64,000 bases of DNA, taken from NCBI GenBank assembly GCA_028819575.1, contig JAPPLB010000069.1, positions 88,470 through 152,469 of the forward strand, written 5' to 3'. The notes under the pieces are model-generated. The model was not told the origin of the DNA, did no database searches, and saw nothing but the letters and a program-made list of their open reading frames with translations. The position numbers were made by a program, and so were the translations under genes. This stretch comes from Bryobacterales bacterium (GTDB lineage Bacteria; Acidobacteriota; Terriglobia; Bryobacterales; UBA6623). Positions 1-64,000 of the stretch are shown here, in pieces (the stretch's first letter is position 1; the number at the start of each line of letters is the position of its first letter).

Positions 1-1436
1 TGGCGGAGTTGCTCGACCTCTGCTTTGTCCTCGAGTGTCAGTAAATGACTCACTTTGCCCGCGCCGATCGAGAGCACCTGCGCCGCAAGCAGCTTCTGCC
101 CAGGTGTCCGTTTTTCTTCCGGCGTGTGGACGGCGATCTGAATATCCTCGGGGAAGGTCTTCAGCTTCTCTTTGAAAGCGATGTCCCTGTAAGGAGCCTG
201 GATTTCAGCAATTCGGTCCTTGAGCGGTTTCAGGAGTTCCTCGACAACGGTTTTCTGCTCTTCATACACCCTGACCTGATCTTCCGGCGCCAGCGGATGG
301 TCGTACCGCACGTACGGGAAGAAGATGGCCATCATCCGGTAGTAGTCAAGCTGCGAGATGGGATCGAACTTGTGATCGTGGCAGCGAGCGCAATCGACCG
401 AGAGGGCCATGAAGGCGCGGCTCGTGGTGCTGATGATGTCATCGAGGTAGGCGTAACGATACTGCGGGTTATCTTTTTCACGAAAGCCGACTCGCGGCCC
501 AACTCGATAGAAGCCGGTAGCGATCAGACTGTCATGTGTCGGGACGTCCAGCTCATCACCTGCGAGTTGCTCGCGCACAAACTGGTAGTAAGGTTTATCG
601 TCGTTGAGCGCGTGTATCACATAGTCGCGATAGCGCCAGGCATTGGGAAAGTCGTAATCGTGCTCGTAACCATGGCTGTCGGCATAGCGGACGACATCGA
701 GCCAATGGCGTCCCCAGCGCTCGCCGTAGTGGGGCGAGGCAAGTAGTCGTTCAATGACCTTTTCGAACGCCTTCGGAGACGCATCGGCGACGAAGGCTTC
801 CACCTCATAAGGCTTAGGGAGGAGCCCGATCAGGTCGAGATAGGCTCGCCGAATCAAGGTTCGACGGTCGGCTGGGGGCGCAGGCGTCAGGTGCTTTTCA
901 GCGAGCTTGCTAAAAACGAATGCATCAACGGGGTGATCGCGATCCGGAACTTCGGGAATCTCGTGCCTCACGGGCGGCTGGAAAGCCCACCAGGTCTCGC
1001 TCCCTGCCGCCTTGGAGCTTTCTTCGCGCTGGTCAAACTCCGCTCCCTGCTCGATCCAGTCACGGATCTTCATGATCTGGTCGTCTTCCAGCGAACCTCC
1101 GAGGGGCATCGGCGGTCCCGCGCTACCTGACACATGCAGATACATCAGGCTCTCGGATGGTCTCTCGGCAACAACGGCCGGGCCGCGTTCCCCACCTTCG
1201 AGGATGCTTTCAGGAGTGCGCAGATCGAGATTCGATTCTTTTGCGCCGTCTCCATGACAGACATAGCAGTTCTCTTTGAGAACCGGCTGGATGTCCTTCG
1301 TGTAGGAAACCGGATCAGAGGCAGCGAGAAATGCGGGGAGAGCAAAGACGAAAACAGGCAGAAGGCAGCAAGACAGAGCTACGGAGTCCTGGGGGCATCC
1401 CCTCGCCGTGGAGCTGCCTGTCGTCAGCGATAACAC
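1..1436 (-). CDS. PSCyt1/DUF1549/DUF1553 (PSD1) family protein, 3' end cut by window edge
   Basis: Absent from the ORF track because it runs off the window. My minus-strand translation gives a signal-like ALSCCLLPVFVFALPAFLAASDP. It continues with DIQPVLKENCYVCHG (CxxCH planctomycete cytochrome c), LASPHYGERWGRHWLDVVRYADS (DUF1549) and CARCHDHKFDPISQLDYY (DUF1553). The + ORFs 45..746, 891..1130 and similar are shadows. The start (GTG near 1436) is uncertain. Confidence 0.8.
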   Translation of the reverse strand, partial: MLSLTTGSSTARGCPQDSVALSCCLLPVFVFALPAFLAASDPVSYTKDIQPVLKENCYVCHGDGAKESNLDLRTPESILEGGERGPAVVAERPSESLMYLHVSGSAGPPMPLGGSLEDDQIMKIRDWIEQGAEFDQREESSKAAGSETWWAFQPPVRHEIPEVPDRDHPVDAFVFSKLAEKHLTPAPPADRRTLIRRAYLDLIGLLPKPYEVEAFVADASPKAFEKVIERLLASPHYGERWGRHWLDVVRYADSHGYEHDYDFPNAWRYRDYVIHALNDDKPYYQFVREQLAGDELDVPTHDSLIATGFYRVGPRVGFREKDNPQYRYAYLDDIISTTSRAFMALSVDCARCHDHKFDPISQLDYYRMMAIFFPYVRYDHPLAPEDQVRVYEEQKTVVEELLKPLKDRIAEIQAPYRDIAFKEKLKTFPEDIQIAVHTPEEKRTPGQKLLAAQVLSIGAGKVSHLLTLEDKAEVEQLR

Positions 1437-1823
1437 GCTCTGAAGGCAAGTGTACGTTGCTTGTAAACCTCTGTCAACGAATTGGAACCCGCTGTAAACG
1501 CAGTGTAGAAAGTACTCCTGTTTGTGCAATAAGGTCGTCTTATAGCAGTGCCCGTGAATCGCGTGCAGCTCATTTTGACAAGACGAATGCGCCTAAGGCG
1601 TGGCAGCCCTAGCCTCCCTGGCGTCATGCCAGGCAGTCCGAGGCAGCAAAAACAAGACTGAACGGCTTCAGTACCTCGAGCCGAAGGGAAATGTTCTGCT
1701 TGGCTCATCAGGGGAACTTCTCACATTTCTCCGACAGGAATCGAAACTGAGGTCAGCTTATGTCGCAACAGGACGACACGGCCGGACTTGTTGGCCCGAC
1801 GAGATCGTAAGGCTGCGTAAGAC

Positions 1824-2318
1824 TTATTCTTCTTGGCTCCAGGGAAGCCGGCTGGTTATTGGGCAAACCTTTTGTACGTTGACATTGATTTCCTTGCCTA
1901 ATTCCTCGAGCTGGCTTTCGTCGAGCTTCGCCTGGATCTCCTGGAAGAGTTGGCGTTCTTCGATGCGGATGTGGCGGTGAAGCAACTTGCTGAATTCCTG
2001 GAGAAGGGGGATCCGGTTGCTGTCGGTCGCGACTGCTAATAGTTCGACGAGTTTCTCCAGTTTGCGGTGCTGTGCGATGAGGTCATCGACCACTTGATCC
2101 GAGTCGAGCCTTGATCGGATCGACGGAAAGAGTACTTTTTCCTCGACTTGAAAATGGCCTAACAGTTCAATTTCGGCCATCCGGGCAACTTTGCGTGAGA
2201 GTTCGAGGGCCTTCCTTTTTGTCGGGTCCGCCTTGAGGCCACGATCGATCAGAACGGTGAGCGCCAAGCCATGTTGATGCTGGTGGGACAGCGGAATCAG
2301 GCTGGGATCGCGAAGCAT
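1824..2318 (-). CDS. hemerythrin / HHE cation-binding domain protein
   Basis: 164-aa ORF. It has helical H...E metal-ligand motifs (GHFQVEEKVLFP, AQHRKLEKL, HRHIRIEERQLFQE) typical of hemerythrin-like domains. Confidence 0.75.
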   Translation of the reverse strand: MLRDPSLIPLSHQHQHGLALTVLIDRGLKADPTKRKALELSRKVARMAEIELLGHFQVEEKVLFPSIRSRLDSDQVVDDLIAQHRKLEKLVELLAVATDSNRIPLLQEFSKLLHRHIRIEERQLFQEIQAKLDESQLEELGKEINVNVQKVCPITSRLPWSQEE

Positions 2319-2373
2319 TGTCTCATTCTACGAACTCATCCTCCCGCCTCCCATGGCTGCTACAATTCACGCC

Positions 2374-2562
2374 ATGCCGATTCTGGATGTGACGCTCATG
2401 ACAGGGCGCTCCTATGAAAAGAAGAAGACGCTCATCAAAGAGTTGACGGACGCGACCGTTCGCGCCCTCGAGGTGTCGCCCGAGCGGGTGCGCGTGATCG
2501 TTCGCGAGATTCATCCTTCTCACTTTGCAGTAGCCGGCGAACCAAAGGGAGAACCCGAGTAA
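2374..2562 (+). CDS. 4-oxalocrotonate tautomerase family enzyme
   Basis: ORF 2353..2562. I place the start at the internal ATG at 2374, which gives MPILDVTLMTGRSYEKKKTLIKELTDA with the catalytic Pro1. The ~62-aa size and sequence pattern are typical of 4-OT. Confidence 0.8.
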   Translation: MPILDVTLMTGRSYEKKKTLIKELTDATVRALEVSPERVRVIVREIHPSHFAVAGEPKGEPE

Positions 2563-2777
2563 GAGCGTGTGTTGATCACCACGACTCAATTCTCGCCATG
2601 GGCCAAAGGAGTAACGCCGACTCGCATGAGGAGCAGTGCGGTGCGTGTCCCTTGGGGCAACCGACATGGTTGGGCTTCGTCTTTGTCGTTCGCAGGAGTA
2701 GGGCGACCTGGATCGCGTCCTGCTCATTCCACGCCAGGCAGCCAGCCGCGACTAGCACGGGACTTCCACAACGGCCG

Positions 2778-4133
2778 CTAGCTGACCTGCGTAAAGAACA
2801 CCTTGTTGGAGAGCAAATCCTTGAGCGCCGGACCCGGCCCTCCGGCCGTATAGAGAATTCCTACATCCGACCCGATCTGATGATGGCCGGTTGGCCGTTC
2901 GACGTTCGGAAGCCAATGTGATTCAAGTTGGTCCTCCGAACTGACCATCGAGAACTCGAACGAGGCGCCGCCGTTCACGGACCGCAATTGCACGACTTCA
3001 TTCGACGGATGGCCCCAGCCGGATTCGTCGCCCTTGAGCTTTTGCAGAGTTGCGACGACGACCGTTTCACCCCGTGAGTCGAAAGTAATTCCGCCGGCCG
3101 TAATGAGACTCCAGGATGACCATTGGTCAGGCAAAAACCTGGACAAGTCGGTGCTGTTCCAGCGTCCATCGTTTTCCAGGCGCTTGATGAAAAGCCTTCC
3201 TCGTCCCTGTTCCTCGATGCTGTACAGGAGATGAGGCCGACCCTTGCGATCAACCGCCAATGCACCGGCTCGCACAACCCGTTGTTGGTCGACACCACCC
3301 CTTACGAGAACTTCGGCTGTTTCGACCGTGACAGGAAGGGTCAGGGTTCGTCCATCGCTACGGGTCCAGCTCTCGCCGAAATCGCGACTAACCATGTATG
3401 AGACTGTCTGCAGGCGGCCATACGCATCCTTGTCGGATTTCTCGTGGAAACGGCAGCACAGATGCAGGGTGCGGTGGTCCGGTCCCCATGCGAGCGATTC
3501 CTGAAAGTGAGCGTAGCCAGGATGGCGCGACGCGAGCAGCGAACCCTTCCTTCGCCATACTTCACCAGCCGGGAGTTTCCATAACTCTACCTCCCACGGC
3601 TTGTCCCGAAATCTGCGCCGGCCGCTGAGATACAACGTGTCATCCTGTCCACAAACAAACGTGGGGTACGTCAACCCCTCGCCGATAAGTACTTCCTCTC
3701 CCCACTCGGACGCGTCGTTAGGACGTTTCGACTTGCGATAACGCATGGCGTGATGATGCGGGTAGTAGACAATGTGCAGGAAGCCAGAACTGTCGATCGT
3801 GAGCGCCGGTCCTCCATGGTTGTCATATGCCTCACCGACCGTTGCTGTCGGAGACCAATCTCCCGTCCGACGGTCGAGTGTCCGCACACGCACGCGGAAT
3901 CCCTCGGGTGGTGAATCAAGCCAGGCTACGTGGGTTCGATCGCCGCTTGTGACAATCTTATTCGCCTCTGAATATGCGCTCGCGCGGCCACATCCGCGCT
4001 CGGAAAGCAGAAACGGTTGATTGCTGCCTGTTTCTTTCGACAGGGCATGTGGGGTAAGGCAGCCCGCCACAGCCACGCCTGCAGTTCTCAACCAGTGTCG
4101 TCGTGAATGAGGGATAACGCTTGGATTGCCCAT
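2778..4133 (-). CDS. BNR-4-type beta-propeller protein with twin-arginine signal
   Basis: 451 aa. N-terminus is SRRHWLRTAGVAVAG (TAT-like). The motif YDNHGGPALTIDSSGFLHIVYYPHHHAMRYRKS resembles the BNR repeat-containing family (BNR_4). Confidence 0.6.
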   Translation of the reverse strand: MGNPSVIPHSRRHWLRTAGVAVAGCLTPHALSKETGSNQPFLLSERGCGRASAYSEANKIVTSGDRTHVAWLDSPPEGFRVRVRTLDRRTGDWSPTATVGEAYDNHGGPALTIDSSGFLHIVYYPHHHAMRYRKSKRPNDASEWGEEVLIGEGLTYPTFVCGQDDTLYLSGRRRFRDKPWEVELWKLPAGEVWRRKGSLLASRHPGYAHFQESLAWGPDHRTLHLCCRFHEKSDKDAYGRLQTVSYMVSRDFGESWTRSDGRTLTLPVTVETAEVLVRGGVDQQRVVRAGALAVDRKGRPHLLYSIEEQGRGRLFIKRLENDGRWNSTDLSRFLPDQWSSWSLITAGGITFDSRGETVVVATLQKLKGDESGWGHPSNEVVQLRSVNGGASFEFSMVSSEDQLESHWLPNVERPTGHHQIGSDVGILYTAGGPGPALKDLLSNKVFFTQVS

Positions 4134-4162
4134 ATCCTTTCGTTATGCTGCGCCTCCCATCT

Positions 4163-4939
4163 CTAACGGCCGTCCAGGCTATCGCACCCCTTTTTCATCG
4201 TCTCGAACAAGCTGCGGAGCTCGCCGAGGTCGTGACCGGGATTCACCAGCCGAAAGCCCTGATCGACACGGTGTTTCGCTTGCTCCAAGGACCCGGTGAC
4301 ATACCCTGCCGCGACGCCTGTCTCCTTGGACGCATCGGCGACCTCGGCTACCAAGTCTTGAACCAGGTCATCTTCGATCGAGGCAGCTCCTACCGACCGC
4401 GACAGATCATAAGGACCGATGAGAACGCAATCCACGTCGGGGACAGCCATCATTTCGCGGACATTGCCGACGCCGGTCGGCGTCTCTACCATCACGATAA
4501 CGAGTATCTCGTCGTTCGCATGCTCGACGTAGTGAAAGTAGTCGTTTCCGCCCTGCAAGGCATTGCGGAATCCTGTTGCCGAGCGTCCGCCACGTGGAGG
4601 AAACTTTGCCGCCTGCACTGCCTGCTCACACTGTTCCGCAGTTTCGACCATGGGGACAACGATCCCCAGAGCGCCCAAGTCGAGCAATCGTCCGATACAA
4701 AGTGGATCGAGTCCAGGGATGCGTACGATCGGCGCGGTTTGCGTCCCGATGAAGCAGCTCAGAGCGGCACTTAGCGTCGGCTCCGACCAACCGCCGTGCT
4801 GCCATTCGAGCCATAGGAAGTCGAAGTCGTATTGAAGTGCTTGCTGGACGATTTCCGGGGAAGGGAAGGAGATCGACGGGCCTGAGATGACTCCTCCGTT
4901 GAGGAGCTTACGCCGTGCGAGGTTCGGTTGCATGATCAA
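4163..4939 (-). CDS. HpcH/HpaI family class II (pyruvate) aldolase
   Basis: 258 aa. DFDFLWLEWQHGGWS, IVRIPGLDP, LDLGALGIVVPMVETAEQ and KFPPRGGRS match the HpcH/HpaI aldolase fold pattern. Confidence 0.85.
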   Translation of the reverse strand: MIMQPNLARRKLLNGGVISGPSISFPSPEIVQQALQYDFDFLWLEWQHGGWSEPTLSAALSCFIGTQTAPIVRIPGLDPLCIGRLLDLGALGIVVPMVETAEQCEQAVQAAKFPPRGGRSATGFRNALQGGNDYFHYVEHANDEILVIVMVETPTGVGNVREMMAVPDVDCVLIGPYDLSRSVGAASIEDDLVQDLVAEVADASKETGVAAGYVTGSLEQAKHRVDQGFRLVNPGHDLGELRSLFETMKKGCDSLDGR

Positions 4940-4990
4940 GGGCTCTCTATCGGAAGTCCCCTATCTTAGCTTGCGGCTTCCGATGGCGGG

Positions 4991-7114
4991 TCAATACGCG
5001 AGCGTCTTTTTGATTTCGCGTTCGAGATCGGATGTCTGGGGCAGAATACGGTTCTCGACGCGCGGATTGTAGGCAACCCAGGTGTCCTTCGCGCCGACTC
5101 GACTGACCGGCGCGTCAAGGCGGTCGAACAGCTCTTTGCCGATGCGGGCGGCGATTTCAGCTCCGTAACCGAAGGAAAGGCAATCCTCATGGGCTACGAT
5201 GGCCCGGCTGGTCTTGCTGACCGATTCAGCAATCATGACCCAATCGTAGGGACTGAGGCTGCGAAGGTCGAGGATCTCGACCGTGGCGTCATGTTGCTTC
5301 TCAATGCGCTGTGCGGCGAGCAAGGCTTTGTGTACAACCGCTCCGTAGGTGATCAACGTCAGGTCCGAACCTTCTTTGACACACCGGGCCCGACCGAAAG
5401 GCACCATGTGTTCGGGTCCGGGGTCGGCAGCGCGATTGTACGTCTCACGGTAGAGCTTCTTGTGTTCGAGGAACAGAACGGGGTCGTCGCAACGGATGGC
5501 TGTCCGCAGCAAGCCATTGGCGTCGAGCGCATTCGAAGGCATGACGACTCGCAGACCGGGGATGTGCGTAAAAAGTACTTCGCCCGACTGGCTGTGGTAC
5601 ACAGCGCCACCACCCAGGTAGCCGCCGATCGGGACTCGGACGACCAGAGGGCAGGAGAAGCCGTTGTTCGAGCGCCAGCGGAGGGTAGCGAGTTCACCGC
5701 GGATTTGCATCATAGCCGGCCAGATATAGTCGAAGAACTGAATCTCAACAACGGGTTTCAAGCCTCGTGTCGCCATGCCAATCGCACGGCCGACGATGGC
5801 CGCTTCCGCGATGGGTGCATTGAAGACGCGATCGCTGCCGAACCTGCGTTGCAGTCCGTGCGTCACCTTGAAAACGCCGCCTTTGCCTTTGACTTCATCG
5901 AGGTACTCTTCTCGTGTGCAGTCTGCGACGTCCTGACCGAAAATGAAGATACGATCATCGCGCTGCATCTCTCCACGGAGACAGGTGTTGATCAGATCGA
6001 CCATCGTCTTCGGCTCGCCGGCAAGGCGGGGTGGGTTGTCAAACTCGTCCGCAGTCGGGTTTACGGTCGGCGAATAGAGTAGTTTCATCGCCGATCCCGA
6101 TGGCGGAGCTTCCGCTTTCAAGGCAACGGTGACCGCCTCTTGGATCTCGAGATCGATTTCTTGATGAATCGTCAGCAGAGCGTGTTCGTCGGCAATCCCT
6201 TCGTGTTCCAGATGCGCTGCCAGTCTGCGAATTGGGTCCTTGGATGCCTCATCCTCGCGTTCAGCCACAGGCTTGTAGAGGCTCTCGTCGTCGGACAGTG
6301 AGTGTGAATACGGGCGAATCGTATAAGCGTGGACGAGAGCCGGTCCATGGCCCTCTCTGCAGTGATCCACTGCTTCAGAGAGGACGCGGCAGCTTTCGAG
6401 GAAGTCGAGACCGTCTACCTCATGAACGTCCAAATCGGGGAACGAGCGTGCGAGCCGCGAGAGGCTCCCGCCGGCAGTCTGAGCTTCAACAGGCACGGAG
6501 ATCGCGTAGCCGTTGTCCTCGATCAGGAAAAGCAGCGGCAGACGCTCCAGGCAAGCGGCGTTGAGGGCTTCCCAGAATTCCCCCTCGCTCGTCGCACCTT
6601 CACCTGAGCAGACCAGAACGAGATTCCCTCCAGGATGCCGCGGCCATTTCGGAGATTTTCTGTCACTTCTGATGAGTCGGTCGGCGTGGGCGCAACCCAC
6701 GGCCTGAAGAAACTGTGTTCCCGTTGGACTTGATGTCGAAACGATGTTCAGCTTCGGGTTCGACCAGTGTGACGGCATTTGCCTTCCGCCCGAAGCGGAG
6801 TCGGACGCGGCGCCCACGGCCTGCAGCAGCATGTCGAGCGGTGTAACGCCCATTGCCAGACAGAGCGCACGATCCCGGTAATAGGGATAGACCCAGTCGA
6901 AGCCCGGATCGAGGAGCATTCCCGCCGCAGTCTGCACTGCCTCATGGCCCGCGGCGCTAACCTGGAAGAAAATCTCGTTCCGACGCTTGAGAATGATCTC
7001 GCGGTCGTCGAGACGCCGCGAGAGATACATGTTGCGGTAGGCGTCGAGAAGCAGGGAAGGACGAATGGCGTCGAGCGCCGGGGCTTCATTGACCAGGCCG
7101 CGTAGATCGGCCAT
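4991..7114 (-). CDS. TPP-dependent 2-oxoacid dehydrogenase E1 component, fused alpha-beta
   Basis: 707 aa. The N-terminal half is E1-alpha-like ([17 protein letters not shown]...[14 protein letters not shown]). The C-terminal half is E1-beta/transketolase-like ([40 protein letters not shown]...[11 protein letters not shown]). Confidence 0.85.
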
Positions 7115-7163
7115 GCCTTTAGTGTAAGACGGCGGCGATGAACAAATTCCTCAGTCGGTGTGT

Positions 7164-8060
7164 CTAATTCTCACCCCGCGCCGCCATAATCTCTTTCATG
7201 CGCTTCTCCTTGAAGGCGTCGAACTCATTCTGCAACTCAGGAGTCAGCTTGCTGCCGTAGAGTTGGCTCGCACGATATTTTCCTGTGAGGAGCTTGCCTT
7301 TTGTCCACTCGTCCTTGATGTGGATGTAATCAGCTCGCTCGAGCACCTCTGCGACCAGGTGCGGTGGGATGAAGATCACGCCCTCGCGATCACCCAACAC
7401 GACATCTCCCGGCATGGCGACCGCACCGCTGATCTCAACGGGAATGTTCAGAGCGACCATCAGAACCCCACTGACCGCCGAGGGATGAGCTTTCTTGTAA
7501 TAGAGGTTCAGCGGCAAGTCGAATGTGCCCTGTAGATCGCGGATCGTGCCATCGACGACAGCACCTCTGCGGGTTTGGCCCCATATTGCCGAGTGCAGGT
7601 TGTCACCCCCAAAGTTGTGTCCCGGCGTGGCGCCCATCAAGTCGACCACGGCGACATCATCGCGGACGAGCGGATCGATGACCTTCTGCGTGTTACCCCG
7701 AGCCAGGCCCTTCTTCTTCGCATCGGCATCGACGACTTCTTGCAGGTCAGGCCGATGCGGCAGATACTTCGCCGTGACGGCGCGTCCCACGAGACGCTGA
7801 CCCGGCTTGAGGATCTCGAACCCGTCAGCGTACTGCCGCAGATATCCTTTTGCGCGCAGAATGCCCCAGGCCTCCTCGACGCTCAATTCCGCAATACGCT
7901 CCAGCAGATTAAGTGGCACTTTCGGCCGTCCGTCCGGAAATCTTTCGTAGGGATTCTGCTTGGTAAACTCGATCATCTGCTCCTTGGTCAGACTGAAGAG
8001 TTGGGCCGATGCTGGAACCGCAAGAGACAGACAGACGATTAGCGTAACGAGAGTTTTCAT
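7164..8060 (-). CDS. RraA / HMG-CHA aldolase family protein with N-terminal signal peptide
   Basis: 298 aa. Signal-like MKTLVTLIVCLSLAVPASAQ. The core GATPGHNFGGDNLHSAIWGQTRRGAVVDGTIRDLQG and MPGDVVLGDREGVIFIPPHL is typical of the RraA-like fold. Confidence 0.7.
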   Translation of the reverse strand: MKTLVTLIVCLSLAVPASAQLFSLTKEQMIEFTKQNPYERFPDGRPKVPLNLLERIAELSVEEAWGILRAKGYLRQYADGFEILKPGQRLVGRAVTAKYLPHRPDLQEVVDADAKKKGLARGNTQKVIDPLVRDDVAVVDLMGATPGHNFGGDNLHSAIWGQTRRGAVVDGTIRDLQGTFDLPLNLYYKKAHPSAVSGVLMVALNIPVEISGAVAMPGDVVLGDREGVIFIPPHLVAEVLERADYIHIKDEWTKGKLLTGKYRASQLYGSKLTPELQNEFDAFKEKRMKEIMAARGEN

Positions 8061-8155
8061 GGGTTTGTCCTCTGGGCAGAGAAGCCCAACGGGAAGGGAT
8101 CATCATACGGAATTGGCCGGGACCTTTCAACAAGAAGACAACAGGAGACGCTTTC

Positions 8156-9586
8156 GTGATGGATCGAACCGTGAATCGCAGAAACTTCCTGGGAACCGCC
8201 GCTGCGGTTTTTCCTCATCTCGCACGAAGTCAAACGGCCAAGCCCAGGAAGCCGAATCTTATTTTCATCCTGGCGGACGATCTCGGTTACGGCGACCTCG
8301 GCTGCTACGGCCAAAACCATATTGACACCTCAAACATCGATCGGCTCGCGGAAGAGGGCATGCGGTTCACGGATGCTTATGCAGGATCGACCGTCTGCGC
8401 GCCGTCGCGATCGTGTCTGATGACGGGACAGCACACGGGCCGTACGCGCATCCGGAACAACTCGAGTCCCACAATGGGGCGCGTTCCTCTCCTACCTTCG
8501 GACCTCACGGTCGCCGAGGTGCTCCAAGAGGCTGGATACCGCACCGCCATGATTGGCAAGTGGGGTTTGGGTGAGGCTGGCAGCACGGGCGTTCCGACCA
8601 AGAAGGGGTTCGATGACTGGTTCGGATACCTCAACCAGGGCCACGCTCATAACTTCTACCCGGAACACCTCTGGGACAATGACAGCGAGATCTTCCTATC
8701 CGGCAATCGTGGCGGCGCACGCCAGCAATACAGTCACGATCTGTTTGTGGAACGCGCGCTCGAGTTTCTCGATGACCACTCCGGAGAAGCGTTTTTCCTC
8801 TACCTGCCGTTTACGATTCCGCATGCGAACAACGAGTTGGGACGTTTCACGGGAGACGGCATGGAAGTTCCCGGCTACGAACCCTACGCCGAAGAGAACT
8901 GGCCTAACACCGAAAAGGGATTCGCCGCAATGGTTACTCGCATGGACCGCGACATCGGACGAATCATGACGAAGCTCAAGCAACTGGGGATCGACGAAGA
9001 CACCATTGTCGTGTTTAGCAGCGATAACGGGCCACATCGGGAAGGCGGACATGACCCGGAGTTCTTCGGGAGCCGCGGGGGGCTGCGAGGTATCAAGCGG
9101 GATCTGTATGAGGGGGGCATTAGGGTGCCGGCTATCGCACGTTGGCCGGGTCAGATCCAGGCCGGCGCGGTCAGTGGGCATCCCTGGGCATTCTGGGACT
9201 TTCTCCCGACAGCCGCGGAGCTTGCCGGATCAACAACACCGGGCAACATTGACGGCACTTCCATCGTCCCGACGCTGCTGGGTAAAGAGCAGTCCGAACC
9301 CGGATATCTGTACTGGGAGTTTGCCCGTGGCGGCAATTTCCATCAGGCTGTCAGAAAGGGTGAGTGGAAAGCGGTTCGGCACGGACTCAGCGAACCGATC
9401 GAACTCTACAACCTTGAAGAAGATCGATCCGAGAGCAACGACGTTGCCATCCAGCAGCCGGTGATCAGAGAAGAGATGGCGGACATCCTTTCGAGAGCGC
9501 GTGTGGAATCCGAGGAGTATCCACTACCGAGACAGCAAGGCCGGGCTACCGGGTTTCGAGAAAAAAAGCCAACTCATCACGCCTGA
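8156..9586 (+). CDS. arylsulfatase-family sulfatase, TAT signal
   Basis: 476 aa. NRRNFLGTAAAV is a twin-arginine signal. PNLIFILADDLGYGDLG and CAPSRSCLMTG (CxPxR formylglycine motif) are present. GTG 8156 or ATG 8159 follows an AGGAG. The last ~14 codons are antisense to a gene remnant (see the 9546..9716 feature). Confidence 0.9.
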   Translation: MMDRTVNRRNFLGTAAAVFPHLARSQTAKPRKPNLIFILADDLGYGDLGCYGQNHIDTSNIDRLAEEGMRFTDAYAGSTVCAPSRSCLMTGQHTGRTRIRNNSSPTMGRVPLLPSDLTVAEVLQEAGYRTAMIGKWGLGEAGSTGVPTKKGFDDWFGYLNQGHAHNFYPEHLWDNDSEIFLSGNRGGARQQYSHDLFVERALEFLDDHSGEAFFLYLPFTIPHANNELGRFTGDGMEVPGYEPYAEENWPNTEKGFAAMVTRMDRDIGRIMTKLKQLGIDEDTIVVFSSDNGPHREGGHDPEFFGSRGGLRGIKRDLYEGGIRVPAIARWPGQIQAGAVSGHPWAFWDFLPTAAELAGSTTPGNIDGTSIVPTLLGKEQSEPGYLYWEFARGGNFHQAVRKGEWKAVRHGLSEPIELYNLEEDRSESNDVAIQQPVIREEMADILSRARVESEEYPLPRQQGRATGFREKKPTHHA

Positions 9587-9716
9587 AGGCCCGAAGAGTT
9601 TCAACCCTGCCATCACGAACGAGGACGCGACCCTCAGCAGCAGATGCGACCGCTCCAACCTGCCAAGCCGAGATGCCCGCGTTGGAATTGTGTCCTGGCC
9701 GACAAAGCGACCTTAT
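9546..9716 (-). pseudogene. 3'-terminal remnant of an AIR-synthase-related (HypE/ThiL-like) paralogue
   Basis: The minus-strand translation GISAWQVGAVASAAEGRVLVRDGRVETLRAFRRDELAFFLETR* aligns by hand to the C-terminus of the intact gene at 12187..13203 (GISAREIGEVVSAADGVTLVRDGRAEPLPVFNRDELARFLETR*), 29 of 43 identical. It is bounded upstream by an in-frame stop at 9717-9719 and has no N-terminal part. Confidence 0.6.
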
Positions 9717-9741
9717 CTATGAGCATTACCGCAAACGACGC

Positions 9742-10053
9742 TCAATTGCCTTTACGAATAACGAAGCACTCGACGACTGAGTTATCGCCTTTCACGACCA
9801 CGACTTCGACGCCGCGATCTTTGATTGATCCCTCGATCGCAGAGGACTCACTTGAAGGACTCGAGCATGAAAGCTGAATCAGCATCTGTCCGAACGATTG
9901 CCTGGCTACTGCTAGCATGAAGGACCCTGCACTACTACAGGTCCTGGCGGAAGCGACTACGCTCGCGCACCATGCGCGATGTCTGATCATGCCGGACACT
10001 GGCAACAAGGAAAACCATGAAGAAACAAGGCCCTTGCTCTGTCTCTTCGACAC
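9742..10053 (-). pseudogene. possible second, more decayed AIR-synthase-family fragment
   Basis: The tail of this 103-aa ORF (FGQMLIQLSCSSPSSESSAIEGSIKDRGVEVVVVKGDNSVV) resembles the generic AIR-synthase C-terminal pattern (GG.LL.v....ae.v...l...Gi.a..IGeV). The similarity is weak and the call is tentative. Confidence 0.2.
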
Positions 10054-10148
10054 TCAAGCCGGCAACAATTGCAGAGAACACAGGCCAAAATTGGCGGACT
10101 GAACTACTACTCCCCGACATAAGGAGCTTATGGGCCGGAGTGAAGATC

Positions 10149-12095
10149 ATGACCAAGTCGTTCCTCTTCTTTACCTTCATCGCGGCCCTCGCGGCGGTGC
10201 AGACGGTGAATGCGGCCAGCCATCCACTCGACCCGTTGAGCTACCAGGAAATCTGGCGAGTTCTCGAACTCGTCCGGGGCGCCGGGCATATGGACAGGGA
10301 TACCCGATTCTCCCAGTTGACGCTGTACGAGCCCCCCAAACGCGATGTGCTGGCCTGGCGTCCTGGAGGCGAAATGCCGCGCAAGGCATACGCCGTTGTG
10401 CGTCAGGGGCAGGATGCGTTCGAGGCTATCGTCGATCTGACTGCAGACAAGGTTGCATCCTGGTCCCCGCTGAGTGGCGTTCAGCCGAACTGGTCCAAAG
10501 AGGATTTCAAAGCTGTGGTCGACAAAGTACTGGAACATCCGGACTTCGTCTCCGGCCTGGAAGCTCGCGGAATCACCGACACCACCTTTCTGGACTGCAG
10601 CACGGGACCGCCGGGCTACTTCGGAACCGAGGAAGAACGAGGGCGGCGTCTCGGCAACGTCCGCTGCTCCGAGCCTCGTGGAGTCCGGAATGACTGGACC
10701 CGGCAAGTCGAGGGTCTGTCGGCAGTGGTCGATCTCAACTCAGAGGAGGTCCTGCGGGTCGTGGACGATGGTCCCGTACCGATCACCAGCACCAACGGTG
10801 ACTTCGATCGCACGACACTCGAACGCCCCCGCGAGGTTCCGGGCCCGCTTGACACTCGTCAGCCGCTCGGCCCCGGATTCGTAATCGACGGATACCGGGT
10901 ACGTTGGCAGAACTGGCGGTTCCACCTGCGACCCGATCAGCGCGTCGGTGCGGTCCTGTCGTTGCTGAGCTATCAGGAGAAGCCGGGCCTTCCAGCCCGG
11001 TCCGTGATGTACCAAGGTCACTTGTCCGAGATATTCGTTCCCTACATGGACCCGTCGTTCGGATGGTACCGCCGTAACTTCATCGACATCGGTGAATTCG
11101 TGGCCAGGGGGTTGGCGCAGGCACTGCTTCGCGGCAGGGACTGTCCCGACTACGCCGCATATATCGACACCGTGATCAGCAATGAAAAGGGACGCCCGCG
11201 CACTGTGCCGGACACGATCTGCGTTTTCGAGAGAGAGACGGGTGATCCCGCTTGGCGCCATTGGACTTCCGAACTGCCAGACAGTCGGCGCAGTCGTGAC
11301 CTTGTCGTGCGCGTCGGCGCCGTCGTCGGTAATTACGATTACCTGCTCGACTGGATCTTTCGCCAGGACGGTTCGATCGAGGTGCGGGTGGGCACCACCG
11401 GTATCCTTGAAGTGAAAGCAACCGCGGCGAAGAACGCATTGCATGCAGAACCGGAAGCCGACGCCTATGGCCGATTCGTAGATCGCAATATCGTGGCGGT
11501 GAATCACGATCACTACTTCAGCTACCGCCTCGACCTGGACATTGACGGTATCAATAACCGGTTTATCACCGACCGCCTGGTGACCCGGCGGCTGCCCGCA
11601 GGGCACCCCCGCCGAAGCCTATGGGTCCGCGAGCAGCATGTTCCGGATAGCGAGCAAGAGGCGCAACTCGACATCGACCTCGGACGTCCCGCTCTGTGGC
11701 GCGTTCTCAGCAACGATAAACAAAACTCCTCCGGCTATCCAACAAGCTTTCAGGTGCTTCCCGGCAGAAACGCCAACACGCTCCTGTCGGAAGACGACTA
11801 TCCACGGCGGCGCGCCGGCTTCATCGATCATCACCTCTGGGTAACCCCGCAGCGAGACGGGGAACGTCATGCCGCCGGTGATCATCCAACCTTGAGTGAG
11901 CCCGGAATGGGGTTGCCCGCCTGGACGGCCGCCGATCGATCAATCCGTGACAAGGACATTGTCGTTTGGCACACCATTGGCATGCATCATTTACCCCGCT
12001 CCGAGGACTGGCCGGTTATGCCGACCATGTGGTACAGCTTCGAGCTTCGACCATTCGACTTCTTTGACCGAAACCCTGCGCTCGACCTGCCCTGA
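10149..12095 (+). CDS. copper-containing primary amine oxidase (TPQ cofactor)
   Basis: ORF 10017..12095. The likely start is ATG 10149 (GGAG ~9 nt upstream), giving the signal peptide MTKSFLFFTFIAALAAVQTVNAAS. It has the TPQ consensus VVGNYDYLLDW, plus HDHYFSYRLDLDIDG and VVWHTIGMHHLPRSEDWP. Confidence 0.9.
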   Translation: MTKSFLFFTFIAALAAVQTVNAASHPLDPLSYQEIWRVLELVRGAGHMDRDTRFSQLTLYEPPKRDVLAWRPGGEMPRKAYAVVRQGQDAFEAIVDLTADKVASWSPLSGVQPNWSKEDFKAVVDKVLEHPDFVSGLEARGITDTTFLDCSTGPPGYFGTEEERGRRLGNVRCSEPRGVRNDWTRQVEGLSAVVDLNSEEVLRVVDDGPVPITSTNGDFDRTTLERPREVPGPLDTRQPLGPGFVIDGYRVRWQNWRFHLRPDQRVGAVLSLLSYQEKPGLPARSVMYQGHLSEIFVPYMDPSFGWYRRNFIDIGEFVARGLAQALLRGRDCPDYAAYIDTVISNEKGRPRTVPDTICVFERETGDPAWRHWTSELPDSRRSRDLVVRVGAVVGNYDYLLDWIFRQDGSIEVRVGTTGILEVKATAAKNALHAEPEADAYGRFVDRNIVAVNHDHYFSYRLDLDIDGINNRFITDRLVTRRLPAGHPRRSLWVREQHVPDSEQEAQLDIDLGRPALWRVLSNDKQNSSGYPTSFQVLPGRNANTLLSEDDYPRRRAGFIDHHLWVTPQRDGERHAAGDHPTLSEPGMGLPAWTAADRSIRDKDIVVWHTIGMHHLPRSEDWPVMPTMWYSFELRPFDFFDRNPALDLP

Positions 12096-12186
12096 TTTCT
12101 CAAGCTCCGGCCAGAGCCAGGCTGCAGTTTGCACCGTCAGTTCTTTCCCGACGCGACCCGGATTCTGCCGGCGCGGCAGGGATCGG

Positions 12187-13203
12187 CTACCGGGTTTCGA
12201 GAAAGCGAGCCAGCTCATCGCGGTTGAAGACCGGAAGAGGCTCAGCCCGTCCATCACGAACGAGCGTTACACCATCTGCGGCAGAGACGACCTCTCCAAT
12301 CTCCCGAGCCGAGATGCCTACGTCGTTGAGCGCTCCAATCGCCTCCGGCACCACGGTCGCGGGAACCGTTGCAAGCAGGGCGCCCGAAGCGAGCAAACCC
12401 AACGGGTCAAGGTCCAGGGCTGTAGTGATGATGCTCGTTTCCGGCAGGAGTTCGATCTTTTCGAGCATGATGCGCAATCCGACGTTGGCCGCCTCGGCAA
12501 GCTCGTGCAGCGCTGTGAAAACGCCTCCTTCTGTCGGGTCATGCATCGAATGGACCGGCACGGCATCCCTCAGAGCACGGCACGCGGGCAGTACTGAAAT
12601 GCCCGGCTCGACCATCCATTGGGAAGATTTCTCGATCACCGTTTCGGAAACACCCAGTACCCGAAGCAGCCCGGCGTGTTCCGAAGCGAGAATGGCCGTG
12701 CCCTCGATGGCCACGCCCGCCGTCAGGAGGACGGCGTCTCCGACACGAGCCCCCGCGGTCCTCACAACGGCATCCCGTTGGACGGTTCCCAGCAGGCATC
12801 CGCTGAGGATAGGACGGTCGAGTCCAACCGTGACCTCGGTGTGACCGCCCACCAGAGACACCCCATATTCCCGACAAGCATGAGCTACGCTGTCGAAGAG
12901 CTCACGTACTTCATGCCTATCGATCTCTTCCGGCAAAAGCGCGGTGACCAGCAGCCACCGCGGTTCCGCTCCCATCGTTGCGAGGTCGTTTCCGTTGACC
13001 GCGAGAAGGTAGCGCCCCATGTCCGCCGCGGCAAACGTGATTGGGTCCATCTTGGCAACGATCAGGTCTTTGCCGCCGGGGTCGATCACGGCAGCGTCCT
13101 CTCCGAGAGCACTGCCGACAACCACGGAGGGATCGACGGACGGGATGGTATCGAGAAGTTCCTTAAGGAGACCAGGCGGAAGTTTGCCGGCGGCAAGCTT
13201 CAT
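12187..13203 (-). CDS. AIR synthase-related protein (PurM/HypE/ThiL superfamily)
   Basis: ORF 12187..13314. The likely start is the internal ATG at 13203 (MKLAAGKLPPGLLKELL). GEDAAVID, NDLATMGAEP, VSLVGGHTEV and MHDPTEGGV match the PurM-like N and C domains. Confidence 0.8.
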   Translation of the reverse strand: MKLAAGKLPPGLLKELLDTIPSVDPSVVVGSALGEDAAVIDPGGKDLIVAKMDPITFAAADMGRYLLAVNGNDLATMGAEPRWLLVTALLPEEIDRHEVRELFDSVAHACREYGVSLVGGHTEVTVGLDRPILSGCLLGTVQRDAVVRTAGARVGDAVLLTAGVAIEGTAILASEHAGLLRVLGVSETVIEKSSQWMVEPGISVLPACRALRDAVPVHSMHDPTEGGVFTALHELAEAANVGLRIMLEKIELLPETSIITTALDLDPLGLLASGALLATVPATVVPEAIGALNDVGISAREIGEVVSAADGVTLVRDGRAEPLPVFNRDELARFLETR

Positions 13204-13556
13204 TGCGAAGCGGTGTTCCTGGTTTTGTCGAGCCGGGAACATGGCGGCAGGTCGACCGAAAGCACCTTGACTCCAGACAGTGCATCGGGTTTGCCACCAC
13301 GGTAGACACCGCACGTGCGAATGTCACTGACGTGCAACCTAAGGATCATGGCCGTTCCCAGATTATGGTACGTCCCAGATACAACACGGGTTCCGCCAGT
13401 ATCGGACATTTTCGCAATGTTCCCTGGCGATGAGCCGGGCTGCAAGTTTATCAGATCAGGCGAATCGGCCCGTCTCCAGGGCCGAGCAATGAGTAGGGGT
13501 AACGTGAAGGCCTGAGTGATCATGAGAACGGAAAGACAGGAAATCACGCGTTTCAA
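13200..13556 (-). CDS. hypothetical small protein with signal-like N-terminus (doubtful)
   Basis: 118-aa ORF with a TTG start. Its stop overlaps the downstream ATG in an ATGA (13203-13200). The N-terminus MKRVISCLSVLMITQAFTLPLL is hydrophobic. By hand count, third-position GC (~58%) and local GC are lower than in neighbouring genes, so coding status is uncertain. Confidence 0.25.
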   Translation of the reverse strand: MKRVISCLSVLMITQAFTLPLLIARPWRRADSPDLINLQPGSSPGNIAKMSDTGGTRVVSGTYHNLGTAMILRLHVSDIRTCGVYRGGKPDALSGVKVLSVDLPPCSRLDKTRNTASQ

Positions 13557-13821
13557 ACCCGGACAATCAGAACTGGCATTGATTCGGAGCCACTTTCATC
13601 TCGAATTTCAACAGCGCAAGAGGAATCCCGACGGGTCGGCAGTTCGGATGTGCCATTACTGTTAGCGGGCGTTGGTCCGCTGCGAAGCCGAGTCGGTAGT
13701 GCTTTCCGCAACGAAGGATGTGTCTTCTGAAACGAGATCGCACTCCATCCCTCAAGCGGGCTGTCTTTGATCAGGATCGGTAGTTGACAGGCGCTACACT
13801 CTTCGTCTCGGGGATGAAGCG

Positions 13822-15300
13822 ATGAAGATCATGATGGTGGCTTCGGAGGCCGAACCATACGCAAAGACTGGCGGACTCGGCGACGTTGTCGGAGCCCTTT
13901 CACGACATCTTGCCGGCCTCGGTGAACATGTGGCCGTTATTCTGCCTCTCTATGAAGCAACCGTACCCGTTCTCGCCAGCCGCCCCCAGACGATCGTCTC
14001 CGAAGACCTGTCGATCGCGCTGGGCGCTGAACAGCGCCATGTTCGTGTCGTTCGTGTCGATGAAGCCGGCGTGTCGTGGTATTTCATGGACGATCCCGAC
14101 TACTATCACCGCCCGGGCCTGTACGGGACATCCGACGACGGCTATGTTGACAACGCACAGCGCTTTATGACCCTGGTTCGAGGCGCTCTGGCTATCGCCG
14201 CAGACGAGTTCGCCCCCGACATCCTGCACTGTCATGATTGGCAAACCGGCCTGGCTCCGGTCTTGTTGAAAACTGGTCATGATCCGAGCCACCCGCCGGG
14301 CTCGCTACCGACTCTTTTCACCATTCACAATCTGGGCTACGACGGACTGTTCGAGAAAGACATCTTGACGAAGATCGGGTTGCCCGAGGAACTATTTCAT
14401 GTCGATGCGCTGGAGTTCTACGGAAAGGTGAGTCTGCTCAAGGGCGGGATTCTCCATGCCGACCGAATCAGCACAGTCAGCGAAGCATACAGCCGCGAGA
14501 TCCTCACGTCGGAACACGGACTCGGTAAGGAAGGCATCACCAGACTTCGAAAAGAAGACTTGGTCGGCATTCTGAACGGCGTGGACTATACCCGATGGGA
14601 CCCTGCGACCGACCCCGTGATCACGGCGAACTATTCGGCGGATGATCTCACCGGGAAACGCGATTGCAAGCTGGATCTTCTACGAGAATTCGGTCTCCCT
14701 ACTCCTGCAGCCGACCGGCCGCTTTTTGGAGTCGTGTCGAGACTCGCCTGGCAGAAGGGGCTTGATCTGGTAGCTGCCGTGACTTCCGAGCTGGTTGATT
14801 CGGGAGGACTTCTGATCGTTCTGGGAACGGGAGAAAGCGGCTTGGAACAGGAACTGCGCACGCTTTCGAGACGCTATCCCGAGAGCGTCGGTGTCCGCAT
14901 CGCTTATGACGACCCACTCGCTCACAAGATCGAAGCCGGAGCGGATGTCTTTTTGATGCCCAGCCGCTACGAGCCCTGCGGGCTGAACCAGATGTACAGC
15001 CTCAGATACGGTACGGTGCCCGTAGTGCGAGCGACGGGCGGCTTGCTCGACACAGTCCAACCCTGGGATGACAAAACCTGGATGGGGAACGGCTTCCGAT
15101 TCTCCGGCAACTCGACGGAAGCTTTCCTGGGAGCGATCCGGGAGGCGCTACGGCTATACCGGAACAGTGACGCTTGGACAGCCATCATGCGCAACGGCAT
15201 GACGGCTGATCATTCCTGGGAACGTTCGGCCCGGCGATATCTCGAAGTCTACCGGGAGATCATACGAGCAAATCGCGTTGTTGCTTCGCAGCCACTGTGA
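13822..15300 (+). CDS. glgA: glycogen (starch) synthase
   Basis: 492 aa. MKIMMVASEAEPYAKTGGLGDVVGAL is the classic KTGGL N-terminus. HCHDWQTGLAP, PSRYEPCGLNQMY and RATGGLLDTV are also present. Confidence 0.95.
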   Translation: MKIMMVASEAEPYAKTGGLGDVVGALSRHLAGLGEHVAVILPLYEATVPVLASRPQTIVSEDLSIALGAEQRHVRVVRVDEAGVSWYFMDDPDYYHRPGLYGTSDDGYVDNAQRFMTLVRGALAIAADEFAPDILHCHDWQTGLAPVLLKTGHDPSHPPGSLPTLFTIHNLGYDGLFEKDILTKIGLPEELFHVDALEFYGKVSLLKGGILHADRISTVSEAYSREILTSEHGLGKEGITRLRKEDLVGILNGVDYTRWDPATDPVITANYSADDLTGKRDCKLDLLREFGLPTPAADRPLFGVVSRLAWQKGLDLVAAVTSELVDSGGLLIVLGTGESGLEQELRTLSRRYPESVGVRIAYDDPLAHKIEAGADVFLMPSRYEPCGLNQMYSLRYGTVPVVRATGGLLDTVQPWDDKTWMGNGFRFSGNSTEAFLGAIREALRLYRNSDAWTAIMRNGMTADHSWERSARRYLEVYREIIRANRVVASQPL

Positions 15301-15422
15301 CAGTGATCCAGGCAACGAGCGATCTGATAATCTGGAACTAGAGATCGGGGGCGACTCTCCTTACCGGGCGCCGGCGAGGCAGCATGAGCCCTCCACGTCG
15401 AGGATATTTTCCGGAGGAATGA

Positions 15423-15752
15423 ATGGCTGGAGCGAATACTGTTACTCTCACCGACGAGGGATTTGACAGCGATGTTTTACAGTCGGATGTGCCTGTTCTC
15501 GTGGATTTTTGGGCTATCTGGTGTGGTCCATGCCGCATGATGGCTCCTGTGATCGACGAGGTCGCCAACGACTATGTCGGCAAAGTGAAAGTGGGTAAGC
15601 TCGACGTCGACAGCAACCCGCAGTCAGCCAGCCGTTATCAGGTTCGCGGCATCCCCACGTTGCTGCTGTTCAAAGGAGGACAGGTCGTCGAGCAGTTGGT
15701 CGGCGCAGTTCCCAAGGACAAGGTGGTTGAAGCTCTGAACGGCCACATCTGA
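15423..15752 (+). CDS. trxA: thioredoxin
   Basis: 109 aa with the WCGPC active site ([15 protein letters not shown]) and thioredoxin-fold length. Confidence 0.95.
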
Positions 15753-15760
15753 GTGGCGTG

Positions 15761-16822
15761 TCAGTAGGGATGATAGCCTTTCACCCCTAGCTCGATCCGA
15801 TACAGACTCAGATCGATCGTGACGTAGAGGACGTTTGCCTCTTCGCCGATGCCGAACTCGACGTTGCTCGGCAGGCCGATCGGGTTTTGAGGGTCGGTTT
15901 GGTTCTCGGGTCCGGTAGAGATGAATCCCACTTCTTTACCGTCGGGGTTGATGATCATCACCCCTGGCCGCTTCAGGCTGCGTGACGTCAGGTAGACGTG
16001 CCCCTCCACGTCGACCGTCATGCCGTCGCAGCCGGCTTCTTTCCCAAAGTCGACCAACGTTCTTCGTGGACCGCTGATCAATCCGTCGTCTCCCAACGGA
16101 AAGGAGTAGATCTTCATCGCTCCATGCTCGGCCGGCGGAGCATCGGGATCAGAAATCCGCTCGCTTCCGTTGTTGTGGTCGGCGAGAAAGAACGTCTTCT
16201 CGTCGGGACTGAGCGCAACGCCGTTGGGCTTTTCGACATCATGCGTCAGTTCTAAGACCGTGCCGTCCGTATCGATGCGATAGACGGCCATGTGTTCAAG
16301 CTCGCGGTTCGCAGCGCCGAGATAGCGAGGATCGGAGAAGTAGATTCTGCCCTTGGTGTCGAGTGCGAGATCATTCGGGGCGTTGAAGCGCTTGCCGTCG
16401 TAGCTATCGGCGACGGTGGTCTTCTCGCCAGTCTCGATGTTCCACCGCGAGATCTGCCGGCCTCCCTGATCGGCCCCTTCGGCGGCAAGCAGATATCCCT
16501 CGGCGTCGAAAGTCAAGCCGTTTGATTTACCGCTGTCTTCGGCGAAAACCGTCGTCTCGCCCGTCCCAGGATCGAACCGCATGATCTTGCCCTTGTCGGA
16601 ACCAAATGGAATGTCCGAGAAGTAGATGCTGCCGTCAGGCGCCACGGCTGGTCCTTCGGTGAGACCTCCCTGAATGGGCAGCGATCGCGTGAAGAGTTTC
16701 TCGAGCTTCGCCCCCTCAGGGACAATCGCATTCGCCTCGGCCGGTTCCGGTTCAGCCGGCGGCTCGATGGCGCAACCCAATGAGAGCAGAAGAGCAATGC
16801 AGACCAACAGAGACTTGTTCAT
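15761..16822 (-). CDS. SMP-30/gluconolactonase/LRE family lipoprotein
   Basis: ORF 15761..16855. The likely start is ATG 16822 (AGGAA 8 nt upstream), giving MNKSLLVCIALLLSLGCA (lipobox). It has six-bladed propeller-type repeats (EGPAVAPDGSIYFSD, NDLALDTKGRIYFSDP, PNGVALSPDEKTFFLAD). Confidence 0.8.
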   Translation of the reverse strand: MNKSLLVCIALLLSLGCAIEPPAEPEPAEANAIVPEGAKLEKLFTRSLPIQGGLTEGPAVAPDGSIYFSDIPFGSDKGKIMRFDPGTGETTVFAEDSGKSNGLTFDAEGYLLAAEGADQGGRQISRWNIETGEKTTVADSYDGKRFNAPNDLALDTKGRIYFSDPRYLGAANRELEHMAVYRIDTDGTVLELTHDVEKPNGVALSPDEKTFFLADHNNGSERISDPDAPPAEHGAMKIYSFPLGDDGLISGPRRTLVDFGKEAGCDGMTVDVEGHVYLTSRSLKRPGVMIINPDGKEVGFISTGPENQTDPQNPIGLPSNVEFGIGEEANVLYVTIDLSLYRIELGVKGYHPY

Positions 16823-16998
16823 CACAGGTTCCTTTTCCGGCAGATCGTGAATCAATTGAACCAGTCATACTACTGTGACCTTCAAGGCACGTGAAAGGCA
16901 ACCCTTGCATGGTTTTCCGGCTACTTTCCTGAAGAGAGTCGCTGCCCGAAATCAGTCGGGGATTCCGCCGTGCGACACTATCTCACAGACAGCGACTC

Positions 16999-18135
16999 AT
17001 GATCTACAGCGGCCGGTCCCCGGAAACAGACGAACTCCTTCACGTCCACGAAGACAACGGAGTCATCGTGAAGGTCGAGAAGACGGGCCGCCCCCATGGC
17101 GGGCCCTACATTGCTCCGGGCATGATCGACCTTCAGGTCAACGGATTCGCCGGTGTCGACTACAATTCGCCGGACACACCTCAGGACGAGATCGCCCGCT
17201 CGATTGAAGTGATTCGCCGCACCGGCGTCACGCGCTTCTTCCCAACAGTCATCACTGGCTCGCACGAAAATATCACCGGCTCTCTCGGCAACCTCGCGCG
17301 AGCGAAGCGAGAGTTGTCGAACGGGAACTCGCTGGTTCGGTTCCATGTCGAAGGCCCCTGGATCTCACCGGTAGACGGTCCTCGCGGAGCGCATCCAAAG
17401 GAGCACGTGCGTGCTGCAACCGTTGACGAATGGAAGCGGTTCGAAGAAGCGGCCGAGGGCCACATCGGCATTCTTACGCTCGCGCCGGAACAGGAAGGAG
17501 CGCTGAGCCTGATCGAGCACGTAACAGAGCAGGGAAGAGCGGTCGTCGCTCTCGGGCACACCAACGCAGACACTTCCAGGATCAAGGATGCCATCCGGGC
17601 CGGCGCGACGATGAGCACGCACCTCGGCAACGGCTCGCATCAGGTAATCGCACGGTTCCCGAACTACATTCTCGACCAGATGGCGTCGGACGAACTCTGC
17701 GCAGGACTCATTGTCGACGGGATTCATCTCGATCCCAGCTTCGTCAAGATCGCCGTCCGAGCCAAGGGACTCGATCAGTGCATTCTCGTTACCGATGCCG
17801 TCGCACCTGCGGGCTGTCCTCCGGGTATCTATCGCATCGGCCACCTGGAGGTCGAGTTGACGCCTGAGAATCGCGTCGAGCTGACGTCCTCGCGGCGCCT
17901 TGCCGGTTCCGCCCTCACGATGGACAGCGGCCTTGCAAAGCTGATCCAATTCGCGGAGATTTCTCTTTGTGAAGCCTTGAAGACGGCTACCACAAATGCG
18001 GCTAGGCACGCTCGCATCGGCGGACGCCAAGGTTTTCTCGACCCCGGCGACCTCGCCGATCTCATTCTCTTCGACTACGACTCCGCGAGCGGCAGTATCG
18101 AAGTCCGACAAACGGTCTGCTCGACGGCCGGTTAG
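16999..18135 (+). CDS. nagA: N-acetylglucosamine-6-phosphate deacetylase
   Basis: 378 aa. PGMIDLQVNGFAGVDYN, ALGHTNA, STHLGNG and LVTDA are NagA/amidohydrolase signatures. Confidence 0.85.
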   Translation: MIYSGRSPETDELLHVHEDNGVIVKVEKTGRPHGGPYIAPGMIDLQVNGFAGVDYNSPDTPQDEIARSIEVIRRTGVTRFFPTVITGSHENITGSLGNLARAKRELSNGNSLVRFHVEGPWISPVDGPRGAHPKEHVRAATVDEWKRFEEAAEGHIGILTLAPEQEGALSLIEHVTEQGRAVVALGHTNADTSRIKDAIRAGATMSTHLGNGSHQVIARFPNYILDQMASDELCAGLIVDGIHLDPSFVKIAVRAKGLDQCILVTDAVAPAGCPPGIYRIGHLEVELTPENRVELTSSRRLAGSALTMDSGLAKLIQFAEISLCEALKTATTNAARHARIGGRQGFLDPGDLADLILFDYDSASGSIEVRQTVCSTAG

Positions 18136-18280
18136 CATCCGTGCACGGGAAACCAGGGTCAGCAGGCCGTTGCAACCATTGTGGGCCGGCGTTGGGCGCG
18201 ATCATCCAGCAAGACGGCACCCTTGAGCAAGGCACCGAAATGACGTACACTTGAGTACTCGGCAAAAGAAGGACACGACC

Positions 18281-18568
18281 ATGGCCCGGGCGAACGTGAC
18301 CAAGAGCGAGCGGGTAAATCTACGGCTCAACGAAACGACGAAGCGACGGATCGAACAAGCGGCTTCGTTTGAAGGGAAAACCGTCAGCGGCTTCATTGTG
18401 TCCAGTGCTCTGGAAAACGCAGAGAAGACCATCCAGAAGTACGAAACGATGGTTCTCGACCGGCGTGATGCCAGGCGCTTCTTCGATGTCATCGTCAATC
18501 CGCCAGCTCCGAACGACAAGCTCCGCACGGCCATGGACGAGCATGAAAAACGCGTTGTCTCGCGATGA
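18281..18568 (+). CDS. DUF1778 (TacA-like, RHH) antitoxin
   Basis: ORF 18251..18568 has a TTG start; ATG 18281 has GAAGGA upstream. RVNLRLNETTKRRIEQAASFEGKTVSGFIVSSALENA is the typical DUF1778 pattern. It overlaps the next gene by 4 nt. Confidence 0.85.
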   Translation: MARANVTKSERVNLRLNETTKRRIEQAASFEGKTVSGFIVSSALENAEKTIQKYETMVLDRRDARRFFDVIVNPPAPNDKLRTAMDEHEKRVVSR

Positions 18569-19068
18569 CAGACCTGGACGCGCTCGTTATGGAGCCGCTC
18601 GGGAAAAGACACGACCGAGCGGCTTTTTCTTGTGGGCTACCAGAGTTGGACCGCTACCTTGTGCGGCAGGCCGGCCAGGATGTTCGACGCCGCATCGCTA
18701 GGGTGTTTGTCTGCACGGTCGAGGGCACCGATACCATCCTTGGCTTTTACACGCTGAGCGCATTGGCGGTAGATCTGAGTTCTCTTCCCGAAAAGCTGTC
18801 TCGAAAGCTACCGCGGCATCCGGTGCCTTGCGCTCTTATAGGTCGACTTGCTGTCGACCAGTCAGTACGGGGACACGGTTTGGGGCGCATGCTTCTCGTC
18901 GATGCGATCAAGCGAACCATGGGCGCCAGTGATATTTTGGCAATCCACGCCGTGATCGTAGACGCCAAAAACAAAGTGGCAAAACGGCTCTACGAGGCGT
19001 TTGGGTTCACCCCTATGCAGGATGACCCCATGCGGCTTTTTTTACCGCTGGGCTCGATCCATCTTTAA
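18565..19068 (+). CDS. GNAT-family acetyltransferase toxin (TacT-like)
   Basis: 167 aa. FSCGLPELDRYLVRQAGQDVRRRIARVFV and LIGRLAVDQSVRGHGLGRMLL (acetyl-CoA site) are present. An ATGA overlap joins it to the DUF1778 gene. Confidence 0.85.
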   Translation: MTDLDALVMEPLGKRHDRAAFSCGLPELDRYLVRQAGQDVRRRIARVFVCTVEGTDTILGFYTLSALAVDLSSLPEKLSRKLPRHPVPCALIGRLAVDQSVRGHGLGRMLLVDAIKRTMGASDILAIHAVIVDAKNKVAKRLYEAFGFTPMQDDPMRLFLPLGSIHL

Positions 19069-19143
19069 GGTTCTGTTTCCAACAGGTATTGGAACTCGGT
19101 TGGTGAACAAACCAGACCCTGAGGCGGACTGAACGGAGACTTG

Positions 19144-20625
19144 CTAGAACAAGCGACCTGGAACCGCCTGTCTGTCGATCGCCTCACTGAAAACCACTAG
19201 TCTCGAGCGTCCTTCCGTCTTTGCCCGATACATGGCGGCATCAGCAAAAGCGACGAGATCAAGAGGCTCCTCGTAGTCGGTGGTGCTCAAAGCGATGCCG
19301 ATGCTTGCCGAGGTGAAGACCGTGTGCGCGGTCAACTCGAATGGACGATGCAGGTGTTCGAGAAGCCGCCGGGTGATCGCCTCCGAGTCCGTGTCACCGC
19401 GGACGCCATCAAGCAGGACCGTGAACTCGTCTCCGCCCATGCGCGCGACCAGATCGTTCGGCCGGAGACGTTTTTCCAGCCGTTCTGCTACGGCCCTAAG
19501 AAGCTCATCCCCGGTGGCGTGGCCGAGCGTATCGTTCAATACCTTGAAGTGGTCCAGGTCAACAAACAGCACGGCAAAGGCATAGGATGGATCCCCGTCG
19601 GCAAGGGTGGCAGCACGGTTCAACCGGCGTGTGAATGACACTCGGTTCGGGAGGCCCGTCAGGGCATCGCGAAGCGCTTCACGACGGTCAGTCACGTCGA
19701 AAGAGAAAACTCGTAGTGTCCCGTTTGGCTGCACATATGCAACATGCTGTTCGAACAGGCTGGATCCGACCACGATTTCACGGATCAAACTTTTCTCTTG
19801 GACCGTTTGCAAACGCTCCGCCACTGCGGACAAGTCTTGCAGGAGCGGATGCGCCGAGCCCTTCGAACGCAGTTCCGGAAACCGCTGTTCGGCCGCCGCA
19901 TTAGTGAAAAAAACTCGGCCATCCGAATCCACTTCCACAATCGGGTGGGGACTCTCTTCGGCGATGAAGGCAAGCCGTGCGAGTTTGCGCCTCGATTCCA
20001 TCAACTCCGTTCGGTCCCACAGCAGGAGCCATACCTTGCTGCCGTCGGCGAAAGGGGGAGCTATGCTCACGACATCGAGTGACAGCGTTCGTTTCGCCTT
20101 GGTTGTTCCGTTTGCCTCCACCTTTTTCCCGAAGTCCGGCAGTGATAAGTCGTGGTTGACGCCATCCTTGATGTTTTCTGGAAACTGAACGAGCTGCCCG
20201 AGGGTCATCTCCGAGAGTTCAGCGGCCGAATAGCCAAAAAGCGCCGCGGTCTCTTTATTGGTGGTGATCAGCCGTCCTTGCAAATCGACCGACAGAATGC
20301 CGTCTGCAGCCTGTTGGAGGGTTTGAGCGCAAAGACGCCCCTGGGCGGCGCGGTATTGATGGATTGTCGACCGGCTCTGTTGAAGCTTGGCTATGGCCGT
20401 GCTGAGTGTAAGGCCGGCGGCTAAGGCGAGGAACACAATGACGGGCGCCGCCCAGGACGGATCGAAACCGGAAACTTCGATCGTCGCAACGGTTAGAACC
20501 AACAGCACGAGCACCCCCGGCCCGACGCGCAACCAGAGATCCGTCAGCGGGCGGTCGGAGGGCGATGACCGCCGCGGCTCAAAGTTGGCTGTTTCGCGAT
20601 GCCGTTGCTGGCGGTCGGTTGTCAC
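19144..20625 (-). CDS. membrane PAS-PAS-GGDEF diguanylate cyclase
   Basis: 493 aa. Two N-terminal hydrophobic segments, PAS-like regions (AADGILSVDLQGRLITTNKETAALFGY) and a GGDEF motif (ARMGGDEFTVLL). Confidence 0.85.
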   Translation of the reverse strand: MTTDRQQRHRETANFEPRRSSPSDRPLTDLWLRVGPGVLVLLVLTVATIEVSGFDPSWAAPVIVFLALAAGLTLSTAIAKLQQSRSTIHQYRAAQGRLCAQTLQQAADGILSVDLQGRLITTNKETAALFGYSAAELSEMTLGQLVQFPENIKDGVNHDLSLPDFGKKVEANGTTKAKRTLSLDVVSIAPPFADGSKVWLLLWDRTELMESRRKLARLAFIAEESPHPIVEVDSDGRVFFTNAAAEQRFPELRSKGSAHPLLQDLSAVAERLQTVQEKSLIREIVVGSSLFEQHVAYVQPNGTLRVFSFDVTDRREALRDALTGLPNRVSFTRRLNRAATLADGDPSYAFAVLFVDLDHFKVLNDTLGHATGDELLRAVAERLEKRLRPNDLVARMGGDEFTVLLDGVRGDTDSEAITRRLLEHLHRPFELTAHTVFTSASIGIALSTTDYEEPLDLVAFADAAMYRAKTEGRSRLVVFSEAIDRQAVPGRLF

Positions 20626-20740
20626 TCGCTGCTGCCCGCCCGACGCGAATCTTCACTCCTCATCGCGATTTGAATGATATCGATGAACGAACTTCGAAAC
20701 GAGGTCTATCCATAAAGAATGCCGGTGGACTCACGAAGAG

Positions 20741-21517
20741 CTAGCGCCCGGTCCAAGATGGGGGCCGCTTTTCCAGAAAGGCACTCATTCCTTCCTGAGC
20801 GTCGGAAGCAAGCGCGTTCATGCTCATTACCTCTTTGGCATAGGTATAGGCCTTGGACTGGTCGAGGTCGATTTGGGCATAGAACGCTGTTTTACCGATG
20901 CCAACGACCATTTCGCTTGCCTGCGCAATCTCATTGGCAAGATCACGTGTCGTCTTCGCAAGCATATCTCTCGGGACGACCCGGTTCACAAGACCCCATT
21001 CGCAGGCTGTGGACGCATCGATAGATTTCCCGGTCAAGAGCATTTCGAGTGCTCGCTTGCGTCCGATCGCTCGGGTCAAAGCCACCATCGGCGTACTGCA
21101 GAACAGGCCGATCCGCACGCCGGGAGTTGCGAAACGCGCGTTCTCCGATGCAACGACCAAGTCGCATGCAGCGACGAGCTGGCAGCCCGCCGCTGTAGCC
21201 ATGCCGTGGACCTGAGCGATTACGGGTTGCGGAATCCGCTGGATCGCCGTCATCAAATCCGTGCAGAGATCGAAGATCTGGCGGTACTCATTGACGTTGC
21301 GGTCGACCATCTCATTGAGGTCATGCCCCGCACAGAAAGCAGAACCTTCGGCCGCCAGAATGACAGCCGCTACTTCACGGTTTGTCCCAATGCCTTCGAG
21401 CACTGCGATCAAATCGCGGATCAAATCCAAGGACAGCGCATTACGCTGCCGCGGCCGGTTCAGACGGATCGTCGCGACAGGGCCGACGGTTCCGACACGC
21501 AGTAACGGCTCCGACAT
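20741..21517 (-). CDS. enoyl-CoA hydratase/isomerase family protein
   Basis: 258 aa. ILAAEGSAFCAGHDLNEM and AQVHGMATAAGCQLVAACDL are the crotonase fold. Confidence 0.9.
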   Translation of the reverse strand: MSEPLLRVGTVGPVATIRLNRPRQRNALSLDLIRDLIAVLEGIGTNREVAAVILAAEGSAFCAGHDLNEMVDRNVNEYRQIFDLCTDLMTAIQRIPQPVIAQVHGMATAAGCQLVAACDLVVASENARFATPGVRIGLFCSTPMVALTRAIGRKRALEMLLTGKSIDASTACEWGLVNRVVPRDMLAKTTRDLANEIAQASEMVVGIGKTAFYAQIDLDQSKAYTYAKEVMSMNALASDAQEGMSAFLEKRPPSWTGR

Positions 21518-21711
21518 CGTGAGATCAGAATATCACTTCGGTGAGCGATCTCACTCCGTGGACAGCAAGGGCAGGGAACCAGCCTGCTCGTCGTCGGTCT
21601 GAGGCAGAGCCTCGCCAAGCCAGCCCCTGACGGCAGCTGCGAGAATCAGCGGAAGAACATTAGCAGGTTATCGTGTATGCCCCGGCCTGTCTCCATCCGA
21701 TGGCGGCAGAG

Positions 21712-22656
21712 TCAAGCCGGTACGGCTTTGGGCGCGTGGACAAACGTCAGCCAGCCATGATGGTCGGGCGACTGAAGGGCCAGCAGCAATTCGAACTCGC
21801 GCTGGAGGCGTTCGGTAACGGGACCGCGCATGCCGCTGCCGATGGGAATCTTGTCAACCGAGCGAATCGGTGTGATCTCGGCGGCCGTCCCCGTGAAGAA
21901 AACTTCATCAGCGATATAGAGCATCTCCCTCGGGATCATCTGCTCGACGAACTCCAACCCGATGCCACAGCCAAGCTGCATTACGGTGTCTCGCGTGACG
22001 CCGGGAAGGACGGAGTTGCCCAGCGGCGGGGTGTAGACCTTGCCGTCCCGGACGACGAAGATATTCTCACCACTGCCTTCCGATACATAGCCCGAGGCAT
22101 CGAGCGCGATGCCTTCGCTATAGCCGTTCAGCACTGCCTCCATCTTGATCAGTTGCGAATTCATGTAGTTCGCAGCTACCTTGGCGATGGCGGGCAGGGT
22201 ATTGGGCGCCAAGCGTGTCCATGAGGATACGCAGACATCTACGCCCTTCTCGAGTGCTTCGGGGCCGAGATACTTGCCCCACTCCCAACAGGCGATGTAG
22301 ATCTCGATGGGGTTCTTCAGCGAGAGAACTCCTACCTCGCCGTAGCCGCGAAACGCGATCGGGCGCAGATAGCAGGAGTCCAGCCCGTTAGTATTGACCA
22401 GCTCCCGTAGCGCGGCGACCAATTCCTCTTGCGTGAAGGCGAAATCGTCCATACGATACACCTTGCAAGAGTCAAAAAGCCGTCGCACGTGCTCCTTCGC
22501 GCGAAAGATCGCGGGTCCTTCTGGGGTGGAGTAGCAACGGATGCCCTCGAAAACGCTCGTTCCGTAGTGAAGGGCATGGGTAAGCACGTGGACGCGCGCC
22601 TCATCCCAGGGAATCATCCTCCCGTTGTGCCAGATCTTCTCCGTTGCCTGAATCAT
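21712..22656 (-). CDS. ilvE: branched-chain amino acid aminotransferase
   Basis: 314 aa. HALHYGTSVFEGIRCY, PIAFRGYGEVGV, SEGSGENIFVVRDGKVYTPP and LPGVTRD are class IV aminotransferase motifs. Confidence 0.9.
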   Translation of the reverse strand: MIQATEKIWHNGRMIPWDEARVHVLTHALHYGTSVFEGIRCYSTPEGPAIFRAKEHVRRLFDSCKVYRMDDFAFTQEELVAALRELVNTNGLDSCYLRPIAFRGYGEVGVLSLKNPIEIYIACWEWGKYLGPEALEKGVDVCVSSWTRLAPNTLPAIAKVAANYMNSQLIKMEAVLNGYSEGIALDASGYVSEGSGENIFVVRDGKVYTPPLGNSVLPGVTRDTVMQLGCGIGLEFVEQMIPREMLYIADEVFFTGTAAEITPIRSVDKIPIGSGMRGPVTERLQREFELLLALQSPDHHGWLTFVHAPKAVPA

Positions 22657-23021
22657 GCCCTCTTCCTTTTGCTCGTTAGACCTTCATTATGGCACTGAAA
22701 GCATCATCGGAGAATCACTGCCGCCGCCGGCAGACCGTACGAGACCAGGCCTGGTCACCGTCAGCCCGTTTTCTCGCCGTGCGTTCCGATTCCCAAGAAG
22801 AGCGATCAAGCCGCGTCATGTGATCAAGGAAAAGCCTCGACCCATTCCCGCCACTCGGAAGCCCGAGAAGAACGAAGACTCTCGAAGCGAGAGCTTTGCA
22901 CGTAAGCAAGGGTTCTTCTATATGATCTTTGTTTCATCCGAGTCGGAATGCGATCCGCTCGGACCTGCCTTTCAGAACATGCCACTGACCGTGGAGTCCC
23001 GATAGAGGATGAATTTGCATC

Positions 23022-23690
23022 ATGAGCACGAGCAGCACAAATCACCACATCCGAGCGGTGTTCTTCGACTTTGACGGGACACTGGTGGACAGCGAGCGCC
23101 TCCACTACGAGTGCTGGATGGATGCCGTTGAACCCTACGGCGGGCACATCACCTGGCCGGAATACTATCAACTACTGTCCGGCCGAAGCGACAGCGATGC
23201 AGGCCGGTTACTGCTCACACGAGCAGGCTATGAGCCGACGAAGGATCATCTCACCAACGCCTGTCAGGAGAAGACGAGGGCCTATCTGGCGCGATTTCTG
23301 GATGAACTCAGGATCGAGAAGTCCATTTCATCCTGGATACGTAACACTCCTGATTACTTACATATCGGTGTCGTAACTTCAAGCGGAGAACACGAGGTCG
23401 CACCCGTCCTGGTCAAATGCGGGATTTACACCTCATTAAGCCTTTCGGTTTACGGCAATGATGTACAAAACCTGAAGCCGCACCCCGAACCCTATCTGCT
23501 GGCGATCCAACGCGCCACGAAGGCTGCGCAGACACAGGGGGAACGGGTCATCAAGAAAGAGCAATGTTTGGCGTTTGAAGATTCCGAAGCCGGCATCAGC
23601 TCCGCTGTCGCCGCCGGGCTGCGTGTGGTCGAGGTCGTCTCACCGGACAACGTATGGGGAATCCTGCGAAAGGAGGGCTTGGCCGGCTAG
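23022..23690 (+). CDS. HAD-superfamily hydrolase (beta-phosphoglucomutase-like subfamily)
   Basis: 222 aa with AVFFDFDGTLVDSE (DxD motif I), VVTSS and KPHPEPYL. Confidence 0.8.
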   Translation: MSTSSTNHHIRAVFFDFDGTLVDSERLHYECWMDAVEPYGGHITWPEYYQLLSGRSDSDAGRLLLTRAGYEPTKDHLTNACQEKTRAYLARFLDELRIEKSISSWIRNTPDYLHIGVVTSSGEHEVAPVLVKCGIYTSLSLSVYGNDVQNLKPHPEPYLLAIQRATKAAQTQGERVIKKEQCLAFEDSEAGISSAVAAGLRVVEVVSPDNVWGILRKEGLAG

Positions 23691-23791
23691 AAGGGAAGGG
23701 CTGGTCCGCTTGTTTACGACGTCGTATAAGATATATTATGTAAAGTATTTTCTGGATTGGCATGAGCTGGCACTGGCCGTTTCCGGATCCC

Positions 23792-24934
23792 CTAGCGGAA
23801 GAGATCCTCGATGCTGCCTGCCAAATCAGTACTCATGGGCGCACTCGACAGGTTCGCGACGACCGCCACAATAAGGCCATTGTCCCGGTTTAGAGTTAAC
23901 ATCGTCCGGCCGCCTACCGAGCCTCCGCCGTGCGAGACAATTCGTTCGCCGTGATCATTGCTAAACGACCTCCAGCCGATGCCGTAGTCCGTCCCCGTGC
24001 CATCGGGAAGCGTCTGCGAGGCGAAGAGAAGCTCGAGGGTTTCGGCTTGCAGGTAACCGGGCGCCATATGCCCGTTGGCAAACCGCAGCAGGTCCTCCGG
24101 TGTCGACAGAAAGCCTCCTCCCGCCCACTTGTAGCTGTTGTCGACGTAGGGAGCATTCACAACTTCACCTTCATCATCGAGCACGTAGAACCGGGTACGG
24201 TTGGCGACAATGGGCCGGTTCCTGTCGGCAACGGTATGATCCATCTCCAGGGTGTCAAAAACCTCGCGCTGCATGAAATCCAGGAATGATTCCCCGCTGG
24301 CGCCTTCCACCACAGCACTGATCAGATTCCAGGCATAGGAGGAATAGAAGTATTCCGTGCCCGGCTCGTGGATCAGCGGATCGTTCTCGAAGATCGCCAG
24401 TCCGGACAGCACATCGGGATAGTTGACAGCGGAAAAAAACTCGTCGCCCTGGTAGTGGCGTATTCCGCCCAGATGACCGGCGAGTTGCCGGGTCGTGACC
24501 GGCCATCTCTTTTCGGGAAAGGATGGCACGTAGTCCTGAACCGGGGCGTCAAGATCCAGGGAACTCCTTTCCACCAGTACCCCAAGCGCCGCCGCCGTAA
24601 TCGGTTTCGAAACGCTCCCGATGCGGAAGCCCGTCAGAGGGGTGACATTCACATGATGAGTAAGATCAGAATATCCAAAGCCTTCTGACCATAGGACTTG
24701 AGATCCTTTGGCGACCGCCACGGACAACCCGGGAATTGATTCCTGCTCCATAACCGACCGAACGATGCCGCGTGCCGACTCGATGGCTGCGGAGTGTTCG
24801 GGCGCCGTGTGCCCGACCGACGTGACTTCGGTTGTCTGGTCAGAGGTCTGGACACCTTCCCCGCAGGCGACGGCCAGCAAGGCCACTAAGACAACGACAA
24901 CGGCGGATATCCTCTCGCGATTTGGTCCATGCAT
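23792..24934 (-). CDS. serine hydrolase (beta-lactamase / class C family) lipoprotein
   Basis: ORF 23792..25030. The likely start is ATG 24934 (GAGGTG upstream), giving MHGPNRERISAVVVVLVALLAVACGEG. It has the SxxK motif (IGSVSKPITAAALG). Confidence 0.8.
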   Translation of the reverse strand: MHGPNRERISAVVVVLVALLAVACGEGVQTSDQTTEVTSVGHTAPEHSAAIESARGIVRSVMEQESIPGLSVAVAKGSQVLWSEGFGYSDLTHHVNVTPLTGFRIGSVSKPITAAALGVLVERSSLDLDAPVQDYVPSFPEKRWPVTTRQLAGHLGGIRHYQGDEFFSAVNYPDVLSGLAIFENDPLIHEPGTEYFYSSYAWNLISAVVEGASGESFLDFMQREVFDTLEMDHTVADRNRPIVANRTRFYVLDDEGEVVNAPYVDNSYKWAGGGFLSTPEDLLRFANGHMAPGYLQAETLELLFASQTLPDGTGTDYGIGWRSFSNDHGERIVSHGGGSVGGRTMLTLNRDNGLIVAVVANLSSAPMSTDLAGSIEDLFR

Positions 24935-24939
24935 TTCGA

Positions 24940-25700
24940 TCACCTCGGCAAAAGGCGGCGCAGTACGAATCCGATATTCACCGGACGTTCGGCAAGCCGG
25001 CGGATATACCAGGGGAACCAGTGTACCCAATAGCCGATGAGCACGCGGATACCCTTGTCCTCGCGTGCCAGGCGCCGCTGTTCCCTGTCGGTGATCCCGT
25101 AGAGCATCTGGTACTCATAGGCATCCGACACCACACCGTTGGCGTCGGCCCACACATCGATCCGATGAATCAGGCTGGCGGCGTGAGTCGCCAGTCCGAC
25201 TCGAACTCCCGCTGCACGAGCATCCGGACTAACTGGTCGAAGAACGCCTGGTCAACGTCCGCCTTGACCGGCAGCACGACCTCCGGAGGCTCGGCGTAAG
25301 CACCCTTCATCAGCCGGACCGCTGATCCGATGGAGATCGGTGGGAGTGCGGTACAGGTACGATTGAAGGCAAATCCCGGACATGGGGTGATCGTCCCGAA
25401 TGGCGCGGTAAAGATCGAGGGTGGGATCGACGTAGTGGCTGTATTCCATGTCCAGCCAGACCCTCAGCTGTCCGAAGGCCTGTACGAGCGACTGGTAGAC
25501 CGTGCCGCCCTCGGTTTTCAGGTCCAGGAGCACTCGTATCTGAAGCATCCCGACCGTATAGTCCGGAAGCAAAACGAGGGATGCCGTCAATCGATTCCCA
25601 AACAGCCGATCGTTTCCCAGGCGGATTCGGGCGCTCTTTCGCGTTGAAGCACAGCCATTCCTCCATGTGCCGCAGCAGCTACCGTCTCAGGGTTCTCAAA
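24940..25700 (-). pseudogene. proline dehydrogenase, frameshifted and N-terminally degraded
   Basis: Three minus-strand pieces match monofunctional ProDH. Piece 1 is RVWLDMEYSHYVDPTLDLYRAIRDDHPMSGICLQSYLYRTPTDL (ORF 25252..25590). Piece 2 is VRLMKGAYAEPPEVVLPVKADVDQAFFDQLVRML in a shifted frame (~25300 to 25190, my translation). Piece 3 is VGLATHAASLIHRI...YEYQMLYGITDREQRRLAREDKGIRV...YIRRLAERPVNIGFVLRRL (ORF 24940..25155 frame). There are two frame changes plus a stop at 25252. Confidence 0.7.
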
Positions 25701-25815
25701 CTCACTCTGAGACCACTTTTGCGTGAAGGGGATTCTGCGGCTCCTGACTCGGAGAACCGTTAACAGTTCTCAATTCATGCCCTGAACGCTCACTGTCGAT
25801 AAAGCAGATTGCTAC

Positions 25816-26934
25816 TCAGGTGATAGCAAGCCGGTGGAGCCGGATCTTGCCTTGCCCTTCCTCGACGCACCAATGGGCGGCAAGAAACTCGCCGTCTCCA
25901 AGCGGCAACAATGACGGCTGGCCGAAACGCAGCGATTTGAACATCTCCGCCGAGGTCTGTCCTTGTCTGGTCTGTGCGTCCACGTCTTTTCCGTAGATCA
26001 CGCGTTCCGTCAAGACACGCCAGTTGTTCCGCGCGAAGTCCACGATGCGAACGCAGATTCCGATCTCTACGCCGCGATGGGCATGAATCGTGAGCAAGCA
26101 GTCATCACCGAGCCAAGTCAAGTTTGAGGCCTGGCCCATGACTCGGGTATCGATCGGCTCTGACCACGTGCGACCGCCGTCTTCGGACACCACAACGTGA
26201 TTCGGGTAGTGACGATCCGTCGCTTGATCGTAGGCCCAGACCAGCGCGACAAGACGTCCGTCCTGCATCTCGGCGAGGCGGGGCTCGAAGGGCGTCAAGT
26301 TCCCTTCCTCGGTGCGAAAGAATACCGTGCCGTCATTCCAGGCCTTGCCCCGATCGACGCTTCGCAACAGGACGCCGATTTGCCCCGACGGATTCGATCC
26401 GTCAGGCATCTTGTACAGCGCCCCTACGGCGACCAGGTCACCTGAGCGAAGCTGCACGGCCGGGCCCGACAGTTCATACAACTCCGGCCGATTCCTGGAA
26501 ATCTCCTCCGGGACCGACCATGTCCTCCCTTCGTCGGTCGAGAACGAAACGACATCTTGACCGGGAAGAATACCGCCCGTTTCCGAGATGCTGATCGACT
26601 GCTCGGGATCATCACGATGGAAGCGATAACCCATCGCCAGCAGCGAGCCATCGGCCAGCAAGGTGGGCTTCAGACAGTCGCTCATCCTGTTCGGAAGTGC
26701 GGCGGCGTCATACAGCCTGCCCTCGAGCGACCAGGTTCGACCGGCATCCTTCGAACGCGACAGGTAAGTCGTTCCGTCAGCCGACTCGAACGCCTCTGCG
26801 ATCATCAGCGTCGCGAGCAGATCACCGGAAGGCAGTTTCACCAAGCCCGGGAAGTAAGCCTGGCGACTGCGCACGTGCGGTTTGGGATTGGAGTAAAGGA
26901 CGTGTCCTTCGACGTATCGAATCTCCGGCATCAA
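25816..26934 (-). CDS. BNR/Asp-box repeat sialidase-like protein, no signal peptide
   Basis: 372 aa with four Asp-box repeats (SRSKDAGRTWS, STDEGRTWS, SVDRGKAWN, SEDGGRTWS). It has an ATGA overlap with the upstream transporter gene. Confidence 0.75.
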   Translation of the reverse strand: MMPEIRYVEGHVLYSNPKPHVRSRQAYFPGLVKLPSGDLLATLMIAEAFESADGTTYLSRSKDAGRTWSLEGRLYDAAALPNRMSDCLKPTLLADGSLLAMGYRFHRDDPEQSISISETGGILPGQDVVSFSTDEGRTWSVPEEISRNRPELYELSGPAVQLRSGDLVAVGALYKMPDGSNPSGQIGVLLRSVDRGKAWNDGTVFFRTEEGNLTPFEPRLAEMQDGRLVALVWAYDQATDRHYPNHVVVSEDGGRTWSEPIDTRVMGQASNLTWLGDDCLLTIHAHRGVEIGICVRIVDFARNNWRVLTERVIYGKDVDAQTRQGQTSAEMFKSLRFGQPSLLPLGDGEFLAAHWCVEEGQGKIRLHRLAIT

Positions 26935-28457
26935 TCATTCCCACCACGCGAGTACGTGAGGCCGCGCAACTTGTCCTCGCGCGGCGGCTCCGTCATGGTG
27001 CTGACCGCCCAGGACACCACCAGACCGAGCACAAAAGACGCCGGCACGACCCACAGGAACGACACACTCTGCTCCAGCCCGAACCACTCGCGGCCGAAGC
27101 AAACGTACAGGCTGACGGCAGTACCAGCAGTGAAGCCTGCCAGCGCGGCTGTCTTCCCTGCCCTGCGGAACAGAATCCCCGCGAAGAACAACACGCCGAT
27201 CGGCCCGACAAAGATGTGGTTGATCCGGCCCGTCAACTCCACCAAATTCCAGTCTGAGGTTTGCATCGCAAGCGTGATCAAGCATGCCATCCCGACACCG
27301 GCCAACCCCGCCACGACCCCGCTGCATCGATCGAACCACAAAGACTCGCCCGCCGCTGCCGAGTTGTTCAGAAAGTCGCTTCTGACAACACTCGATATCG
27401 AATTAATACCCGAGCTCAGGCTTGACATCGCCGCCGCCAGCAACGCAGCTACGAGCAAGCCCGAAACACCCGACGGCAAGACTTGCACGATGAATCGCGG
27501 CATGAGCTTGTCCGCTTCCGGCGCAACCTGCTCCTGGAACGCCTGCATCGGCAGGCCCGACTCATCGGCGTAATAGGCGAACAGCGCGAGCCCGCAGACA
27601 GCCAGGAAGAACAAGAGCGTCACCGTCGCCCCCGCGTACATCCAAAGCGAGCGCCGCGCTTCATTGAGTGACGGCGTGCTCAACAGTCGCTGAACCGCTA
27701 CCTGGTCGGAGGCCTGCGTACAAATGTTCCAGAAAAACTGTCCCATCACCGCTCCGAACAAAGTAATGCGCACCATGGGGTCCCAACTGAAGGCTTGGAT
27801 CTCCGCCCGTCCCGCTTGCGAGAAAGAGTTCCACCAATCGATCGGTCCCTGCCCGAGAGTCACACCGATGAAGACCGGGATCGTCACGGCACCGCCGAAA
27901 AGAATCAGTAATTGCAGGTTGTCCGTCCAGATGACCGTCTGGAGGCCGCCGGCGCTCGTGTAGAAGGTCGTGATCAACCCGATGATCAAGATCGTTGCGT
28001 AGATGTCCCAACCGGTGACCTCGACCATCGCGAAGCTCGCCGTGTAGATGATCAAACCCATCCAGAGCAGTGTGCGAACCAGGAAGATCGACCCGGTCAG
28101 CGTGCGTATCTGAGCGTCGAAGCGCCGCTCCAAGTACTCGTACACACTGGTGATCGGCAGGCGTTTGATCGCTGGCAGCAGCGTGGAATTCATCAGAGGC
28201 ACAACGAGCGGAACTCCCAGCACGCCCGCGAAGAACCCGAAGCCGTAGCGAATCATCTCTCCAGGAAGACTGAGATAGCTGATGCTCGAAAGCAGCGTGG
28301 CCAGAATGCTCCCGCCGGCGAGGAGCCAGTGGGTTCGACGGCCACCGAGGAAGTACTCATCCCGGGACGTCTGGCGTTTGGAGAAGTACAGGCCGATGGC
28401 TGCCATTCCCAGCAAGTACGCAACGATGACGAGGAAGTCGAGAGTAGTGAGGCTCAT
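26931..28457 (-). CDS. sodium:solute symporter (SSS) family transporter
   Basis: 508 aa, polytopic. DEYFLGGRRTHWLLAGGSILATLLS and the overall 13-14 hydrophobic segments are typical of the SSS family. Confidence 0.85.
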   Translation of the reverse strand: MSLTTLDFLVIVAYLLGMAAIGLYFSKRQTSRDEYFLGGRRTHWLLAGGSILATLLSSISYLSLPGEMIRYGFGFFAGVLGVPLVVPLMNSTLLPAIKRLPITSVYEYLERRFDAQIRTLTGSIFLVRTLLWMGLIIYTASFAMVEVTGWDIYATILIIGLITTFYTSAGGLQTVIWTDNLQLLILFGGAVTIPVFIGVTLGQGPIDWWNSFSQAGRAEIQAFSWDPMVRITLFGAVMGQFFWNICTQASDQVAVQRLLSTPSLNEARRSLWMYAGATVTLLFFLAVCGLALFAYYADESGLPMQAFQEQVAPEADKLMPRFIVQVLPSGVSGLLVAALLAAAMSSLSSGINSISSVVRSDFLNNSAAAGESLWFDRCSGVVAGLAGVGMACLITLAMQTSDWNLVELTGRINHIFVGPIGVLFFAGILFRRAGKTAALAGFTAGTAVSLYVCFGREWFGLEQSVSFLWVVPASFVLGLVVSWAVSTMTEPPREDKLRGLTYSRGGND

Positions 28458-28824
28458 GGTTCGGGTCTGAAGATTTTAACCTACCTTCTCCCCGTCTGAC
28501 GGCTCAGAAGCGTTCGATGTGCAAAACCATCGCCGCCCAATGAGCAAGAGGAAGAATCAGACTTGCGCCTACGGCCGACGGCACAAGGTCGGATTCCGTG
28601 CAAAGAGCGCCTGGACATGCTCCCGGATGTAGTCAGGGCGCCGCCCGTTCGCTCCGTTTTGACGCACTGGCCCCACCGTGCTCAGACTTCCCTGCCCTGA
28701 TTTCCACCGGAACACGTGAATGCCACCCATGAATCATGCCGCAGGTGACTTACCCGCGCGGTCCGCTTAGGGCTATCATAGGCATCGAAGTTCTCGTGTT
28801 CGAAACCGCTCGAAGGGGATTCCC

Positions 28825-30024
28825 ATGCAGCGACGACAGTTTCTTCTCAACTCTCTAGCCACCGCCACAGCCCTTTCCGCAGCCACCCCAAGTACCCGCC
28901 TGGCAACCCCTGACGAGTCCCGTCAACGGAAGAAACTACGGGTCGGGATCATTGGCTGCGGCCGTATGGGTCAATATTTCACTGAAGTCTATCGCGCCCT
29001 CCCCGACACCGAACTTGTCGCTATCGCCGAGTGGAATGACGCGCGACGTGAAATCGTCGGCAAGCGCTTTGGTGTCAAGGCCCTCTTCAAAGACGTCAAC
29101 GCGATGCTCCGCGAAGTCGTCCCGGACATCGCCGCCGTCATCACACCCACGAAGTTCATGAAAGAAGCCGTCATTGCCTGCGCCGAGGCCGGCGTCAAAG
29201 GAGTTTCAACCGACAAGCCCATCGCCGCGCGCCTGTCCGATGCGGACGCCATGGTCGACGCCTGCGAGAAGCGGAACGTCGTTTTCGCCGGCGGCAATCT
29301 GCAACGCGCCATGTGGGAAGTCCAGCACGCGGGCAGACGCCTCAGAAACGGGGACTACGGACCCGTGAAAGGCGCAGTCGTACATCGTTTTGGCGGCGAG
29401 ATCTCCGGCGGCGGCTGTCAACACCTCTCCGTTCTTCGCCTCTTCACCGGAGCGGAAGTCGAGGAAGTCATGGCCTGGGGACAACCCGCCGAAGCCCTCG
29501 ATCAAGAAACCGACGAAGGCCTTGAAATCAACGGATTCTTCCGCATGACCAGCGGCATCGACTGTCAGGTCTTCGGCCAAGAAACTCCCTATCGCGGTGT
29601 TGACGCCTGGACGGACAGCACGCTCGTCCGCTGGGACTGGGCTCCACCCGACATTCACGAGAGTTCCGGCTCGGGAGCCCGAAAAAAGATCGCCGCGAAC
29701 TACCCGCCCTTCCCCTGGCGCTACATCCTCGATCGTCCCTCGCTGCGTCTGACAGACAACTACCTAGTCAGCTCCATCCGATCATTTGTCGATGCCGTGG
29801 CGACCGGGAGTGATCTCTTCATCTCCGGACACGACCTGCGCCAAGCACTGGAGATCGCCATCGCGTCGAAGCTCTCCGCCCAGCTTGGCAATCAACCGGT
29901 CAAGCTGCCTCTCGAAGATCGCTCGCTGGCGCTCTACCCGCGCCCTTACCGCTGGCTCGGCGGCGACGTCACCGGCAGGCCGCAATCCGAAGACGAAGCG
30001 TCGGGAAAGAAGCCTCAGGCATGA
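28825..30024 (+). CDS. Gfo/Idh/MocA family oxidoreductase with TAT signal
   Basis: 399 aa. MQRRQFLLNSLATATALSAA is a twin-arginine signal, followed by the Rossmann motif LRVGIIGCGRMG. Confidence 0.85.
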   Translation: MQRRQFLLNSLATATALSAATPSTRLATPDESRQRKKLRVGIIGCGRMGQYFTEVYRALPDTELVAIAEWNDARREIVGKRFGVKALFKDVNAMLREVVPDIAAVITPTKFMKEAVIACAEAGVKGVSTDKPIAARLSDADAMVDACEKRNVVFAGGNLQRAMWEVQHAGRRLRNGDYGPVKGAVVHRFGGEISGGGCQHLSVLRLFTGAEVEEVMAWGQPAEALDQETDEGLEINGFFRMTSGIDCQVFGQETPYRGVDAWTDSTLVRWDWAPPDIHESSGSGARKKIAANYPPFPWRYILDRPSLRLTDNYLVSSIRSFVDAVATGSDLFISGHDLRQALEIAIASKLSAQLGNQPVKLPLEDRSLALYPRPYRWLGGDVTGRPQSEDEASGKKPQA

Positions 30025-30896
30025 CCCAATTTCGAATTCGCTCCGCCACGTCACAACTTCTCACCCTCGCCCTCTGTCTACTGGCCGCGGCATGGGTCCA
30101 CCCACCCCAGGCGCTCGCCAACCAGCAAGCGCAGGTGGTCAAGATCGAACGTCTCACCCACAACGTCAAGCGCATTCGTTTCAAGGCAGCAAACGACGAC
30201 TTCACTTTCCAGGCAGGCCAATTCATCCTGCTCAAGCTGCCCGATGCCTATTTGAGGGCATTCAACAAGAGTCACGGCACCGAACACACCAGCGTTTCCC
30301 GCCCCTACTCGTTCGCATCCGCACCGAGCGAAGCGCCGTATTTCGACCTCATCGTCAAGCACTACCCTGCGCCACCGGGCAAGGATGTCCCGCCGGGCCT
30401 GGCGTCCACCTTTATCCATCAGCACTTGCGCCCAAGCAATACCGTCACCTTCAGCGACCCTGTCGGCAGCCTCTACATGCCGAACGACTCCACCGACCCG
30501 ATCATTCTCGTCGCGGGCGGCGTTGGCGCGAGCCCCTTCATCGGACTACTCAAGCACTGGTTCGATCAAGGGCTCGACCGGCAGCGAGAAATCCATTTCT
30601 TCTTCGGAGTGCGATCCAAGCACGACTTTTTCTTGCTGGGCGACCTCGCCGACTGGTCCCGCCGCAGGAAAAACTTCAAGTACATTCTGGCGCTCTCCCA
30701 CCCCGATCCCGCCGACGAATGGAAGGGCGAAAGCGGTTACATCAACACCGTTCTCGACCGCCACTTCCCATCGCCCCTGAGGGCCGACGTTTACCTGGCC
30801 GGGGCGCCCATCATGATTCGTGAAACGGTGAAGGTACTCCACACCAAGCAAGTACCGGATACCCGCATTCATCACGATCCCATCAAGGTCCAGTAA
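30021..30896 (+). CDS. NqrF/FNR-like FAD/NAD(P)-binding reductase with N-terminal hydrophobic anchor or signal; no 2Fe-2S domain
   Basis: 291 aa. ATGA overlap with the preceding gene. N-terminus is SQLLTLALCLLAAAWVHPPQALA. RPYSFAS (RxYS FAD motif), PPGLASTFIHQHLRPSNTVTFSDPVG and ILVAGGVGASPF (NAD(P) site) are present. I see no Cys cluster. Confidence 0.75.
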   Translation: MTQFRIRSATSQLLTLALCLLAAAWVHPPQALANQQAQVVKIERLTHNVKRIRFKAANDDFTFQAGQFILLKLPDAYLRAFNKSHGTEHTSVSRPYSFASAPSEAPYFDLIVKHYPAPPGKDVPPGLASTFIHQHLRPSNTVTFSDPVGSLYMPNDSTDPIILVAGGVGASPFIGLLKHWFDQGLDRQREIHFFFGVRSKHDFFLLGDLADWSRRRKNFKYILALSHPDPADEWKGESGYINTVLDRHFPSPLRADVYLAGAPIMIRETVKVLHTKQVPDTRIHHDPIKVQ

Positions 30897-31024
30897 TTCG
30901 CACAGCGCGAGGCAGGGTCACGCCGCGGTCAGCCCCGCGCCGTCAGCCGGAGCGCCCGTTTACGTGCAGTAAACAGCCGAGTACACTGGCATTGTCAAGG
31001 CGCGTCCGCGCCTGGAGGTGTCCC

Positions 31025-32701
31025 ATGATCCGACGCAACTTCCTGAAAGCCGGCCTCAGCGCGAGCGCCGCCGCCGCAAGCTCATCAACAGCCACCTCGG
31101 CCGGAACGGAAAAGGCGAGAAAAAAACCGAACCTTCTCTTCTATCACGACGGCAGACATCCCCTGATCTACATGTATGAGCCGCCGATGCAGAAGGAACA
31201 ATACGAAGCCGCCGTCGATGAACTTGCGGGAACTCCCATTGAAGCCCTCATGTTCTGCCTGGGAGACGGACGCACCGTCCTGCACGACACGAAGGTCGGC
31301 GAACTCTGGGGACACAACGTCGACAAATGGCCGCACCTCATCTTCCGGCGCGCCCACCAAAACGCCAAACACCTCATCGACACCGGCAACGATCCTCTGC
31401 GCGTCGTCTGCGACCGGGCGCACGAGAAAGGGTTGCTCTTCTACCCTACCCTGCTTGTCCAACAGGGAACCCGCGACCGGTCTGTGGATGTACGCGGCTC
31501 CGACTTCCGCTTCAACAACCGACATCTCGAAATCGGCGCGCGCGGCGACGTCGATCCCGACCACCCCTGTTCCTCATGCCTCGACTTCAAGCATGCCGAG
31601 GTCCGCGACGAACGCCTGGCTCTCATTCAAGAGACGGTCCATCGTTATCCCATCGACGGCTTCGAGCTCCAACTCAACTATCAAGCCTCTTACTTCCATC
31701 CATCCGAGATTGCTGACGGCCGCGAGATCATGACCGATTGGATTCGCCGCGTCCGCGACCTACTCGACGAGAGCGGCCCCGATCGTGAACTGGTCATCCG
31801 CATTCCGGCTGATATCGATGCCTGCCATTCCGTAGGTCTGGACGTGCGCCGCTGGATCGCGGATGGGCTAGTGGACGTGGTTGTCGGTGAGACCTTCGGA
31901 GGCCCTGAACTCCTCAGCCACACGAGCGACCTGCGACCCCTCGTCGAAGCCGCCGAAGGCGCAGCGACCCGAGTCCACGCCGCGCTCCACGCTCTCGTCG
32001 ATTCCGACCGCCTGCACAATGCAACCAACGAGATGCTCCGCGCGGCCGCCTCGAACTATTGGGCCCAGGGCGTCGACGGCTTCTATCTTGCATATTGGTT
32101 CGGATATTGGCCCTACAAAGCGCCGTTCTACGAGATCCTCCGCGAGATTCCCCATCCCGACATCATGGCGCCCAAGGACAAGACCTACTACATCCCCACC
32201 ATGACCGGGCGCTATCCCGAGCCGCGTCTCGAGCCCGGACTGACGATGCAGATGCCGGCCGATCTCCACGTCAACCAGCCGGTGCGCCTCGAACTGCCCA
32301 TCAGCGACGATCTGCCTCGCTGGGACCGGACGGGCCGTGTACACCAAGTCCTGCTGCGTTTCCGCGTCATGAACACGACCGAACTTGACCGCCTCGAATT
32401 CAAGCTCAACGGCAAACCGCTCCCGGACCGTCTCCTGCGCACCCTCAACGAGATGTACCGCATGAGCGCCCCCCGCTACCGCACCGGCTCCGGTTACTGG
32501 TTCATCTTCAAGCTCGACCGCGACCACTGGCCTCTGCAAGGAAAAAACAAGCTTGAAGTCTCCCTCACCAGACGAGACCCCGATGTCATACCTCAGGTCT
32601 TCCTGCGTGACGTCGAGATGGAAATCCAATACCTGCTCGGGAAGAACTTTCACCGAGGTCAAGACAGAGACCTGGGCCCGTATGAGCACTCCGGATTCTG
32701 A
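31025..32701 (+). CDS. TAT-signal hypothetical protein, possibly a TIM-barrel glycosyl-hydrolase-like fold
   Basis: ORF 30992..32701. ATG 31025 gives MIRRNFLKAGLSASAAAASS (twin-arginine). The rest has an alternating beta/alpha pattern. The family assignment is a guess. Confidence 0.6.
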   Translation: MIRRNFLKAGLSASAAAASSSTATSAGTEKARKKPNLLFYHDGRHPLIYMYEPPMQKEQYEAAVDELAGTPIEALMFCLGDGRTVLHDTKVGELWGHNVDKWPHLIFRRAHQNAKHLIDTGNDPLRVVCDRAHEKGLLFYPTLLVQQGTRDRSVDVRGSDFRFNNRHLEIGARGDVDPDHPCSSCLDFKHAEVRDERLALIQETVHRYPIDGFELQLNYQASYFHPSEIADGREIMTDWIRRVRDLLDESGPDRELVIRIPADIDACHSVGLDVRRWIADGLVDVVVGETFGGPELLSHTSDLRPLVEAAEGAATRVHAALHALVDSDRLHNATNEMLRAAASNYWAQGVDGFYLAYWFGYWPYKAPFYEILREIPHPDIMAPKDKTYYIPTMTGRYPEPRLEPGLTMQMPADLHVNQPVRLELPISDDLPRWDRTGRVHQVLLRFRVMNTTELDRLEFKLNGKPLPDRLLRTLNEMYRMSAPRYRTGSGYWFIFKLDRDHWPLQGKNKLEVSLTRRDPDVIPQVFLRDVEMEIQYLLGKNFHRGQDRDLGPYEHSGF

Positions 32702-33045
32702 TGGCTCCTCCTCAACGGATAAGTGGACCTAGTGAGTGCCTGCATCAACCTGTTTCTGGGTCGCCCATAGCCCTCGTCTACCGAAAGTAAACCTTAAGTA
32801 ACTTCTTATAAGTAGCTAACACAATATAAAGTTATTCTCACCGGGTCCCCAGGTTAACCACGAGCCGACAGTAGAGCGCCCCCGGTAGGGTCGAGACAGT
32901 CATCAGCATCAACTTGGTCCTGGATCAGAGCGGCGTCTCTCAGTCCCAAGTGCGTCATCGGCCAAGATGGACCAGAGACAACAGAATTTGTCCTGTGTCT
33001 CACCAGCTAAAGAGTGCCTTCGGTAACTTGAGCTGCAGTGAACAA

Positions 33046-34524
33046 ATGACGCGTATGGACACACATAGTCAATACATGCGGGATCGCACAGATAGTGAGC
33101 TCGTGGCTGAAACACAACAGGGCAATCGTGAGGCACTCGGGGAACTCTTCTCACGCTACTGGCGGGCGTCACGTGCAACAGCCTTCGGAGTGACTGGAGA
33201 CCTCTCGTTGGCCGAAGATGCGGCTGCCGAAGCGTTCCGCCAGACGCTGGTGAGCATCCATTCCCTGCGCAACCCCGATCGATTCGCGCCTTGGCTGAGA
33301 ACGATTGTGATGCGCAAAGCCCGGGTCCTTCAAACCCGTCGGCAGACCGAAAGTTTGTTCACCGAGGCGATGCCTGATCCCGGGTGTGGAGCAGACGACG
33401 AACTGGCAGAGCTTCATTTGGCAGTTGTCGTCCAACGCGCCGTTTCGGAGCTACCGGACCGCCTGCGAGAAGTGGTGTCGTTGTTCTATTTCGAAGGGTA
33501 TGGTCCAACGGCTGCCGCCCGATTCCTGGACATTCCGGACGGCACTTTCCGACGCCGAATGCACGAGGGCCGCAAGTGGCTCCGCAAAGCTGTCGAACGC
33601 ATCTTGCAGGAAGGAGCTTTCGTGAACGAAGAACAGAACCGGAAGATCGGGCGGCTCAGAAAATTGATCGACAATCTGGACGACGCTGACGACGAGTCGT
33701 TCTATCAGGTAGTAAGGGAATCACTTGCCCTTCGCCCGGCACCAAATGAATTAATCGACCTGTTCCACTCGAAACCTCAATTGGAAGAGGTTTCTCAAGA
33801 GTCCATCGCCGCCAGAACGGAATTCGGGGACCAAGTCCGGAAACTGGCGCAACGGTTCACGGGTCCTTCGGCTCGTGCATCGGACCCCGGTCATCCCGTG
33901 GGCAGGGTGGTGGTGCTTGTTCGGCAGGTGCTGCCCGACTTTCGAACCTGGGCACCTGACGTTGGAAAAGCGCTGGCAGGAGTCACAGCGAAAGCTGGAG
34001 GTCTCGAACACTTCACAACGCTCAGACCTCCCGGTTTTGCCGAGGGACGGCCAAGCACCTTTCTGCGTGTGACGCAAGCTTTCGTGACTTGGAGCGCAGG
34101 AGGAGCGGAGAGAACGACGTATCAACTCCTCAAGGACAGTGCGGACTCACATACGTTTCGAGCGGGTCTTCAGGACGCACGAATCAGCGATGTCCTCGAT
34201 CTGACCTGGATGGTCGCCAGCCCTCTCGAGTTGCGTTCGGTACAGGAATTGCTGGAGCGACTGATCGCTGAAGTGCTGCCCGGTACGCTTGTGCGATTCA
34301 GCAGCTATGATGAGCCGCGCTACCGTTCCGCCTTGCAGCTTCGGATTGCCGAGATGCCTGCACCCGCCGCGACGGGGGGCGTGCTGGCCGAATGGTCGGG
34401 TCGTCCACGTGGGGTCGAGGCGGCTCATCTGCGCATCTTTCTCGAGCCGTGGGCGAGGGTGACATCGGGTCAGTTGATCGAGCCTCAATCGATGGAAAAC
34501 GCCATTCGGATATTCGAGGAATAA
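33046..34524 (+). CDS. ECF-type sigma-70 family factor with ~300-aa C-terminal extension
   Basis: ORF 32914..34524; likely start ATG 33046. Region 2 is LGELFSRYWRASRATAFGVTGDLSLAEDAAAEAFRQTL...FAPWLRTIVMRKA. Region 4 is LPDRLREVVSLFYFEGYGPTAAARFLDIPDGTFRRRMHEGRKWLRKAV. About 300 further residues follow with no obvious hydrophobic segment. The 3' end overlaps the convergent gene by 40 nt. Confidence 0.8.
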   Translation: MTRMDTHSQYMRDRTDSELVAETQQGNREALGELFSRYWRASRATAFGVTGDLSLAEDAAAEAFRQTLVSIHSLRNPDRFAPWLRTIVMRKARVLQTRRQTESLFTEAMPDPGCGADDELAELHLAVVVQRAVSELPDRLREVVSLFYFEGYGPTAAARFLDIPDGTFRRRMHEGRKWLRKAVERILQEGAFVNEEQNRKIGRLRKLIDNLDDADDESFYQVVRESLALRPAPNELIDLFHSKPQLEEVSQESIAARTEFGDQVRKLAQRFTGPSARASDPGHPVGRVVVLVRQVLPDFRTWAPDVGKALAGVTAKAGGLEHFTTLRPPGFAEGRPSTFLRVTQAFVTWSAGGAERTTYQLLKDSADSHTFRAGLQDARISDVLDLTWMVASPLELRSVQELLERLIAEVLPGTLVRFSSYDEPRYRSALQLRIAEMPAPAATGGVLAEWSGRPRGVEAAHLRIFLEPWARVTSGQLIEPQSMENAIRIFEE

Positions 34525-36068
34525 CTGCGTCCCGTTGGCAACTCCCTCGCTGCGCTTCGCCCGGCATGGCGTCCGCTGGTGAGAGCCCAGGCGATGTGGA
34601 GGCCGTGACTCCACAGGATCAGACCGCCCATTCCGTTCGAGCCCGCGGCGTAGAGGCCGGGGACCACCTTCCCTTCGTCATCGAGCGCTTGCATCGCCTG
34701 GTTGATGCGAACTCCTCCTTCGGTCGTCACGATCCAGCTTTTCGCGGGGCCGAGGGCGTAGTAGGGAGGTTTGTCGACAGGCGCGCCTGAGCCGACGCGG
34801 CCGAAGCGGTCCGCAACGCCCTGCGTGACGGCCTGGTTGTAATGGGCGAGCGTGACGTCGAGAGCTTTCGAGTCGACACCGATCCGTGCGGCCAAGTCCG
34901 CAACGGCCGGCGCCTCGTGATAGAGGTCCGGGCGAAGACGACGGAAATCGTGGATGTAGGCATAGCCGATTTCCGGGGCCGTGGAGATGAAGTTGGGCCA
35001 TCCTCCGAACAGCCGAGCCACTCTCTGGTCAAAAATCAAATAGGCCATCCTACCCGGTTGCTTGGGGATCGCCATCGCAGGATTCCGCGTCTCGTCAACG
35101 AAACGTTCGCCGTCACGGTTGACGAGAAGCGCTCCGCTCTCGTACAGAGTGTCTTCCGGATGCTGCCAAGTGAACAGCAACTGCCTGGCATGCGCGTGGA
35201 GCGCCTCCGGCCCCAAGTCGTCCAGTTCCCGGGATGCCGATCCAGCGCCCGAGGCGGATGCCGGCAGCAACTGGCGAAACGGATCACCGGGCGGCGGCAC
35301 GAAGCGGATCTCGGGGCCGTAGATCACGTCCATGTTCACCAGCGCCGCCCCGGCATCACGAGCCAAGCGATGGCCGTCGCCGGCCGAATGGGGGTTGATG
35401 CCCTCGATCGCGGCAGTCTCCGAGCTCAGGAACTCGTTCTTCACAGCGAGGCCACTGGAATAATCACCGGCCGCCAGGACGACGCCACGACGGGCGTAGA
35501 TGGCAGTCGTCTCGCCCGACGAGTCTCGGGACGCCACACCGGCGACTCGGCCGGTTTCATCCAGGATGAGGCGGGTTGCCGCATGGCCCGCAAGAATCTC
35601 AACACCCTGGAGTATGGCTTGCCGTTGCAGCCTGAAGATGTAGATCTTCGCGTTAGGAACCACGTTGTGCATGCGGGGCAAGCGATTCGGCGGTTCGGGA
35701 TGAGGGCCCGTGAACTCCACACCCATTGCGAGCAGCCACTCGAGCGTGTCAGCCGCGTTCCCGGCAAGCCAGGCGCGCAGAGACGTGTTGTTTTTCGATT
35801 CCCGTTGCGGAGCAAACCTGGCAATGTCTTGCCGGTGCCAAGCCGTGCGGTCTTCAACGGAAGCGGCGTGTTGCAGAGAGGTGCAAGCTGCGGTGAAGGA
35901 GCCGACGGCAATGCCCGTCGTGCCACCGAGTTGAGGCCGCTTTTCCAGGAGAGTTACCGCCACCCCATGACTGGATGCCTCCACCGCCGCCGCCAGACCG
36001 CTGCCGCCACCCCCGACGACGATGACATCGGTCTCACGATGCGGCGTGTGTCGTCTCATGCCTCTCAA
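34485..36068 (-). CDS. FAD-dependent oxidoreductase (fumarate reductase / KstD-like flavoprotein family)
   Basis: 527 aa. DVIVVGGGGSGLAAAVEASSHGVAVTLLEKRPQLGGTT is the dinucleotide-binding motif. PGLYAAGSN near the C-terminus is typical of FAD_binding_2 proteins. Confidence 0.8.
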   Translation of the reverse strand: MRGMRRHTPHRETDVIVVGGGGSGLAAAVEASSHGVAVTLLEKRPQLGGTTGIAVGSFTAACTSLQHAASVEDRTAWHRQDIARFAPQRESKNNTSLRAWLAGNAADTLEWLLAMGVEFTGPHPEPPNRLPRMHNVVPNAKIYIFRLQRQAILQGVEILAGHAATRLILDETGRVAGVASRDSSGETTAIYARRGVVLAAGDYSSGLAVKNEFLSSETAAIEGINPHSAGDGHRLARDAGAALVNMDVIYGPEIRFVPPPGDPFRQLLPASASGAGSASRELDDLGPEALHAHARQLLFTWQHPEDTLYESGALLVNRDGERFVDETRNPAMAIPKQPGRMAYLIFDQRVARLFGGWPNFISTAPEIGYAYIHDFRRLRPDLYHEAPAVADLAARIGVDSKALDVTLAHYNQAVTQGVADRFGRVGSGAPVDKPPYYALGPAKSWIVTTEGGVRINQAMQALDDEGKVVPGLYAAGSNGMGGLILWSHGLHIAWALTSGRHAGRSAARELPTGRSYSSNIRMAFSID

Positions 36069-36410
36069 TGGTAGAGGGTTCGGACCAATCCGACAGCGGT
36101 TGTTCGAGCGGACTCTCAGCAGCTTCCGAGCAAAGCAGCCGCAGTTTCCCAGGAATGGCTCTGGATCATACCGCCCCGCGACAAGGCGCCGGCCAGTTGC
36201 CTCAATCGCGCGGGCATTGCCGCGACGAGAACGCGATGAAGAGGAAGCCAGAGCTTGGCTGTTTCAGACCGATATAGTTTGGGTTCTACTTCAGGCTATT
36301 ATTATAATAATCACAAATAAAAAGACTTAATATTTATTTTATAAACCAGGGTAAGGTTGGTGTCTCGACGCAGACAGCGAGGATCAGGGGCAACAGCGGC
36401 TGCCTCCGGC

Positions 36411-37588
36411 TCACCGCCCAAAGATGATTTTTTCGCGCTGGAACAGCCGTGTCGTCACCGCCACACAAGCCAGTCCGCTCAAAGTTACCGTCACCCCTGC
36501 ACCCAAGGACACCAGCAAAGAGCCCGGCTCTCCCCGCATCGCTTCCGTGATCAGCAGATGCTGTCCCAGAAGAGGAATCATCGCAAGCCACGGCTGCGGA
36601 TCGATCGGCGAAAACATCATCACGAAGGCCGGCAACATCGGAACGAAGATCAGGAAGGACACATAGGTCTGCGCTTCCTTGTACGACCGCGCGAAGCTGG
36701 CCACCAATATCTGCAGCCCGGAGGCCAGAAAAGCCAACGGGATCACCGCCGCCAACAAAGCGCCAACGTCTCCCGCATCAAGCTGGAATCGCATCCCGAG
36801 ACTTTCCAGCGGCGCCCGCTCCATTGCTTGCTGAAGTAGTACGAACGTCAGCAGCACACTTACCCAAGCGAATACCACCGACGCCAACCACTTGCCTGCG
36901 ACGATCGACTTCCGCGGCGCCGGATTGACCAACAGCGGCTCCAGCGACCCACGCTCCCTCTCGCCCGCGGTCGTGTCAATCGCAATGTTCATCCCTCCCA
37001 CAAATGTGGCCAAAACCAGAAACATCGGCAGGAACGCCATCACCATCGCCGCGCGCTGCTGAGCGCTCGATACGTCCACCTCATCAATCCGAATCGGAGC
37101 CGCCACAGCCGGACTCACGCCGCGCGCAACAAGACGCAACATCCCGATCTGCCCGCTGTAGGAGGAGAGCAACCTGCGCGCACGTCGAACAAACACCCCG
37201 GCGTCATCATCCGAGCGATCGATCACCAGCTCGACTTCAACCGCCTTCGACTGCGCAAAAAGCTCGTTGTAGTCCTCCGGGATAACGATCACAAACTTCA
37301 CATCACCGTCACGCACCGCGGTGTACGGGTCCTGCGGTCCGTCCACGACTTCCACGCCGCGCTGCTGCTTCAGCCAATCCACCAGCGTCTCGGCGTGACG
37401 GGCTCCAACAATCGGCAGCTCGATGTCATCCGCCTGGCGCCTCTTTTCCGCGATGAAGTTGAGCATCAAAACAATCATCAGGGGCCACATCAGCGGCGGA
37501 ATCAACGCCGACATCACCGAGCGGCGGTCACGGATTCCATCCACCAACTCCTTGCGGAGCACGGCCCATACCGGCCTCCACAGCGGCC

Positions 37589-37592
<4 letters not shown>
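36411..37592 (-). CDS. ABC-2 type transporter permease (NatB-like)
   Basis: 393 aa. One N-terminal TM segment, a large loop, then 5 C-terminal hydrophobic segments. ATGA overlap with the ATPase gene. Confidence 0.75.
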
Positions 37593-38316
<724 letters not shown>

Positions 38317-38320
<4 letters not shown>

Positions 38321-39804
38321 TCCCCCGCCTCCGCCACCGGACCTGCATTGGTCAGAAAGAAAGGCGGCCGCCGGTGCCTTTCCACGCAGGACGCATCGAG
38401 GTCCTCCGCCGTTCCCTCGTCAATGAATTCCGCGATCAGATTCGGAACACAGCCCATCGGCGTCGTTCCGTGCCCGATACCCGGCACTACGACATGCCGG
38501 GAGTTCGGCAGTGTCCCGGCGGCCTGATCGCCCCAATGAGGCGGCGTTACCGGGTCCAGCTCGCCCGACAGAACCAACACCGGCACATCGGACTCGACAG
38601 AATCGTGATAAGCCTCATCCATGTTCGCCGCCGGCCACACCTCGCATGCCTCCACCCAGGCCGTGTAAGCGGCCGTCCCCAGGAACGTCCCCGCCGCCGC
38701 CTCTTCCGCTTCCGCCTTCTCGATCCAAGGCAGATCCTCCGCACAGAGAACCGAGAAAAACATCCCGAGGCTCATTTGCGCCTGCACCCTCTCATTCAGC
38801 GACACCAGCGCCATGAACCCCTGAAAGTCGTCCTCCTCCGCCCTTTCGATCAACAACGGGAGCAGCGCACTCAGTTCCGGAGAGTACAGCGCGCCCATCA
38901 GGATCCCGCTTACCAACTCACGACGAAGCGTGACTTCCGCTTCCTCGCCGGTGCGCGCATGCCGCAGGGTCACTTCGCGCGGCGCGGCGTCAAGACGAGC
39001 CCACAACCGCTCGAACCGCGACCGAATCTCCGGGAAACGCATATTGCATTCCGCATCCGACTCGCAGCTCTTCAGCATCAGGTCCAGAGCGCGCTGTCCG
39101 GCGGCCGGGAACGCCAGGGGCAAGCGCATCCCCGGCGGCGCAACCCCATCCAGCACAACGCTCCGCACGGTCTCGCCATGCCGGCGCAAATAAACGAGCG
39201 CCGCGCGCGTCCCGTACGATGCGCCCCACAGATTGATCTTGCCGTACGCCAACTCCTCCCGCACCTGGTTCAGATCGTCCATTGCGACCGGGGTCGTGTA
39301 GAAGCGCGTGTCCGCATCGAAACCATCGAGGCAGGCTTTCAGATCTTCGATCGGAAACTTGACGCGACTCAGGGCGGACAGGTCGTCTTCATCGAACGAG
39401 CATGTCAGCGGGTTCGAATCCCCGGTCCCGCGTTGATCGACGAACACGACATCCCGCGTTTCCTGGACCCCCTCGAAGAACCTCATCAGGGTCTCGGACA
39501 TCGCCGCCGCCGCCTGACCCGGCCCGCCCACCAGAACGAACAAGGGGTCCGGGGCCGGGTCGCGTTGATATGCGGGAAAAACGACCACCTTCAGACCGAT
39601 CTTGCGGCCACTGCCGGCAGCGCGATCTTCGAACACCTCGATCGTCGCGCACATCGCGTCGACCGGACCGTTCCGGGGGGAGCAGTTTTCCAGAACCGAG
39701 GCCGCCGCGGGCTCCTCCGTCCCACCGCTACAGCCGACCAGAAGAACCGAGGCGACCAGCGCACTCAGAATGCCGGTACGTCTTCGCTCAAGGGAAATCA
39801 TCAC
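38317..39804 (-). CDS. alpha/beta hydrolase lipoprotein (TAP-like / tripeptidyl aminopeptidase family)
   Basis: 495 aa. Lipobox LLVGCSGG and nucleophile elbow NLWGASYGT are present. GTG 39804 or ATG 39801 follows an AGGA. A 4-nt overlap joins it to the ATPase gene. Confidence 0.75.
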
Positions 39805-39862
39805 TCATCATCCTATACGTGACGGAAAAACCTCAAACCATCGAGGAAACATGTCAATGCAA

Positions 39863-39878
39863 TGTGGAACGTTGCCCT
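39863..39878 (-). promoter_or_regulatory. candidate sigma-54 (-24/-12) promoter for the hydrolase/ABC operon
   Basis: The minus strand reads TGGCGC-caaca-GGGCA. The GG and GC dinucleotides have the same spacing as the consensus TGGCAC-N5-TTGCA. The motif lies ~60 nt upstream of the start codon. There are three mismatches to the consensus. Confidence 0.3.
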
Positions 39879-40018
39879 GTTGGCGCCATCCAGAACATTC
39901 TCCTTTCTCGGCATGGGTTCATTTTTCTTTCGTCGCAGCGGAGGCAGCGCGGAGGCGGCGGGAGCGGCGGCGGACGGCACGCACGGCTGGCTGGACGGCG
40001 GCAAAGTCCGTGATTCGT

Positions 40019-40080
40019 GTTTCATGTCTTGTGATTCGTGAAAACCTTTAAAGCAGTGGTTTGTGATTAGCGGCTGGTGA
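40019..40080. promoter_or_regulatory. phased GTGATT(C/A)G direct repeats (candidate activator binding sites)
   Basis: cGTGATTCGTG at 40019-40029, tGTGATTCGTG at 40040-40050 (21-nt spacing) and tGTGATTAG at 40072-40080. They lie in the divergent intergenic region between the hydrolase operon and the kinase gene. Confidence 0.25.
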
Positions 40081-40199
40081 AAGCCTGGAAAGCCCTGATT
40101 CATGACCCGCATGGACTGCGCCTCGACAGATGGAAACCCGGCGCAACCCGGCACATCCATCCGTCAACAGCTTGCCGTATCCGGTGCTGTAGTAGGCTG

Positions 40200-42814
<2,615 letters not shown>

Positions 42815-42819
42815 GCCTG

Positions 42820-43030
42820 GCAGCCCGCGGCAAAAGCCACGCAGGCGGCGTTACTCTCTCCAGGGCCGATTGCGTACCGCGTGGCCGCTCCAGGAACGCA
42901 GTACCACGCTCTCCGCGCCTCCGAGCGGGAGTGGCGCGCAACCCTTTGGGCGACGGACATTTGCAGTCGCCGGCTTTGTCGTTCGTCGGAGGAGATCACC
43001 CGGATCGCCATCCTCCTCACTTCGCGCCGC
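42820..43030 (+). repeat. repeat family X, copy X1 (interrupted at its 3' side by Y)
   Basis: Starts 6 nt after the regulator's stop codon. It is homologous along its length to 63726..63935. The first 35 nt differ at 5 positions. The core aacccttYgggcgacgg...ggaggagatcacccggatcgccatcctcctcac is near-identical. Confidence 0.7.
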
Positions 43031-43032
43031 TA

Positions 43033-43211
43033 GCCTGCATTTCTCACCACCCGACGGTCGAAGCACGCCATACGGCCGCCAGGACTTCGTTGCGCTTGCT
43101 TGCCGTGCTCAACGTACTGTTCAAGTACGCCTGCGCGCGCCAAGCGGCTCGCGCCTCGTCCTGACGGCCCTCTCACGCACTTCGCCTCGCCATGTGGTGA
43201 GAAATGCAGGC
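43033..43211 (+). mobile_element. repeat family Y, full copy A: 179-bp foldback MITE-like element
   Basis: The left end gcctgcatttctcaccac and right end gtggtgagaaatgcaggc are exact reverse complements. TA lies on both flanks (43031-32 and 43212-13). The interior halves are imperfectly complementary. It has no coding capacity. Confidence 0.75.
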
Positions 43212-43240
43212 TACTACAATGGGCCTTTCAAGGCTCACTC

Positions 43241-44137
43241 GTGCATCTTCGCCACTGGCTTCTGCTCGTCGTAACCCAGTCCGTGTGGTCCGGCAGCTAC
43301 ATTGCCATGAAGCTTGCAGGCCAGGAAATGCCGGTCGGCCTGATCGTCTTTCTCCGCTACGGCCTCGCCACGGCTCTGCTGCTCTGCGCCGCGCCCTGGA
43401 ACGGCCTGCCCCGACTGCAACGCCGTGACTGGCTTCTCGTCATCGCCCTGGGCGCGCTCAACTTCACGCTCGCTCCCACACTCCAAATCACCGGACTCAA
43501 GCACACCCAAGCCATCGACGTCTCCGTCCTGATCGCGCTGGAACCGATGATGACCGTCGCTCTCGCCGCCCTGGCGCTGGGCGAGCGGCCGTCGAGCCTT
43601 ACGCTGGGGGCATTGCTGCTCGGCACCTCCGGGATGCTGATTCTTTCGGGAGCCGGCTTTGCGGATATGGCCGCCGGCTCCTCGAACCGCCTGTTCGGCA
43701 ACTCCCTGTTCACCATTTCGCTGCTGTGCGAGGCCGCCGTCACGGTAGGCGGAGCACGGCTCGCGTCGCGCTACGCACCCAGCCATTCCGTGCTCGGCAT
43801 GAAGGCCGCCGGATTCCTGGCGGCGGCGGCTTTCTTCAGCCCGGTAATCCTATCCGCCGATCTTGGCGCCTTTTCCTGGAATGCGTGGGCCTCTGTCATC
43901 TACCTCGCCGTCCTCCCATCGGTCTTCGGCTACACCGTCTGGTACCGCGTCATCAAAGTCGTGCCGGTCAACCACGTCGCGCTGAGCCTCTTCGTCCAGC
44001 CCATCGTCGGAAGCGCAATCGGTTACACTTTCCTTGGCGAAACCATCGGCTACGAGACCGCCGCCGGTGCTTTCCTGGTTTGCGCCAGCCTGGCCTGGTG
44101 GCAATCCCGAAGCCTGAGAACCAAACCGCAGGCGTGA
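43241..44137 (+). CDS. EamA/DMT family transporter
   Basis: ORF 43100..44137. Upstream of ~43213 that ORF is repeat sequence, so I place the start at GTG 43241 (uncertain). It has ten hydrophobic segments and two EamA-like halves (WSGSYIAMK...; VFGYTVWYRVIK). Confidence 0.75.
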   Translation: MHLRHWLLLVVTQSVWSGSYIAMKLAGQEMPVGLIVFLRYGLATALLLCAAPWNGLPRLQRRDWLLVIALGALNFTLAPTLQITGLKHTQAIDVSVLIALEPMMTVALAALALGERPSSLTLGALLLGTSGMLILSGAGFADMAAGSSNRLFGNSLFTISLLCEAAVTVGGARLASRYAPSHSVLGMKAAGFLAAAAFFSPVILSADLGAFSWNAWASVIYLAVLPSVFGYTVWYRVIKVVPVNHVALSLFVQPIVGSAIGYTFLGETIGYETAAGAFLVCASLAWWQSRSLRTKPQA

Positions 44138-44166
44138 CCCGAAGCACATCCCGGATAGAAAAGCTC

Positions 44167-45444
44167 ATGCGACCCACACGACGAGACTTCCTGCATGCAG
44201 CCGCGGCAACCGCCGCGGCCGGAATCGCCTCTTTCAGCGGCCCCGAAGGCCTGCTCGCCGCCGCACGTGAAAAGGCCAAGCCGCTCCACCTCAAGATCAC
44301 CGATCTCAAGACCTACATCGTCAGCCGCAGCGGCAAACCCAACAGTTCGAACTACGTCTTCGTTCGCATCTTCACGAACCAGGGCATCATCGGCACCGGC
44401 GAGGGCTCCGTCACCAGCAAGGCGAAAACCATGGCCGCCGCCATCGGGGAGCACAAACGACTGCTCGTCGGCCGTGACGCAACGGACATCGAGATGCATT
44501 GGCAGGCGATGTTCCGCTGGGCGCGCTGGCGCGGCGGTCCGATCCTCAACTCCGCCATCAGCGCCGTGGAGATCGCTCTTTGGGACATCCTTGGCCAAGC
44601 CCTCGGACAGCCGATTTACCTGCTGCTCGGCGGAAAAGCCCGCGAGCGAGTCCAAATGTATGTCCACGCCGGCGGAAGCAACGCCCAAGAGTACGCCCGA
44701 AACTGGAAGCAGATTCAGAATGAAGGTTGGACCGCCTGTAAAGGCGGTTTTCTCAGCACGCAGGGGGATCAAATCGACCGCGTCCGCTCTGTTCGCGACG
44801 GGATTGCCCGGCTCAAAGCCGTCCGTGAGGCTGTCGGACCCGACTTCCGAATCTGTATCGACGTCCACGGGAAGGCCACGCCCACCATGGCCGTCGATTT
44901 CTGCCGCCGCGCCGAGGAATACGCTCCCTACTTTGTCGAAGAGGCCACACAAATCGAAGACATCGACGAACTCGCCCACTTGCGCAGCAAGACCAATATC
45001 CCTCTGGCCACCGGCGAGCGTCTGTTCACGAAGTGGGGTTTTGCCGAGATTTGCAGCCGGCATCTGGTGGATTTCGTGCAACCGGATGTCGTGCACTGCG
45101 GCGGCATTTCCGAAATGAAGAAGATCGGCATCATCGCCGAAGCCGATCGTGTCGAACTAGCCCCACACAACCCGCAAAGCAACGTCAGCACGATGGCATC
45201 GCTGCATGTCGACTTCTCGACACCGAGCTTCGCCATACAGGAAATCAGCCACCGAGGCAAAGATCCTTTTTGGACGGACCTCTTCGAAGGAGGCGAGCCG
45301 ACCTACGAGTCCGGATTCGCCCTGCCGCCTGACAAGCCCGGCCTCGGCGTAGGTTTCGACGAAGAAGTCGCCAAGAAACGCCCTTATACGCCCCACATCC
45401 GGCACCAACTCCGCTTCCCCGACGGGGGTATCGCCGACCACTAG
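44167..45444 (+). CDS. enolase-superfamily (mandelate racemase/muconate lactonizing, galactonate dehydratase-like) enzyme with TAT-type N-terminus
   Basis: The 572-aa ORF 43726..45444 is over-extended. ATG 44167 gives MRPTRRDFLHAAAATAAAGIASF. KITDLKTYIV, FVRIFTNQGIIGTGEG, AISAVEIALWDILGQALGQPIYLLLGG, IDVHGK, FVEEA and ATGERL follow. Confidence 0.8.
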   Translation: MRPTRRDFLHAAAATAAAGIASFSGPEGLLAAAREKAKPLHLKITDLKTYIVSRSGKPNSSNYVFVRIFTNQGIIGTGEGSVTSKAKTMAAAIGEHKRLLVGRDATDIEMHWQAMFRWARWRGGPILNSAISAVEIALWDILGQALGQPIYLLLGGKARERVQMYVHAGGSNAQEYARNWKQIQNEGWTACKGGFLSTQGDQIDRVRSVRDGIARLKAVREAVGPDFRICIDVHGKATPTMAVDFCRRAEEYAPYFVEEATQIEDIDELAHLRSKTNIPLATGERLFTKWGFAEICSRHLVDFVQPDVVHCGGISEMKKIGIIAEADRVELAPHNPQSNVSTMASLHVDFSTPSFAIQEISHRGKDPFWTDLFEGGEPTYESGFALPPDKPGLGVGFDEEVAKKRPYTPHIRHQLRFPDGGIADH

Positions 45445-45523
45445 CAGCCATCACGATCAGCGTTCGCCTCCGCACTCCTTTCTTGCGAGCTTTGCGGCGC
45501 CCGGCGCATCTCAAGAGAAACTT

Positions 45524-46180
45524 TTGAACCTCAGAGGACTCATCTTCGACCTGGACGGCACCTTGGGCGACACGCTGCCCGTCTGCTTCACAGCCTTCCG
45601 GATCACTTTCCGGCACTATCTCAACCGCCACTACAGCGACAAGCAGATCCGGGCCATGTTCGGCCCCACCGAAGAAGGTATCTTCCAAGACATGTTCCCC
45701 GATTTCTGGGAAGAGGCCTGTGCGATGTACCTCAGCGAATACCGCCGCGCTCACCAGAACTGCCGCGAGCCCTTTCCCCGCATCCCCGAGGTCCTCGAGC
45801 TTCTCAAACGGCTTGGCCTCCGCACGGCTATCGTCACCGGCAAGGGACCCGGCAGCGCCAGGATTTCCTTAGAAGAGATGGGCCTCGCCGAGGCGTTCGA
45901 CATCGTGGAAGCCGGCTCACCCCGCGGCGGCATCAAGCCGGAATGCATGCTCAAGGTGCTCGAAGCCTGGGGCCTGCCCGCCGATCAAATCGCCTGTGTC
46001 GGCGACGCCCCTTCCGACATCCGCTCCGCGCACGAAATCGGCGCCACTGCCCTTGGGGCCGCCTGGGCCCCCACGTCAAGCTACGAGACCCTTGCCGCCC
46101 TGAATCCAAGCCACACGTTCACCACCACACAGCAGTTCATCGAATGGATCCAGAGCACGCGAGAAAAAGGCTGTGGTTAG
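45524..46180 (+). CDS. HAD-superfamily hydrolase (phosphoglycolate phosphatase-like)
   Basis: 218 aa with a TTG start. LIFDLDGTLGDT, IVTGK and VGDAPSDI are HAD motifs I-IV. Confidence 0.8.
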   Translation: MNLRGLIFDLDGTLGDTLPVCFTAFRITFRHYLNRHYSDKQIRAMFGPTEEGIFQDMFPDFWEEACAMYLSEYRRAHQNCREPFPRIPEVLELLKRLGLRTAIVTGKGPGSARISLEEMGLAEAFDIVEAGSPRGGIKPECMLKVLEAWGLPADQIACVGDAPSDIRSAHEIGATALGAAWAPTSSYETLAALNPSHTFTTTQQFIEWIQSTREKGCG

Positions 46181-46300
46181 TTTTTAGTTGTTAGTGAAAA
46201 CCTTTGGCGGGGGACTGGTTCGCCCCAGAAGAAATGTCTAAAGGCCAGTGAACCGGAAAGGCCGTGTTTCTTGACCCGAAGGGTGAAGGAGGCGATTTGG

Positions 46301-46388
46301 CAAGCACGCCTGCGCGCCAAGCGGCGCACGCGTCGTTCTGACGCCCCTCTCACGCACTTCGCCTCGCCACATGGTGAGAAATGCAGGA
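46301..46388 (+). mobile_element. repeat family Y, right-half copy C
   Basis: caagcacgcctgcgcgccaagcggc...ctcacgcacttcgcctcgccacatggtgagaaatgcagga matches the right ~90 nt of Y. It is followed by TA (46389-90). Confidence 0.7.
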
Positions 46389-46457
46389 TAGTGACTCATG
46401 CGGCGGTATTTGGCGAGCTTCCATGGCGCGCTCTTGCGGAGAATCGATGCCTGCGGC

Positions 46458-47396
46458 CTACGGTCTCCAAGCCGCGGCCCGGTCCCCGTACTCTCTCGCC
46501 TGGGCAGCGATATCCAGGCCTACCTCCTCGGACCAGGCCTTCAGAAGCCGGCGGTAAACCGGTCCGGGACGGCCATCCCCAATAGCCTGGAAATTGAATC
46601 GAGTACAAGGAATCATGCAAATCGTCGTGCTCGTGAACCACGCTTCATCCGCCTCACGCACGTCATAAGGCTCGATGTCCGCAACATGGACTCGCATGCC
46701 TGCCTTCATCGCCAATTCGATGCAAGCACCTCTGGAGACGCCCCGCAGAATATCGTGCTCCTTGGGCGTGTAGATCTCGCCATCCCTGGCGATGAAGAAG
46801 TTGTTGCCCGTACCCTCCGTGATGAATCCTCTCTCGTCCGTCAAGAGCGCCATCGCTCCCTGCTCCATGCGCGCGGCTTGCAGCTCAGCGATCTTGTAGT
46901 AAACCCGGCTGCGGTTTTTCGCCTTCGGATCGATGTAGCGCGCCGGTACGGACTGTTGCGGCGTGACGACGAAGTGAACACCCGTCTCGTATTTCCCGGC
47001 CATCCAGCCGATATGTCGAACCAGCGGAAAAACGTTGATGGTGACAACCGGCGCCGTCCCCTCCTTGACGATGCTTTCATAGAGCATCATCCCGCCCCGC
47101 GTCACGTCATGCATGATTTGATAGTCGAAGCCATCGAGAGCCGGCAGATTGCGCTCGATGGTCTCGATCGTCGCCGCTTCCATCTCGTCGATCGACAACC
47201 CGCAATCGATTTCGACATAGCGCAGCGAGGCGTAAAGGCGTTCCAGGTGATCCCGCAGGCGATACGGTTTCTGCCCGAACGACCGCGTCATTTCGAACAC
47301 CATGTCGCCGTACATCAGCGCGCAATCGAAGATCGAGATACGCGCCTCTTTCTCCGAAACGAATTTTCCGTTGAGATAGACCAAACGTTCAGACAT
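46458..47396 (-). CDS. class IV aminotransferase (BCAT / D-amino-acid aminotransferase / ADC lyase family)
   Basis: 312 aa with FDCALMYGDMVFEMTRSF, TEGTGNNFFIARDGEIYTP and ILRGVSR. Confidence 0.8.
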   Translation of the reverse strand: MSERLVYLNGKFVSEKEARISIFDCALMYGDMVFEMTRSFGQKPYRLRDHLERLYASLRYVEIDCGLSIDEMEAATIETIERNLPALDGFDYQIMHDVTRGGMMLYESIVKEGTAPVVTINVFPLVRHIGWMAGKYETGVHFVVTPQQSVPARYIDPKAKNRSRVYYKIAELQAARMEQGAMALLTDERGFITEGTGNNFFIARDGEIYTPKEHDILRGVSRGACIELAMKAGMRVHVADIEPYDVREADEAWFTSTTICMIPCTRFNFQAIGDGRPGPVYRRLLKAWSEEVGLDIAAQAREYGDRAAAWRP

Positions 47397-47544
47397 CGTC
47401 TGAGCAGGAGTGTAACACCGGGGTCACGGCAGGAACGAGACCGGAGAGGGTATTGAGGCCGCTACCTGCAGCGCGCAGCCCGGCTTTGAGGTATGCAGCC
47501 AATCCGATGCTGCTCTCGATGGGACGATCCATCCTCATTGGCGC

Positions 47545-47572
47545 GGCCGCCCGGGCATATACCCGGACGGCC
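47545..47572 (-). terminator. GC-rich hairpin downstream of glnK
   Basis: ggccgcccggg / cccggacggcc form an 11-bp stem with one mismatch and a 6-nt loop, 28 nt past the glnK stop. No U-tract follows, so terminator function is uncertain. Confidence 0.3.
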
Positions 47573-47599
47573 GCCGGTGTGGAGAAGAAGAGCCGGCCG

Positions 47600-47938
47600 T
47601 TACAACGCCGCTTCGCCGCGGTCTTTGTTACGAATGCGAATCGCGTCTTCGATCGGGTAGATGAACACCTTGCCATCACCGATCTTGCCCGTGCAGGCCG
47701 ATTCGACGATGGCATTCACCGTTTCCTCGACCCGGTCATCGGCAATGATCAGTTCGATTTTCGTCTTGGGCAGGAGATCCACCTCATACTCCTGGCCGCG
47801 GTAGATCTCTTTATGACCCTTCTGGCGCCCGTGCCCGCGCACATCGTAGATTGTCATGCCGTCAACGCCGATCTGCTTGAGCGCCTCGCGGACATCATCC
47901 GTCTTGTAGGGCTGAATGATCGCTTCCAGTCTTTTCAT
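47600..47938 (-). CDS. glnK: P-II nitrogen regulatory protein
   Basis: 112 aa. MKRLEAIIQPYKTDDVREAL, the T-loop GHGRQKGHKEIYRGQEY and TGKIGDGKVFI are present. It lies directly downstream of amtB. Confidence 0.95.
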   Translation of the reverse strand: MKRLEAIIQPYKTDDVREALKQIGVDGMTIYDVRGHGRQKGHKEIYRGQEYEVDLLPKTKIELIIADDRVEETVNAIVESACTGKIGDGKVFIYPIEDAIRIRNKDRGEAAL

Positions 47939-47954
47939 CTAGTTCTCCTCGAAT

Positions 47955-49280
47955 TTACCCTTCCAGGTAGGCCTCTTCCCCGTGCTGAGTCAAGTCGAGT
48001 CCCTCGAGCTCGTCAGCTTCATCGACACGAAGACCCATCGTCGCGTCGACAATCTTGAGGATGATATAGGTCGCGGCCGCGGCCAACACCCACGTTAGCA
48101 ACGCTCCCAGGATGTTGTTGACGAATTGACTCATGTTTCCCTCCAACAATCCCATGGGAGCTCCATCGAAACCATCATTGATCGCTTTCGTGGCGAACAC
48201 GCCGGTGAGGATGGCACCCAGAGTTCCACCGACACCGTGTACCCCGAATGCATCCAGTGAATCATCATAATTCAGCTTCGCTTTCACGACGGCAACCGCA
48301 AAATAGCAAACCAGGCCACCCAGGAAGCCGATGATCAAGGCCGCCATCGGCGAGACGAATCCGGCGCCGGGAGTAATGCACACCAGCCCGGCCACCGCGC
48401 CGGTGATGCCGCCCAACATACTGGGCTTACCGTCGCGCATCCATTCCGCCACCAGCCATCCGAGAACAGCCGCCGCTGCCGCAAAATGCGTCGCCACAAA
48501 CGCCGAAGCAGCGATTCCGTCGGCAGCCAACGCGCTTCCGGCGTTGAATCCAAACCAACCGACCCAGAGCAGGCATGCGCCGATGAAACTCAGCGGAAGA
48601 CTGTTGGGGCGCATGGCCTCACTGGGATAGCCGATACGTTTGCCGAGCACCAGCGCACAAACCAAGGCGGAAACCCCCGAAGAAATATGAACGACCGTCC
48701 CGCCCGCGAAGTCAAGACAGCCGATCAAGCCTCCGTCAAAGGCGTTCATCAGACCTCCCGGCCCCCAGACCATGTGAGCCATCGGGAGATACACGAGGAG
48801 CGACCAGAGGACCATGAACACCAGCATGCTCGTGAACTTCATGCGCTCGGCAAAGGCGCCGCTGATCAGCGCGGGCGTAATGATCGCGAACATGAGCTGA
48901 AACGTCATGAAGGTCAGGTGACTGATCGATCCATTCGCCTCCGTACCAACCCCGTTCAGAAAGAGATGGTCGAAGCCACCGATGAACGAATTCCCGGGAG
49001 AGAAGGCCAGCGAATAGCCCACGACTCCCCACAGAACCGTGATCACCGCCATCATCATGAACGACTGCATCATGGTCGCCAGCAGGTTCTTCTTGCGAAC
49101 CAACCCTCCGTAGAAGAGGGCGAGGCCGGGACCGGTCATCAACAAAACAAGAGCTGAGCAGACCAGAATCCAGGCATTGTCGCCGGAATCAACCTGGGCC
49201 TCCTCAGCTTGCGCCAGCGCAGGCAGCGCCAACAGGAACAACAGTACTGTCAGCAAACGCGACAGGGTGCTCGTTTTCAT
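47955..49280 (-). CDS. amtB: ammonium transporter
   Basis: 441 aa with a signal peptide, FYGGLVRKKN, DFAGGTVVHISSG, GAFGVHGVGG-like DAFGVHGVGGTLGAI, and 11 TM segments. Confidence 0.95.
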   Translation of the reverse strand: MKTSTLSRLLTVLLFLLALPALAQAEEAQVDSGDNAWILVCSALVLLMTGPGLALFYGGLVRKKNLLATMMQSFMMMAVITVLWGVVGYSLAFSPGNSFIGGFDHLFLNGVGTEANGSISHLTFMTFQLMFAIITPALISGAFAERMKFTSMLVFMVLWSLLVYLPMAHMVWGPGGLMNAFDGGLIGCLDFAGGTVVHISSGVSALVCALVLGKRIGYPSEAMRPNSLPLSFIGACLLWVGWFGFNAGSALAADGIAASAFVATHFAAAAAVLGWLVAEWMRDGKPSMLGGITGAVAGLVCITPGAGFVSPMAALIIGFLGGLVCYFAVAVVKAKLNYDDSLDAFGVHGVGGTLGAILTGVFATKAINDGFDGAPMGLLEGNMSQFVNNILGALLTWVLAAAATYIILKIVDATMGLRVDEADELEGLDLTQHGEEAYLEG

Positions 49281-49499
49281 GTATTCGACTCCTTACCTGG
49301 ACTCCACAGCATCCAATGCCATCTTCCAGCTCCGCCACGCTCGCCGCTCGCTGCGCCGCGCCCGTGGTTGGTAACCGCCGCCGGGATATTCCGGCAATTT
49401 TGCGGTCCTCCAGAGCTTTCGTCTCGAACTCGGTATTTCATTTATGATCGGATTCACTCCCCGCTCCCGGATTGCATGTTCTTGCAGTAGCAGCAGGAG

Positions 49500-49712
49500 T
49501 TACCCGGTGCGTACGAGAGACCTCCAGCCCGTTAACGTCCGTTGATTATCCGCTATGCACACTGTGAGAAAGCGAGGTAAGCACCTGAAGTACTCCCCAA
49601 TCCGAATCTGTTTCGGAAACGCTACTGGACGGATGCTGCGGGCTGATTGATACGAGACGATTATAGCCAAGCGTAGATGCGAGAAAGCGTAGATTATTTC
49701 TATTACCCTCAT
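49500..49712 (-). CDS. orphan small ORF in low-GC islet (doubtful)
   Basis: 70 aa. Its ATG lies 3 nt after the stop of the upstream ORF, and I see no SD. It uses AT-rich codons. I recognise no family. Confidence 0.25.
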   Translation of the reverse strand: MRVIEIIYAFSHLRLAIIVSYQSARSIRPVAFPKQIRIGEYFRCLPRFLTVCIADNQRTLTGWRSLVRTG

Positions 49713-49715
49713 AAA

Positions 49716-50045
49716 TTATTTTGATACAGGGGATTCGGAACCGGTCACGATTCCAGCGAGACTTGCTGAGGCTTTATTTTCAACCAGATACCTGGAGTGT
49801 TGACGGCTGCCGGGCGAGCTTCCGAGCATCCTCGGACAAGACGGGTGCCAGCCAAAATATTGTTTATTGAATGCATAAGGAAACTTTTGAGCAGGGTCCG
49901 AGCAATGCTTGAGATCAGAGAACAACTGTTCTTGAAATGCTTCCGAAAAACTTGTCGGCAATATTACCGCAGCCATCCGAGTCGATGCCTGGTTAAGAAT
50001 ATCAATGTCACAAATTGTTTTCTTGAAAATAGTTTCTTGATTCAT
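49716..50045 (-). CDS. orphan hypothetical protein in low-GC islet
   Basis: ORF 49716..50120. The internal ATG 50045 is preceded by AAGGAA, giving the 109-aa MNQETIFKKTICDIDILNQ... Local GC is about 45% by hand count, versus ~60% in the flanks. I recognise no family. Confidence 0.35.
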   Translation of the reverse strand: MNQETIFKKTICDIDILNQASTRMAAVILPTSFSEAFQEQLFSDLKHCSDPAQKFPYAFNKQYFGWHPSCPRMLGSSPGSRQHSRYLVENKASASLAGIVTGSESPVSK

Positions 50046-50321
50046 AGTCGATTCCTTATGCAGTGGAGGCAAAGCACAGGTCTTCCGATCGATCGGGATG
50101 TTCGGTATACTAGCTGCCATGTATAGCGGGTCGCAGATTAGTGAACGTAAGGGTCACCTGCGTCAACATGATGGTTGTCTGTGACCTGATGCATTTCTAC
50201 CGTTTTGTTCAACCTTCAAGCGGCATACTGTCAAGCGGCGGCCCGGAACGACACCCGGCTCGCGCTTTCTTGAAAAATGCATCGGAGGTTGTTCAGTTCA
50301 TGAAACAGGAAGGGGAATCGA

Positions 50322-51689
50322 ATGCGAAACGGAAAGCGTTTTGTCGCAGCGGTGAGCTTGGCTGTGTTCACTCTGACGACTCCACTTTGGGCGGATGAGG
50401 CGAAGACCGATCAGCCCAACGAAGAGAACGAAATCGAGTTTCTACGGCAGGAAGTCAAGGACTTGAATGAACGGTTGGCCCGTCTGGAAGGTTTGTTGAC
50501 CCAGATGGCTTCGAAGGCGGAAAGCGCGGGAAGCACCGTGACGGCGCACGCCCTGGCGCCGGGCGAAGCACGACTGATCAACGCCAATCTGCCGCCGGCA
50601 ACACCCGAGCCGGCGGCAACACCCGAGCCAGTTCCACAGGCCGCCTCGTTCGAGGCGCCCGAAGGCATCGCTTCGACAGGGGGGCAGCCGCTCACCATTA
50701 CGGGTATCCTGGACACCTACTACACGACTAACTTCAACAACCCCGCGGACGGCACCAACACCCTTTACTACACGAACCCGAACTCGCGCGGATTCGGGCT
50801 CAATCAAGCGAAGCTGGAGATCGAGGCCAAGGGCGAAGGCCCGATCGGTTTTCGATCGGACCTCTGGTTCGGTTCGGGCGCCCGCCTCTTCCGTGAGGGA
50901 CTGGAGCCCGGCCGGTTGGAAGACGTCATTTATCTTCAGCAAGCCTACGGTTATTACCAATGGGACAACGGCGCTCAGCTCGACGTGGGCCTGTTCGGAA
51001 CCATAGCGGGCCTGGAAGTGGCGGAGTCACATCTCAACTGGAACTACACCCGAGCCATTCTGTGGGCCTGGAACGAGCCCTTCTCGCATGTCGGGGCGAA
51101 GTACAGCGCACCGCTGAGCGACACGTTCACGGGAACCGTCATGCTGGTCAACGGTTTCGACAACGCCTGGGACCAGAACAGCGGCAAGTCCTACGGGGTG
51201 CAGGGTTCCTGGGCGCCCAACGACCGCTTCAACACCACACTCACCTGGATCCACGGCCCCGAGAACAATCTCACCAACGTGGGCTGGCTGAAGGACTTGA
51301 GCTGGAACTTCTACGCCGGCTTGCATGAGCAGTTCGAAATCATGGTGAACTTCGACGGCATCTGGAACGAAAACCCGGACGCCACGTCGCAGCGCTCATG
51401 GGGTATCGCCGGTTATGCGCGGTACAACCCGCACGACAAGTTCCGGATCGCCCAACGGTATGAATATTTCGACGACACCGAAGCGCGTTCCACCGGTGTC
51501 GAACAAATTCTCAGGGAGTACACACTGACGTTCGAGTACGCTCCCCAACCGCGCTTCATCACTCGGCTCGAGTTCCGGCGCGACTGGGCGACGACCGACT
51601 TCTTCTCCCACGGTCATTACGGAGCCTTCGTCAATGACCAGGACACGTTTACCCTCGGGATGATGTGGCTCTTCGGTCCTACCGAGTAA
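50322..51689 (+). CDS. outer-membrane beta-barrel porin (OmpL-like/BBP2-type) with N-terminal coiled coil
   Basis: 455 aa. Signal peptide VSLAVFTLTTPLWA, a heptad-like EIEFLRQEVKDLNERLARLEGLL, then alternating beta-strand patterns to the aromatic-rich C-terminus (TFTLGMMWLF). Confidence 0.65.
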   Translation: MRNGKRFVAAVSLAVFTLTTPLWADEAKTDQPNEENEIEFLRQEVKDLNERLARLEGLLTQMASKAESAGSTVTAHALAPGEARLINANLPPATPEPAATPEPVPQAASFEAPEGIASTGGQPLTITGILDTYYTTNFNNPADGTNTLYYTNPNSRGFGLNQAKLEIEAKGEGPIGFRSDLWFGSGARLFREGLEPGRLEDVIYLQQAYGYYQWDNGAQLDVGLFGTIAGLEVAESHLNWNYTRAILWAWNEPFSHVGAKYSAPLSDTFTGTVMLVNGFDNAWDQNSGKSYGVQGSWAPNDRFNTTLTWIHGPENNLTNVGWLKDLSWNFYAGLHEQFEIMVNFDGIWNENPDATSQRSWGIAGYARYNPHDKFRIAQRYEYFDDTEARSTGVEQILREYTLTFEYAPQPRFITRLEFRRDWATTDFFSHGHYGAFVNDQDTFTLGMMWLFGPTE

Positions 51690-51710
51690 GTCCCGCAGGA
51701 CAATCCTGAG

Positions 51711-51750
51711 ACAGGGCGGCCTTCGCAGGAGGAGGCCGCCCTGTTTCCTT
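51711..51750 (+). terminator. rho-independent terminator after the porin gene
   Basis: Perfect 10-bp stem cagggcggcc / ggccgccctg with a 12-nt loop, followed by tttccttc. It lies 22 nt after the stop codon. Confidence 0.6.
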
Positions 51751-51879
51751 CTCCGAAACATCTCCTCTCACGCGACGGCCCACGTGAGCAGTCCGCCGAC
51801 AGCCGGTGATGGACGAAGCGGCCGCCCCAAGCGCCGAAAGCCTCGGCTCGATGGAGGCTGCCGGGGAGGCTGCCGGTTA

Positions 51880-52058
51880 ACCTGCATTTCTCACCACCAG
51901 ACGGTCGAAGCACGCCATACGGCCGCCAGGACTTCGTTGCGCTTGCTTGCCGTGCTCAACGTACTGTTCAAGTACGCCTGCGCGCGCCAAGCGGCTCGCG
52001 CCTCGCCCTGACGGCCCTCTCACGCACTTCGCCTCGCCGCGTGGTGAGACATGCAGGT
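51880..52058 (+). mobile_element. repeat family Y, full copy B (179 bp)
   Basis: Same length as copy A and differs from it at ~6 positions by hand alignment. It is flanked by TA within TTAA on both sides (51877-80 and 52058-61). Confidence 0.75.
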
Positions 52059-52182
52059 TAAATATCGAACTGCTGCGCGCCATGCCGCCTCGCGCCAGAC
52101 TCCCGCTTGAATCCCTGAAATGGGTGGTGGATAATCCTAGCAAGCCTAGCAAGTTCAACTCAGGTATTTCCGTATATCCGGC

Positions 52183-55100
52183 ATGCGTATTCGTTCTCCA
52201 GGTTGGCAGATGGGACCGTGGGCAGCGAGCATCCTGCTCGCACTTAGCGGTCCCTTGCTTTACGCCCAAAACGGGGACGGAGTGGAGTTCTTCGAGAAGA
52301 AGATCCGGCCGTTACTGGTTGAAAACTGCTACGCCTGTCATAGCGAGACAACGATCGCTTCCGGCGGATTGAGACTGGACACGAAGGAGAGCGTGCTCAA
52401 GGGAGGCTCGCGCGGCACAGCGGTGGTCCCCGGCTCACCGCAGGCGAGCTTGATACTACGGGCCGTTCGGCATGAAGACGATGAACTGAAAATGCCGCCG
52501 ACCGGGAGACTGAGCGATTCGCAAATCGAAGACTTGCGGCGTTGGATCGAAGCAGGTGCGCCTGACCCCCGGACCGCCGGCACACGCCGAGAGGCGTCCG
52601 GCATCGATTGGGAGGAGGGCAAGAAGTTCTGGGCGTTTCAGCCCTTGAAGAACCCTGCCTCCCCGGGGGTGCGGGATGAGAGCTGGCCGCGGACGCTCAT
52701 CGATCCATTCGTACTGGCCAAACTCGAGGCGCAGTCACTATCGCCGGCTTCGCGGGCCCACAAGCAGGTTTGGCTGCGGCGAGCGACGTTCGACTTGACG
52801 GGCCTGCCGCCAACGCCGCGCGAGATCAGGAACTTCACTGCCGACGATTCATCGGCGGCGTATCGGACCGTCGTGGAACGGCTGCTCGCCTCCCCGCACT
52901 ACGGCGAGAAATGGGCTCGCCACTGGCTGGACCTGGTGCGGTTCGGCGAGACGATGGGACACGAGTTCGATCCCGACAAGCCGGATGCGTGGCGCTACCG
53001 CGACTATGTGATCCGCGCTTTCAATCAGGACCTTCCTTATGACGAGTTTGTCCGGGAACACATCGCAGGTGATCTGCTGGCCCGCCAGCGGCTGGTTACC
53101 GACGGAGAGCATTGGGATTCGCCGCTCGGCACCGGGTTCTATTGGCTCGGAGAAGAGCGCAATGCGGCCGACGACGTGGGACAAGTGCGAGCGAACCGCA
53201 TTGACAACCAGATCGATGTCTACGGGAAGACCTTTCTGGGGCTGACGCTCGGCTGCGCGCGTTGTCATGACCACAAGTTCGATCCCATTTCGATGCACGA
53301 CTATTACGCCCTGGCAGGCGTGATGGAAAGCACGCAGGCCGTTCAACAGAGCCTCGACTCACCGGCGGTCGTCCGGCGGATGAGAGAGATCGCCGAAGAG
53401 GTGGTCGAAGTCAATGGACAGATTGCCGCGATGATGCGAACGGCGCGCTTGGAGCGATTGCACGAGATCAAGGCGTACTTGCTGGCCGCGGCGTCGCTTT
53501 TCGGACTGGAGAACTCCTCCCGGCGATCAGCCGACGATGCTTCGAAACCGGATGCATTCGGGCTGGACCCGAAGATCGTGGAGCGCTGGGTTGAAGTCTT
53601 GCGACGCGCTGACGAGGAACCGGACAACGTCTTCCATCCGCTGGCGAAGCTTGCCACTCCGTTACCGCGCAGTCAGCAAGGGAAACCGTTCGAGGAGAGA
53701 GTCGCGGAGGTTCGGTCCGAGTTGGAGACCTGGGTTTCTAAGGCGGACCCAGGGCACGCCATCCACACGGAGCGTGGGGACGTCGTGTTCGCGGACTTCG
53801 AGGATGAGGATTTCACGAAATGGCGAGCATCAGGTCCGGCGTTCAACGATGGGCCGTCACGCTACCATGCCCCGAACCTGGCTCTCGGCGGGCATCAAGG
53901 GAACGGGCTCGCAAACTCGTTTGCGAGTGGTTCGGACGAGTGGGTCGGCACGCTGACTTCGCAGAGCTTCGCGATGACGAAGCCCTACCTGCACGTGCGG
54001 ATCGCGGGCAGCAAGCGGAGCACGAGCCGCGCCAAGCATGGACGACTGTACTTTGCTCTCGTGGCGAGCGGGCGGTTCCGGCCCATCACGGCCAACGATA
54101 CGGGCGCCTTCCACTGGAAGACGATCAACGTTACGCGAACGCCGGGACAGGTGTCGCATATCGAGATCGTCGATCGTGCCCGGGATGCCCATATCGTTGT
54201 CGACAAGATCGTCTTCTCCGACTCCAAGGAGCCTCCGCCGCTAGCCTCGGCGCCGAATCCTCGAATCTTGAAGATGCTTGGCGAAACGGAGATCGCTTCT
54301 CTGGAAAGCCTGGCAACCGCGTACCAGAAGTTACTGGGAGACGTCCTTGCGAACCCGCCTGCCGATAGCGGCGGCAAGTGGCTTCTCAGCACGGTCAGCC
54401 CCTCCGGCATGCTCGAAGAGCCGGACTTGCTCGTCGGAGAGAGCCAACGGTCGGCGTTCAAGAACCTTCAGGAAAAACGCGCCGCTTTGGGGGAAAGCAT
54501 TCCGGATTCGGCTTTCGGGCTGATCAACGGCGAAGACCGGCCTCACGATGCGGCCATCCACATCCGCGGCAGCCATACCGAGCTGGGAGATGAAGTGCCG
54601 CGGCGCTTCCTGCAGGTGTTCTCGGATAACGATCCGGGTTCGTTCACCAAGGGCAGCGGCCGGCTCGAGCTTGCCGAAGCCACGACCGGCGCCGCGCGGC
54701 ACCTGCTTGCGAGGGTAGCAGTCAACCGAATCTGGAAGCATTACTTCGGACGAGGGATCGTGGCGACGGTGGACAACTTCGGCAACACCGGCCGGCGACC
54801 GTCGCACGCGGAACTGCTCGACGCGCTGGCATGGCAGTTCATCGAGAGCGGATGGTCGATCAAGGCCGTACATCGATTGATCGTTTTGAGCAGCACCTAC
54901 CGGATGTCGAGCGAAGTCATTGCGCGGGCGGCGGAAGCAGACAGCGAGAACCTTTTGCTGCACCACATGCCCGTCCGGAGGCTCGAGGCGGAGTCGATCC
55001 GGGATGCGGTCCTCGCAGTGACCGGCACGTTGAACCGGACGCGGTACGGGCCGAGCATTACGCCCTTCATCAGCCCTTACCAGGACGGTCGCGGAAAGCC

Positions 55101-55524
55101 GCAGAGCGGCCCACTGGACGGAGCCCGCCGCCGGAGCATCTATGTCAAAGTGCAGCGGAATTTCATCAATCCCTTCTTCCTAGCGTTCGACTACCCCGTG
55201 CCGATGATGACACGCGGCCGGCGGACGGTCTCGACCGTCCCTTCGCAAGCGCTGATGTTGATGAACAATGAATTCGTGGCCCGGCAGACGGAGAAGTGGG
55301 CCGACCGGGAAATCGCCGCCAGCCCGGAATGGGACCAGAGGATCGAGTCGATGTTTCTGCGGGCCTTCGGACGGTCTGCAGAAACGAGCGAGATCGGAGA
55401 TTCCCGCGAGTTTGTCGAGAAGCAGCTTGCGCTGTATCGGAGCGCCGACCCCGACGATTATCGGGCCTGGGCGGACCTGGGACACGTGCTGATCAACGCG
55501 AAGGAGTTCATTTTTATTCGATAA
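52183..55524 (+). CDS. PSCyt1/DUF1549/DUF1553 (PSD1) family protein
   Basis: 1113 aa. FFEKKIRPLLVENCYACHS (CxxCH), LLASPHYGEKWARHWLDLVRFGET (DUF1549), CARCHDHKFDPISMHDYY and the C-terminal DUF1553 pattern (SQALMLMNNEF). ATG 52210 is an alternative start. Confidence 0.9.
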   Translation: MRIRSPGWQMGPWAASILLALSGPLLYAQNGDGVEFFEKKIRPLLVENCYACHSETTIASGGLRLDTKESVLKGGSRGTAVVPGSPQASLILRAVRHEDDELKMPPTGRLSDSQIEDLRRWIEAGAPDPRTAGTRREASGIDWEEGKKFWAFQPLKNPASPGVRDESWPRTLIDPFVLAKLEAQSLSPASRAHKQVWLRRATFDLTGLPPTPREIRNFTADDSSAAYRTVVERLLASPHYGEKWARHWLDLVRFGETMGHEFDPDKPDAWRYRDYVIRAFNQDLPYDEFVREHIAGDLLARQRLVTDGEHWDSPLGTGFYWLGEERNAADDVGQVRANRIDNQIDVYGKTFLGLTLGCARCHDHKFDPISMHDYYALAGVMESTQAVQQSLDSPAVVRRMREIAEEVVEVNGQIAAMMRTARLERLHEIKAYLLAAASLFGLENSSRRSADDASKPDAFGLDPKIVERWVEVLRRADEEPDNVFHPLAKLATPLPRSQQGKPFEERVAEVRSELETWVSKADPGHAIHTERGDVVFADFEDEDFTKWRASGPAFNDGPSRYHAPNLALGGHQGNGLANSFASGSDEWVGTLTSQSFAMTKPYLHVRIAGSKRSTSRAKHGRLYFALVASGRFRPITANDTGAFHWKTINVTRTPGQVSHIEIVDRARDAHIVVDKIVFSDSKEPPPLASAPNPRILKMLGETEIASLESLATAYQKLLGDVLANPPADSGGKWLLSTVSPSGMLEEPDLLVGESQRSAFKNLQEKRAALGESIPDSAFGLINGEDRPHDAAIHIRGSHTELGDEVPRRFLQVFSDNDPGSFTKGSGRLELAEATTGAARHLLARVAVNRIWKHYFGRGIVATVDNFGNTGRRPSHAELLDALAWQFIESGWSIKAVHRLIVLSSTYRMSSEVIARAAEADSENLLLHHMPVRRLEAESIRDAVLAVTGTLNRTRYGPSITPFISPYQDGRGKPQSGPLDGARRRSIYVKVQRNFINPFFLAFDYPVPMMTRGRRTVSTVPSQALMLMNNEFVARQTEKWADREIAASPEWDQRIESMFLRAFGRSAETSEIGDSREFVEKQLALYRSADPDDYRAWADLGHVLINAKEFIFIR

Positions 55525-55525
55525 A

Positions 55526-55601
55526 TTTTTTCTTCGCTGCCAAGGTTCACATTCGAGTCAAGTTGACGCGGCGATCCGTTGTCCTGCTTGCCGGTTTGAG
55601 G
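55526..55601 (+). repeat. repeat family Z, copy Z1
   Basis: aaggttcacattcgagtcaagttgacgcggcgatccgttgtcctgcttgccggtttgagg (55542-55601) matches 58134-58193 with 4 mismatches in 60 nt. A T-run leader is also shared. Confidence 0.7.
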
Positions 55602-55680
55602 GTTTTTTTCGGTAGCCTGCATTTCAAAACAGGAGTACGATAGGAACGAAAGTCCAAAGGCCGCACCACTCGAGAGAAAC

Positions 55681-57111
55681 ATGGGAACTCTGAACAAGGG
55701 GATGGGACTCACCCGCCGCGACATGCTCTTCCGATCCGCCAACGGATTCGGGGCTCTGGCGCTGGCCGCCATGCTCGCCGAAGACGCCGCCGCGACGGAC
55801 CGCTCGCTGGACCCGTTGCTCGTGCGGACCCCTCATTTCGCGCCGAAGGCGAAGTCGGTCATCTTTCTCTTCATGGACGGCGGGCCGTCGCACGTGGACA
55901 CGTTCGACCCGAAGCCCCGGTTGCGAGAAGAGAACGGCAAGCCGCTGCCCCTCAAGCTGCCGCGTACCGCGAATGCCTCGAACACGACGCTGCTGGGCTC
56001 GTTCTGGGACTTCAACAAGAACGGCCAATGCGGGATGGAGATCAGCGAGCTCTTCCCCAACCTTGCCGGCTGCGCTGACGATCTGTGCGTGATCCGCTCG
56101 ATGGTTTCTGATTTTTCCGAGCACACAGCCGGCAATTACTTCATGCACAGCGGGTCCGCATTGCAGGGCCGTCCGAGTCTGGGCGCCTGGGTAACCTATG
56201 GACTCGGCAGTCCCAGCAAGAACCTGCCGGGATTCATCGTGCTCGACAGCGGCATGATCCCGCCGGGCGGGCTCGACGTGTTCAGCTCGGGGTTTCTGCC
56301 GGCAAGCTATCAAGGCACGCTATTCCGCAAAGGCAAGCATCCGGTCGCGGATATCGCCCCTCGTGAGACGAACCCGGAACTGCAGAGGAACAAGCTGGGG
56401 CTGCTTTCGAAACTCGACCAGAGAGCGCGCCAACGCTACGGCGCGGTCGACGAGCTGGAAGCGGCCATCCACAACTACGAGTTGGCGTTCAAGATGCAGT
56501 CGGAAGTCCCGGACCTTGTGGACTTCTCGAACGAGACCCAAGCTACCCGCAGGATGTACGGTCTCGACGAGCCGGACACCGGGGAATTCGGACGGCAGTG
56601 CCTCATCGCGCGGCGGCTTGTGGAGCGGGGAGTCCGCTTTATCGAGTTGCTGTCGCCCAAGCGGCAGGGTGTTGACCGCTGGGATCAGCACGGCCGCATC
56701 AAACACGGGCTCGCCACGAACTGCAAAGCGACGGACCGGCCGATAGCCGGCCTGATCAAAGATTTGAAGTCGCGCGGCCTGCTCGACGAAACGCTACTCG
56801 TATGGGGAGGCGAGTTCGGCCGCACGCCAACCTCGCAGGGCAGGGGCTACGCCAACGTGGGCCGCGACCATCACCCCTGGGGCTTCACGATGTGGATGGC
56901 CGGCGGCGGTGCAAAGGGCGGGTACATCCACGGCGCGACCGACGAGTACGGGTACTACGCGGTCGAAGACAAAGTGCATGTCCACGACTTGCACGCCACG
57001 ATCCTGCATCTGCTCGGGATTGATCACGAACGGCTGACGTTCCACTTCAGCGGCCGCGACATGCGGCTGACGGACGTGCACGGCAACGTGGTGGAAGCAC
57101 TCATCGCTTGA
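55681..57111 (+). CDS. DUF1501 (sulfatase-like) protein with TAT signal
   Basis: 476 aa. LTRRDMLFRSANGFGALALAA is a twin-arginine signal. VIFLFMDGGPSHVDTFDPKP and GGEFGRTP are typical DUF1501 motifs. This is the usual partner of DUF1553 genes. Confidence 0.9.
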   Translation: MGTLNKGMGLTRRDMLFRSANGFGALALAAMLAEDAAATDRSLDPLLVRTPHFAPKAKSVIFLFMDGGPSHVDTFDPKPRLREENGKPLPLKLPRTANASNTTLLGSFWDFNKNGQCGMEISELFPNLAGCADDLCVIRSMVSDFSEHTAGNYFMHSGSALQGRPSLGAWVTYGLGSPSKNLPGFIVLDSGMIPPGGLDVFSSGFLPASYQGTLFRKGKHPVADIAPRETNPELQRNKLGLLSKLDQRARQRYGAVDELEAAIHNYELAFKMQSEVPDLVDFSNETQATRRMYGLDEPDTGEFGRQCLIARRLVERGVRFIELLSPKRQGVDRWDQHGRIKHGLATNCKATDRPIAGLIKDLKSRGLLDETLLVWGGEFGRTPTSQGRGYANVGRDHHPWGFTMWMAGGGAKGGYIHGATDEYGYYAVEDKVHVHDLHATILHLLGIDHERLTFHFSGRDMRLTDVHGNVVEALIA

Positions 57112-57129
57112 AGAAGAGGCGTTCCCGGG

Positions 57130-58089
57130 TCAGTCATCGATCACGACACCCCAGGGGCGACCGCCCACGGGGATTTTCCGGACCTCCTCCAGCTTTTCGG
57201 TATCGACCACGGAGACGTTGTTGTCCAAGCCGTTCGCGGAAAAGAGGCGCTTGCCGTCACGCGACAGCGCAATGCCCCAAACACGCCGCCCCACTGGAAT
57301 GACTTTTTGGATTTCCAACGTAGACGGATCGAGCGTCACGATCGAATTGCCGCGCCCGGTCGACACGTAAAGCGTCTTCTCGTCGTGGCTCAGCAGGATG
57401 CCCTTCGGCTTGACGCGTCTGATCTCACGCCGCATCCGCAGGTTGTCGACGACCTTGCGTTGTTCCACATCCAGCTTCACCACCTCGCCACCGACCTCAC
57501 AGGTCACATACGCTGTCTTGCCGTCACTCGTGAACGTCACTTCGCGGGGCCGAGCGGCGACGAGAATGTTGTCAACGACTTCGTGCCCGGGAACGGAGAT
57601 CATGTGGACCATGTTGGTCGATTCGCTTGTGACGACAACCAGCTTCCCGTCCGGAGACACCTGCACTCCTTCCGGCTCGATGCCCACCGGTATCTCGGCG
57701 AGAATCTCGCCGGTGGCCGGATTGAGGGCCGTCGCCAGGGCGTCGTCTTCGTTGGAAAGGTAGATCGTTCCGTTCGGGTGAACGGCAAACGCTTCCGGGT
57801 CGGAGCCCGCCGGTATCGTATTCACCAGCTCGAGTGACCGCGTATCGACGACCCCGATGGCGTTGTCATTCCCCAACGCGACGTAGACCAGCCTGCGGTC
57901 CGGCGAGAAGCCGATACAGCGCGGCCGACTGCCCACCTCGACGGTCTTCACGACCTCCAGCGAGCGGCTGTCGATCACCGTGACCGTACCGTCCGCCTCA
58001 TTGGTGACGAAGAGCCGGTGCGTCACGTCATCCGGCGCCGTGCAAGCGGTCAGAAACACCAAAAGGCTCAAAAGCAGAAAACATCTCAT
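57130..58089 (-). CDS. YVTN-type beta-propeller lipoprotein (resembles the PQQ-dependent catabolism-associated propeller)
   Basis: 319 aa with lipobox LLVFLTACTAP. Repeats include LFVTNEADGTVTVIDSRS, VGSRPRCIGFSPD, SNEDDALATALN, PVGIEPEGVQVSPDG and TSESTNMVHMI. Confidence 0.7.
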   Translation of the reverse strand: MRCFLLLSLLVFLTACTAPDDVTHRLFVTNEADGTVTVIDSRSLEVVKTVEVGSRPRCIGFSPDRRLVYVALGNDNAIGVVDTRSLELVNTIPAGSDPEAFAVHPNGTIYLSNEDDALATALNPATGEILAEIPVGIEPEGVQVSPDGKLVVVTSESTNMVHMISVPGHEVVDNILVAARPREVTFTSDGKTAYVTCEVGGEVVKLDVEQRKVVDNLRMRREIRRVKPKGILLSHDEKTLYVSTGRGNSIVTLDPSTLEIQKVIPVGRRVWGIALSRDGKRLFSANGLDNNVSVVDTEKLEEVRKIPVGGRPWGVVIDD

Positions 58090-58115
58090 GATGATGAAGC
58101 TCCTGGCGGGTTCAG

Positions 58116-58193
58116 TTTTTTTATTCCTGGGCTAAGGTTCACGTTTGAGTCAAGTTCACGCGGCGATCCGTTGTCCTGCTTGCCGGTCTGAGG
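58116..58193 (+). repeat. repeat family Z, copy Z2
   Basis: See Z1. It is in the same orientation and lies immediately upstream (in antisense sense) of the YVTN gene start. Confidence 0.7.
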
Positions 58194-58202
58194 CGGAGCC
58201 TC

Positions 58203-58347
58203 GCTAGCCCGCGGCAGAAGGCCCCGCCGCATTCGAGCGGCGATGCATCCCGGCCAAACTGCGTTGCTCCCCGGTCGAATATGTCCAATATGCTCCTTGG
58301 CCGCGCCTTGCCGGCCCGGCGCCGCGCGGGGTTGCAGCAAGGGCTGC
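58203..58347 (+). repeat. possible short or degenerate X-family element (X3)
   Basis: The left end gctagcccgcggcagaaggcc resembles the X1 left end gcagcccgcggcaaaagcc. The right end caagggctgc|ta resembles the X2 right end cacgggctgc. The right end abuts the TAG stop of the minus-strand gene at 58347-49, mirroring the TAG-cagccc junction of X2. Confidence 0.3.
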
Positions 58348-59138
58348 TAGGGACAGGCCGCAAGTCCCAGCGTATCGAGATCGTCCGGATCGGCCACGCC
58401 GCGCACGGGCGCTTCCGCAACGAGTTTACCGTCCTCGACAATCAGTAACGGCTGGCGCAACTGGCCGGTGTCGCGGAAGGAATGCGGCGCGCCTTTCTGT
58501 CCGTCGAACTCGAGTTCTTCCCGCAGATAGCGCGCAATCGCGATGGGGTCCGTCGTCTGACCCCGCGTGACGGCCTCCGTAATCGTCTTCACCGCCGCCC
58601 ACGCCGCCCAGGCTTCGTCGTCCATTGCTTCGCCGTGGGTCTTGCGGTAACGGTTGTTGAGATCACGCGCAGCGAACTTCACGAAGTCCGGATGCCATGC
58701 CCGCACGTGGTTGTTCTGCGACTCGGAATTCCGACGCCACTGCGCCAGGGCGTCAGCCCGCATGCGGTCACTGGGAATCGTATGGAACAGATTGGCGCGG
58801 CAGCGCTTTCTCAGCGAGTCGCTGCCATCAGTCACATTGACCACGGCGCCATCGACGCGATCGGAGATCCCGGCCGCTGCCGGCCCGCCGGCAGCTACGA
58901 TCACCGCGGCGGCGCCCTTGGGAACCGCGGAGGCAGAGCTCCTTTTCAGTTCGTAGCCCTGGCCGGTGAATCGTCCGAGGATGTTGGCTTCGATGATTCC
59001 CTGCTCGGCGCCTTTCCAGGCCGGGCCCGCTTCCGCACCCACGAACAAAATCGTGACCTTCTCGGCCGCCGTGGAAGATCCAGCGAGCGCCAGCAACAGG
59101 GCGCCACAAGTGATCCAGGCAGGTATGCTACGGTGCAC
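58347..59138 (-). CDS. periplasmic substrate-binding-protein-like protein (type I PBP; resembles the PQQ-dehydrogenase-system SBP)
   Basis: 263 aa with a signal peptide ending STAAEK. KGAEQGIIEANILGRFTGQGYEL recalls the GRF(L/T)GQ segment of that SBP family as I remember it. It is shorter than typical members. Confidence 0.4.
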   Translation of the reverse strand: MHRSIPAWITCGALLLALAGSSTAAEKVTILFVGAEAGPAWKGAEQGIIEANILGRFTGQGYELKRSSASAVPKGAAAVIVAAGGPAAAGISDRVDGAVVNVTDGSDSLRKRCRANLFHTIPSDRMRADALAQWRRNSESQNNHVRAWHPDFVKFAARDLNNRYRKTHGEAMDDEAWAAWAAVKTITEAVTRGQTTDPIAIARYLREELEFDGQKGAPHSFRDTGQLRQPLLIVEDGKLVAEAPVRGVADPDDLDTLGLAACP

Positions 59139-59220
59139 ACGTCGATTCTAACTCATACGTCGAGCCCCATTTGATCGAAGGAGGAATCATAGAGGCTTCC
59201 GCCGAGCGGCTGTCGTGCAA

Positions 59221-59261
59221 GCCTGCATATCTCGCCGCCCGACGGCCGCAACACGACATTC
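59221..59261 (+). mobile_element. repeat family Y, diverged left-end fragment E
   Basis: gcctgcatatctcgccgcccgacggccgcaacacgacattc compared with the Y left end gcctgcatttctcaccacccgacggtcgaagcacgccatac gives ~33 of 41 identical. Confidence 0.5.
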
Positions 59262-59437
59262 TTCGCCGACGAGTTTGCAACCGGCGTAGGATAGGAATCT
59301 GCGGTCCGTCTCATGCAAACCCGGACACGGCGGCAAGAAGAGTTTCTGACGCGGGTCGCCTTCCCGAAGACGCAAAGCTCTCTCCTGCCATGTCCGATGC
59401 ACGGAATACACCGCATACCCCGTGAAAGGAACTTCGC

Positions 59438-60415
59438 TTGAATATCACAACCCTTGGATCAACAGGCTTGAAGGTCGGCCGAATCGGCCTCGGCTGCACG
59501 ACCTTCGGACGCGAAATCGACGAGGCCACGAGCTTCGCCATCATGGACTACGCGCTGGCGAACGGCATTACTCTCTTCGACACCGCCGAGGCCTACGGCG
59601 GCGGCGAGGCCAAGGAGTACCGCAAGAACTATCTCGGCGTAGTGGACAACCGCGAAGTGACGGACGAAGCGCACTCGTCCGAGAAGATCGTCGGGCGATG
59701 GCTGGCGAGCCGCAAGCGCCGCGACCAGATCACTCTTTGCACCAAGGTCACGACGAACCACAGCCGGGAGCACGTCTCACAAGCTCTCGACGCCAGTCTC
59801 GAACGGTTGCAAACCGACTTTGTGGATATCTACATGTATCACAGCTTCGACTCTGATACGCCGGTCGACGAAAGGGTATCCGCGATGGACCAGGCCGTAC
59901 GCTCGGGCAAGGCCCGTCATGCCGCCTGCAGCAACTACGACGCCGAGCAACTGCGCGAGGCATTGCAAACCGCCGCGAGGCTGGGGATGCGTCCGTTCGA
60001 AGTGATTGAACCGAACTACAACCTCCTGGTCCGCGACATCGAGTCAGAGACGCTGCCGCTCTGTCAGGAAAACGGTATCGGAGTCATGAGTTACAGCCCT
60101 TTGGGAGCCGGTTTTCTCACCGGCAAGTACACGCCCGATCGGAACGCCTTCCCGGAACGCACGCGTTTTCACGTCATCCCGGGCCACGCCGACATCTATT
60201 TCAGCGAAAAGAACTTCGCAATCGTCGACAAGCTGCACGACTTCGCCGAGCGCGTGGGTGTTCCGGCCCTGCGGCTGGCCATCGGCTGGGTACTCAAGAA
60301 CCCCGCGGTGGACACCGTCCTGGTCGGGGCCCGTTCCACCGCTCATCTCGACAACGCCATCGCGGCGGAAGCCATGGAGATCCCGGCAGCCTGGCATGCG
60401 GAACTGTCGGCCTAA
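59438..60415 (+). CDS. aldo/keto reductase
   Basis: 325 aa with a TTG start. LGSTGLKVGRIGLGCTTFG, FDTAEAYGGGE, MYHSFD and GVMSYSPLGAGFLTGKY are AKR signatures. Confidence 0.9.
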   Translation: MNITTLGSTGLKVGRIGLGCTTFGREIDEATSFAIMDYALANGITLFDTAEAYGGGEAKEYRKNYLGVVDNREVTDEAHSSEKIVGRWLASRKRRDQITLCTKVTTNHSREHVSQALDASLERLQTDFVDIYMYHSFDSDTPVDERVSAMDQAVRSGKARHAACSNYDAEQLREALQTAARLGMRPFEVIEPNYNLLVRDIESETLPLCQENGIGVMSYSPLGAGFLTGKYTPDRNAFPERTRFHVIPGHADIYFSEKNFAIVDKLHDFAERVGVPALRLAIGWVLKNPAVDTVLVGARSTAHLDNAIAAEAMEIPAAWHAELSA

Positions 60416-60451
60416 GCCTGCATTTCTCGCCATGTGGTGAGAAATGCAGGC
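60416..60451. repeat. minimal Y derivative: the two Y termini fused into a 12-bp-stem hairpin
   Basis: gcctgcatttctc-gccatgtggt-gagaaatgcaggc. It abuts the TAA stop of the AKR gene and lies between convergent genes, so it could act as a bidirectional terminator. Confidence 0.6.
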
Positions 60452-60459
60452 CGGCAGCC

Positions 60460-62070
60460 CTACTCAGTCCAAAGGGCGTAAAGGCTTGCCTGATTCAGAT
60501 GGATCTTCAGCCGCACCGTGCGGTCGCTCAGGTCCGCCCAATCGCTCTGCTTCCAGCTCACCGGCAGCCGTATGGCGTCACCGACGACCGGAATGGCATC
60601 CCCGCTCGTGAACCCGGCGACAGCGCGGCCCGATGGGTCGACGACCTCCACCCGCGCGCTTCCGCGCCTCCCGGCGTCCAGGTTGAGAAAGAGCCTGCCG
60701 CCAGACGCCTTCAGAGGTTTCGTGAGCAGGTAACCGCCGTTGGCGCCGGCATCCAGAGAGACGAATCCGTCACGGCGTAGAACCGCAAGGCAAACTGCGC
60801 TGTGCGTGTCGTCCAACCAATCAGCCCGTTCCATGGGCGACAGAGTTTCAGGGGACCTAGGACTCCCGTCCGTGTAACGGTCGTGCTGCTCCACCCGGCG
60901 CTTCATGCCGGTGTAGTAGAACCACAGCTCGTCGCCGCGGTCGACCGGACGATTGGACACCATGAGCTGCAAACGGTCATAGTTCCCGACGAGGCCCTCG
61001 TCGAGACGTGACGGGCCAATGAACGGCTCGCGATTCCCGAGCCGCCGCCAGTTCTTCAGGTCCCGCGTCATCGCCAACTGGATCAGGTGGAAGCCATCGG
61101 TGTTGCGCCATTCCGGCAATCTTTGTCCCGTCGGGTAGAAGATCATCAGCCAACCCATGTAGATTCCCTCGTAGGGAAAAACGCCGATGTTGTAACACTC
61201 GGCCCGCCAGGTCGCCCTGAGTTGCCGTCCTTCCGGCGGCCGCCAGCCGATTGCCGGATCGGGGTCGATCTGTAACGGCTTGGCCAGGCCGGGGTCCGCC
61301 AATCTGCGGCGGATCGTCTCGACAGCAAGCCGTTGATCCTCGTCATCGGTCCCGAACAGGTAGCGGGGCTCGCTCCACGTGACGAAGTCCCTGCTCGTCG
61401 AGAGGTTATAGGAGCGGCCGTACTTGCCCTGGAACTTCAGCAACCCCAGGAACAGTCCGCGTTCGCGGTCGTAGGTCAACGTGCCGGCGTCGCTGGAGGG
61501 CAGCCGCGGCGTTTCAACAAGACTCCAGTTCAGGCCATCCGGACTTACCGCCGGCCGGCGGCCGCTCGACCCCACGAAACCCTTGTAGCGCCGCTTCGGG
61601 TCGGGATCGTCGGGATCGAGAACCACGTGCCACAGGCGTTCATCGTCCGGCGTCGGGAAGAGATTGTTGTCCTTCGAACCGTCAAGCTCGACAAGACCCA
61701 AATGCGGTTTTCGCCACTTCACTCCGTCTTCGGAAACCGCAAGGGCGTAGCGGTGCCGGCTGAAGTCCCCGTAACGCGCTTCATAGAAGAGCTTGTACAG
61801 TCCTTCCTCTTCGATCCAGATCGGCGCGGAGACGGCCGCGATGTACTTCCCATCCGACGGAACGTCCGCCGTCAGCACCGGACCCCGCTTGCCCGGCCGG
61901 TGCATGACGCGGCTCAAACCGGAAAGATCTTCTACAACGTGGTCGTCAAGGAACAGTTGTTTCTCGCCGGGTTTCAGGGATATCGGACCGTCCGGCTGTG
62001 CATGGACGGCAGCCAGGCAGAGCAGCCCGGCACACGTCAATCTCAGGATATTCCGCGTGAAGTATTTCAT
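60460..62070 (-). CDS. secreted glycoside-hydrolase-like beta-propeller protein (GH32/43-clan-like) with C-terminal beta-sandwich
   Basis: 536 aa with signal peptide LCLAAVHAQP. It has the N-terminal pattern LFLDDHVVEDL...YKLFYEA...LAVSEDGVKWRKP. The C-terminal module is RRDGFVSLDAG...LFLNLDA...RVEVVD...VRLKIHLNQASLYALW. The family call is from pattern only. Confidence 0.5.
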   Translation of the reverse strand: MKYFTRNILRLTCAGLLCLAAVHAQPDGPISLKPGEKQLFLDDHVVEDLSGLSRVMHRPGKRGPVLTADVPSDGKYIAAVSAPIWIEEEGLYKLFYEARYGDFSRHRYALAVSEDGVKWRKPHLGLVELDGSKDNNLFPTPDDERLWHVVLDPDDPDPKRRYKGFVGSSGRRPAVSPDGLNWSLVETPRLPSSDAGTLTYDRERGLFLGLLKFQGKYGRSYNLSTSRDFVTWSEPRYLFGTDDEDQRLAVETIRRRLADPGLAKPLQIDPDPAIGWRPPEGRQLRATWRAECYNIGVFPYEGIYMGWLMIFYPTGQRLPEWRNTDGFHLIQLAMTRDLKNWRRLGNREPFIGPSRLDEGLVGNYDRLQLMVSNRPVDRGDELWFYYTGMKRRVEQHDRYTDGSPRSPETLSPMERADWLDDTHSAVCLAVLRRDGFVSLDAGANGGYLLTKPLKASGGRLFLNLDAGRRGSARVEVVDPSGRAVAGFTSGDAIPVVGDAIRLPVSWKQSDWADLSDRTVRLKIHLNQASLYALWTE

Positions 62071-62430
62071 GGCTTGATTCCGGCCCCTCGTGTAGCGGCT
62101 TTCCTACCCACAACCGACCTATCCACAACCGAAATGAAACTGACAGTTTATCCGCAAACGAACTACTTCCGCTGTTACAAGACCGCTGGACCGGACAAAC
62201 GATTCTTCGTCCGCGCACTCACCAATCGCTTTTTTTCAGCCGACCCGATTTTGCCGAGTCCGAACGAATGCTTGCCGAAAAAGCGAAGGGAAACTACCGC
62301 TTCTCCGTTCGGACGGAGAGCCTTCCTCTCGTCGAATCAGGAGCAGTCTCGCCTGCCGCTCCATCGAAAGGGTTCGTCACGCTTCCCAACCGGCACGCGT
62401 TGTGATAGGGTTCCGTGCGTGGAGGGAATC

Positions 62431-63726
62431 ATGCGTCCGATCCGGCTTCTCACCGTTCTTTCCGTCACGCTCCTGTTGCTGCATTGCGCCGGGCCTCCCC
62501 CCGAACCGGAGGAGGGGCTGTACGCCTTCGTGGGCGCGTCGGTAATCGACGGCACAGGCAACCCGCCCATCGAAGATGCCGTTCTGATTGTGCGGGACGG
62601 ACGCATCGAAGACGTCGGCGCGAAGGAAGTTCTACCGCCGCCCGCGACGGCGAATCTCGTTGACGTCAGCGGCAAGACGATCATTCCCGGCCTGATCAAC
62701 ACCCACGGGCACGTCGGCCAGACGAAAGGACTCGAATCCGGGCCTGATGTCTACAGCAAGGACAATGTGCTGGCGCAACTTCAACTCTATGCCCGCTATG
62801 GAGTAACGACCGTCGTGAGCATGGGCGGCGACGGGCCGGAAGCAATCGAACTGCGCGACGGGCAGGATACGCAGGACCTGGACCGCGCGCGCATCTATGC
62901 TGCCGGCGCCGTCGTCGTCGGCCGAACGCCGGCAGCCGTCACCAAGATGATCGACGATAACGCGGCCATGAAAGTGGACTGGATCAAAATCCGCGTCGAC
63001 GACAACCTCGGATCCAGCCGCAAGATGCGGCCCAACGTCTACCAGGCGGTCATCGAACACGCACATCGCAAAGGCATCAGGGTGGCCGCGCATCTCTACT
63101 ACCTGGATGACGCCAAGGGACTGCTCGACAAGGAGGTCGATTTCATCGTGCACAGCGTGCGCGACCAGGAAGTCGATCAGGAGTTGATCGACGCTCTGCT
63201 GTCGAACGAAGTCTGCCTCTGTCCGACATTGACGCGAGAGGTCTCGACCTTCATCTACGAGAGCGAACCGGACTTCTTTACTGATCCTTTCTTCCTGAAA
63301 GAGACCGACCCGGACGTGATCGAGCAACTCAAGGACCCGGAACGCCAGAAAACGATACAGCAGAGCAAGAGCGCACAGCAGTACAAGAAGGCGCTGCAAG
63401 TCGCTTCGGAAAATCTGAAAAAACTCGCCGATGCCGGCGTGACCATCGCGTTCGGCACCGACAGCGGGCCGCCAGCGCGCTTCCAGGGATATTTCGAGCA
63501 CATGGAACTGGATCTGATGGTGAAGGCCGGGCTGACGCCGATGCAAGCCATCATGGCCGCGACCGGCCAGGCTGCGGATTGCCTGAACCTCCACCGCGTA
63601 GGCACGCTCACTCGAGGCAAGTGGGCGGACATGATCGTGCTCAACGAAGACCCGCTGGAGGACATCAAGAACACCAAGTCCGTCGACAGCGTCTACATCG
63701 CGGGCAACAAGGTTCCCGGAAAATAG
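62431..63726 (+). CDS. amidohydrolase-family lipoprotein
   Basis: The 797-aa ORF 61333..63726 is mostly antisense shadow. ATG 62431 (GGAGGG upstream) gives MRPIRLLTVLSVTLLLLHCAG. IIPGLINTHGHVG (HxH), VAAHLYY, IVHSV and FGTDSG follow. Confidence 0.85.
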   Translation: MRPIRLLTVLSVTLLLLHCAGPPPEPEEGLYAFVGASVIDGTGNPPIEDAVLIVRDGRIEDVGAKEVLPPPATANLVDVSGKTIIPGLINTHGHVGQTKGLESGPDVYSKDNVLAQLQLYARYGVTTVVSMGGDGPEAIELRDGQDTQDLDRARIYAAGAVVVGRTPAAVTKMIDDNAAMKVDWIKIRVDDNLGSSRKMRPNVYQAVIEHAHRKGIRVAAHLYYLDDAKGLLDKEVDFIVHSVRDQEVDQELIDALLSNEVCLCPTLTREVSTFIYESEPDFFTDPFFLKETDPDVIEQLKDPERQKTIQQSKSAQQYKKALQVASENLKKLADAGVTIAFGTDSGPPARFQGYFEHMELDLMVKAGLTPMQAIMAATGQAADCLNLHRVGTLTRGKWADMIVLNEDPLEDIKNTKSVDSVYIAGNKVPGK

Positions 63727-63986
63727 CAGCCCGTGGTGAAAGTCACGCGGGCGGCGTTACGCGCCGGGGGCCGATGGAGTAACGCCTGGTCATTCGAGGA
63801 ACAGGGCGCTGCACCCTCTGTGCCGTTGACCGGAATCGGCGCGTAACCCTTCGGGCGACGGACATTTGCGGCCGTCGGCTTTGTCGTTCGTCGGAGGAGA
63901 TCACCCGGATCGCCATCCTCCTCACTCCGCGCCGAGCGACCGCAGGAGCCCGCCGCGCCTTCCACGGGACCTTCACCACGGGCTGC
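63726..63986 (+). repeat. repeat family X, copy X2 (apparently complete, with terminal inverted repeats)
   Basis: Begins at the G of the TAG stop. The left end gcagcccgtggtgaaagt and right end accttcaccacgggctgc are reverse complements (17 of 18). The core is near-identical to X1. Confidence 0.7.
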
Positions 63987-64000
63987 CGGGCCTCACCGGC

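What the first reader, a model, noticed from the sequence alone, without database searches (positions are those of the whole stretch)
43031..43213. Repeat family Y: 179-bp foldback MITE with perfect 18-20-bp terminal inverted repeats and TA flanks, recently active
Full copies at 43033-43211 and 51880-52058 have identical length and differ at only ~6 positions (hand alignment). Their termini gcctgcatttctcaccac / gtggtgagaaatgcaggc are exact inverted repeats, and the interior halves are imperfect reverse complements. The flanks are CTAG..CTAC and TTAA..TTAA, that is, TA on each side. The half copy at 46301-46388 and the 11-nt left-end remnant at 55615-55625 (preceded by TA; tagcctgcatttc is identical to the copy-A junction) are also TA-flanked. 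TA duplication is the hallmark of IS630/Tc1-mariner transposition, but no transposase is present in the window. Further derivatives lie at 59221-59261 and 60416-60451.
Basis: partly seen in the sequence, partly recalled or inferred. Interest (0 to 1): 0.55.

Follow-up and report, generated by a model that had tools for sequence, protein, structure and literature searches.

The report
IS1380-type MITE family in Bryobacterales
The two 179-base repeats are real copies of a small, non-coding mobile element that is abundant in Bryobacterales (Acidobacteriota) genomes, but it duplicates four bases (YTAR) on insertion and its ends match an IS1380-family insertion sequence, not an IS630/mariner one; it is an ordinary kind of element.

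Summary
Copies at 43033-43211 and 51880-52058 are 97% identical, have 17-nt terminal inverted repeats (CCTGCATTTCTCACCAC) and fold into a long hairpin (z about -9 to -11). The fragments at 46301-46388, 55613-55625, 59221-59261 and 60416-60451 are also real.

In 106 loci from public genomes the family has at least 68 near-full copies, mostly in Bryobacterales MAG chromosomes.

The flanks are not TA. They are a directly duplicated 4-mer, YTAR. Among 45 elements with YTAR on both sides, 34 have the same 4-mer on left and right, against 15 expected. These include non-palindromic CTAA/CTAA and TTAG/TTAG. The element proper is therefore 177 bp (43034-43210).

A matching autonomous element exists. 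It is a 1723-bp IS encoding an IS1380-family transposase, flanked by CTAG/CTAG. Its right end, CCTGCATTTCTCACCAG, matches 16 of the 17 TIR bases. It occurs in the same genomes as Y, often right next to Y copies, and as three identical copies in one chromosome. No copy lies in the window or in 8 contigs of the same species.

"Recently active" is only partly supported: copies are 0-13% (mean 4.8%) from consensus, and strain differences at the window's sites are deletions or rearrangements.

Verdict: a new member of a known kind (MITE); low to moderate interest.

The parts
43030..43033 (.). Left copy of the target-site duplication of copy A (CTAG)
   Evidence: Sequence read directly.
43034..43210 (+). 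Copy A, element proper (177 bp). The 17-nt TIRs lie at 43034-43050 and 43194-43210, with the hairpin apex GTACTGTTCAAGTAC in the middle. The right end lies 30 nt upstream of the GTG start (43241) of an EamA-type transporter gene.
   Evidence: Gene calls come from identical contigs. The copy is 1.7% from the family consensus.
43211..43214 (.). Right flank of copy A (CTAC), a 3-of-4 match to the left CTAG
51877..51880 (.). Left target-site duplication of copy B (TTAA)
51881..52057 (+). Copy B, element proper (177 bp), in the 494-nt spacer between a BBP2-type outer-membrane protein gene and a PSCyt1/PSD1 gene. The right TIR has one mismatch.
   Evidence: The copy is 3.4% from consensus. It is absent from strain contig L107, with imprecise boundaries.
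52058..52061 (.). Right target-site duplication of copy B (TTAA)
46154..46387 (+). Member of a longer (about 280 bp) subfamily that has lost its left TIR. Its interior has GTTAG/GTGATTC-like short repeats and the motif GTGAAAACC. Its left part supplies the last codons of the HAD hydrolase gene that ends at 46180.
   Evidence: compare L017 6019, L014 1432, L003 2969.
60417..60450 (.). Minimal copy made of the two TIRs only (a 34-nt hairpin), lying between convergent genes and starting 2 nt after a TAA stop codon
   Evidence: Similar TIR-only hairpins occur at L011 5458-5491, L058 7084-7122, L104 from 7408, and L049 ending at 994. It is present unchanged in the contigs carrying the identical neighbouring gene (three contigs, two shown).
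59222..59261 (+). Decayed left-end fragment (TIR with 3 mismatches plus about 23 nt of interior)
55613..55625 (+). 13-nt remnant (TAG plus the first 10 nt of the TIR)
   Evidence: 3 exact matches in the window, 0 expected.

Best explanation
Family Y is a non-autonomous transposon (MITE). Its 17-nt ends are the binding and cleavage sites of an IS1380-family DDE transposase supplied in trans by a 1.72-kb insertion sequence found in related Bryobacterales genomes.

The transposase inserts the element at YTAR sites (CTAG > CTAA/TTAG > TTAA) and duplicates all four bases. Each insertion recreates two YTAR sites. This would explain why copies of Y, of other MITEs and of the IS itself pile up end to end.

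Both ends of Y resemble the IS's right end. The 143-bp interior is an unrelated imperfect palindrome, so Y is not a simple internal deletion of the IS.

In the window the copies are passive, slowly decaying intergenic passengers. Old copies lose ends or interiors by deletion and recombination, leaving half copies, TIR-only hairpins and short remnants.

Shown: the copy family, the TIRs, the 4-bp direct duplication, the matching IS and its transposase family, and co-occurrence with Y. Inferred: that this transposase actually moves Y, and the cut-and-paste chemistry, by analogy with the related piggyBac and IS4-type DDE enzymes.
For: 1. Copy family. BLAST against 106 loci fetched with the TIR found 125 distinct matches, 68 of them near full length. 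Most are in Bryobacterales chromosomes OZ242366.1, OZ241991.1 and OZ244625.1 and in MAG JAPOOG01, all with different flanks.

2. Four-bp TSD. Of 45 elements with YTAR on both sides, 34 have the same 4-mer on left and right (15.3 expected; 0 of 20,000 shuffles reached 34). These include CTAA/CTAA x5 and TTAG/TTAG x6. The position-wise Fisher tests give 1.4e-6 and 4.5e-6, whereas the TIR-type complementarity of the inner bases gives p = 0.055.

3. Partner IS.
- L001 356-2079 is flanked CTAG/CTAG and carries a 487-aa ORF. The ORF scores 491 bits on Pfam PF13701 and 388 bits on NCBIfam NF033539 'IS1380 family transposase' (cut-off 180).
- Six more copies (L115-L120) are 1722-1734 bp. Four are flanked CTAG/CTAG, L116 is CTAG/CTAA, and for L120 the contig starts inside the left flank (tag.../...ctag).
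- The ends are CCCGGATATCTCACCAG and CCCGCATTTCTCACCAG. In L120 the right end is CCTGCATTTCTCACCAG, matching 16 of 17 bases of the Y TIR.

4. Co-occurrence.
- The transposase is encoded on OZ241991.1 and OZ244625.1, which carry many Y copies.
- L120 comes from run SRR10996926, numerically adjacent to SRR10996927, which contains the window's species.
- IS copies abut Y copies in L001 and L117 and sit inside Y-subfamily copies in L118 and L119.

5. The IS looks recently active: three copies in one 5.63-Mb chromosome are identical over 1723 bp, with different flanks.

6. Background knowledge. IS1380-family elements have CC-starting IRs and 4-5 bp duplications (ISfinder summary, from my own knowledge; IS1247 is listed with DR 5 in PMC3281130).
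Against: - No IS1380 transposase is present in the window or in 8 contigs (up to 21 kb each) of the same species, so a partner in this genome is not shown.
- Y shares only the terminal 16-17 nt with the IS; bases 18-60 match at chance level.
- No clean empty site was found for any Y copy. For palindromic CTAG or TTAA flanks, a 4-bp duplication and a TA duplication give the same sequence, so the 4-bp call rests on statistics and on the non-palindromic cases. Ten elements fit only a TA model with complementary termini, although mutated duplications can explain them.
Confidence: 0.85

Rival explanations
1. One reading: a MITE mobilised by an IS630/Tc1-mariner transposase. It inserts at TA (as IS630 does at CTAG) and duplicates only TA, and the element is 179 bp with G...C termini.
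For: TA is nearly invariant on both sides (60-65 of 68 copies). For CTAG and TTAA flanks this model predicts the same sequence as a 4-bp duplication. Ten of 45 elements fit only this model. IS630's CTAG preference with TA duplication is from my own knowledge.
Against: - The outer and inner flank bases are correlated as direct repeats (p about 1e-6), which this model does not predict.
- Eleven elements have non-palindromic identical 4-mers.
- The combinations this model predicts (CTAA...TTAG, TTAG...CTAA) were seen 0 times.
- The only autonomous element found with these ends is IS1380-family.
- No IS630-type gene was seen next to any lone end.
Confidence: 0.04
2. A MITE mobilised by an IS5-family (IS5-group) transposase, the classic enzyme that targets YTAR and duplicates 4 bp.
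For: The YTAR 4-bp duplication is exactly the IS5 signature (PMC5009759). IS711, also IS5-family, likewise targets YTAR (PMC2266754).
Against: No IS5-family element with these ends was found among 122 loci. An IS1380-family element with 16 of 17 matching end bases and the same CTAG duplication was found seven times. IS5-family ends typically start GG or GA (my own knowledge), whereas Y starts CC.
Confidence: 0.05
3. Not primarily a transposon but a host-selected structured element, such as a REP/REPIN-like hairpin, an sRNA, or a terminator or 5'-UTR regulator, that is conserved because of its fold.
For: - The hairpin is very stable.
- The consensus is nearly the same across different species, and the 17-nt end recurs in other phyla.
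- One apex-proximal pair covaries: CG in 33 copies, UA in 7.
- Copy A sits 30 nt upstream of a start codon.
- TIR-only hairpins recur after stop codons.
Against: - There is no Rfam match, even at E <= 1.
- No promoter or intrinsic terminator lies within the element.
- Substitutions mostly break pairs: 93.1% of cells are paired against 92.4% in shuffles. The other 'covarying' pair (1-179) is the duplicated target, not structure.
- Direct 4-bp duplications and a matching IS are transposon hallmarks.
- No RAYT-type gene was seen, though no dedicated search for one was made.
Confidence: 0.05

Closest known systems
IS1380-family insertion sequences (IS1380, IS1247, ISEcp1) and their non-autonomous derivatives
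   Same: The partner element's transposase passes the NCBIfam IS1380 equivalog model and Pfam DDE_Tnp_1_4. It has a single ORF and is about 1.7 kb. Its short IRs start with CC, and it makes a 4-bp duplication, within the 4-5 bp range known for the family.
   Different: Y itself has no ORF and shares only the 16-17 nt end. The strict YTAR/CTAG target seen here is not, to my knowledge, a listed hallmark of the family. I found no paper in the library linking a MITE to IS1380.
piggyBac transposons (eukaryotic relatives of IS1380)
   Same: Both make a 4-bp duplication of a T-A-centred tetranucleotide (TTAA is one of the YTAR targets) and have termini starting CC(C). IS1380 transposases serve as the outgroup in piggyBac phylogenies (PMC10813416).
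   Different: piggyBac is eukaryotic, uses TTAA almost exclusively and has larger transposases. Precise excision has not been tested here.
IS5 (IS5 group) and its MITEs
   Same: The same target motif YTAR and the same 4-bp duplication (PMC5009759).
   Different: Different ends and a different transposase family. No IS5-type partner was found.
TA-duplicating bacterial MITEs (Correia/NEMIS, RUP, IS630-derived elements)
   Same: Small, intergenic, hairpin-forming, multi-copy elements with TIRs.
   Different: Those duplicate TA only. Y duplicates four bases.
REP/REPIN elements as landing sites of IS110-family elements (e.g. IS621 in E. coli REPs)
   Same: An IS110-family element sits at exactly the same position in the apex of four different Y copies. 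This resembles IS110 elements that target palindromic repeats.
   Different: Y has TSDs and a DDE partner. REPs are linked to RAYT (Y1) transposases and lack TSDs.

Membership tests
MITE (generic) | Short, non-coding, with many dispersed copies | tested here: met
   The unit is 177 bp. At least 68 near-full copies have unrelated flanks. Only spurious ORFs cross it.
MITE (generic) | Terminal inverted repeats | tested here: met
   The 17-nt TIR is perfect in copy A and conserved across the alignment A2.
MITE (generic) | Target-site duplication of fixed length | tested here: met
   The duplication is 4 bp, YTAR. Of 45 elements, 34 have identical flanks against 15.3 expected.
MITE (generic) | An autonomous element with matching ends and the same TSD | tested here: met
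   The IS in L001 and L115-L120 matches 16 of 17 end bases and has a CTAG TSD.
IS1380-family derived element | The partner's transposase belongs to the IS1380 family | tested here: met
   NF033539 scores 388 bits (cut-off 180) and PF13701 scores 491 bits.
IS1380-family derived element | IRs start with CC and the duplication is 4-5 bp | tested here: met
   Ends are CCTGCA.../CCCG..., and the duplication is 4 bp. The family definition is from my own knowledge of ISfinder.
IS1380-family derived element | Mobilisation of Y by that transposase | not testable with these tools
   This needs a transposition assay.
IS1380-family derived element | Partner present in the same genome as the window | tested here: inconclusive
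   The partner is absent from the window and from L107-L114. It is present in run SRR10996926, numerically adjacent to the run that carries the window's species. The whole MAG could not be searched.
IS630/Tc1-mariner derived MITE | Duplication of TA only | tested here: not met
   The flank bases outside TA are duplicated as direct repeats (p about 1e-6). There are 11 non-palindromic identical 4-mers.
IS630/Tc1-mariner derived MITE | An IS630-family transposase with matching ends | tested here: not met
   None was found among 122 loci, and the matching IS is IS1380-family. The search was not exhaustive.
IS5-group derived MITE | YTAR target with 4-bp duplication | tested here: met
   compare PMC5009759.
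IS5-group derived MITE | Ends matching an IS5-family element | tested here: not met
   No such element was found in the loci.
REP/REPIN (RAYT-associated) | No TSD; associated Y1 (RAYT) transposase gene flanked by the repeats | tested here: not met
   TSDs are present. No RAYT-type gene was seen in the loci inspected, but no dedicated search for one was made.
Any Rfam RNA family | Covariance-model match | tested here: not met
   There were 0 matches at gathering score in the window, and 0 at E <= 1 in 42700-43400.

The most novel reading that the evidence does not exclude
Family Y may be the first documented MITE lineage driven by an IS1380-family (piggyBac-related) transposase with a strict YTAR 4-bp target, with related elements carrying the same 17-nt end spread over several phyla (other Acidobacteriota classes such as Terriglobia and Thermoanaerobaculia, Verrucomicrobiota, Planctomycetota). 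It may also be the dedicated landing pad of an IS110-family (RNA-guided) element that inserts at one fixed position in the hairpin apex. That would make a three-layer nested parasite system: IS110 in the MITE, and IS1380 in the IS110 and in the MITE.
Probability: 0.35. Interest if true: 0.45.

Novelty: new member of a known kind. Interest (0 to 1): 0.3.

Why it matters
For annotation, these repeats should be masked as IS1380-type MITEs. They break metagenome assemblies: several contigs of this species end inside them. They are also hot spots of strain-level rearrangement next to genes.

For transposon biology, the family offers a large natural data set on target choice (YTAR) for the poorly studied IS1380 family, the bacterial relatives of piggyBac. 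It also gives a clear example of an IS110-family element using a MITE hairpin apex as its specific target.

None of this changes a major concept.

Tried and rejected
- Looked for an autonomous element as a pair of inverted ends 0.4-4 kb apart. L053 6304-7921 turned out to be a Y copy split by an IS110-family element. L022 204-1565 and L093 1393-2277 hold no transposase. Only L001 356-2079 was the real partner.
- Searched for empty sites. The window shares no orthologous region with the 106 genome loci. Contigs of the same species gave a different rearrangement at copy A (only the right 62 nt of Y present). At copy B there was an imprecise absence in L107, possibly a deletion between CTGC microhomologies. 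At the half copy there was yet another deletion. The TIR-only hairpin is invariant. So no clean filled/empty pair was obtained.
- All-against-all BLAST of the loci for other shared long repeats found only one orthologous pair and the IS110 element.
- Tested for selection on the fold: essentially negative.
- Rfam, promoter and terminator scans were negative.
- Tested whether Y is an internal-deletion derivative of the IS: no, only 16 nt are shared.
- Literature searches for an IS1380-linked MITE, or for MITEs in sponge Acidobacteria, found nothing specific.
- The metagenome-contig scan was not used.

Full report
**1. The observation**

The window (about 60% G+C) carries two 179-nt units at 43033-43211 and 51880-52058. 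They align without gaps, at 96% identity over 183 nt and 97.2% over the 177-nt core.

The 17-mer CCTGCATTTCTCACCAC and its complement form the ends. It occurs 8 times in the window with up to 3 mismatches, against 0.2 expected. Each unit folds into one long imperfect hairpin: -97.6 kcal/mol on the + strand (z = -8.9) and -117.2 on the - strand (z = -10.9).

- the right half at 46301-46388;
- a 34-nt hairpin made of the two ends only, at 60417-60450;
- a decayed left end at 59222-59261;
- a 13-nt remnant at 55613-55625, with 0 expected by chance.

**2. Size and host range of the family**

BLAST of copy A against them gave 125 distinct matches, 68 of them near full length and all with different flanks.

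Most lie in three complete Bryobacterales (Acidobacteriota) MAG chromosomes (OZ242366.1, OZ241991.1, OZ244625.1) and in MAG JAPOOG01.

Exact-protein look-up of the response-regulator gene next to copy A showed that the window is the same sequence as a 152-kb scaffold from a metagenome (ROBB21-1). The species also occurs in MAGs GCA_028821525.1 and GCA_028820545.1.

The family has several length classes:
- the 177-nt form;
- forms of about 200 nt;
- forms of about 280 nt whose interior carries GTGATTC-type short repeats and the motif GTGAAAACC;
- TIR-only hairpins of 34-39 nt.

The window's 'half copy' belongs to the 280-nt class and has lost its left end (about 46154-46387).

**3. The flanks are a 4-bp duplication, not TA**

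When all near-full copies are oriented alike, the left flank reads Y-T-A-R directly before CCTGCA. The right flank reads Y-T-A-R directly after TGCAGG.

The two readings predict different things:
- If 4 bp are duplicated, the left and right 4-mers must be identical.
- If only TA is duplicated, the inner bases should be complementary (as part of the inverted repeat) and unrelated to the outer bases.

Among 93 elements defined by adjacent inverted ends, 45 have YTAR on both sides, and 34 of these have the same 4-mer on left and right (15.3 expected; 0 of 20,000 shuffles reached 34). They include the non-palindromic CTAA/CTAA (5) and TTAG/TTAG (6).

Position 1 left versus position 1 right gives Fisher p = 1.4e-6, and position 4 versus position 4 gives 4.5e-6. 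The complementarity test gives p = 0.055. The combinations expected only from a TA model (CTAA...TTAG, TTAG...CTAA) were never seen.

The element proper is therefore 177 bp: 43034-43210 and 51881-52057. Copy A is flanked CTAG/CTAC (one change) and copy B TTAA/TTAA.

YTAR with a 4-bp duplication is the known signature of IS5 (PMC5009759). IS711 uses the same target but is reported to duplicate only TA (PMC2266754), so the distinction matters.

**4. The autonomous partner**

Searching the loci for a second, more degenerate end 0.5-4 kb inward found an element at L001 356-2079. It is flanked CTAG/CTAG, with ends CCCGCATTTCTCACCAG and CCCGGATATCTCACCAG. It carries one 487-aa ORF and sits directly beside a Y copy.

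The protein is an IS1380-family transposase: Pfam DDE_Tnp_1_4 at 491 bits, and NCBIfam NF033539 at 388 bits against a cut-off of 180.

A protein search found close relatives (84-94% identity) on the same Bryobacterales chromosomes that carry Y. Fetching their DNA gave six further IS copies:
- L115 on OZ241991.1;
- L116 on OZ244625.1;
- L117-L119 on a 5.63-Mb chromosome;
- L120 from run SRR10996926, numerically adjacent to the run that holds the window's species.

They are 1722-1734 bp. Four are flanked CTAG/CTAG, L116 is CTAG/CTAA, and for L120 the contig starts inside the left flank (tag.../...ctag). In L120 the right end is CCTGCATTTCTCACCAG, so 16 of the 17 TIR bases match Y.

L117-L119 are identical over 1723 bp but have different flanks, so the IS moved recently in that genome.

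More distant relatives (69-78% protein identity) keep ends of the type CCCGSA..TCTCACCAG next to TTAG.

Y shares nothing with the IS beyond the end: bases 18-60 match at chance level. Both Y ends are of the IS's right-end type. Y is therefore an end-mimicking MITE, not an internal-deletion derivative.

**5. How it most likely works**

The IS1380-family DDE transposase, made by an IS copy elsewhere in the genome, probably binds the two 17-nt ends of Y. It then inserts the element at YTAR with a 4-nt staggered cut, and repair of that cut gives the duplication.

This is inferred from the matching ends, the matching duplication and the co-occurrence. No assay exists.

Each insertion creates two new YTAR sites, which would explain the frequent end-to-end arrangements:
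- Y-Y in L001 and L024;
- the X repeat next to Y in the window, L008, L016, L056 and L093;
- the IS next to Y in L001 and L117;
- the IS inside Y-subfamily copies at a CTAG in L118 and L119.

IS1380 transposases are the prokaryotic relatives used as the outgroup for piggyBac (PMC10813416). piggyBac likewise duplicates a 4-bp TA-centred target (TTAA) and has CC-starting ends. That suggests, but does not show, a similar cut-and-paste chemistry.

**6. Age and activity**

In an alignment of 41 copies (A2), mean divergence from the consensus is 4.8% (range 0-13%). Copy A is at 1.7% and copy B at 3.4%. The closest pair of copies is 98.3% identical.

The tree is star-like: one copy in OZ241991.1 equals the consensus, and most copies have it as nearest neighbour. 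There is thus no sign of a very recent burst of Y itself.

Within the window's species, all three sites differ between strains, but not as clean insertions:
- At copy A, the other haplotype keeps only the right 62 nt of Y, joined to a differently truncated neighbour repeat.
- Copy B is missing from L107 with imprecise borders, possibly a deletion between CTGC repeats.
- At the half copy, L107 has a different deletion that leaves only a left end.

Contigs of this species often end inside the repeats.

**7. Is it a functional RNA or DNA structure?**

Probably not primarily.
- There is no Rfam match at any threshold tried.
- No sigma-70-type promoter or intrinsic terminator lies inside the element.
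- On the 41-copy alignment the hairpin is 93.1% paired against 92.4% in column shuffles, and most substitutions break pairs.
- The only genuine double change is pair 81-97 (CG in 33 copies, UA in 7), which is shared by one sublineage.
- The apparent covariation of pair 1-179 is the duplicated target.

Local effects remain possible. Copy A ends 30 nt upstream of the GTG start of an EamA transporter gene. The TIR-only hairpin begins 2 nt after a stop codon, between convergent genes.

**8. Comparison with known systems, and verdict**

It works like a classical MITE, and its partner is a member of the IS1380 family. The IS630/Tc1-mariner assignment fails its defining test (TA-only duplication). 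The IS5 assignment shares the target but lacks a matching IS.

I found no paper in the library that links a MITE to IS1380, and none describing MITEs in sponge-associated Acidobacteria. The family itself therefore appears undescribed, but it is a new member of a well-known kind.

Interest is low to moderate. The more unusual points lie outside the window: the same 17-nt end in other phyla, and an IS110-family element that targets the hairpin apex.

Noticed in passing
L053 6395-7834; L101 from 7860; L106 up to 475; L115 about 769-3951: An IS110-family element of about 1.44 kb (NCBIfam 'IS110 family RNA-guided transposase', 335 bits) is inserted at exactly the same place in the apex of four different Y copies. 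The junction reads ...GTACTGTTCAA | TATATGGTTCGC...CATCCCATAA | GTACG.... The MITE hairpin loop seems to be its specific target.
   Followed up: partly
window 42816-43029 (3'-truncated, abuts copy A) and 63727-63986 (full): Repeat X is a second MITE-like family of about 262 bp. Its TIRs are CAGCCCGTGNCAAAAGTC / GACTTTTGNCACGGGCTG, and it is also flanked by YTAR (for example CTAA/CTAA in L025). It is often found directly next to Y copies (L008, L016, L056, L093).
   Followed up: partly
window 55526-55601 and 58118-58193; L001 41-115: A third short repeat (76 nt, 86% identical between the two window copies) lies next to the 13-nt Y remnant. By eye, its reverse complement resembles the sequence next to a Y copy in L001; this similarity was not computed.
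   Followed up: no
L115 1962-3695: An IS1380-family copy is inserted at a CTAG inside the transposase gene of the IS110 element, which itself sits in a Y copy. This is three nested layers. The intact IS110 in L053 has CCAG at that site.
   Followed up: partly
L118 and L119 1944-3666, compared with window 46195-46240: Two of the three identical IS1380-family copies sit at the same internal CTAG of two different copies of the 280-nt Y subfamily. The window's copy has CTGG at that position.
   Followed up: partly
window 46154-46180: The last codons and the stop of the HAD-hydrolase gene (45524-46180) are supplied by repeat sequence. Strain L107 has a different junction and a protein of 214 instead of 218 aa.
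   Followed up: partly
window 40017-40049 and 46173-46205: Both sites carry short GT-rich repeats ending in GTGAAAACCTTT, the internal motif of the 280-nt subfamily. The copy at 40017-40049 lies just before a histidine-kinase ORF and may be another remnant.
   Followed up: no
L006, L010, L026, L038, L045, L068, L076, L081 (Verrucomicrobiota); L041 (Thermoanaerobaculia); L032, L088 (Terriglobia); L040 (Tepidisphaerales): The same 17-nt end, preceded by CTAG/CTAA/TTAG, occurs in other phyla on different bodies. In Verrucomicrobiota these are elements of about 66 bp ending ...CATGCAGG|CTAG. In L041 they are 178-bp foldbacks that keep a similar apex (GTACTGTCGAGTAC).
   Followed up: partly
L001 (JAPOWV010000036.1): This 2.3-kb contig is binned as a Gammaproteobacteria MAG, yet it consists of Y copies plus the IS1380-family element typical of Bryobacterales. 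It is probably a binning error, or else a sign of transfer.
   Followed up: no
window 9524-9682 and 12165-12323: A 159-nt direct repeat at 75% identity, unrelated to Y.
   Followed up: no
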